Part shown: in pieces, positions 1 to 64,000 of the stretch
Position numbering within the stretch: position 1 is the first letter of the stretch
How the letters are laid out: every line of letters begins with the position of its first letter
Source: Anolis carolinensis
Lineage: Eukaryota
Assembly (NCBI RefSeq): GCF_035594765.1
Contig: NC_085846.1
Location: 12,201,190 to 12,265,189, forward strand
DNA: 64,000 bases
Direction: 5' to 3'
Notes under the pieces: generated by a model
The model's input: only the letters and a program-made list of their open reading frames with translations
Databases searched by the model: none
What the model was told of the DNA's origin: nothing
Made by a program: the position numbers and the translations under genes

Positions 1-11300: not shown

Positions 11301-14300
11301 TGACCTTACTAACGGCATAACAAAATTTATTAATGGACTCCAGCATCTTTGCCCAACAGAGAAGCATTTCTTTCTGAAATGGATGAAATTCAACTTAGAT
11401 CGTGTTGCAAGGAAAAACCTCTTAATATTGAAGGAAGAGTATAAAGAGAAATGCCGCACCACAGGTAATGACACAGAGCAATTAAAACAGCTGGACAAAT
11501 TAATTTCTATCAGTTCCTTAGGGGTGGAACACTTCATGCGTGAGCTGGGGCAGTTTTATGAAGCAGAATACATGATGGTGAAAGAAGGTAAGAAGACACA
11601 GGACCAAAGGCAATTTGTGCAACTGCCAGCGATAGCTGCTGACTTGATGCTGGAAGGATTTCCAATGGAGCTGATTGATGGAGATGCATCTAACATCCCG
11701 CTGCAGTGGGTCACTGATGTTCTGACTGAGCTCCATAAAAAGCTAGGGGGCAGATCTAGGATGCAAATTCTAACTGTTCTTGGTGTGCAAAGCACTGGCA
11801 AATCTACCCTTCTCAATACCATGTTTGGACTGCAGTTTGCGGTCAGCAGTGGTCGATGTACTCGGGGAGCGTTCATGACACTCCTTAGAGTCTCGGAGAA
11901 TCTGCAGCAGGAAATCGGTTGTGATTTTGTCTTAGTAATAGACACAGAAGGTTTGAAAGCCCCTGAATTGGCTAAGCTGGAGGACAGTTATGAGCATGAC
12001 AATGAGTTGGCGACCTTGGTTATTGGACTCAGTGATATCACCATTGTTAACCTGGCCATGGAAAATGCCACCGAAATGAAGGACATCTTGCAAATTGTGG
12101 TCCATGCATTTTTGCGGATGGAGAACATTGGCCACAAACCCAACTGTCAGTTTGTGCATCAGAACGTCAGTGACGTTTCCGCGCATGATCAAAACATGAG
12201 GGATAGAAAACACCTCCTTGAACAGCTGAATGAAATGACCACAGCTGCAGCCAGAATGGAGAAACGACATGGAGACGTATGTTTTTCTGATATTATGGAC
12301 TACGATCCAGAAAAGGACAACTGGTACATTCCTGGGTTGTGGCATGGTGTCCCACCCATGGCTCCAGTGAACCTTGGATACAGTGAAAGTGTGTCAGAAT
12401 TGAAAAGGTATTTATTTGACTTCATGAGGACTAGCTCACAAAATAGATCTTCTAAAGACATCCCTCAGTTTGCTGAATGGATAAAAAGCCTATGGAATGC
12501 TGTAAAACATGAAAATTTTATTTTCAGCTTCCGTAACAGTCTTGTGGCCGATGCATATAACCAGCTCTCAATGAAATATTCAGAATGGGAGTGGGATTTC
12601 TGGAAAGAGATATATTGCTGGGTGTCTAAAGCTGAGACTTCAATTCAGAATCGTTCCCTAGAAGAACTCAAAGATGTTGTCTTAGATAAAATAATACTTG
12701 AGGGTTATCACAAATTGGATGCTGGAGAGCAAGAAATGTTGCAGCGCATACAGAGCTATTTTGAGAGTGGTGGAGAACATTTGCACCTCATAGAAAAGTA
12801 TAAGGAAGACTTTGTTAGAAGCGCAAAATTCCTTCGCAACCACCTGGAGAGCTATTTAGTTAACAAGTGTCAGGAGACTATTCTGATTTGTAAAGGGCAA
12901 GGCAAGATAGACAATCTGCAAGCTAAGTATTTTAAAACCATGGAAGGGAAGGTGAACAAACTCCTAGAAGAATGCAAGGAAAGAAAATGCAAACTGAATT
13001 CCAAGAAACTAAAACGAGAGTTTGAGAAAATGTGGAAAGAAACATTGGCAGAGTTGCCCTCTACTATCTTAACTCTCCGGCAAATTGACGTTGATGTGTT
13101 CCATCAGCTCAGGAAAGATTTAGAGAGTCGGGGTAGCTTGGCAAATCAGATCTTGCAGGAGTTAACCTGCACTTCAGAACTTGGTAAGAAACAATTTATC
13201 ATAAAATTCAAGCACCTAGAAATGACATTCTTTAAAAAAATGAAAGAATTCTTCTTCAAAGAATGTCTAGTTGAACTTGAGATTGCTACCATGTCTCTAA
13301 TTGAAAAGTGCAGAAACTATGTTATGAAGAAAGTCAATCTGAAAGGGGACTATGTTGAAACATACTGTCGTGAATTGTTGTGGATGATTAATCAGGAACT
13401 TCAAGAGAAATATTTTCAGAAACTTTATTTTACCATTAACTTTGAGGTAGAGGTGAAATATCACATTCTGCAAGAGGCAGCTGTTTCTTTTCAGGGGATG
13501 CACAATGCCTTCTACAAGGCTAATAATCCCCGTCAGCGATTAGAAAACCTGAAACCTCACTATTTTTCCGTCTTCAAAGACCTTTACAATGAGAAAGATG
13601 CTTGCCAGAAGAGAGCCATGAATTTTTGTGATGTGTGTTTAAAGCCAGCTTTGGTGGACTACCTCTACAAGAGACTTGGCATAGACATAGTTGATAACTT
13701 TCTCAGCAGTGCGCAATCCATTCAGTATGGGAGTCGGAGCTTCTTTCAGTTCATGGTGCAGAAGAAATTGCTGGAAGATGAAAATTTTGATGAATATGTG
13801 AAGTACATAAGTGATTATAAGGAGTTTGTCAAATCTTGGATAGAGGCACACTTGGTGGACCACTATGGGGAAAGCCAAGATTTGGCCGCTTTGGAAAAAG
13901 AAATCCTATCTGCTGTGATAAAGGAAGTCAAAGTGGCCCTGGAGAGCTCTGCAGAAGAAACAGTGACTTTATCTGAATTTCTGGAATGTTTCTGCCAAGA
14001 GATGAGTGAAGAGCTTGTGATTTCCAAGGAGTCTCTGGATATTATCCTGTTCAACAATACTTCCAAAGTTCGCTCTTTCTCAGCTGATGTCCAGGTCTGT
14101 ATCTCCGAAGTAATGGAAAGAATCCTTGCAGATCAATCTAAATTGAATGTTGACATGATACTTCAAGAGGTTCCATTCAAGCCCCAGGAAGAAATCTTCA
14201 AGCGTGTCTTTGGCTGTGGAAAACAGTGCCCCTTCTGCAAAGTCCCTTGTGAAGCTGGGGGTGGAAATCACCAGGAACATTTTGCCTCGATCCATCGACC

Positions 14301-14637
14301 TCAAGGATTAGGGAGGTATAGATGTAATGAAAGCAAGGAACTTGTATATTCCTTATGCTCCTCAGATGTCACTTCAGATACTGATTTTATAAACATGGAC
14401 ACGGGTTGGGAACGTCATCCCTATAAGGAATATCGCCAGTACTATCCTGACTGGCGCATACAGCCTGATGCTAGCATTGCAGCTTCAGATTACTGGAAGT
14501 TTATATTCAACAAGTACAACCAGAAGTTTGCTGAAGAATATGATGCTCTCCCCGCTGTTCTCCCTGCAGATTGGAAAAGAATCACCAAGCAGCAAGCACT
14601 GGAAAGCATCCAAGAAGCCTTTAACATGAAAGAATGA
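3973..14637 (+). CDS. CARD-containing very large inducible GTPase (VLIG/GVIN1/URGCP family, CARD6-like N-terminus), spliced gene; predicted CDS join(3973..4243,7551..7664,9679..9738,9941..14637), ~1713 aa
   Basis: All junctions are GT-AG and phase 1 (G|gtgagt after 4243; cag|AT 7551..GAAG|gtatgc 7664; tag|AA 9679..GAAG|gtaagg 9738; ccag|GC 9941). Summed length is 5142 nt = 1714 codons with no internal stop. CARD in the first coding exon, P-loop GTPase in the last. The two small linker exons are less certain. Confidence 0.8.
5275..5327. repeat. (AAT)n microsatellite
   Basis: Seen directly. Confidence 0.95.
6641..6779. mobile_element. PIF/Harbinger-like MITE (related copies ~674-819, 1968-2117, 6000-6155, 30550-30690)
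   Basis: TIR GGGCCCTTCCACACAG / CTGTGGAAGGGGCC with TTA on both sides. Confidence 0.65.
8635..9534. mobile_element. Non-autonomous hAT-type DNA transposon
   Basis: 8-bp direct repeat CCTCTGGG at 8627-8634 and 9535-9542; CAG...CTG termini; GC-rich internal repeats. Confidence 0.7.
9941..14637 (+). CDS. Large terminal exon: VLIG/URG4-type GTPase
   Basis: Part of the 1578-aa ORF. G1 GVQSTGKS at 11782-11805, G2 RCTRG, G3 DTEG at 11941-11952, family motifs LMLEGFPMELIDGDASNIP and HDNELATLVIGLSD, C-terminal GCGKQCPFCKVPC..H..H motif. A single giant exon is typical of the family. Confidence 0.93.
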
Positions 14638-16807
14638 CAGCTACTGCCATCGTTAACTTTTACACCTGAGTGCCTTATCGGGGTAATAGAAATACTAATC
14701 TAAAATCAATTGCTGGTCTCAACTAGTGTAGCCCTACTCAGTCCATAGTATGATATATGTGTTGATTTATGTGAGTCTAATCTAATTGGGATTTCCTATC
14801 AGATTTGGCTCACTTTCTGCCATAAATAGCAATCTATTAAAAGTCAAACCTCTAACATTATTGGAATCATATCATGTGGTCTATAGAGATTTTGACTACT
14901 TTGAGGACAAATTACCTAAGGTCAGGAAATAGAGCAATATTATTTCAAAATATAGATTAATTTTAAACTGACAAATACAAGCTGCATTGTCCAAGGATAA
15001 AGTATCTGGATGTCTTAACCTTCTTAGTTACTGTATACTCTTTTTTGAAAGAAGGTGAAAACTGCCTAATTTACAAATCATGTAGTCAGCCACTGCCTTG
15101 TTATTTTCATTTTTTGGAGGATTCTTTCCCTGTGTCTGCATATATTCAATAAATTCTTATTTCTACAGAATTCAGACTGCTTGCAATAACTTTACCTGTC
15201 TAGTAACTTTTCTTCTATTTTCTTCTCTCCCTGGGGGTAATATTACCCTCAGATTAATATTAACCAACTTTTACGAAGTTGTTCTAGTGGTAGCCACATG
15301 TAACCTCTTACACAGAAAGCACTTTAGAAACAATGAGCAGTATTAAATTTTACTTGTTTCAAAGAAAGGTCAGTAGGTTTATGCCTGTTCAGCAATTTTT
15401 TTAATTCTTTCCACCTCTATCTCCTACTCTGTAAATCCTGATATGGCAAGAGAACAGCTTGCTTTACTGTACTTATAATACCAATATACAGTACCATCTA
15501 AAAGAAATTACTCAGTATTAAACCACCCCTTCCCTAGCATTGGCCAGATTTCATGGTGGCCAGGAAGAAATTTAAAATTTTATGATTTTATGTTCAGTAA
15601 AGCAACAAATGACTCCGCTGGATATGGGAAACTAGGTATCTTGTAAAATGCCCTGCATGACTGTTGGCCACGTCAGCAATACGACATCTGTCCCTTGACC
15701 TTTCGGGTTAGAAATCGTAAAGGAAGCAGACTAATATATTTGCTATGTTTTTCTGACGTCATTTTGTGCGAATGTTTTAGTAATCTCAACACGGATGGAC
15801 AATGGCATCTCAAGAAAGCTTTCCAGGGGGTGACCGCCTTTGGTCACAGCTCTACAGAGTCCTGTAGTACCTATATCCTAAAAGCAACAGATCTTACCTC
15901 ATTTTTGAACCTAGGTTAGGGTCAGATCAGGTTAATACTTGGACTGGGCTGGCAAGGAATACCAGATGTGGTTGGCTATTGCCTCTTCCTAGTTAAGCTT
16001 CCCTCTTGCTTACCTTCATGTAAATTTGGAGTCAGGGGAGAACAATTCTGTCATTCCCCCAGACCTTCATTGCTATCTGTCATCAAGTCAACTTTGATAT
16101 ATAATGATGCTATGAATGAGAGACCTACGTTATGGTCTCTCATTAATTTCTAAGTTATAGGCTTCTCTGCTCGTATCTTACAAACTCAGGACTGTGGCTT
16201 CCTTGATTAAATCAAGGTACCTGTAGTTCAGTCTTTTCTTCTACTGCCATTTGCTTTACTGAACATTATAATCTTTTTCCAGTTGTCTCACTGTGAGCCT
16301 AGAATACAATATAGCTCAGTTTAAGCATCTCGGTTTCCAGGGAGAGCTCAGGACTCATTGGTCTCTCTGACAGTCCATGGTACCAGTTGAGCTCTCCAGC
16401 ACCATATTTCATAGGAGTTGATCTATTTTCCTACCACTTTCTTTACTTTCCAGCTTTCCTATCCCTAAGTAGAAATAATACAGAATGGATGGTTCTGACT
16501 TGGATATATTTAGACTTGAGAACTTTCTCCAGTTCCTTCAAGTCTGTCGTGCCAAGTCTTGGCCTTCTTCTGATTTCCTGACTATAGTTTCCCTTTTGAT
16601 TGAATTACCAACTCCCAACTTTAAAATAGTTTCGATTGAATATAATAAGCATCTTTAAAAAAAATTTTAAATCCACCTTGTTGGCTGTTAAGGAAAATGT
16701 GCTATACTACTAAAACATATTCCACACACTATTTAAAACTGTCCTAAACCCATTTCTTTGGACGCAGATGAATCTGTGCATCAGCAGACTAGCTAAATAC
16801 CCTAACA

Positions 16808-16942
16808 CAGTAGTTCTTAACCTGTGGGTCCCCAGATGTTTTGGCCTTCACCTCCCAGAAATCCTAACAGCTGGTAAACTGGCTGCGATTTCTGGGTGTT
16901 CTAAGCCAAAACACCTGGGGACCCACAGGTTGAGAACTACTG
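16808..16942. mobile_element. Palindromic hAT-like MITE (CAGTGGTTCTCAACC family; second copy ~22950-23084)
   Basis: TIR CAGTRGTTCTYAACCTGTGGG. Confidence 0.7.
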
Positions 16943-17160
16943 CCCTAAAAGCTTCAGATCCCACCTGATCTTGGAAGTCATGTAAGTTCAACCTTGGTTA
17001 GTACTTGGATGGGAGACTGCCAACATATACCAGGTGCTTAGACTATTCTTCAGAAGAAGGAATTTGCAAAATCGTTTGAATATCTATCCCTTGTCTAAGA
17101 ATGCTCTCTGAAATTAATGGGGTTGCCAGACGTCAACATCTTTGAAGGCACCTACACACA
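16943..17160 (+). mobile_element. 5S rRNA-derived SINE (degenerate; related copies ~15870-15980, 41855-42065)
   Basis: CTGATCTTGGAAG...TGGTTAGTACTTGGATGGGAGACTGCC...ATACCAGGTGCT resembles 5S rRNA and is followed by a non-rRNA tail. Confidence 0.6.
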
Positions 17161-17419
17161 TAATATCTGTCCTTGGTCCGGTATTCCGGAATGCTGCAGG
17201 GTAGAATTTCCAGAGGGGAAAAAAGGTGACTTTTTGGACTATCATCCCAAAAAGGGGGATTCTAGGAGCGGCAGTCCAAAATAGAAAACCTTTCCCCAAG
17301 CCTAGGACTATCAAGAAAACCCAGGCCCTGTAGGCTCTATTTTAGAGGAAGGAATGGGCCAAACCATCTCTGAATATTCATTCCTTGCTTACTGAAAACC
17401 TTATGAAATTCCATGAAAT

Positions 17420-18670
17420 TGAACAAAATCTGGCTACCAATATTTAAAAAAAACCCTCTAAAATCAGGACAGTAGATAAAGAACAACACTCAGAAAACAG
17501 AAGAATTCCAGACATGAAACAATCAGGGCCAGCTAACACTTTTCAAAAAAGGATTTACCCCAGGCAGGAATCAGCCAGGCCTCGAAGCTGCAAGGCTATT
17601 CATTGCTACTTAAGGGCAAAGTGTCAGAAGAGAATGTTTCGGGAAAATGGCCATACAGCTCGAAAGACTCACAGCAACCCAATAAAGTGTTGTTGTTGTT
17701 ATTACAGTAGAGTCTCACTTATCCAAGCTAACCGGGCCGGCAGAACCTTGGAGAAGCGAATATCTTGGATAATAAGGAGGAATTAAGGAAGAGCCTATTA
17801 AACATCAAATTAGGTTATGATTTTACAAATTAAGCACTAAAACATCATGTTATACAACAAATTTGACAGAAAAAGTAGTTCAATACGCAGTAATGTTATG
17901 TTGTAATTACTGTATTTATGAATTTAGCACCAAAATATCACGATATACAGTAGAGTCTCACTTATCCAAGCCTCGCTTATCCAAGCTTCTGGATTATCCA
18001 AGCCATTTTTGTAGTCAATGTTTTCAGTACATCGTGATATTTTGGTGCTAAATTTGTAAATACAGTAATTACAACATAACATTACTGCGTATTGAACTAC
18101 TTTTTCTGTCAAATTTAGTGTATAACATGATGTTTTGGTGCTTCATTTGTAAAATCATAACCTTATTTGATGTTTAATAGGCTTTTCCTTAATCCCTCCT
18201 TATTATCCAAGATATTCGCTTATCCAAGCTTCTGCCAGCCCGTTTAGCTTGGATAAGTGAGACTCTACTGTATTGAAAACCTTGACTACAAAAATGCCTT
18301 GGATAATCCAGAACCTTGGATAAGCGAGTCTTGGATAAGTGAGACTCTACTGTATTATTATTATTATTAGGGCCAGGTAACACCTTCTAACAAAGGAACC
18401 CCCCAGAAAGGAATCAGCCTGGCCTTGAAGCTGCAAGGCTATTCAGTGCTAATCGAGGTGATTAATTGCAGCATCCACACTTGCCTCCAACAGACAAAGA
18501 GTTCCTTCTCCCACCCTGGATATCATTCCACAGATCTATAAACCTCTTTTGTTTAGTTACCAATATACCTCGCAATCTTTGAGGATGCCTGCCATAGATG
18601 AGGGCGAAACGTCAGGAGAGGATGCTTCTGGAGCATGGCCATACAGCGTGGAAAACTCACAGCAACCCGA
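17420..18670 (+). mobile_element. Penelope-like element fragments interrupted by nested mariner-type MITEs
   Basis: pLTR-type sequence GAGGATGCCTGCCATAGATG.GGGCGAAACGTCAGGAGAG.ATGCTTCTGGA at 18581-18632; a similar copy at 52010-52095. Confidence 0.6.
17705..18352. mobile_element. Tc1/mariner-type MITE with a second copy nested in inverse orientation (17948-18270)
   Basis: TIR CAGTAGAGTCTCACTTATCCAA and TA target duplications on both the outer and inner copy. Confidence 0.85.
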
Positions 18671-18699
18671 AGGAAGCAGAGATGCTCAGTGTTTTCTTT

Positions 18700-19080
18700 G
18701 AAGGCTGATGGACCACAACCCCCAGCATGCCTTGCTCCTTTCCCCGCCCCTTGGCCGTCTTGTCTATCTCCTCCTTTCTGCGCCCTGATTGGCGGCGGCG
18801 CGCAATGGCGGGCGGGCGAGTGTCCCGCGCCAGAGTGGCAGGGGAAGCTGCCCGGGGCTCCTTTCCCGCCGGCATGAAGAGAAGCGGGAGCAACAGCGCC
18901 GGCGAAGGGATGTCGGGCTGGGGCTGGGAGCGGGCGGCGCGGCTGTTCCTGTGCGCGGCGGGGCTGGCTCTCTCGGCCTACGCCTTCCACGTGGAGACGG
19001 CCAAGGAGCGCGACGCCGCCTACCGCGCCATGTGCGACCTCAGCGCCAGCGTCAGCTGCTCCCGCGTCTTCACTTCCAGG
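18700..19080 (+). promoter_or_regulatory. CpG island / VKORC1 promoter with inverted CCAAT box
   Basis: GC- and CpG-rich stretch; CTGATTGG at 18785-18792; GC boxes (CCCGCCCC, GGGCGG). Confidence 0.65.
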
Positions 19081-21664
19081 TAGATGCGTCCCGGGCATGT
19101 TTATTATTCTGCACGGCAGGCATGGCCCAACTTGGGCCTTCCTTTCCTCCGGGGGTTTTGGACTTCAACTCCCAGCATTCCTCACAGCCTCAGGCCCCTT
19201 CCTTTTCCCCCTCAGCCGCTTAAGCGGCTGAGGGGGGAAAGGAAGGGGCCTGAGGCTGTGAGGAATGCTGGGAGTTGAAGTCCAAAACCCCTGAAGGGAA
19301 AGAAGGCCCAAGTTTGCCTGTGCCTAATGTAGACATCAATGGCCCTCCCTCCAATGTCATTGCAGGTTATAGAGAGCGCTGTAAACATGTCCAAGAGTCC
19401 TGCCAATGTCCTCCACAAACACCACATTGCCCACTACCCAAGTGAAGACTTTCATTCAGGGACAATCTCATCCAAGATTTTCTGTTTGTCCTCCACCACA
19501 GACCCCCCAATAATATTAATAATAATAAAACTTTATTTATACCCGCCACCATCTCCCCGCAGGGACTCGGGGTGGCTTACATGGGGCAGAGGCCCAAACA
19601 ACATAGAACAAAACATAGGCAACATAATACAAATCACACTATAAAAAGATAAAACAGTAATACAATATATCAATTAAAACAAAAATACAGGATAAAATAT
19701 TGCATTTAAAACACATAAATGGTAAAATCGTAATAATGATTCTTACTCTCTCCATTGGTTCTATGCACCAACCCCTATCCTCTGAATTCCAGCAATTATT
19801 ATTGTTTGGGTTTTAAATGGTTGTTCATGTTGTTTTATTTGGTTTTAATGTTAATTTTACTGATTTATGTTTTAGTCTTATGTTGATTTGGCTTGTCCCC
19901 ATGTGAGTTGCCCTGAGATGGAGGCGGGATACAAAAATAAAATTATTTATTTATTTATTTTTCAAACTTATATGCCGCCACTCCCCTAGGGCTCGGGGTG
20001 GCTTACAAGAACAACAATTTAAAAATATCTTTAAAACATCTTAAAAACATCGTAAAAGCACCTTTTAAAACATCAATAACAGAACTCAAAAGCCTGCTGA
20101 AACAGGTGTGTCTTACATGCCCTGCGGAAGGCCGACAAGTCCCGCAAGGCACAAACTTCAGGTGGCAAGGTGTTCCAGAGAGATGGCGCCACTACTGAAA
20201 AGGCTTTAAAAAGGTAAAGGTTTCCCCTGACGTTAAGTCCAGTCGTGACCGACTCTGGGGGTTGGTGCTCATCTCCATTTCTAAGCCGAAGAGCTGGCAT
20301 TGTCCATAGACATCTTAAGGTCATGTGGCCGGCATGACTGCATGGAGCGCCGTTACCTTCCCGCCGGAGCGGTACCTATTGATCTACTCACATTTGCATG
20401 TTTTCAAACTGCTAGGTTGGCAGGAGCTGGGCTAACAGCAGGTGCTCATTCCGCTCCCGGGATTTGAATCTGGGACCTTTTGGTCTGCAAGTTCCGCAGC
20501 TCAGTGTTTTAACACACTGTGCCATCAGGGGCCCCTATTATTATTATTAGTGTGGAATTTGCATGACCCCACCCACTGCCTCTCCCATACCCCTTTCCTA
20601 TTCTTCTCTGGCACACAGCAAAAAGAGGAATTGATCAGCAACTGAATATACTAGAGAGAGAGGTTTAGGGAGAATTCACCATGATTTATAGGAGTTGTAG
20701 GTACTGGGATATATAGTTCGTCTGCAATCTAGGAACACTCTGAACTCCACCAGTGATTGACCTGGAACTAACTTTGCACACAGAACCTTCATGACCAAGA
20801 AAAAAAATACTGGAGTCTTTGGAGGAATGTATAGGAGTTGTCATTCACCTACATCCAGAGCTCGCTATTAACTCAAACAATGATGGATCTGGACCAAACT
20901 TGGCATATATACCAAATACACTCAAATTTGAATACTAGGTGGTTTTTGAGGGGAATTGGCCTGGACATTTTGCAGTTGTAGGTACTGGAATGTATAGTTT
21001 ACCTGCAATCAGTGAGCACCCTGAACTCCACCAACGATTGACCTGGAAGCAGCTGAGGGGGGAAAGGAAAGGGTCTGAGGCCAGGAATTGTGGGAGTTGA
21101 AGTCCAAAACATCTGGAGGACTGAAGTTTGCCCATGCCTGGTGTAAATACACACTGAGAGGACCATGCCAGCAAACCCATTGATCCCTGGAACCTAGGCT
21201 TAGGCCGGAGATGAGTAACATTTGACCTTCTAGAGGTGGTTGGACTCCAGCTCTCATCATCCTTCACCATTAGTCCTGCTGGCCAAGGCCGATTGTGGTG
21301 TTCTACATCTCCCTGCCCATCACGATCAATCCAATATATTATTATTATTATCGCCACTGCTTTCTGTTCTATAACATATCTCCTTCCTCCATTTTTCCTT
21401 CCAGGTGGGGTCGTGGTTTTGGCTTGGTGGCAGGCCTCTTGGGATCCGATAGTGTGTTCAACCAGCCGAATAGCATCTTCGGGATTGCTTTTTATATTCT
21501 TCAGGTCCTTTTGGGTGAGTGATAACATTTGTTTCTTCATTCATAAAGATTCCAGGGTGATGCATACAGGAACAAAATATTCATTACAATAAAAAGGACC
21601 ATATATTTAACTATGCATGCTATAAAATCAAGAGAGTCCTCAATTTGGGGTGGGGGGAGGGTGG

Positions 21665-21737
<73 letters not shown>

Positions 21738-24004
21738 GTAGACCGCACTATCTCCCCAAAAAGGGACTCAGGGCAGTTTCCAACACTTAGGGCAAACATT
21801 AAATGCCAATAAAGAAACATGTGAACAAATTACATCAAAACAAAATACAGTAGAGTCGTTTATCCAACCATTACTTATTCAACATTCTGTATTATCCAAT
21901 GCAGTCTGCCTTTTAGTAGTCAATGTTTTTGTAATCAATGTTTTCAATACATTGCAATGTTTTGGAGCTAAATTAGTAAATACATTATGTTACTGTATAT
22001 TGAACTGCTTTTTCTGTCAGTTTGTTGTAAAACATGATGTTTTGGTGCTTAATTTGTAAAATCATAACATGATTTGACGTTTAATAGGCTTTTCCCTTAA
22101 TCCCTCCTTATTATCCAACATTGTCGCTTATCCAACGTTATGCCGGCCCGTTTATTTTAGATAAGTGAGACTCTACTGTAAGTAAAAAAAAATAAAAGTA
22201 AAAATAAAAATAAAACAACTATTGCTAGAACTTAATACAAAATAGCAATTATCTAAAAATAAAACTAGACCAGTTTGTTTTCTTTGGACTCTTGGTTGTC
22301 CTTGCTTGTGAATTCTGGGAAATATAGTCCAAAGTCTGTTTAAAATTGGACTGTAGCAAACAAACTCTGGCGATGTCTGTGTGAAAGAGTGTATGTTGTG
22401 TACATATGTCTGTGTGTAAATATGTTTCGGTACAACCTTTCTCTGCTCCAGTACTAGTTCAGTGTATTTTTTAGCAGAGGAACAGCTAAACTCTAGAGAG
22501 TATTGTGACATTGCAGTGATGTGTCTATTAAATATTATGAATTATCACTGTTTCTACTAGACAACTCTGGTGATAAATGCCAGTACTGAGAGCAAGATAG
22601 GCATGTCAACATTCACGAAAATTTCCAAGTACAAGAACGAAGACAGAGTGAAAGAAACACAGATGTCAATGTCAGTACTCCCAAACCATTTGAAAACCAA
22701 GGTTATTATTACAAAGAAAATAAATAATAAAAGAAGTAAAACTTTATAGTATAAAATGCTAAAACTTATGCAAATACATTGTAGCTCTTACAACAAATTA
22801 CGAACCTATATCAGAATACAGATACACAAGCAAAACACCTGCGAACACATACACAAACAAACTACACTAACAAACAATAAAACAATTCTATGAACCTCAC
22901 ACGCACTATCAGATGGCCTTAATCCCTTTTTATTCCTTTCCCTTTAAATCAGTGGTTCTCAATCTGTGGGTTCCCAGGTGTTTTGGCCTAGAACTCCCAA
23001 GAAATCCCAGCCAGTTTACCAGGTGTTAGGATTTCTGGGACTTGAAGGCCAAAATATCTGGGGACCCATAGGTTGAGAACCACTGCTTTAAATGGTATTA
23101 TATAACCCCACTTCCACATTTGGTAACTTGCTTCTGATTCATAAATCCTACAGTTGACATTTGCTCTTATTGTTGTTAGGGGAAAAGGCAATAAACAAAT
23201 CCCAATTTTTCTTGTCAGTTTCCTTGTAATTTCAAGTAACATTTAAGAAATTAAAACAGAGAATAGAGCTGGAATACTTTCCCTGGTGGCGCAGCGGATT
23301 AAACTGTTTAGCTGCTGAACTTGCTGACTGAAAGGTCGGTGGTTCAAATCCGGGGAGCAGGTGAGGTCCCGCTGTTAGCCCCAGCTTCTGCCAACCTAGC
23401 AGTTCGAAAACATGCAAATGTGAGTAGATCAATAGGTACCGCTCCGATGGGAAGGTAACGGCGCTCCATGCAATCATGCTGGCCATATGACCTTGGAGGT
23501 GTCTACGGACAATGCTGGTTCTTCAGCTTAGAAATTGAGGCGAGCACCAACCCCCAGAGTTGGACACGACTAGACTTAATGTCAGGGACAAACCTTTATC
23601 TTATTTATCTGTTGTCTCACGCCTGTTCTTAACTATGAGTTGGATGTTTAACTTGCAAACTGCCTGTAGCAGGTTAATCTGGTTTTTTTTGGGGGGGGGG
23701 GGGGGTTGTTTGTTTTTTTTGCTTTCGTTTCTGTGGCTGAAAGTAACTTAACTTTGCATCCTTCTTGTTCCCAGGTTTCTCAACCAGTGGCTTGGCGGCC
23801 GTCGCTCTGTTGGGCTCATCCTTGGTCTCCATTGCTGGTTCGCTCTATCTGGCCTACATCCTCTTCTTCGTGCTCCATGACTTCTGTGTGATTTGTGTCA
23901 GTACTTACATCCTCAATTTCGCCCTGCTTTTTCTCAATTACAAACGCCTTGGCTACCTCAACCGGGCCTGGCAACATCATCCAGCTAAGATCAAGAAGCA
24001 GTGA
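18910..24004 (+). CDS. VKORC1: Vitamin K epoxide reductase complex subunit 1; join(18910..19079,21405..21514,23775..24004), 169 aa (in-frame upstream ATGs at 18874 and 18805)
   Basis: Exon 1 has the loop cysteines ([13 protein letters not shown]). Exon 2 is 110 nt ([16 protein letters not shown]). Exon 3 has the CxxC redox motif (FCVICVSTY). Junctions are GT-AG and in frame. Adjacent to BCKDK, as VKORC1 is in mammals. Confidence 0.9.
19117..19326. mobile_element. Palindromic hAT-like MITE (CAGGCATGG family), long variant
   Basis: ~100-bp arms centred on GCTTAAGC (19218-19225). Confidence 0.75.
19945..20205 (-). mobile_element. L2 LINE 3' fragment
   Basis: [14 protein letters not shown]...KTHLFQQAF, homologous to the end of the large L2 ORF2. 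Confidence 0.7.
20211..20533 (-). mobile_element. Sauria SINE
   Basis: tRNA-like head, body GCAAATGTGAGTAGATCAATAGGTACC, ACCTTT-type tail. Confidence 0.85.
21668..21737. repeat. (AAT)n(ATT)n perfect 70-bp palindrome
   Basis: Two 35-nt arms with the centre between 21702 and 21703. Confidence 0.9.
21848..22178. mobile_element. Tc1/mariner-type MITE (CAGTAGAGTC family)
   Basis: Same TIR and body; TA flanks. Confidence 0.8.
23281..23600 (+). mobile_element. Sauria SINE
   Basis: CCCTGGTGGCGCAGCGG A box, GGTTCAAATCC B box, same body, ends AAACCTTTATC. Confidence 0.85.
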
Positions 24005-25829
24005 ATATAAAACCTGGATCATGCTAGAATGGTGAAGCTTTAGACTGATCTTTCTCATCTTTCTATAGGCTTTTTGTATAGTATAAATTAGCTCCTTTAG
24101 CTTGTTTTGTCCTCTTCCCTCAAATAAGTGAGACCAGATTTTTCAGCATTCCTCTTCTCTATTCCTTTAGATTCCAATCACACTAGGACTCTGGGTTCTA
24201 TTTTGAGTCTTAGATGGTTGCATTGACCTACAGAAATCAAGACCTTCTTTTTAAAAATGTATATATATAAAGCTTATTTTTATAGGCCTTCATATAGGAA
24301 CAAAAACAATGCTAAAACATATCAGTTTGTGCAAATATAGCTACGGCTGGTTTTGCTTTTTCAAATGGCATTAAAGTGAGAATTGTTGACCATTTGAAAT
24401 AAAGTTGACAGTCATGGGGAGGTCCTGATTTTGGCAGGAAACACCTGCGATTTTTAACCACACTAAACATAATTGAGAGTTTGCGATCTTTTTAATGGTA
24501 CTCGAGAGTTTCCTGCCAAGGTCTCAGTCAAACTGTACAAAAATGACAATTTTTTTAAAATACAAAAATACGTTCTGACACTAAGTTTGGGAACCGCAGT
24601 ACAATTTCTCCTGGTTAGTGGTCACACTGATGTTGTGTCCTGCCAAATGACTTACTTAGTTGGATTGTTTACGCATTCCTTTGTCAATTGATATTGTTTA
24701 GTAGTATAGTCCCGTTGGTTTTGTTAGAAGATAGTGATCACATTGTGGTGGTCCTATATGCCTTAAAGTCATTTCCAACTTATGGCAACCCTAAGATAAG
24801 CCTATAATGGGATTTTCTTGATAAGGTTTGTTCAGAGGGGGGATTCTTTTTTCCTGAGAGAGTATGTGTGTCTACACTGCAGAATTAACGCAGTGTGACC
24901 CCATGCTATAAAATACTGGGAGTTATGGTTTGGTGAATCACCAGCACTCTTTGACAGAGAAAACTACAAATCTTGTAAAACTGCAGTTCCAATCATTTCA
25001 TAGCATTGAGCTATTGGGGTTGAAGTGGTGTCAAACTGCATTAATTCTACAGTGTAGATGCACCCTATGACTTGCTCAAGGTCAGTCATTGGATTTTCCA
25101 TGGCTCAGCATGGATTCAAACCCTGGTGTTAATCCACTACATGGTCCCGACTTCCATTGGGCCCATACTAGTTGTCTCTTTATCAAGAAGCTTTAGCTGT
25201 TTGTGCCCATTTCAGAGAAAGGAAGACTCTTGATTGTCTTCATACATTCTAAATTTGAATGGGATGAGCAAACAAGCTAGTGTTTTCCAGGCTGCTTTAG
25301 ACTACAGTTCCACACAGCCTTAGCCAAAAAATGAGAAAACGCTATTAATTATGAGATTCATAAACTTAACATCTGGGGCACAAAGTGTAATCAAAAAGCC
25401 TTTACTTGTGTTGATGAATTAAAGCTCTGGGTCCAAACAGACAGAAAAACATGTGTACTTAAGAAGGATTAAACCTGAAATAAAGAGAAAGCACTAACTG
25501 GGATCACTGGCTTTCATTGTGTGTCCTGCTTTCAAGGGGGCAAATCATCTGATTTCAGGCTTTTTAAGAAGCAGCTGTGAAAATACAAATATATTTGCTG
25601 GAAAAGAGAATAGCTTGCATTCACCCACTAGATAGTTTTTGGAAAATCATTCTAGCCTTTTCTTTGTGGAGCTCAAGGTAGCATACATCTCTCTTTGGCT
25701 GTTAATTTTTTGTCCTTAGAACCACCCACAAGGCCAGTGATGGTGGGAGGAAATAACCTTACCACCTTTTCCCCAAAAACATGTAAGTGTTGTTGAAAAA
25801 CCATCTACTATTGAGTGAGAAGGGCGAAC

Positions 25830-26170
25830 AAAATTATCAAAGGCTGAAAACCAAGCCCTATGAGGAACAGCTTAGGGAGCTGGAGATGTTTAGCTGGGAG
25901 AAAAGGAGGCTGAGAAAAGGCATGAGAGTCATGTTCAAATAGGTAAAAGGATGTCACATTGAGGCCGGGGGGGGGGGGGGGCATGTTTTCTGCTGCTCTG
26001 GAGTCTAAAACAGAGCAATGGATTCAAACTACAGGAAAAGAAATTCCACCTAAACATTGGAAACAACTTCCTGATGGTAAGAGCTGTTCGGCAGTGGAAT
26101 ATGCTGACTTAGAGTGTGATGGGGTCCCCTACTTTGGAGGTTTTTAAACAGGAGTTGGATGACCCATCTC
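25830..26170 (+). mobile_element. CR1 LINE 3' fragment
   Basis: CCCTATGAGGAACAGCTTAGGGAGCTGGAGATGTTTAGC, typical of CR1; degraded. Confidence 0.7.
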
Positions 26171-26479
26171 GTGGTGCCAGAGTGCAGTCTGTTCAATGCC
26201 TTTCAAGTCGCCCAGTCTTCTGTGTGTCTAGGAGGGAATCTCATCCAGTCTCAACCACTGATTGAAGTTCTGGGTTTTAGCCTGCCACTTTTGGACTCTC
26301 TTGCTCCCTGCGAGTATCTCTATAGATCTTAGGAAGCTGTTTCATGGTTTAAGACATTGGCATCTTGACTGATATCTGAACAGAGGGTGGGCCGGAGATG
26401 TCAATGCCTTGGTCCTTTCATTACAGGCTGCTACTTCCTGATGGATGTCAGGTGGTGCAACAACGGCTGCTGCTGCTTC

Positions 26480-27317
26480 TCAATCACATAGTCGTTTCCG
26501 ACTCTTCATGACCTCATGGACCAGTCCACGCCAGAGCTCCCTGTCAGCTGTCGCTGCCCCCAGTTCCTTCAAGGTCAAGCCAGTCACTTCAAGGATACCG
26601 TCCATCCATCTTGCCCTTGGTCGGCCTCTCTTTTTCCTTCCATTTTCCCTAGCATCATGATCTTTTCCAAGATTTCCTGTCTTCTCATGATGTGGCCAAA
26701 ATACTTCAGCTTTGCCTCTAATATCCTTCCTTCCAATGAGCAGTCGGACATTATTTCCTGGAGGATGGACTGGTTGGATCTTCTTGTGGTCCAAGGCACT
26801 CTCAGGATTTTCCTCCAGCACCAAAGTTCAAAAGCATCTATCTTCCTTCGCTCAGCCTTTACTTATTTATTTATTTATTTATTTACAGCATTTATATTCC
26901 GCCCTTCTCACCCCAAAGGGGGCTCAGGGCGGATCACATAGCACACATAAAGGCAAACATTCAATGCCATGACATAGAACAGAGACAGAGACAAGATGCA
27001 GGCACGGGCTGGCCTTGATCTCATGACCTCTTGGTCAGCATGATTTGTTGCAGCTGGCTTGCTTTCCAGCCTTCCTTATGATCCAGCTCTCGCATCCATA
27101 GGTTACTGTGGGGAATACCATTGCTTTGATTATGTGGACCTTCATTGCCAGTGTGATGTCTCTGCTTTTCACTGTTTTATTGAGGTTGGCCATTGCTGTC
27201 CTCCCAAGAAGTAAACGTCTTCTGATTTCCTGGCTGCAGTCTGCATCTGCAGTGATCTTGGTGCCTAGAAATATAAAGTCTGTCACTGCCTCCATGTGTT
27301 CTCCTTCTATTTGCCAG
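26480..27317 (-). mobile_element. Bov-B/RTE LINE 3' fragment, split by an L2-type 3'-end insertion (~26859-27067)
   Basis: Translates to RTE RT C-terminus (DCSQEIRRRLLLGR, VTYGCESW, LKYFGHIMRR, RGRPRARWMDGI). CAGCCTT is duplicated around the insert. Confidence 0.85.
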
Positions 27318-27720
27318 TTATTTAGCAATAACGGCTAAACAGTATAATTTCTCCATCAGTGTAGGGTGTAGACATCCTGTGACAATGTGGCATGTCTCAT
27401 TAAGAGCTACATGCACTGTTTTAATGTGGTGAGATGTATTCCAGACTGGGCATGCATACTCAGCAGCAGAGTAGCAAAGTGCAAGGGCAGATGTCTTCAT
27501 GTGTCTGGTTTTGATCCCCAGGTGGTGCCAGTCAGCATGATGTTATTTCCAGCACCCACTCTTTGTGTGATACTCAAGCAGTGCTTCTTGCCAGGCAGAC
27601 CACAGTCCAGAGTGACTCCCAGGTATTTTGGTGTGCTGCAATGCGCCAGTAGGATTCCTTCCCAGGTTTAAAGGTGGTAATTGCAGAGTAGTATTTGAAA
27701 AGAGGTTTGTCACTCTGTCC
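27318..27720 (-). mobile_element. Vingi/Ingi-type LINE RT fragment
   Basis: TSALALCYSAAEYACPVW peptide, frameshifted. Confidence 0.65.
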
Positions 27721-28010
27721 TTCAACAATGCATTTGCTGTTTAAAGCGGCATCAAACTGAATCAATTCTACTGTTCAGATGCAGCCTTAGGGCCTGCCTG
27801 CATTGTAGAATGAATACAGCTTTACAACACTTTAACAGCTGTGACCTAATGCTATGGAATCGTGGGAGTTGTAGTTCTGCAAGGTCTTTAGCAGAGAAGG
27901 GAGCGGCCTGTTGATGGAATGCAGTTAACATTAATTAAGTAATTTATAGGGTATTTAATGATTTAATAATGAAAAATCGGCGCCTGAAAGCATTATTCCA
28001 ACATCCTTCC

Positions 28011-28253
28011 AAGACTACACTTCCCATCCTCCCGCGCTCTTCCCTTTTGTAGGAGTCCCATTTCAAACCAGCGCACTTCCTGTCTGGGAAAGAGCGTACT
28101 GGAAGGGAAGGACTCCATTTCCCAGAAGGCCTTGCTTCTCCCCGTCAGAGCTCGCCTGGCATCAGTTCCCCCCCCCTTCCCAACGAGCCAGCTGGTTCAG
28201 TCCGGTCCCTAAGTGCGGAAACCGCTGCGGCGTTGCGACTTGGCGCGGTAAGG
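28011..28253 (+). promoter_or_regulatory. Putative BCKDK promoter and non-coding exon 1 (donor at 28248)
   Basis: CpG-containing patch with two ZNF143/Staf-type sites (ACTACACTTCCCATCCTCCCGCG 28014-28036; GACTCCATTTCCCAGAAGGCCTTGC 28111-28135), ETS cores, and a donor GCG|gtaagg. Confidence 0.6.
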
Positions 28254-28598
28254 GCCCTCCTCGTGGAAGGTACCATTATGATTGCTGATGGGGGGGGAGG
28301 AGGTTTAAGGATTAGGCGTTCTAGTCGCTGCTACCAAGGGAACGATGGGGGGCTGTTATTGTTTATTTTAGGGAAAGGTGCAGCGCGTTGGGGAAGAAAG
28401 ACATTATTGTTATGGGGTTCTTTTAATATTAGGGAGGAGCTTGATGTGTTGAAAGGGCAAAGCCAGGACTGTGTCAGGATATTGGGGCAACAATGGTTTC
28501 AGGCTCCCTCTATGAAGAGTAATCTACTATGGATTTAAATGGAACCAAAACCCACCTAAATCTTGAGGGCCTCATAGTTAAATCCAAGGTATGTAACT

Positions 28599-31500
28599 AG
28601 GCTTAGGTAAACATCGGCCCTCCAGGTGTTTGGACTTCAACTTCCACAATTCCTAACAGCCGGTAGGCTGTTAGGAATTGTGGGAGTTGGAGTCCAAAAC
28701 ACCTGGAGGGCTGAAGTTTATCCAGGCCTGATCTACACTAAGATTAATGTACAGTAGAGTCTCACTTATCCAACATAAACGGGCCGGCAGAATGTTGGAT
28801 AAGTGAATATGTTGGATAATAAGGAGGCATTAAGGAAAAGACTATTAAACATCAAATTAGGTTATGATTTTACAAATTAAGCACCAAAACATCATGTTAG
28901 ACAACAAATTTGGCAGAAAAAGTAGTTCAATACGCAGTAATGCTATGTAGTAATTACTGTATTTATGAATTTAGCACCAAAATATCACGATATATTGAAA
29001 ACATTGACTACAAAAATGCGTTGGATAATCCAGAATGTTGGATAAGCGAGTGTTGGATAAGTGAGACTCTACTGTAGTTTGACATGCCTTCGCTGCTAAA
29101 GAGAGCTGAGGCCTCACCAAACTACAGCTCCCAAGAATGCATTAGACTTGAGCCATGGCAGTTAAAGTGGTGTTGAACTGCATTGTTTCTACAGCGTGTG
29201 GATACATTCTTGGATGGCTCTTGGGCCAAGACCGGGCAAACTTCAGCCCTCCAGGTGTTTTGGACTTCAACTTCCATAATTCCTAACAGCTGGTAGGTTG
29301 TTAGTAATTGTGGGAGTTGAAGTCCAAAATACCTGGAGGGCCACAGTTGGCCCACGCCTGCTCTGGTCCCATCTACACTGCCATATGTTGCAGACTGGAA
29401 TTGTATTATGTGACCGGCATAGATTTATGCCATTTGACAACATTGAACGGCATTAGATGAGTCTACCCCAGGCATGAACAAACTTTAGCCCTCCAGGTGT
29501 TTTGGACTTCAGCTTCCACACTTCCTAACAGTTTTAGTTTTACAAATTTTTTAGCCCTCTCTGTCAAGTAGTGCTGGTGTCTCTCCAAATTACAATAGCC
29601 ATTATTCCATAGCATTGAGCCATGGCAGTTCAAGCAGTGTCAAGCTGCATGATTCTATAGTGCAGAGCAGGAAAGGGCAAACTTTGGCCCTCCAAGTGTT
29701 TTGGACTTCAACACCCACCAGCTGTTAGGAATTGTGGGAGTTGAAGTCCAGAACACCTGGAGGGCCAAAGTTTGCCCATGCTTGGTCTACACTATTAAGT
29801 TAATGCCATTTGATACGATTTTACCTGCTGTAACAACACCATAGAACCCTTTCGTAGTTTGATGAATCACCAGCACCCTTTGGCAGAGAAGGCCAAAGAC
29901 CTTGAAAAACTACAACTCTCACTATTCCATAGCATTGAGCCATGGCCTTTCAAGTGATGTCTGGCAGATTAAAGGAAGGGGACTTCAGAAGGAAAGGGCA
30001 GCTGCCGCAGTTGGTCTTGATCAGCCTTGTTCTACATAGAGTTCCAAGATAAGCTTGGGCTGGTGTCCAAGTTGTCCTGCATTGCTCCTTTCCCCTTTAA
30101 CTGGCTGAACCTGGGGAATGTAAATAGCTGGACTTGGCAAGGAAATGGCAATTGTTCCAAAACCCTTAGTGCATACTTCAAAAGCGCACGAGACTGGCCT
30201 GTGGTGGGGACGTGATATTGGGAAAGCTGCACGTGAAACACTGAAAACAAGGATCTCTCTCTAGTGTTCCTGTTTCACAAAGTGGTATGTGCAGTGATTG
30301 TGATATATAATAATTTGCAGAACATCATGCAGAAGCATAGTGTCTGAAATGAAATAGATGGCAAAAACTTCCTAAAGGCCTATGCACTTTATGTGCATGA
30401 ATCTAGAAATATTAGTCAACAAATAGTCCTCAAGTATATATGGGTCTGACTATTGCCTTTAAATTTGTTTTACTGAGAAACATTTTAAATAGGAAGTGTA
30501 GATTTAAAAAAGTGTAATGTAGCAGTTTGAGTGTTGGATTAGGACACTGGAGCCCCATCCACACTGCCATATGATGCAGTTTCAGAATGCCATTTTACTG
30601 CACTGAAGAGCATTATATGGCAGTGTAGATTTGTATAATCCAGTTCAGTGCGGTTAAACTGCATTATATGACAGTGTAGAAGGGGCCTCTGAGGCCAGGG
30701 TTTGAATCCCTGCTTGGACATAGAAACCTATTTGGTTACTCTCTCAGCCTTAGAGGAAACAAATCTACAAAGAATCACTCTTGGCAAGAAAATCCTGTAA
30801 TTGCTTCATCTTAGGGTTTGTTTTTTTCATTTGTTGGAAGGCACACAATTGCAATTATTTTTTAAAAAGAAAAGAAATCTAGCTTTGTTTTGTGAGATTG
30901 CTTGTCCTGTTCTTTTTTTTTCTTTTTTCTTGAAAGAAAAATGCCATGATGTTAAGAATTGTGGGAGTTGAAGTCCAAAACACCTGAAGGGCTGAAGTTT
31001 GCCCATGCTTGACCTAAATGATTAGCACCCCGTCATCTTCTATAGTTGTGAAATTCTTAATGAAACCTCCCAGGACCTTTTTCCCTGGGCATTTTTTGAT
31101 GCTGCTGGGCTTCCCCTCCCTGCTGTCTTCAGCTGCTCCCGGTCAAATGAGGTCGGAGGAGGCGTAGGGAGGAGCTGGGCTGGGGCAGCTGCTGCGTGCG
31201 TGTACACTGTGCCAAGAGCCAGAAGACTCTGTTGATAGCAGCCAGACAAACAGGGCCTTGGCATCGTTGCTTCCGAGGTGGTGCCCATATGGAACCTGGG
31301 GACCCGCATGGGCAGGGGGTGAGTGGATAAGTTCATGCCCTCCAGGAGACCCATCTCTCTCCTGCTCCTGTTTCCCCTTCCTAGGAGCAGCTGAGGCCAG
31401 GAATCTGGAGTTCTGGTTTCCAGTTTGCTGAGCCACAAGGCCTCATCCTCTGCCTGAAATGGAAACCGGGTGTCTTAGTTTTCATCCTGCCTAGAAAGCC

Positions 31501-31792
31501 AGGAGATTTTATTTCTTGGTGGGCTTCCTCTAGGAAGACCTCTCTGTCCTCTCAAAGCTGTGATTCAGTGGAAACTATTTATTTTATTCCCATCTTATGC
31601 CCTAATTCTTTAAGTCTGCTCTCTCCTTCCAAATTGGAATAGTAACTACCATATATACCAGGCATGGGCAAACTTCAGCCCTCCGGGTGTTTTGGACTTC
31701 AACTCTCATAATTCCTAACAGCAGGTAGGCTGTTAGGAATTGTGGGAGTTGAAGTCCAAAACATCCAGAGGGCTGAAGTTTACCCATACTTG
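28599..31792. repeat. Cluster of palindromic CAGGCATGGGCAAACTT MITEs in BCKDK intron 1 (~28599-28729, 29228-29360, 29469-29530, 29668-29783, 30950-31011, 31659-31792)
   Basis: Repeated GGTGTTTTGGACTTCAACTCCCACAATTCCTAACAGC and its reverse complement. Confidence 0.75.
28752..29074. mobile_element. Tc1/mariner-type MITE (CAGTAGAGTC family)
   Basis: Perfect TIRs; TA flanks. Confidence 0.85.
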
Positions 31793-33150
31793 GTATAAAC
31801 TCATGTATAAGTCAACCTTATGTATAAGTTGAGGGGTAGTTTGGGGGTCAGAATTATGGATTTTTATGTGACCCATGGATAAGTTGTAAGTCATTCTGCA
31901 AAGAATGGAAAGGGCCAACAGAGAAAGTAGAAGGGAGTGGTGCTTCTCTTAGGTTTTCTCGGGACAGATCAAAATCCTGCCTTTTGCCACACTATTCAGA
32001 GATGTTTTTAATAGGAACTGCAGTGCAGCACTTGCATTTACCCAACTTAAGTTTTTTGGATTGATATTTTTAGTAAACTTTCTAGACTTATACATGGGCA
32101 CATACAGTAGTATGTATGCCATCTCTGTTTGAACTAATCTAAGGCATAACAGTTGTTGAATTGCAAATTCTCCAGATGTCATTAAACTGTAAATTCTCCA
32201 TCCTAAGTAGTGGATAATTAGAAACATGAGGAGAAGCGGTTTGGCAACATTTAGAGGTCGGCACAACTCCAAAAATGTCCGAAGTCAGCACACCCTCCGA
32301 CTGGCTCAATTTGTCAGGGACTGGCTTCTGTCACCCCACTTTTTAAACTGTTTTTGTAATGTCCCATATTTTCTCTACCTCCCCGCTTTGTCTTAGCTTA
32401 CTTCAGCTTTTGCAGACTGAGTTTAAAGTGGTTTGCACTCAGTTATCTTAATGGGCAATAGGAGGTGGCGGAACCTTGACCTTCCCTGTAGTTTCAAGCA
32501 AAAGCAAACCACTGCAATCTCTCAACTTGGGTGTTGTACTGCATTAATATTTTTTTCCATCTTGACTGCACTCTGATGTTGTTTGGTCATGCATGTCATA
32601 GTTTTTATTTGTTAAATAGGAAAGATGATGCAGCCTTTGGTCTTCCAGGTGTTATTCGGTTGCATTTCACCCCACTGGCCATGTTGGTTGGGGCCAACAG
32701 CAGTTAGAGTCCAAGAATATATAGATGCTTATCCTACAACTAGTTTTCATTGGGGATGGAAAACCTATGTCTGGATTGTACCACATTGGCTATTGGAGGG
32801 AAGGACTTGTACAATGGTATGTTCCTCTTATCTAAGCTACAGTGAGCAGATTGTGGCTCTCCATGGATTCAATCGTCCACATTTTGACCCCCCCCCTTCA
32901 ATTAGAAAAAGTAATCTTGATTGTGCAATTTTATACAAGGGACACTATTGTATTATTCCATGGCATATAACAGGACTTGAGGATTTATGGATTTTGGTAC
33001 CCACAGGCAATCCTGGAACCAAACCTCAGCAGATATCAAGGGCCTACTGTACATGGATAGTTTTTTAAAATTACATTTTTATTCTGTACTATATACTTTT
33101 AATAAAATATTATTACATGTTTCACCTCTGTAGACCATGTTTTTGTAATA

Positions 33151-33459
33151 CAGTAGAGTCTCACTTATCCAACATTCTGGATTATCCAACGCATTTTTGT
33201 AACCAATGTTTTCAATACATCATGATATTTTGGTGCTAAATTCGTAAATACAGTAATTACTACATAGCATTACTGTGTATTGAACTACTTTTTCTGTAAA
33301 AAATTGTTGTATAACATGATGTTTTGGTGCTTAATTTGTAAAATCACAACCTAATTTGATGTTTAATAGGCTTTTCCTTAATCTCTCCTTATTATCCAAC
33401 ATATTCGCTTATCCAACATTCTGCCGGCCCGTTTACGTTCGATAAGTGAGACTCTACTG
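33151..33459. mobile_element. Tc1/mariner-type MITE (CAGTAGAGTC family)
   Basis: TIRs; TA flanks. Confidence 0.85.
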
Positions 33460-35569
33460 TAACTGGATTTTTCCTCTCTTGCTTTTTAGATGGAAGTGGA
33501 GCTACCTGTCCTTGGAGAACAAGGAAGCTGGCGTAAGATAAGCAAGTTTACTTGAGGTAAATCTCCTGTGAGATTTCTGCTCTATCTAAATTGAGTCCTT
33601 CTTCTCACTCTCATTCCTTCCTTTCAAGTGATTTCAAACTTATGTTTGTCCATTTTAATCCTTGTGTCAATAAAACTAGATGAAGCCTGAGTTGTTTGAT
33701 CACTGTATGAGAGGACATAATGCTGTGAAATCTGCACATCCAGCACTAAAAGGAGGCGATTCCCAGCAGCTTGCTGTTGTAAACATGGTCTTTATGGCAC
33801 AATTGGAGCATAATGGATCAGCATACTCTTTATGGCAGGTTTTGTAATGTCCTGTCGTCCCATGTGACTTTGATCTGAGATCGCTAGAAGAAGAGGGCAA
33901 AACTCTTATGGTTGAGGAATAATTGTCCTATTTGTTCAATTCTGTGCTTAAAATCCCTCTCAGCTGGAATAGATAGTCTCAGAAATTGGTGGCCTTTCCA
34001 TCTTTGGAGGTCTTTGAATAAAGGTTGGATAGACATCTTTCAAGAGTGCTTTAGTTGTATATCTCTGTATGGCAAACAATTGGGATTAGCTGACCCATGT
34101 GGTTTCTTTCAACTCTGAGATTTTATCATTATAAAGCTTGGAAGATGGCGTGTGCACCTCTACCCTTTCCTATTTTGAAAGTCTTCACATCTCTTTCTTC
34201 ATCTTACCCAACACCTGCATTTCTTCTGTGGAACATGTACTCATAACCTCTGTGTATGAATGGACCACCAGAGTTACAGCACCTCAAATGAAGCAACTTG
34301 AGCTGTCCTCATGCTCAAGGCTGCCAGTCAAGCATTTCATAATGTCCCAGGATATGTGAATTAATCCATAGCCTTCTCCCATAGGGGATGCACGGAGATC
34401 CTGCCAGAGGGGAGAGTGCCCAGACCGAGAGAAAGCAGAAAGAAGTGTACAGTAATTTGTTATTTTAGGAGTAAGTATACAGCACTATTGAATTGCTTAG
34501 GAAATAAATACATATTGATTTTGGTGGTACGATCTCAGGCTGCAGGCTACTTAGCTGAATCTATTCTCAGTTCCAGCTTAGTAGCAGGGACTGCTTTAGT
34601 TTACTACCCTGTTTCTGTATCTTATATACAATAGTTGTAATCTAGCTTTCTGGTTTTATATTTGTCATATTTAATTATTATCCATTAGAATTGCTTCAGA
34701 ACCAATAATATTCACAACATAATACTCTTGATTGAAATGTTGTGAGAGAATTGCAGTTTGGGAAGAGTGTGAGGCAAGCTGCCACACTGCTCCCTGTGAT
34801 ATCCTAAATGAATAATATCCCATTGATTAAATTTATTATGGCCAATGTTTGCTGTTACCGCTGTTTATTTTTTCCTCAATTATATTGTTTACATTTTGAT
34901 TTGTTTTAAATGGTTTGCATTAATTTTGCTGGTATGATGACCAAAGATCCTATGGTTCATGACAAGATATACATATTTAAATAGTTTTTCACTTCTAAAG
35001 TGTGATTTCCTTTGTCAGTCCTAACTTGCCAAAAGTTAGGACTGCCTCTATGATTGAGTGAAACCTTTAAACAGACAGTAGGAAACTGTGACATAGCTGA
35101 TGTGTTATACCACAGGAATAACCGAATTATGATGGGTCAGACTGGCATACCATCTAACTCAAGAAATGGAAACCATTCAACCCCTCCAAGCTGATGTACT
35201 GCAACTCCTAGCATTCCTCATCATTGCTTATACTGTCTATGGCTAATGGCATCACAGTTTGACAACATTGGAAAGGCCACATGCTTCGCACTCCTATCAA
35301 AATTGTAATTACAATATGATTGCCATACCCATAGGAGATGCATTCCAGGACTTTGCATGGCTATCTGAAACTTTGAATAATTACGTACTCTGTTGTTCTA
35401 AATGGGATGATTGACGAAATACCAAGAAGAGGGTATATCATGAACAGGAGACCCTAAGTGAAACTGCAGAAGTAAAACCATGTATATCAATTCTAAAGAG
35501 GCTCTATATCAATAAAGAAATGCCATTCTAACACTTCTGTTTTGCTTCTAGCTGTCTGTGGAAAAAAGA

Positions 35570-47709
<12,140 letters not shown>

Positions 47710-50700
47710 AAAGACTTTTCTCCATGGGTGGAATTCCCCTTGGCTGCTGGAGAAAGCTTTTAATTACCTACATCCAGGCCCAGTTCTGCAAGAATTATGC
47801 CCTATGGATTCCTACCAATGCCCCGTGATGGCCCGGTGAAGCGCTCCTTTCCTCTTGGACTCCTGAATGCTGTGATAAAGGATTTGGGGGCTCGTGTTCC
47901 TGTGCAATTGCTGGTAGATGCAGCATCCTCCTGGTTATTCCAGTCCTTCCTATGGGCATGCTTTATGCTTTAATGACTTGTCTCTTGAAGCCAGATTCCT
48001 GTGAGAGCCTGTGGACAACTTTTCAAGGCTCTCCTTGGAGAAGTGTGAAGTTACAAAATAGCACTAGGGCAGAATAAAGTCGCTTTTTCGCTGCCCTCCT
48101 CCCGTTCACTGCCAACTGCATTTTCATTCTCCTGCTGAGGTTGTGATTGTTTTTCAAAGACATTGGGTGAAGGGAAACCTTTTACTCTCGCATGTGCACA
48201 TCCTGTTTGGATTTCTCAGGCTGTTCTCAATCTGAAAGTAAAAAAAAATTACATAGTAGCATGTGGCACCAAAAAAAACTCTTCCTTTCATCTTACAACG
48301 TAAGTCTCAGCCAAGGACATCTCTTATTGCTACATCTACATGTTGGGCCTTCAACAAATAAAGACATTTCAAGTGGCAGGCAGCAGCCAAATGTCCTCCT
48401 CTTGAGAGGAAAAGACTATACGATAACCTTGAGTGTTCATATTCCGTTGCTCTGGGGTGGGTTCCAGAACATTCTTCTTTCCTACACAATGATGTGTTTT
48501 ATTTCCACACAATCTGTTCTTTCTGTTGCCATTCATTGTTTTTTAAACAAATAAAACATGTTACTCTGGGGAGCGGGATGATGGGTTCCTCTCTGCCCTT
48601 TCCCCTCCCTATTCAGCATTAGAGGGAAGGGGGTACAGAAATAATTCTCTTTTTTGCTGTGATACTCCAATAAAAAGTGCAGATTCCAAAATCTACCAAG
48701 CGTTGTCTACTTTTCAGAGGAAATTATAGTAAGGTGATGATAACCAATGAAAAAAATAGCTATGTATGGGTCAGAATTTGACCAAAGAGGACCTTTTTAA
48801 CCAGCTAAATCTTGTATTAGAGATTTTCTTGTTAATGTCCGTAGTATCACGAAAGATACTCAGTTTGTTAAACCTGACTCTGACATAAGTATAAAGGCAG
48901 GCAATAACTGATACATTACTACAAACCTTGGCACGTGCCTTTTCTCTTGTACTTCATCTAAAACGGAAGATATTGAAATGAGAGTTGTACAATATAATGG
49001 AGACACTTTGGTGTTGTAATAAAAAGGTCTTTTTAACTCTATATCTCACATGACACAGTTCTATAAGTTAAGATCTGTGTTGGTTTTCTAAAGTTATATT
49101 GGTAGTTTTACTCAGTTTTAGGAAAGTCTATTCTCAGATTATCCTTCATACTTAGAATGATCCAGTGAGGGGATCAAGTGTTGAGGTAAATAGATTTATT
49201 TGGAAATCACCGTATTGATAAGGAACCAGACATAGAGGTGCTTCAGTTCTTGGTGAAGTATTTCCTGAAATAAACATTTTGGATAAAATTAAGGAAATGC
49301 TGACAGTATGCCTATCTCAAGGAAGTAAAACTAATGGTCAAAAGCCCTGTGTCAGAAAAGCGTGAGGGAATAATGGCGCATTTAGATATCACTGTGCTTG
49401 AACCCACAAACAGTGTGGAAATAAGGAAAATACAAGGAAGAATTGAACTGGCATGGTTGAGATTCTAGATCAGCTACTTAATTATTCAGAGTTCATCTTT
49501 CATTTCTTGATGCCTGGTAAATCAAGATTGGGGGACTTTTAGGATGCCTATGTATTCCCTACGCTATTGAATATATATAGACTATGAATACAAATTAATC
49601 ATGAATGTGCAGCTCTAGGCTGGGCATTGTAACTGCAAGTTTCGGCATTCCTGTTAGACCCAGGATTATTCTTACAACTTTCCTGCATTGAATGCCTTCT
49701 ACAAATCGCTGTATGAAAACAAAACAATGGTCAGAATCAACTGAAAAGCTGCTATATGATGGAAGCGCTTAGGTTCAGGCAAACTATCAGGAAGGCAAAG
49801 TACCTTAAATACTAAAGATAACCATTTGAATACTTTTAAAAAGAATGTTATTTGGCCAGAATCGAACATCCCCTCAGGAGAAGGTTAAATTGCCTCTGTG
49901 TCTGTCTCTGTCTATGTGTATATGGGCATTGAATGTTTGCCCTATATGTATATAATGAGATCCGCCCTGAGTCCCCTTTGGGGTGAGAAGGGTGGAATAT
50001 AAATACTGTAAATAAACAAATATTATGCAATTTCTGCATGCCCTCCCAAACACAAAAATGATTTGAGCAGAACAACTTCAGTCTTAATTCTGGAATTGAA
50101 TAGCTCAACATTACGAAAATAGAAGTTATGAAATTCTTGTTATGGCTGCTGAAAAGCAAAACCGAAAGTCGAAACCTATCTGGCCTCATGATATTAGTGA
50201 CTGAAGTGTAAACAGAGACCAATTTCCAGAAAATAGTTTGCTGTCTCTCTAATTCTTTTCCTGGCTATGACTGAGTTCTCATGGGTTCATATGTATGCAG
50301 TGAATCATACACTGGCGGGGTTTGGGGGAGAGATTGACCCAGCATGACTGTAGTTGTAGTTCATCCACATCCTTACGCATTTTCTAATGGGCCCATTCAT
50401 AAAATCCAAAAACAATTACGTTTATTTCGGGAGCTCTATGCAGATTAATTATCACTCTAAGATGCAGCAGCTACAACGGGGGGATGTAGAAAGGGATTTT
50501 GTTGAGAAACCCAAGAATGGCGTTGGAGGGAGTGTGTCACTTTGAATTTGAACTATTTTGATTTTTTTTTATCTAGCCAATAATAACTACTTTTGAAGAC
50601 TAACAGGTTTTATTTGGCATGAGATTTTGCAGACTGCAACCCACTTCCTGAGATGCAAGCAGCAGACAGATATTTATGCACAAGTCTGAAGTGGGAGGAT

Positions 50701-51393
50701 GTAATTATTAAGGTGAGAGAATGGAAATGTAAAAAGTACAAGCTTTTAATTGTTAAGAGTATTCTAGTATGTTATTGGAAACACTATTAGAAGTGTTTGT
50801 GAATGCCAAAAATGTTAATATTATTGCTCTTTTATTTGTATTACACTAGGAATGTATATGCCCACGATATATGGCTTTTTCCTATTAACCTCCACAACAA
50901 TCCTGTAAGACAATTATATTGAACGATTGTAGTAGCCCATAGTAATATGGGTCTCCTTGTTCCAAGCACTTTAAATGTTACACTACCAGTTTTCTCAGAT
51001 TTGTTTTAGCTGTCAAAAAAAGAATGTATTACATTTGATTATAGCTCTTTACATTCATTTTAACTATCATGGCTTTCTTCTGTAAGCAATTCTTTAAAAA
51101 ATAATCCCCAAAGGTCCAAAAACTACAAGTCAGGAATCCAAGCAACTGTAAAGGCTCAATAGGCTCAAGAGGTATCTTATTTTTAAATAAGAGTTAGGCT
51201 TGTTGAGTGCTATTAAATAAAGGTCTCTCTTGTCAAACTGCACATATTTGTTCCTCACGGTACTACAACTACTTTCAATGTATGCACAGCACAATTAAGC
51301 AGGAAAACACTTTTAAATCAGGAACAGAACATTTTTCAAATTTTGTTACACAATGTTGTTAGCAACATATGAGAAACATCACAATTCCGGTCT

Positions 51394-51489
51394 CTTTCAC
51401 TTTCATTTTCATTGAATGTAGGGAGGAAACCAAGCCAGCACAAAAATCAGCAGACTGCTTCCTGCTCTCTTCTGGAACAGAAGGTAAGT
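51394..51489 (+). promoter_or_regulatory. IRF/ISRE array and candidate non-coding first exon of the second VLIG gene
   Basis: CTTTCACTTTCATTTTCA (51394-51411; reverse TGAAAATGAAAGTGAAAG), followed ~70 nt later by a perfect donor AAG|gtaagt at 51484. Confidence 0.55.
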
Positions 51490-54102
51490 CATCCCCTTGC
51501 CTTTAATAACAGTTATAAATAATATATGCTATTTACAGAACAGATCGAGTATTGCTTATTCATAATGCTTAGGGCCATGAGTGTTTTGGATGAGATCTCT
51601 TGGGAAATGAGACCCAAGTCTAAACATGAAATTAATTTAGGTTTCATATATACCCTACACTTGGCCTTGAGGCAATTTTATACAATATTTGTAATAATTT
51701 TGTGCGTGAAATCTTTGTGTACTTTGAACCATCAGAAAGCAAACGTTTAACTTTCTCAGCTACCTATGTGGACGCTTGGATTTTAGCATTTCGATTCTAA
51801 AGGATGCTGAGTTATATTCTGATTTAGGGTTGATATTAATAATGTTTATAAGGCGTTCATATGTCAGTAACCCTTTAATATAACCCATGTTTGTGTTAGG
51901 TTGAACTTTTGAATAGCTAAATAGAGATTTAGAAACTTACCAGACACTCAAGTTTAAGAGGACTTGACAAACTGTATTTTTAATTTCTATTTTAAATTTT
52001 AACCTCTTGAGGATGCCTGCCATAGATGTGGGCGAAGCGTCAGGAGAGAATGCTTCTGGAACATGGCTATACATCCTGGAACACTCACAACAACCCTATT
52101 TTTAAATTATTGCAGCTTTAACCATTCTTGAGAGACTGAACAAAAACAGCAGTCAAGCTTAAGATGACCAAATAGACTTCTTAAAAAATTGTATTTTGGA
52201 TTGTCTGGTCCTGAAATTGGTGTGAACTATAACAGAGATGGAAGAGGCACCTGCAAACTCTTTTTGCTGTAGGATTCTGTAGCTTTTAATTCCAAATCTT
52301 TCTTTTAGCCTCCTCCTAAAAAGCACGCCAGATTGAAAAGGGCTTTACTTATAATCTCAATGACCCAACACCAATTTTGAAAAAAAGTATACCAGAAAAT
52401 CCAGATGTTGACATGTGCCCCATACCATGTTTCTTAATCTAATTGTTAAAATAGGAAATTTTTCATTTTGTATTTTTCAGATAGGAAGAAAGAGGATGAA
52501 ACTGGACAAGAAACACAGCAAGAAAAGAATGATCATGCAAAAGGTACTTGGCATTTCATTGTTCTTGATCTAGAAATGTCATTTTGATATACTCTATTCG
52601 ACTTCTTCTTTGCTTTCCACTTCCACCCTCTAGCAAGCAGATCTCTAATTGACATGGTTCTGGAAGTGACACCAGAAGATATAGTTTCCTTTTTCTTCAT
52701 ATGTTATACTAAAGCTATCTACACTACTAGTATTTAGACTTTGGGGAGGAAAATAATTTATTAGCAGATTCAAGCATGTTTGTATGCAAATAGTGTTTAT
52801 TTTACAAATTTATTGTGCTTGAGGAATTACAGCTGTGTCATTACGGTATATAATTTTGACTTTCCAGTGAAATATACAGAACTGTTTTATTTGGCTGTTG
52901 TTTTATTTTGTTGATGTGTGCATTATTGGTTGTCCTTATATGAAGACGAACATGCCAAGAGTGTTTTCATGACAGAATTTACTCAGAAGGGGTTTGTTTG
53001 CTTTTGACTTCCTTTGCAAGGCTGAAGTACAACAACATTAATCCGCAGGAGTTCCTGATAGACATTTTAAAAAACTGCATTTCTGGATGTCAATTCCTGA
53101 AGCTGGAGTAGACTACTGCAGAAATAGGATGAAGCAACAGTAAGTCTTTTGGGTACAGAATTCTCTATTTTCAAATTCTCAAACTTTTTCTTTTGCTCCT
53201 TCCTCAAAAGCATGCCAGACCAAAAAGGAGGATACTTGTAATATCAAGGACCCAACCATGATTTTGGAGAAAAATGTACCAGAAAACCCAGCTCTTCCCA
53301 TGTCTCCTGTACCAAAGGAGGACAAGAACCCAGAAGACGACTCACGCTGTAAGAAGAGGTGTTATTTCAAATATGAATAGTCAAAATCTGAGAAAACAGT
53401 CTCGGAGGGTGGTTGTGGTCAAGAAACAAAATAGCAGGGAAGGATGTGACACTAAAGGAAGACAACTCCAAAGATATATAAATGTAGTTTGTAGAAATTC
53501 AAGTAAGCCAAAACAAAGGGGAATTTGAGGGGACAAAGAAGACAGTGATATTTTAAAATTAAAAAGTGGGATGTCAGAGGCGGGATTGGGGCTTTCCTTG
53601 CTAAAATCAGGACAGTTGGAGGTTTTGAGATCTATGTATTTTATCCTTTTATCCATGTCTGGATCATGTCCTCTTTCTTCAATAAAGCTTCTGTGGTCCC
53701 TCTGTCTCAGAAGTGGAAAACCAAGTGGGGCTCCACACTCTAAAATGACTGCTGAGCCAATTTAAATGGTTCTGGCAACCAGGTCTTGATTTGTTGACCA
53801 TGTGCCTCTTTTGTTCCCTCTATTGATGGCAGAGGGAGAAGGAGGAGAGAAGTAAAGAAAGGCAGGAAAAGGCCTTATATAAGCAATAGCTTTTCAGCAT
53901 TTCTTCCCCTGTAAACCTGGCCCACTTACTTACTGATTATATCCCACTTGTCAGCCAGATGAGCATCTTCAGTGATTTACAAATGGTTCATTTCATAGTT
54001 CCCTGTCCTCAGGCTTATGGTTTAAAAAGACAGGATGCATAAAGATGAGATTATAATTGAGAATGTGAGAATGTCCAGTAGATACGACCTGTTTGTCTCT
54101 CA

Positions 54103-54335
54103 CATAGAATCATAAGAGTTGGAAGAGACCTCGTGGGCCATCCAATCCAACCCCCTGCCAAGAAGCAGGAAAATCACATTCAAAGCACCCCTGACAAATG
54201 GCCATCCAGCCTCTGTTTATAAGCCTCCAAAGAAGGAGCCCCACAGAAGGAGTTCCACTGCTGAACAGCTCTCACAGTTAGGAAGTTCTTCCTAATGTTC
54301 AGGTGGAGTCTCCTTTCATGTAGTTTGAAGCCAAT
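54103..54335 (-). mobile_element. CR1 LINE 3' end
   Basis: CATAGAATCATAAGAGTTGGAAGAGACC...AGGAAGTTCTTCCTAATGTT. Confidence 0.7.
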
Positions 54336-54498
54336 TGTTGATTACAGCCAATATTTGGGGGTATTCCAGAAAATGGAATATCATTACAGTGAGGAATTTA
54401 ATGTAGTGTGATGCCTTCTATTTAATAAAAGGTTCTCGGCTACTAATCAATATTAATTCAGTGATCTTTGTTCCTGGGATTGTGAATATTGCAATGTA

Positions 54499-54580
54499 CA
54501 GTAGAGTCTCACTTATCCAACATAAACGGGCTGGCAGAACATTGGATAAGCAAAGAAGTTGGATAAGGGAGACTCTACTG
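54499..54580. mobile_element. Minimal internally deleted copy of the same MITE
   Basis: Both TIRs within 82 bp; TA flanks. Confidence 0.75.
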
Positions 54581-54792
54581 TATTTATTGATTTCAGTGCC
54601 TGCTGTGTCCCAGTTTTACACACCATATTTCATAATAAGACACAATGTCACCACTCTTGGTAAACAGTTGAGAAAGGTACAAAACCATGTTTAATGGAAA
54701 AGGGCAAAAAAAATGATACAGACAGTTGTGAGGCAAATGAAGAGACTCAAAAGGGATGAAAATAATAACACACATTTTAAACCTTTCTGCAG

Positions 54793-56810
54793 GGAGAAGT
54801 GAGGCACTTGAGGATATTCTCTCTGAATTAAAATTGTTGAAACAAAAAAGCAAGAACATGACACTGCAAGAAACCCTTGAAATCAGTTCTGGAAGTTTAA
54901 AGCATTGTTCTCCACATAGCCTAGAAGAGCTTCCTTGGCATTTTCTGCGGAAAGTCCTGGCTTTGAATGTGAGCGCCCGGAACACAAACCTTGACCAGGG
55001 GACAGCTGGTGGAGAAGGTGTGAGAGGAATGGATAAAGAAAAGACAATTGATGATAGAGTATTCAATATTACTGAGAGGGATATAGATTTGTCTATGAAC
55101 CCCCTTGATGTCCTTTGTGCTCTTCTGCTTTGTTCGGATAGTTTCCTTCAGCAAGATATCCTCTCCAAAATGTCCCTGTGCCAGTTTGCCCTGCCTTTGC
55201 TTCTGCCACCCTTAGAGACTTCCAAATGCACCCTGATGATTTGGGCCATGAGAGACATTGTGAAGAAATGGAGGCCCCATTCGCTGGCTGGAAGCAGAGG
55301 CTTTAGGGAAGAGAACCTGGTATTGATTCCCATGCCAATAATATCCTTGTCAAGCTATAGATTAAATGATTTTGAAGTAAATGATGACCATTTGCAGTTA
55401 CCCTGGTTGAAATATCTAAGTTTTAATTTAGAGGCTCGTAAGATGAGGATACAAGAAATATCTCTCTCACTGATATACAAGTACATTTCATATATGGATG
55501 AAAAAATCAGTTCCAAAAGAGATTATGTTTCAACATACTGTGGAGAACTTCTCAGTTTCATTAATCAGAACCTTCAAGAGGATGATGTTAAAAAACTTAA
55601 TACGACATCTGCCTTTGAAGTGGACCTGAAGCTTCACATTTTAGGAGAATCAGCTTACAAATTCCAGCAGATGCATAAAGATTTCATTGAAGAAAATGAT
55701 CACCAGAAAAGACTGGAGCAACTGAAACCTCATTATTTTTCCATTTTCAAAGATCTTTATCAGAAAAAAGATGCCCAGCAAATCAGAGCCAAAGGCTTCT
55801 GTGACAGGTGTCTCCATCCTGCCTTAGAAGAGCACATCAACAAAAGACTTGGGATAGAAATAATAGATCAATTTCGTAACAGTGAACGTTCAATGGAATG
55901 TTCTGGTCGGAACTTCTTTCAGTTTACACTCTTGAAGGAGCTGTTGGATAAATGGAATTTTGACCAGTATGTAGAATCCATCACAAACTATGAACAGTTT
56001 GTCAAGAACTGGATCCAGAAACGAGTGATAGATTCCTATATCAAAAATGAGAATTTGAAGAACTTGGAAAAAGACATTCTTTCAGGAGTAATAGCAAAAG
56101 TTAAGAATGCACTGGACATCCTAAGAAATAAAGAGATTGAAACATTCTCTAATTTTGTGGACAATATTAGTCTGGAACTGCAAAAAGCCTTGGCCATATC
56201 TAAGAGTAAACTAGTAGGATTAGAGTTGAGGAGTGCATTTGATCCTAGCAACTTCTCTGCTTATGTTGAGAACTATCTTCAAGATTTGCAGAAAGAGATA
56301 CTCTCCACATTTGAATCATTAGATATTGAATCCAAGCTCTCAAGATTGTCTGTGAAACCCCAGGATGAGATCTTCAAGCAAGTGTTTGGCTGCGGGAAGC
56401 AGTGTCCCTTCTGCAAGGTCCCCTGTGAAGCCGGCGGTGCTGCCCACAAGGAGCATTTTGCAGCTGTCCATCGCCCTAAAGGATTAGGAACATACAGATA
56501 TGATACCACAAAAAAGCTTGTTATTGATATATGTTCTTCTTCTGTAGCCTCCCAAGTCTCTTTCAGATGTCCAGAAACCAATTGGGAATGGCATCCGTAT
56601 AAAGATTATCGTAAGATTTTTCCTGACTGGTGCATCCAACCTGATCCCAGTCTCAATGCTTCTGATTACTGGAAGTTTGTTTTAAAAGAGTTCAATAATG
56701 AGTTTTCCAAAAAGTATGAATGTAAACCAGCAGATTTGCCTAAAGACTGGAAACAGATAACAAAAGAACAGGCTCTCCAAGCCTTGAAGGAATCTTATAA
56801 CATGAAATAG
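54793..56810 (+). CDS. VLIG/URGCP-like paralogue with in-frame internal deletion of the GTPase region (terminal exon; candidate upstream exons 51421..51483, 52481..52543, 53211..53348); could be a young pseudogene
   Basis: The N-part matches gene 1 up to MPTIS (NPLDVLCALLLCSDSFLQQ, IVKKWRPHSLA). It then jumps to the equivalent of gene 1 ORF residue ~1091 onward (DYVSTYCGELL, LKPHYFSIFKDLY, GCGKQCPFCKVPC, ASDYWKF). No G1 or G3 motif. Acceptor cag|GG at 54793; AATAAA at 56832. Confidence 0.8.
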
Positions 56811-57935
56811 ACAGCTCTCTTCTGAGTAAACAATAAATATCTGAGGTTTGAATTATAGAGAATTGTTTCAATCAAAGGCTTCTGTTTTTGAAATTTCTCT
56901 TTTGTACATAATTTCTTTAAAAAATATGATAGGGTATCTGGATCCCTGGAAGAATGGAAGGTATGCATATCATAAGCTTTTCCAGCTGCACATTAGCTTT
57001 ACAGTATTAGGAATATATTGAGAAAGTGGAAAACCATATCCATGATGTTTTTCCCACTAACTTCCATGACCAGAGCCAGAAATCATGCCACAAATTGGGA
57101 ACTCCATCTATACAACAGTTATTGCGACCATCATTTCCATTGAAAGATCCACTCAGATCCCAATATCAATTATTTTGTTTAGTAGAAACTGATTCCATCA
57201 TAATTTTGCCAAGAAAGGCTGAAACAAAAATGTTAATCCCTTTTCTGTTTTCCTTTCCTAATGTTGTTATATTTATTTATACCACGCTTTATCTTTCCCA
57301 AAGGAAACTCAAAGCGGCTTAATATAAAAACATCAACATACAACAATTTCAAATATACAAATATGCAAACATTAAAACAGAATTAAATATAAACAGTATT
57401 AAAACATACCTAGTTAAAAACCGCTAAATCATGCTATGAGTTAAAAACCACAGTGTTCCTCTGTCAAAACTGGAAAAATGTAAGCAGACACACATAAAAC
57501 CCTGAAGTATTTGACATCTTGAAAGAAACCAGAATATGAAAAGAAATTACTTTCTCCAGTAACTAGCAAAAAATTAGAAGGCAATGTTATAATAATAATA
57601 ATAATTTTATTTTTGTACCCCGCCACCATCTCCCCAGAGAGACTCGGGGCGGCTTACAGATATAAAACCAACATACAATAATATCAAATACAAAAACACA
57701 CAAATAAATTTAAAAAGCATTAAAAATCACAGTCATTATAAAACATTTGAGAAACACAGCAATAAAAACATAAAATGAGCTGGGCAAAGTGCACTGAGTG
57801 GAACTTGTAAACAAGAAGGAAGTTAAGGTGCTACAAAGTCATGGGAAGAGCTTTAGACTGGGGTGAACACTGAAGCTATGTCAAGGAGTTAACCAAGAGG
57901 TACAACTGGTCAGAAGAACCCGTTAGTACCAGGGT

Positions 57936-60900
57936 TTAATATACAGTGGGCGGAACTTCTTCAAAGGCCTGTTTGAAGAGCCAGGTTTTCAGGCTCTTCC
58001 TGAACACTTCCAAGGTGGCAGCTTGCCTAATTTCCCTGGGGAGCGCGTTCCAGAGCCGGGGGGCCGCCACGGAGAAGGCCCTCTCCCTCGTCCCCACCAA
58101 CCGCACTTGTGACGGAGGCGGAAGCGAGAGGAGGGCCTCCCCCGATGAGCGAAGAGATCGTGCGGGTTCGTAGGGGGAGATGCGGTCAGAAAGGTAAGTG
58201 GGTCCCAAACCGTTCAGGGCTTTGTAGGTCAGGACCTGCACCTTGAATTGGGTCCGGAAGGTGAACGGCAGCCAGTGGAGCTCCTTGAACAGGGGAGTAG
58301 ACCGCTCCCTGTAATTCACTCCTGTTAGGAACCTGGCTGCCGCCCGCTGAACTAGTTGGAGTTTCCGGGCCGTCTTCACAGGCAGCCCCACGTAGAGTGC
58401 GTTGCAATAATCCAATCTAGAGGTAACTAAGGCATGGACCACCGTAGCCAGATCAGACTTCACGAGGTATGGTCGCAGCTGGCGCACAAGTTTTAGTTGT
58501 GCAAAGGCCCTCCCGGCCACCGCCAGCACCTGAGCCTCAAGTGTCAGAGATGAGTCCGGGAGGACCCCCAAGCTGCGGACCTGCGCCTTCAGGGGGAGTG
58601 CGACCCCGTCAAGCACAGGTTGCCACCCAATACCCCGATCAGACACACGACTGACCTGGAGGACCTCTGTCTTGTCAGGATTAAGTTTCAGCTTGTTCGC
58701 CCTCATCCAGCCCATCACAGCCGCCAAGCACTGGTCCAGAATTCGAGGGGCTTCCTTGGAGTTTGGTGGAAAAGAGTAGTAGAGTTGGGTGTCATCTGCG
58801 TAGAGATGGCACCACACTCCAAAACTCCGGATGACCTCTCCCAGCGGTTTCATGTAGATGTTAAAAAGCATGGGGGACAGAATGGAACCTTGCAGGACCC
58901 CACAGGTCAATGGCCAGGGGTCCGAGCAGGTGTCCCCCAGCTTCACCAACTGGGATCGGCCCTCCAGGAAGGACTGGAGCCACTGCAGAGCAGAACCCCC
59001 AAGGCCCATCCCGGAGAGCCGTCCCAGAAGGATACCATGGTCGATGATATCGAAAGCCGCTGAGATGTCCAAGAGAACCAGCAGGGTCACACTCCCCCTG
59101 TCCAGCTCCCTGCGGAGGTCATCCACCAAGGTGACCAAAGCCGTCTCGGTACTGTGCCCAGGTCTAAAGCCGGACTGTGATGGATCCAGAAAATCAGTGT
59201 CATCCAAGAATCCCAGGAGCTGAGAGGCAACCACCCGCTCCAGGACCTTGCCCAAAAAAGGAAGATTCGAGATTGGTCTGTAGTTATTTAGGATGGTCGA
59301 ATCAAGGGAGGCTTTCTTCAAAATTGGCCTCACTATAGCCTGTTTTAGGGCAGATGGAAATTTGCCTTGATCCAGAGAGGCATTAATGATACTCACAAAC
59401 CAATCTCCCAATCCTCCTCTGGCCGATTTTATAAGCCAAGAAGGGCAAGGATCCTTGGCACAAGTGGTCGCCCTCACAGCTCCAAGGATCTTGTCCACGT
59501 CATCCAGGTGAACAAGCTGAAACGAATCCTACAAGATAGGACAGACAGGTGCCTCGGTTAACTCACATGGCATTGCATCCAAGCTAGCATCCAAGTCATG
59601 ACGGATCTGAGCGACTTTGTCTGCAAAATGGTGCACGAATTCGCTGCACCGAGTTGCCGCGTCCTCGGGTGCCTCCCCACCCTCAGAAGAGTGGAGGAGC
59701 TCCCCGACGACACGGAACAACTCCGATGATCTATTAGTTGCAGACGCTATGCGGGCAGTCGTGAAGGTCTTCCTGGCTGCCCGCAAAGCCGCGGAGTAGG
59801 TACAAATAGCAGCACTAGCCCGTGCTCGGTCAGAGGCGTCCTGAGTCTTCCGCCAGCGGCACTCTAGTCCTCTTCTCTTGTGCTTCATCACTGCCAACTC
59901 CTCTGAGAACCAGGGAGCTGAAGTAACTCTGCGCAAAGAGAGGGGACATTCGGGGGCAATCGTGTCAATTGCTCTAGACATCTCGCTATTATAGCGATCT
60001 ACCAGGGCATCAACAGGATTGTCAGCACCCAAGACAGGAGAATCCCCAAGAGATCTCAGGAATCCATCAGGATCCATCAGTCTCCTGGGGCGGACCATCT
60101 TAATGGGTCCCCCACCCCTGCGGAGGTTTTTTGGGGACACAGTGAGTTTTAGACTGATCAGGTGATGGTCGGACCATGACAATGGAAGAATGTTTTTCTC
60201 TTCCACTCCAACCTCACCATCCATCGCAACAAAAACCAGGTCGAGTGTGTGACCAGCTTGATGGGTGGGACCAGATATCACTTGGGACAGCCCCATGGTC
60301 GTCATGGCAACCATGAAATCCAGAGCAGCACCTGTCAAGGTGGACTCGGCATGGATGTTAAAGTCTCCCAGCACTACCAGTCGCTGGGAGACCAACGCCA
60401 CACCAGAGATCACCTCTGCTAGCTCAGGCAGGGAAACTGCAGTGTCGCGGGGTGGTTGGTACACTAGCAGAATCCCCAGACTGTCCCGGGCACCCACCCT
60501 AAGATGTACACACTCAAAACCTGTAGATTGCGGGACGGCACACCTGACCAGGGAGATGGACTGCCGAAAAACCACCGCGACCCCGCCTCCCCTTCCCCCA
60601 GATCTGGCCTGCTGTTGCACCCCAAAACCCAGAGGACAGAGCTGGGTGAGATTTACCCCACCCAGCTCATCCAACCAGGTCTCAGTGATGCAAGCCAGGT
60701 TCGCCACTTCATCCAAGATAAGATCCTGGATGATAGCTGATTTACCATTGACGGACCTGGCATTGAACAGCAGGATCCTCAATCCAAGGGGACCGTCATG
60801 GGTGCTACCACACTTAACCTTTTCCAGGGTCGCAAGAACTCTGTTGCGCTTCTCCCTGGGATGACAGTAACCACTCCTCCTCCTCCCCCACACAACCTCA

Positions 60901-60977
60901 ATGGTACCCCCCGGCTCCGGTCCACCCCCCACCGCTTGGGCAACAGGCAGAATGGAGATGGAATTGGGTGGCCCTAG
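57936..60977 (-). pseudogene. LINE ORF2 (APE endonuclease + reverse transcriptase) with one in-frame TAG at 59529-59531
   Basis: EN motifs LFNARSV, CITETW, LGDFNIH, GHTLDLVF, WSDHH. RT motifs QSGFRPGHSTETAL, LDISAAFD, QGSILSP, YADD. The two listed ORFs (59529..60932 and 57936..59498) share a frame: ...CCT ATC TTG TAG GAT TCG TTT CAG... Confidence 0.9.
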
Positions 60978-61997
60978 TCAGCTCTCCGCTGCCAGGGAGC
61001 TACTCGGGATTTTATCATAGGTATGGTCTAAGAATGTATCATGCACGGACAGAGGGAGGGAGCAGTCAGGAGAACTGAACAAAAGCAATGTCTGTGGGCA
61101 GGACTCGGAAATAGATTGAGAAGGGACTGGGGTTGAACTGGGGAATACTAAACAATTTCTTGGAGGGGATGGAGACCTAACTCGATGATTACGGGCACTA
61201 TCCATTTTGGATCTGGTGGTTATATGAGGAGGCAGTTCGAAGCCTGCCATCAGAGGCCGAATTATGGGATTGAAAAACACCTTCCTGATACTAATTTCCC
61301 ATAAGTTTAATAAAGGTTTACGTGCCCAAAGCTCTTCAATTAATGAACTATCCTCGAAGGTGACAACGAAGCATGTAGAGCGGTCCCGAGCTTGAAAGTC
61401 CCTGCGTAGCCAGGAGATGGTCTTAATTCTGACTACATTTGGGCTCGTAGAAAGTATCTGAGTCAGGGACTTCTGAACAGCTCTCTTAGAGGTCCATCTA
61501 CCCCTATTTAAACATGAGTCTACTATTTCAAACGCCAACATATTTGATTGAGGTAGATATTCATGGTGGCATGCTGGATCCAGTATACAATGGACAGACT
61601 CAGATATTCCCTCGATAATTGTCTTTTGTGTACTCCAGTCCATTTTCCTATACCCAACCCTTCCTTCTCCCCCTTGAAGATGTGAAAGCTCTCTCTCATC
61701 TTCGCCGTCCTCGGCTTCTTTCACAAGCTCCTTTTTACATTCTGATGGCCTTTCCCTTTCCTCCCTATTGAAGATCAGTGACCAATTGTCCACGGTTTGG
61801 TTAACAGTCGCTGGATCCTCTTCTTTCCAGGCGTTAAAACATCCAGGATTTCTCACCATAAGAGATATACCTTTGAAGAGGTGATCTATTTTCTCGTTTA
61901 ATATTGCCAGTTGTGATAGCACAAGATGAAATGACTTCCTCATAAGTTCACACAAGTGCGACAGTTCACCATTCCCATGAGTTTCAAGTTGACTCAT
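60978..61997 (-). CDS. LINE ORF1 protein (339 aa)
   Basis: ATG-initiated ORF directly upstream of the endonuclease frame. N-terminal heptad-like segment (LSQLAILNEKIDHL), acidic linker, possible RRM-like region (CFVVTFEDSSLIEELW), Ser/Pro-rich tail. Domain calls are inferred. Confidence 0.75.
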   Translation of the reverse strand: MSQLETHGNGELSHLCELMRKSFHLVLSQLAILNEKIDHLFKGISLMVRNPGCFNAWKEEDPATVNQTVDNWSLIFNREERERPSECKKELVKEAEDGEDERELSHLQGGEGRVGYRKMDWSTQKTIIEGISESVHCILDPACHHEYLPQSNMLAFEIVDSCLNRGRWTSKRAVQKSLTQILSTSPNVVRIKTISWLRRDFQARDRSTCFVVTFEDSSLIEELWARKPLLNLWEISIRKVFFNPIIRPLMAGFELPPHITTRSKMDSARNHRVRSPSPPRNCLVFPSSTPVPSQSISESCPQTLLLFSSPDCSLPLSVHDTFLDHTYDKIPSSSLAAES

Positions 61998-63169
61998 TTC
62001 CTATACACTTTCCAAAACCTTTCAAACAGTAACCACTCAAGACCTTCAATACTATTTCACCCTTCTCCCTAGCCTTCTCAGCCCTTCTCTAACCTTCTCA
62101 ACCTACCCTCCAGTGTAACCTAAAATTACACTATTCTCTACCCTAACCATCAATCAAAACCTGCAATACATGCTCAGACCCTCGATCACTTTCCAAATCC
62201 AACAAAAACCAGAATCCAATAACTCAGAGAAGTTGAACTACCACAATTCCCTTTCCCTATCCAGGCTCGCCACCTTCAGTCTATCCTTCTGCACTGCACT
62301 AAAGAAACCAAAACAATAAAAACCCAGTCATAGAACACACAAAATTAAAATCAATAAAATAAAAACAGATGGACAAACAACAGACACAACTTAAAAAAAA
62401 ATTGTTGATGAATCATAGACCCAACTTCATTTAAAGAAATACATTTCCGCCCCAAACTCCAACAGACCAAAATCTGAACTGAATTAGGGTCCTGAATATA
62501 TTCTAATACAGAAGGTGTCAGGTCATATGGCATTGAACACAAGCTAAGAACTATTGAGCTGATATTTCTGAGTAGATATTTGAATTATTTTCCCAGTCTA
62601 GACATCAAAACTGACCTTCCTCAGACTATTTCTAGGTTCCTTGCTATTGGAAGGCTTTCATATGCTGGCTGTAATTCTAGCTGTGTCAGCCAATAGCTTA
62701 TCTAACCTTTCTGATGTGGATAATTCATTAACACCTTCTCTTGTCTACAACAACATTGTTTTTACTAATGATCATGAAGTGAAATAAATAATCATAATAT
62801 TGAACATAAAAGAAATGCTAATATTAAAAACGTTGTTTTGTTGAATTTTGTCTATATCATCATACCAATATATATACATAAATAAATCATAAAAATAGGG
62901 AAATATAAAAAAGAAAAACATTTTAATTACATTGACGTATCATTTGAAAAAAGAGGAAAATGCATACCTACTATATTGGGCTGTCACAGTAATGAATTAT
63001 TACACTCTGTGTTTTTGGTCTTTGATTTCTCAAAATCTGTCAAGTGTCTTAATAAAAATATTTTCTTTGCTTATTCATGTTCAATAAACACTAACCATGT
63101 TTTTAGTCATAATAAAGGATGTGGAAAAAGTCTCTCAGATGTGTGAGATTAACAACATCTTGTGATATC

Positions 63170-63360
63170 ATAAGTGGTATAATACCAACACAAGGTAAAC
63201 TTTTAGACGTCTCTGTGTTTCCTGTATACATAAAATATCACCGGAGATGTCCCCAGACATTTTGGACAGTAGCTCTTCCTTAGCAAGTGACAAACCTATA
63301 TTAAGAGACATACTTGTTAAAAGTAGTCTTGATAAAGACTGTTGGTATTTGTCCATTTGT
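63170..63360 (-). mobile_element. Vingi-type LINE endonuclease N-terminal fragment
   Basis: SLNIGLSLAKEELL...DILCIQET motif. Confidence 0.5.
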
Positions 63361-63649
63361 GAAGGAAAAATTATACCTGCAGGTTAAAAATGTTGTAAAG
63401 CAATGTTTTTGGGTTGGAAAAACTAGCCGTTTCCAAGAAACGTTGCCCAGGGGATGCCCGACTGTATTTACTTAGTCTTCAAAGAGGTTCTGTCTGTGTC
63501 CCCATGTGAAGCAGGTGAACATCGCACTGAATGAGACATGTAGAAGATTCACAGGATGTCTCATACCTATACCTGCTGATAGACTTTATAACAGGCATAG
63601 GCAAACGTTGGCCCTCCAGGTGTTTTGGACTTCAACTCTCACAATTCCT

Positions 63650-64000
63650 GAATGTGTAGCTCTAGGTTAGGCATTGTAACTGCGATTGTGAATTTTGAAC
63701 ATCACCTGCAAGTTTCTGTATTCCTTTTAGACCCAGGATTATTCTTAGAACTTTCCTGCATTGAACGTCTTCCAAAAACCGCTGTATGAAAACAAAACAA
63801 TGGTCAGAAACAGCTGAAAACTGCTATATGATGGAAGCACTTAGGTTCAGGAAAACTACCAGGAAGACAAATACTTTTAAAAAGAATGACAACTGAACAT
63901 TCAGAATGAATATTTTTTAAAAGAATGCTATCTTTAATATCATGTGGTTTCTGCATGCCCTCCCAGCATAAAAATGATTTGGGCAGAACAACCTCAATCT
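63650..64000 (+). repeat. Segmental duplicate of ~49603-50083 (upstream region of the second VLIG gene)
   Basis: Long shared runs such as AGACCCAGGATTATTCTTA, CGCTGTATGAAAACAAAACAATGGTCAGAA and TTTCTGCATGCCCTCCCA. Confidence 0.85.

What the first reader, a model, noticed from the sequence alone, without database searches (positions are those of the whole stretch)
60919..60990. L2 LINE whose ORF1 and ORF2 are one reading frame joined by UGA-CUAG plus a 3' stem-loop: candidate programmed stop-codon readthrough
Seen: on the - strand ORF1 ends ...GCA GCG GAG AGC TGA (60980-60978) and continues in frame CTA GGG CCA CCC AAT TCC ATC TCC ATT CTG CCT GTT GCC CAA GCG GTG GGG... straight into the endonuclease ORF (61997 minus 60932 = 1065 = 355 codons). 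The listed ORF2 start at 60932 is GTG; the first true AUG lies deep inside the APE domain, after the NARS, ETW and GDFN motifs. GGCCACCC (60973-60966) can pair with GGGUGG-A-CC (60927-60919), with further inner pairing, giving a hairpin that starts ~4 nt after the stop. Established: UGA-CUA(G) is among the leakiest stop contexts (alphavirus nsP3/nsP4; vertebrate LDHB, MDH1, AQP4), and 3' stem-loops stimulate readthrough. The bicistronic LINEs I know make ORF2 by termination-reinitiation or coupling. Inference: this family makes abundant ORF1p plus a rare ~1350-aa ORF1-EN-RT fusion, a gag-pol-like strategy I do not know to be described for LINEs.
Basis: partly seen in the sequence, partly recalled or inferred. 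Interest (0 to 1): 0.88.

Follow-up and report, generated by a model that had tools for sequence, protein, structure and literature searches.

The report
Lizard LINE with leaky in-frame stop
A lizard jumping gene (an L2-type LINE) has its two genes in one reading frame, split only by a stop codon in the leakiest context known in vertebrates. The arrangement is shared with anole relatives, so the enzyme is plausibly made as a rare gag-pol-like fusion, which sequence alone cannot prove.

Summary
The sequence facts hold. On the minus strand, ORF1 (61997-60981, 339 aa) ends AGC TGA (60980-60978). CTA GGG follows and runs in frame into an endonuclease/reverse-transcriptase ORF. That ORF has no in-frame ATG for 222 codons.

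The stop is a family feature, not a private nonsense mutation:
- An Anolis carolinensis relative whose ORF1 is only about 41% identical keeps the same 12 nt, GAGCTGACTAGG, in the same frame.
- Five further ORF1 homologues end at the same place.
- Two other anole LINE lineages with this ORF1 type also have ORF1-TGA-C-ORF2 in one frame. One of them is fully intact.

Two points weaken the finding:
- The proposed hairpin folds no better than shuffled sequence and is not conserved.
- This copy is dead, because it carries a second, private in-frame stop (TAG, 59531-59529).

Programmed UGA-CUAG readthrough giving an ORF1-EN-RT fusion is my best reading (about 0.5). AUG-independent reinitiation or non-AUG initiation is the main rival (about 0.35). 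Sibling copies in the same genome could not be fetched. Two other first-reader notes of this scan report the same junction on other pieces of this genome. I found no paper describing this for vertebrate LINEs.

The parts
57589..62300 (-). Near-full-length L2-type LINE. The 5' limit is approximate.
   Evidence: ORF1 plus EN plus RT lie in one frame. The 3' UTR ends in an (ATT)n tail. No second copy is in the window.
60981..61997 (-). ORF1, 339 aa: N-terminal long helix, RRM-like domain, disordered tail.
   Evidence: Searches give the ORF. The AlphaFold model has a helix at 9-49, an RRM-like fold at 150-245 (pLDDT about 90) and a disordered tail at 251-339. The Foldseek top hits are all RRMs, including human L1 ORF1p 2w7a, though none reaches E below 0.001. 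No Pfam family matches.
60978..60980 (-). ORF1 stop codon, TGA.
   Evidence: Conserved in Anolis L001. ORF1 homologues end at the same aligned position.
60974..60977 (-). CTAG directly after the stop, completing the UGA-CUAG readthrough context.
   Evidence: The motif's activity is reported in PMC4132726.
60973..60984 (-). 12-nt island GAGCTGACTAGG, identical between the window and Anolis L001.
   Evidence: Alignment A2. The flanks are about 50-56% identical.
60783..60977 (-). Linker of about 65 codons between the stop and the EN domain. It is open only in the ORF1 frame and has no ATG in that frame.
   Evidence: the other two frames contain stops. Omega is 0.48 for codons 1-25, which is not decisive.
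60825..60827 (-). Conserved in-frame CTG (codon 51) in a good Kozak context; a candidate non-AUG start for the rival reading.
   Evidence: GCGACC CTG G in both the window and L001.
60930..60932 (-). GTG (codon 16), the mechanical 'ORF2 start' in the ORF list.
   Evidence: It is not conserved at this codon in L001.
60225..60767 (-). Apurinic-type endonuclease domain.
   Evidence: Pfam PF03372, E 4.6e-13. Omega is 0.12 against Anolis L001.
60312..60314 (-). First in-frame ATG after the ORF1 stop (codon 222), inside the EN domain.
   Evidence: The position is the same in L001.
59529..59531 (-). Private in-frame TAG in ORF2, which inactivates this copy.
   Evidence: Relatives L001, L002 and L004 carry sense codons here.
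58656..59315 (-). Reverse transcriptase domain.
   Evidence: Pfam PF00078, E 6.4e-34.
57936..57938 (-). ORF2 stop codon.
60919..60973 (-).
   Evidence: z is +0.79 (86 nt) and 0.01 (63 nt). The arms are not conserved in L001, and only 3 pairs fall in shared columns.

Best explanation
This is a young but dead copy of an ORF1-bearing L2-type LINE. Its family keeps ORF1 (a coiled-coil plus RRM RNA-binding protein) and the endonuclease/reverse-transcriptase ORF in one reading frame. The two are separated only by UGA in the context UGA-CUAG, and ORF2 has no AUG of its own before the endonuclease catalytic residues.

In intact copies most ribosomes would stop and make ORF1p. A few percent would read the UGA as a sense codon and make an ORF1-linker-EN-RT fusion, a gag/gag-pol-like ratio set by the stop context alone. 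No downstream hairpin is needed.

Shown: the anatomy, its conservation in anole relatives, and the same layout in two other LINE lineages that carry this ORF1 type.

Inferred: that readthrough happens in lizard cells, that it is the route to functional ORF2 protein, and that the fusion joins the ORF1p/RNA particle through the ORF1 coiled coil.
For: - Junction and frame: TGA CTA GGG runs in frame into EN and RT.
- Conservation at the DNA level: Anolis carolinensis L001 has ...GGG AGC TGA CTA GGC... in frame with EN. Twelve nt are identical there, while ORF1 is 41% identical in protein and the next 25 codons are 56% identical in DNA.
- Conservation at the protein level: ORF1 homologues P0002, P0064, P0065 and P0003 are 236-356 aa. 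They end on Ser at the position aligned with the window's ...AES.
- No ORF2 start: neither the window nor L001 has an in-frame ATG for 222 codons. The nearest ATGs (+181, +217, +268, +310) are out of frame.
- Open frame: only the ORF1 frame is open across the linker.
- No indel between the window and L001 across 222 codons.
- L009, an intact Anolis LINE of another clade (RT 23% identical) with a homologous ORF1, is one 1637-codon frame. Its only internal stop is TGA-CTG. EN starts 24 codons later and the first in-frame ATG is 123 codons later.
- L005, a third lineage, has TGA CAA CTA (the CARYYA readthrough motif) in frame with EN.
- Internal control: the other stop in this copy (TAG, 59531-59529) is private, since relatives have sense codons there.
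- Published activity: UGA-CUAG gives 3.5-31% readthrough in HEK-293T with 12 nt of 3' sequence. CARYYA gives about 15% in the same reporter (PMC4132726).
- The ORF1 tail is predicted disordered, so it would serve as a flexible tether in a fusion.
Against: - No experiment, ribosome footprint or peptide supports readthrough.
- Junction DNA was obtained for only one true relative (L001), and that copy is itself degenerate.
- Sibling copies from the window's own genome could not be fetched.
- Conservation of CTAG between two sequences has a chance probability of about 0.1 on its own. For the full 12-mer it is about 1e-3.
- The linker's omega of 0.48 over 25 codons does not prove it is translated.
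- Known LINEs make ORF2p by termination-reinitiation (PMC5972666). From memory, human L1 does not even need the ORF2 AUG.
- ORF1-less L2 relatives in Hemicordylus and Rhineura start ORF2 at their own ATG, so EN-RT works without a fused ORF1.
- L009 has only UGA-C, not the full CUAG.
- Agreement of frame across three lineages is weak statistics: about 0.04-0.1, and L005 and L009 are related to each other.
Confidence: 0.5

Rival explanations
1. ORF2 is made as a separate protein by AUG-independent termination-reinitiation, or by non-AUG initiation. A candidate start is the conserved CUG at codon 51 (60827-60825), or the GUG at 60932. The shared frame and the UGA-C context are tolerated or incidental. 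Some fusion may be made by leak, but it is not the functional product.
For: - Termination-reinitiation is the documented route in LINE-1 and SART1 (PMC5972666).
- A CTG in a strong Kozak context is conserved in both the window and L001, 17 codons before the EN domain.
- ORF1-less L2 relatives make a free-standing ORF2p whose N-terminus lies near this region.
- The linker shows only weak protein-level constraint.
Against: - This reading gives no reason for the same frame in all four elements examined, across linker-length changes.
- It gives no reason for UGA-C in all of them, or for the full CUAG / CARYYA motifs.
- It does not explain the 12-nt invariant island at the stop.
- A start at CUG-51 would drop the conserved basic I-x-V-x-G-R-R-R segment that ORF1-less relatives keep inside ORF2.
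- Scanning ribosomes would meet four out-of-frame AUGs before any in-frame one.
Confidence: 0.35
2. Readthrough is driven by a 3' stem-loop. The structure, not just the CUAG context, is the stimulatory element.
For: - The minimum-energy fold does pair the C-rich segment after CUAG with G-rich sequence downstream.
- 121-nt windows fold slightly better than shuffles in both the window and L001 (z -1.49 and -1.48).
Against:
- The two minimum-energy folds share only 3 pairs in the same columns.
- The arms are not conserved.
- The stem would begin about 4 nt after the stop. From general knowledge, that is closer than the roughly 8-nt spacer of known stimulators.
- L009 and L005 show no stable structure downstream (z +0.21 and -0.88).
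- UGA-CUAG needs no structure.
Confidence: 0.07
3. The stop is a decay artefact in a single-ORF element, or the whole arrangement belongs to a dead lineage and has no function.
For: This copy is dead (TAG at 59531-59529). L001 and L005 are also degenerate copies.
Against: - ORF1 homologues from at least five other copies or families stop at the same place.
- The stop and its context are identical in L001.
- L009 is fully intact and has the same layout.
- The window copy has only one disabling change in about 1353 codons, which points to recent activity.
Confidence: 0.05

Closest known systems
Vertebrate UGA-CUAG programmed readthrough (OPRL1, OPRK1, MAPK10, AQP4, MDH1; alphavirus nsP3/nsP4) - Loughran et al. 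2014, PMC4132726
   Same: The stop context is identical, UGA followed by CUAG. Anolis L001 even has CUAGGC, as in OPRL1 and Ross River virus. A conserved in-frame downstream ORF is present, and no RNA structure is required.
   Different: Here the extension is not a short C-terminal tail. It is a polypeptide of about 1000 aa carrying endonuclease and reverse transcriptase, inside a transposon. Activity has not been tested in any lizard system.
Retroviral gag-pol by stop-codon readthrough (murine leukaemia virus type) and the gag-UGA-pol junction of the Candida LTR element Tca2
   Same: An abundant RNA-binding structural protein is made alongside a rare fusion that carries the polymerase. The ratio is set at a leaky in-frame stop (Tca2 is mentioned in PMC3956500).
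   Different: This is a non-LTR element with no protease to release the enzyme. The stop is UGA-CUAG rather than UAG plus a pseudoknot. No supported downstream structure was found.
LINE ORF2 translation by termination-reinitiation (human LINE-1; silkworm SART1 UAAUG coupling) - reviewed in PMC5972666
   Same: A bicistronic LINE RNA in which ORF2 must be made at a low level after ORF1.
   Different: There is no stop-start overlap and no ORF2 AUG near the junction. The two ORFs are in the same frame, with a readthrough-type stop context.
ORF1-less L2 elements (zebrafish ZfL2-2 / UnaL2 type; here Hemicordylus L002 and Rhineura L011)
   Same: ORF2 is homologous, 57-70% identical in EN and RT. They share the G-rich N-terminus and the I-S-x-V-x-G-R-G-R motif.
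   Different: They have their own ATG (M-C-L-G-E...) preceded by a tandem-repeat 5' UTR, with no ORF1 and no upstream stop. The window's family has ORF1 joined in frame at about that point.
Arabidopsis ATLN LINEs (Noma et al. 2000, DNA Res 7:291). Recalled from memory; the paper was not readable here.
   Same: As I recall, orf1 and orf2 are in frame and separated by one amber codon, and suppression was proposed.
   Different: Those are plant L1-clade elements with UAG rather than UGA-CUAG. My recollection is unverified.

Membership tests
L2-clade LINE (CR1 group) | ORF2 with an N-terminal apurinic-type endonuclease followed by a reverse transcriptase | tested here: met
   PF03372 at E 4.6e-13 and PF00078 at E 6.4e-34.
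L2-clade LINE (CR1 group) | 3' end with a short microsatellite tail rather than poly(A) | tested here: met
   The 3' UTR ends in (ATT)n at about 57606-57589.
L2-clade LINE (CR1 group) | RT groups with reference L2 elements in a phylogeny | not tested
No reference L2, CR1 or Rex1 sequences were available in the tools. The closest proteins are unnamed squamate and coelacanth LINE ORF2s.
L2-clade LINE (CR1 group) | ORF1, if present, is of the esterase type (per the 2026 survey PMC13343379) | tested here: not met
   ORF1 here is a coiled coil plus an RRM-like domain, with no Pfam hit. The survey states that lepidosaur L2s lack ORF1. This argues for a new ORF1 variant rather than against L2 membership.
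Programmed stop-codon readthrough, UGA-CUAG class | UGA immediately followed by CUAG | tested here: met
   60980-60974.
Programmed stop-codon readthrough, UGA-CUAG class | The motif is conserved across relatives | tested here: met
   Identical in Anolis L001 within a 12-nt island. ORF1 homologues end at the same position. There is only one DNA comparison, so support is thin.
Programmed stop-codon readthrough, UGA-CUAG class | The downstream frame is open, in frame and under protein-coding constraint | tested here: met
   The frame is open into EN and RT. EN omega is 0.12. The first 25 codons give omega 0.48, which is inconclusive.
Programmed stop-codon readthrough, UGA-CUAG class | The readthrough product has been observed | not testable with these tools
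   Needs a reporter assay, ribosome profiling or mass spectrometry.
Structure-stimulated readthrough (3' stem-loop or pseudoknot) | A downstream structure more stable than chance and conserved | tested here: not met
   z is +0.79, 0.01 and -0.37. Only 3 pairs are shared between the window and L001.
LINE termination-reinitiation (SART1 / LINE-1 type) | An ORF2 start codon overlapping or close to the ORF1 stop | tested here: not met
   There is no in-frame ATG for 222 codons, and the nearest ATGs are out of frame. AUG-independent reinitiation cannot be excluded.
2A / StopGo recoding in non-LTR elements | A D-x-E-x-N-P-G-P motif at the junction | tested here: not met
   The linker translation has no N-P-G-P.
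Selenocysteine recoding of UGA | A SECIS element in the transcript | tested here: not met
   An Rfam scan of 57500-62400 at E up to 1 found only a chance microRNA-like match.

The most novel reading that the evidence does not exclude
A group of lizard LINEs from at least two RT clades shares a coiled-coil/RRM ORF1 module. These elements make their endonuclease/reverse transcriptase only as an ORF1-ORF2 fusion, through programmed readthrough of a UGA-C stop. In the L2-type family the context is the full UGA-CUAG. That would be a gag/gag-pol strategy in non-LTR retrotransposons. The ORF1 module may have been grafted in frame onto the old ORF2 start, with S-stop-L-G replacing M-C-L-G.
Probability: 0.4. 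Interest if true: 0.8.

Novelty: new variant of a known kind. Interest (0 to 1): 0.62.

Why it matters
How LINEs make a little ORF2 protein next to a lot of ORF1 protein is only partly understood. The known answers are reinitiation, IRES-like entry and 2A skipping.

A vertebrate LINE family that sets the ratio with a leaky stop would add a fourth, retrovirus-like answer. It would be directly testable with a 40-nt reporter cassette. It would also give a natural ORF1-ORF2 fusion for studying how the enzyme is recruited to its own RNA (cis preference).

The same data show that anole-type L2 elements carry an RRM-type ORF1. A 2026 survey of CR1-group elements did not record one for lepidosaurs.

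Tried and rejected
**Same-family copies**
- No other copy is in the window (blastn of the element against the window).
- The ORF1 protein searches gave only 3, 13 and 4 hits. Every ORF1 homologue whose source is given is from Anolis carolinensis.
- The window's own genome is not in the protein collection.
- The search of earlier findings by sequence came back blank.

**Contig look-ups that did not reach a junction**
- L003, L004, L007 and L008 are 5'-truncated.
- L002, L006, L010 and L011 have no ORF1.
- P0038 is not on record.

**Hairpin**
- Tested in five windows and in three other elements. Nothing is beyond chance.

**Other recoding mechanisms**
- Selenocysteine (no SECIS) and 2A skipping (no NPGP motif) are rejected.

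**Private nonsense mutation**
- Rejected.

**Homology of the junction to the M-C-L-G start of ORF1-less L2s**
- 13 of 19 nt match Hemicordylus, but three matches of that quality occur within the 4.7-kb element. Anolis L001 does not reach 12 of 19. I keep this only as an idea.

**Literature**
- Ten full-text searches found no paper tying LINE ORF2 expression to UGA-CUAG or to readthrough in vertebrates.
- Novick et al. 2009, Alisch et al. 2006 and Noma et al. 2000 are not held, so prior description in those papers or in Repbase cannot be excluded.

- No contig looked human.
Full report
**What is there**

On the minus strand, from about 62300 to 57589, lies one near-full-length LINE. ORF1 runs 61997-60981 (339 aa, ATG start) and ends ...GCA GCG GAG AGC TGA at 60980-60978. 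The next bases are CTA GGG CCA CCC.

The same frame then continues through an apurinic-type endonuclease (Pfam PF03372, E 4.6e-13) and a reverse transcriptase (PF00078, E 6.4e-34). It ends at the stop at 57938-57936. A 3' UTR follows and ends in an (ATT)n tail. No second copy is in the window.

The listed ORF2 'start' at 60932 is a GTG. The first in-frame ATG is 222 codons after the stop (60314-60312), beyond the NARS, TETW and GDFN endonuclease motifs.

Three relatives carry sense codons at that position, so this TAG is a private nonsense mutation and this particular copy is dead. It is the only disabling change in about 1353 codons, so the copy is young.

**Is the ORF1 stop a family feature?**

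Same-genome siblings could not be fetched, because the genome is not in the searchable collections. Relatives could be.

The ORF1 protein has few homologues. Every homologue whose source is named comes from Anolis carolinensis. They are 28-41% identical to the window's ORF1. They are 236-356 aa long. Four of them end on Ser at the position aligned with the window's ...AES (P0002, P0064, P0065, P0003). Independent copies from diverged families therefore stop at the same place.

One of these homologues (P0001) has DNA on record, locus L001. It is a decayed copy, but its junction reads ...GGG AGC TGA CTA GGC CCT..., in frame with the endonuclease. In the pairwise alignment the 12 nt GAGCTGACTAGG are identical. 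The ORF1 tail upstream is roughly half identical, and the 25 codons downstream are 56% identical.

Both elements lack any in-frame ATG up to the same codon 222. Both share four out-of-frame ATGs before it. Neither shows an indel over those 222 codons.

The private-nonsense reading is therefore rejected. The contrast with the truly private TAG at 59531-59529 serves as an internal control.

**The same layout in other LINE lineages**

Two more anole loci carry a distant homologue of this ORF1 (27-31% identical) in front of a different ORF2. The RT of L009 is only 23% identical to the window's.

- L009 is intact. It is a single 1637-codon frame whose only internal stop is TGA, followed by CTG. The EN domain begins 24 codons later, and the first in-frame ATG is 123 codons later, inside EN.
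- L005 is decayed. It reads ...ACA TCT TGA CAA CTA... in frame with EN. CAACUA fits the CARYYA readthrough motif.

So all four elements examined, from three lineages, have the same layout. ORF1 and ORF2 share a frame, the stop is UGA followed by C, and no AUG precedes the endonuclease. This holds even though linker lengths differ between lineages.

**ORF1-less relatives**

The ORF2 N-terminal piece finds L2-type ORF2s across squamates and in coelacanth. Full-length copies from Hemicordylus (L002) and Rhineura (L011) have no ORF1. A tandem-repeat 5' UTR leads straight to an ATG and the N-terminus M-C-L-G-E. This lies 13-16 codons before a conserved I-S-x-V-x-G-R-G-R-Y-G motif, which the window also has (I-E-V-V-W-G-R-R-R).

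EN-RT therefore works as a free protein in relatives. The window's family has lost that ATG and has ORF1 joined in frame at roughly that point.

The junction S-stop-L-G resembles M-C-L-G. The nucleotide match (13 of 19) is not rare enough to rely on, so I keep this only as an idea.

**The hairpin**

Dinucleotide shuffles average -34.0, giving z +0.79. The results elsewhere are similar:

| Region folded | z-score |
|---|---|
| Window, 86 nt (60985-60900) | +0.79 |
| Window, 63-nt core | 0.01 |
| Anolis L001 equivalent, 86 nt | -0.37 |
| Window, 121 nt | -1.49 |
| Anolis L001, 121 nt | -1.48 |
| L009 downstream | +0.21 |
| L005 downstream | -0.88 |

The two 121-nt folds share only three pairs in the same columns. 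The region is simply C-rich and then G-rich. A structure is not supported.

A structure is also not needed. Loughran et al. 2014 found that UGA-CUAG gives 3.5-31% readthrough in HEK-293T cells, with 12 nt downstream being sufficient (PMC4132726).

**ORF1 protein**

With the seven-sequence alignment, AlphaFold gives four regions:
- a long N-terminal helix (residues 9-49);
- a disordered stretch (54-146);
- a confident alpha/beta domain (150-245, pLDDT about 90);
- a disordered tail (251-339).

The Foldseek top hits are all RRMs, including the human LINE-1 ORF1p RRM (2w7a). None reaches E below 0.001. Pfam finds nothing.

This is an L1-like coiled-coil-plus-RRM architecture, not the esterase type reported for L2 and CR1. 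A 2026 survey states that lepidosaur L2s lack ORF1 (PMC13343379).

**Mechanism**

An intact RNA of this family would carry UGA-CUAG followed by an open, in-frame ORF of about 1000 codons. Established reporter data therefore predict a percent-level ORF1-EN-RT fusion. The disordered ORF1 tail and the Gly/Pro-rich linker would tether the enzyme. The ORF1 helix could bring the fusion into ORF1p multimers on the same RNA. Both of these points are inference.

Several features fit selection for readthrough:
- the shared frame across lineages;
- UGA-C in every case, and CUAG or CARYYA in two lineages;
- the invariant island at the stop;
- the missing AUG.

The main rival is AUG-independent termination-reinitiation, or initiation at a near-cognate codon. 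A CTG in a strong context (60827-60825) is conserved in the window and L001. Reinitiation is the documented LINE mechanism (PMC5972666). The first 25 linker codons show only weak constraint (omega 0.48).

Sequence alone cannot decide between these. I put readthrough as the functional route at about 0.5, reinitiation or non-AUG initiation at about 0.35, a structure-dependent version at under 0.1, and no function at about 0.05.

**Comparison with what is known, and novelty**

The stop context matches the vertebrate UGA-CUAG class exactly. The logic matches retroviral gag-pol readthrough. The element is an L2-type LINE by domain order, by its 3' tail and by its nearest relatives. I could not run an RT phylogeny against reference L2 sequences.

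Ten full-text searches found no paper linking LINE ORF2 expression to UGA-CUAG or to readthrough in vertebrates. A Candida review only raises stop bypass as an open question for Zorro3 (PMC3956500).

I recall that Noma et al. 2000 proposed amber suppression between in-frame ORFs of Arabidopsis LINEs, but that paper could not be read. Novick et al. 2009 on anole LINEs could not be read either. Prior description is therefore possible.

I rate the finding a new variant of a known kind.

**Earlier notes of this scan**

Two other first-reader notes (s1-535981 and s1-558061) report the same TGA-CTA(G) in-frame junction in L2 copies on other pieces of this genome. They are unchecked, but they fit a family-wide feature.

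No contig looked human.

Noticed in passing
window 59529-59531 (-): A private TAG nonsense codon lies between the EN and RT parts of ORF2. Relatives carry sense codons at this position. It is the only disabling change in about 1353 codons, so this is a recently inserted but dead copy.
   Followed up: yes
L009:6001-10914 (+), Anolis carolinensis CM069369.1: An intact LINE of a different RT clade: a single 1637-codon frame with one internal TGA (followed by CTG) between a 481-aa ORF1 and an AUG-less EN-RT. Its ORF1 (P0070) is annotated in NCBI as 'ras-GEF domain-containing family member 1A isoform X4', which looks like a misannotation of a transposon gene sitting inside that locus.
   Followed up: partly
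L005:9063-9071 (+), Anolis carolinensis CM069367.1: A third LINE lineage with a homologous ORF1 ends in TGA CAA CTA, which fits the CARYYA readthrough motif. It is in frame with its endonuclease. The copy is decayed.
   Followed up: partly
L002:3900-5010 and L011:4300-5035: ORF1-less L2 elements of Hemicordylus and Rhineura have tandem-repeat 5' UTRs, and ORF2 starts M-C-L-G-E. The window's junction S-stop-L-G-P may derive from that start, but the similarity is weak (13 of 19 nt).
   Followed up: partly
window 60981-61997 (-): ORF1 has a coiled coil plus an RRM-like domain and no Pfam family. A 2026 survey (PMC13343379) reports only esterase-type ORF1s in L2/CR1 and no ORF1 at all in lepidosaur L2s, so this ORF1 type seems not to be catalogued there.
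   Followed up: partly
window 54756-56810 (+): A 684-aa ORF with a URGCP / VLIG-like domain (PF25496, E 6.9e-37). Another note of this scan (s1-552499) flags it as a GTPase-less VLIG paralogue.
   Followed up: no
window 50019-50084 and 63936-64000: Two adjacent direct-repeat pairs, 85-87% identical and 13.9 kb apart. The second runs off the end of the window. They may be two copies of a dispersed repeat or a local duplication.
   Followed up: no
window 54497-54582: An inverted repeat with 25-nt arms, 96% complementary, and a 36-nt loop, just upstream of the VLIG-like ORF.
   Followed up: no
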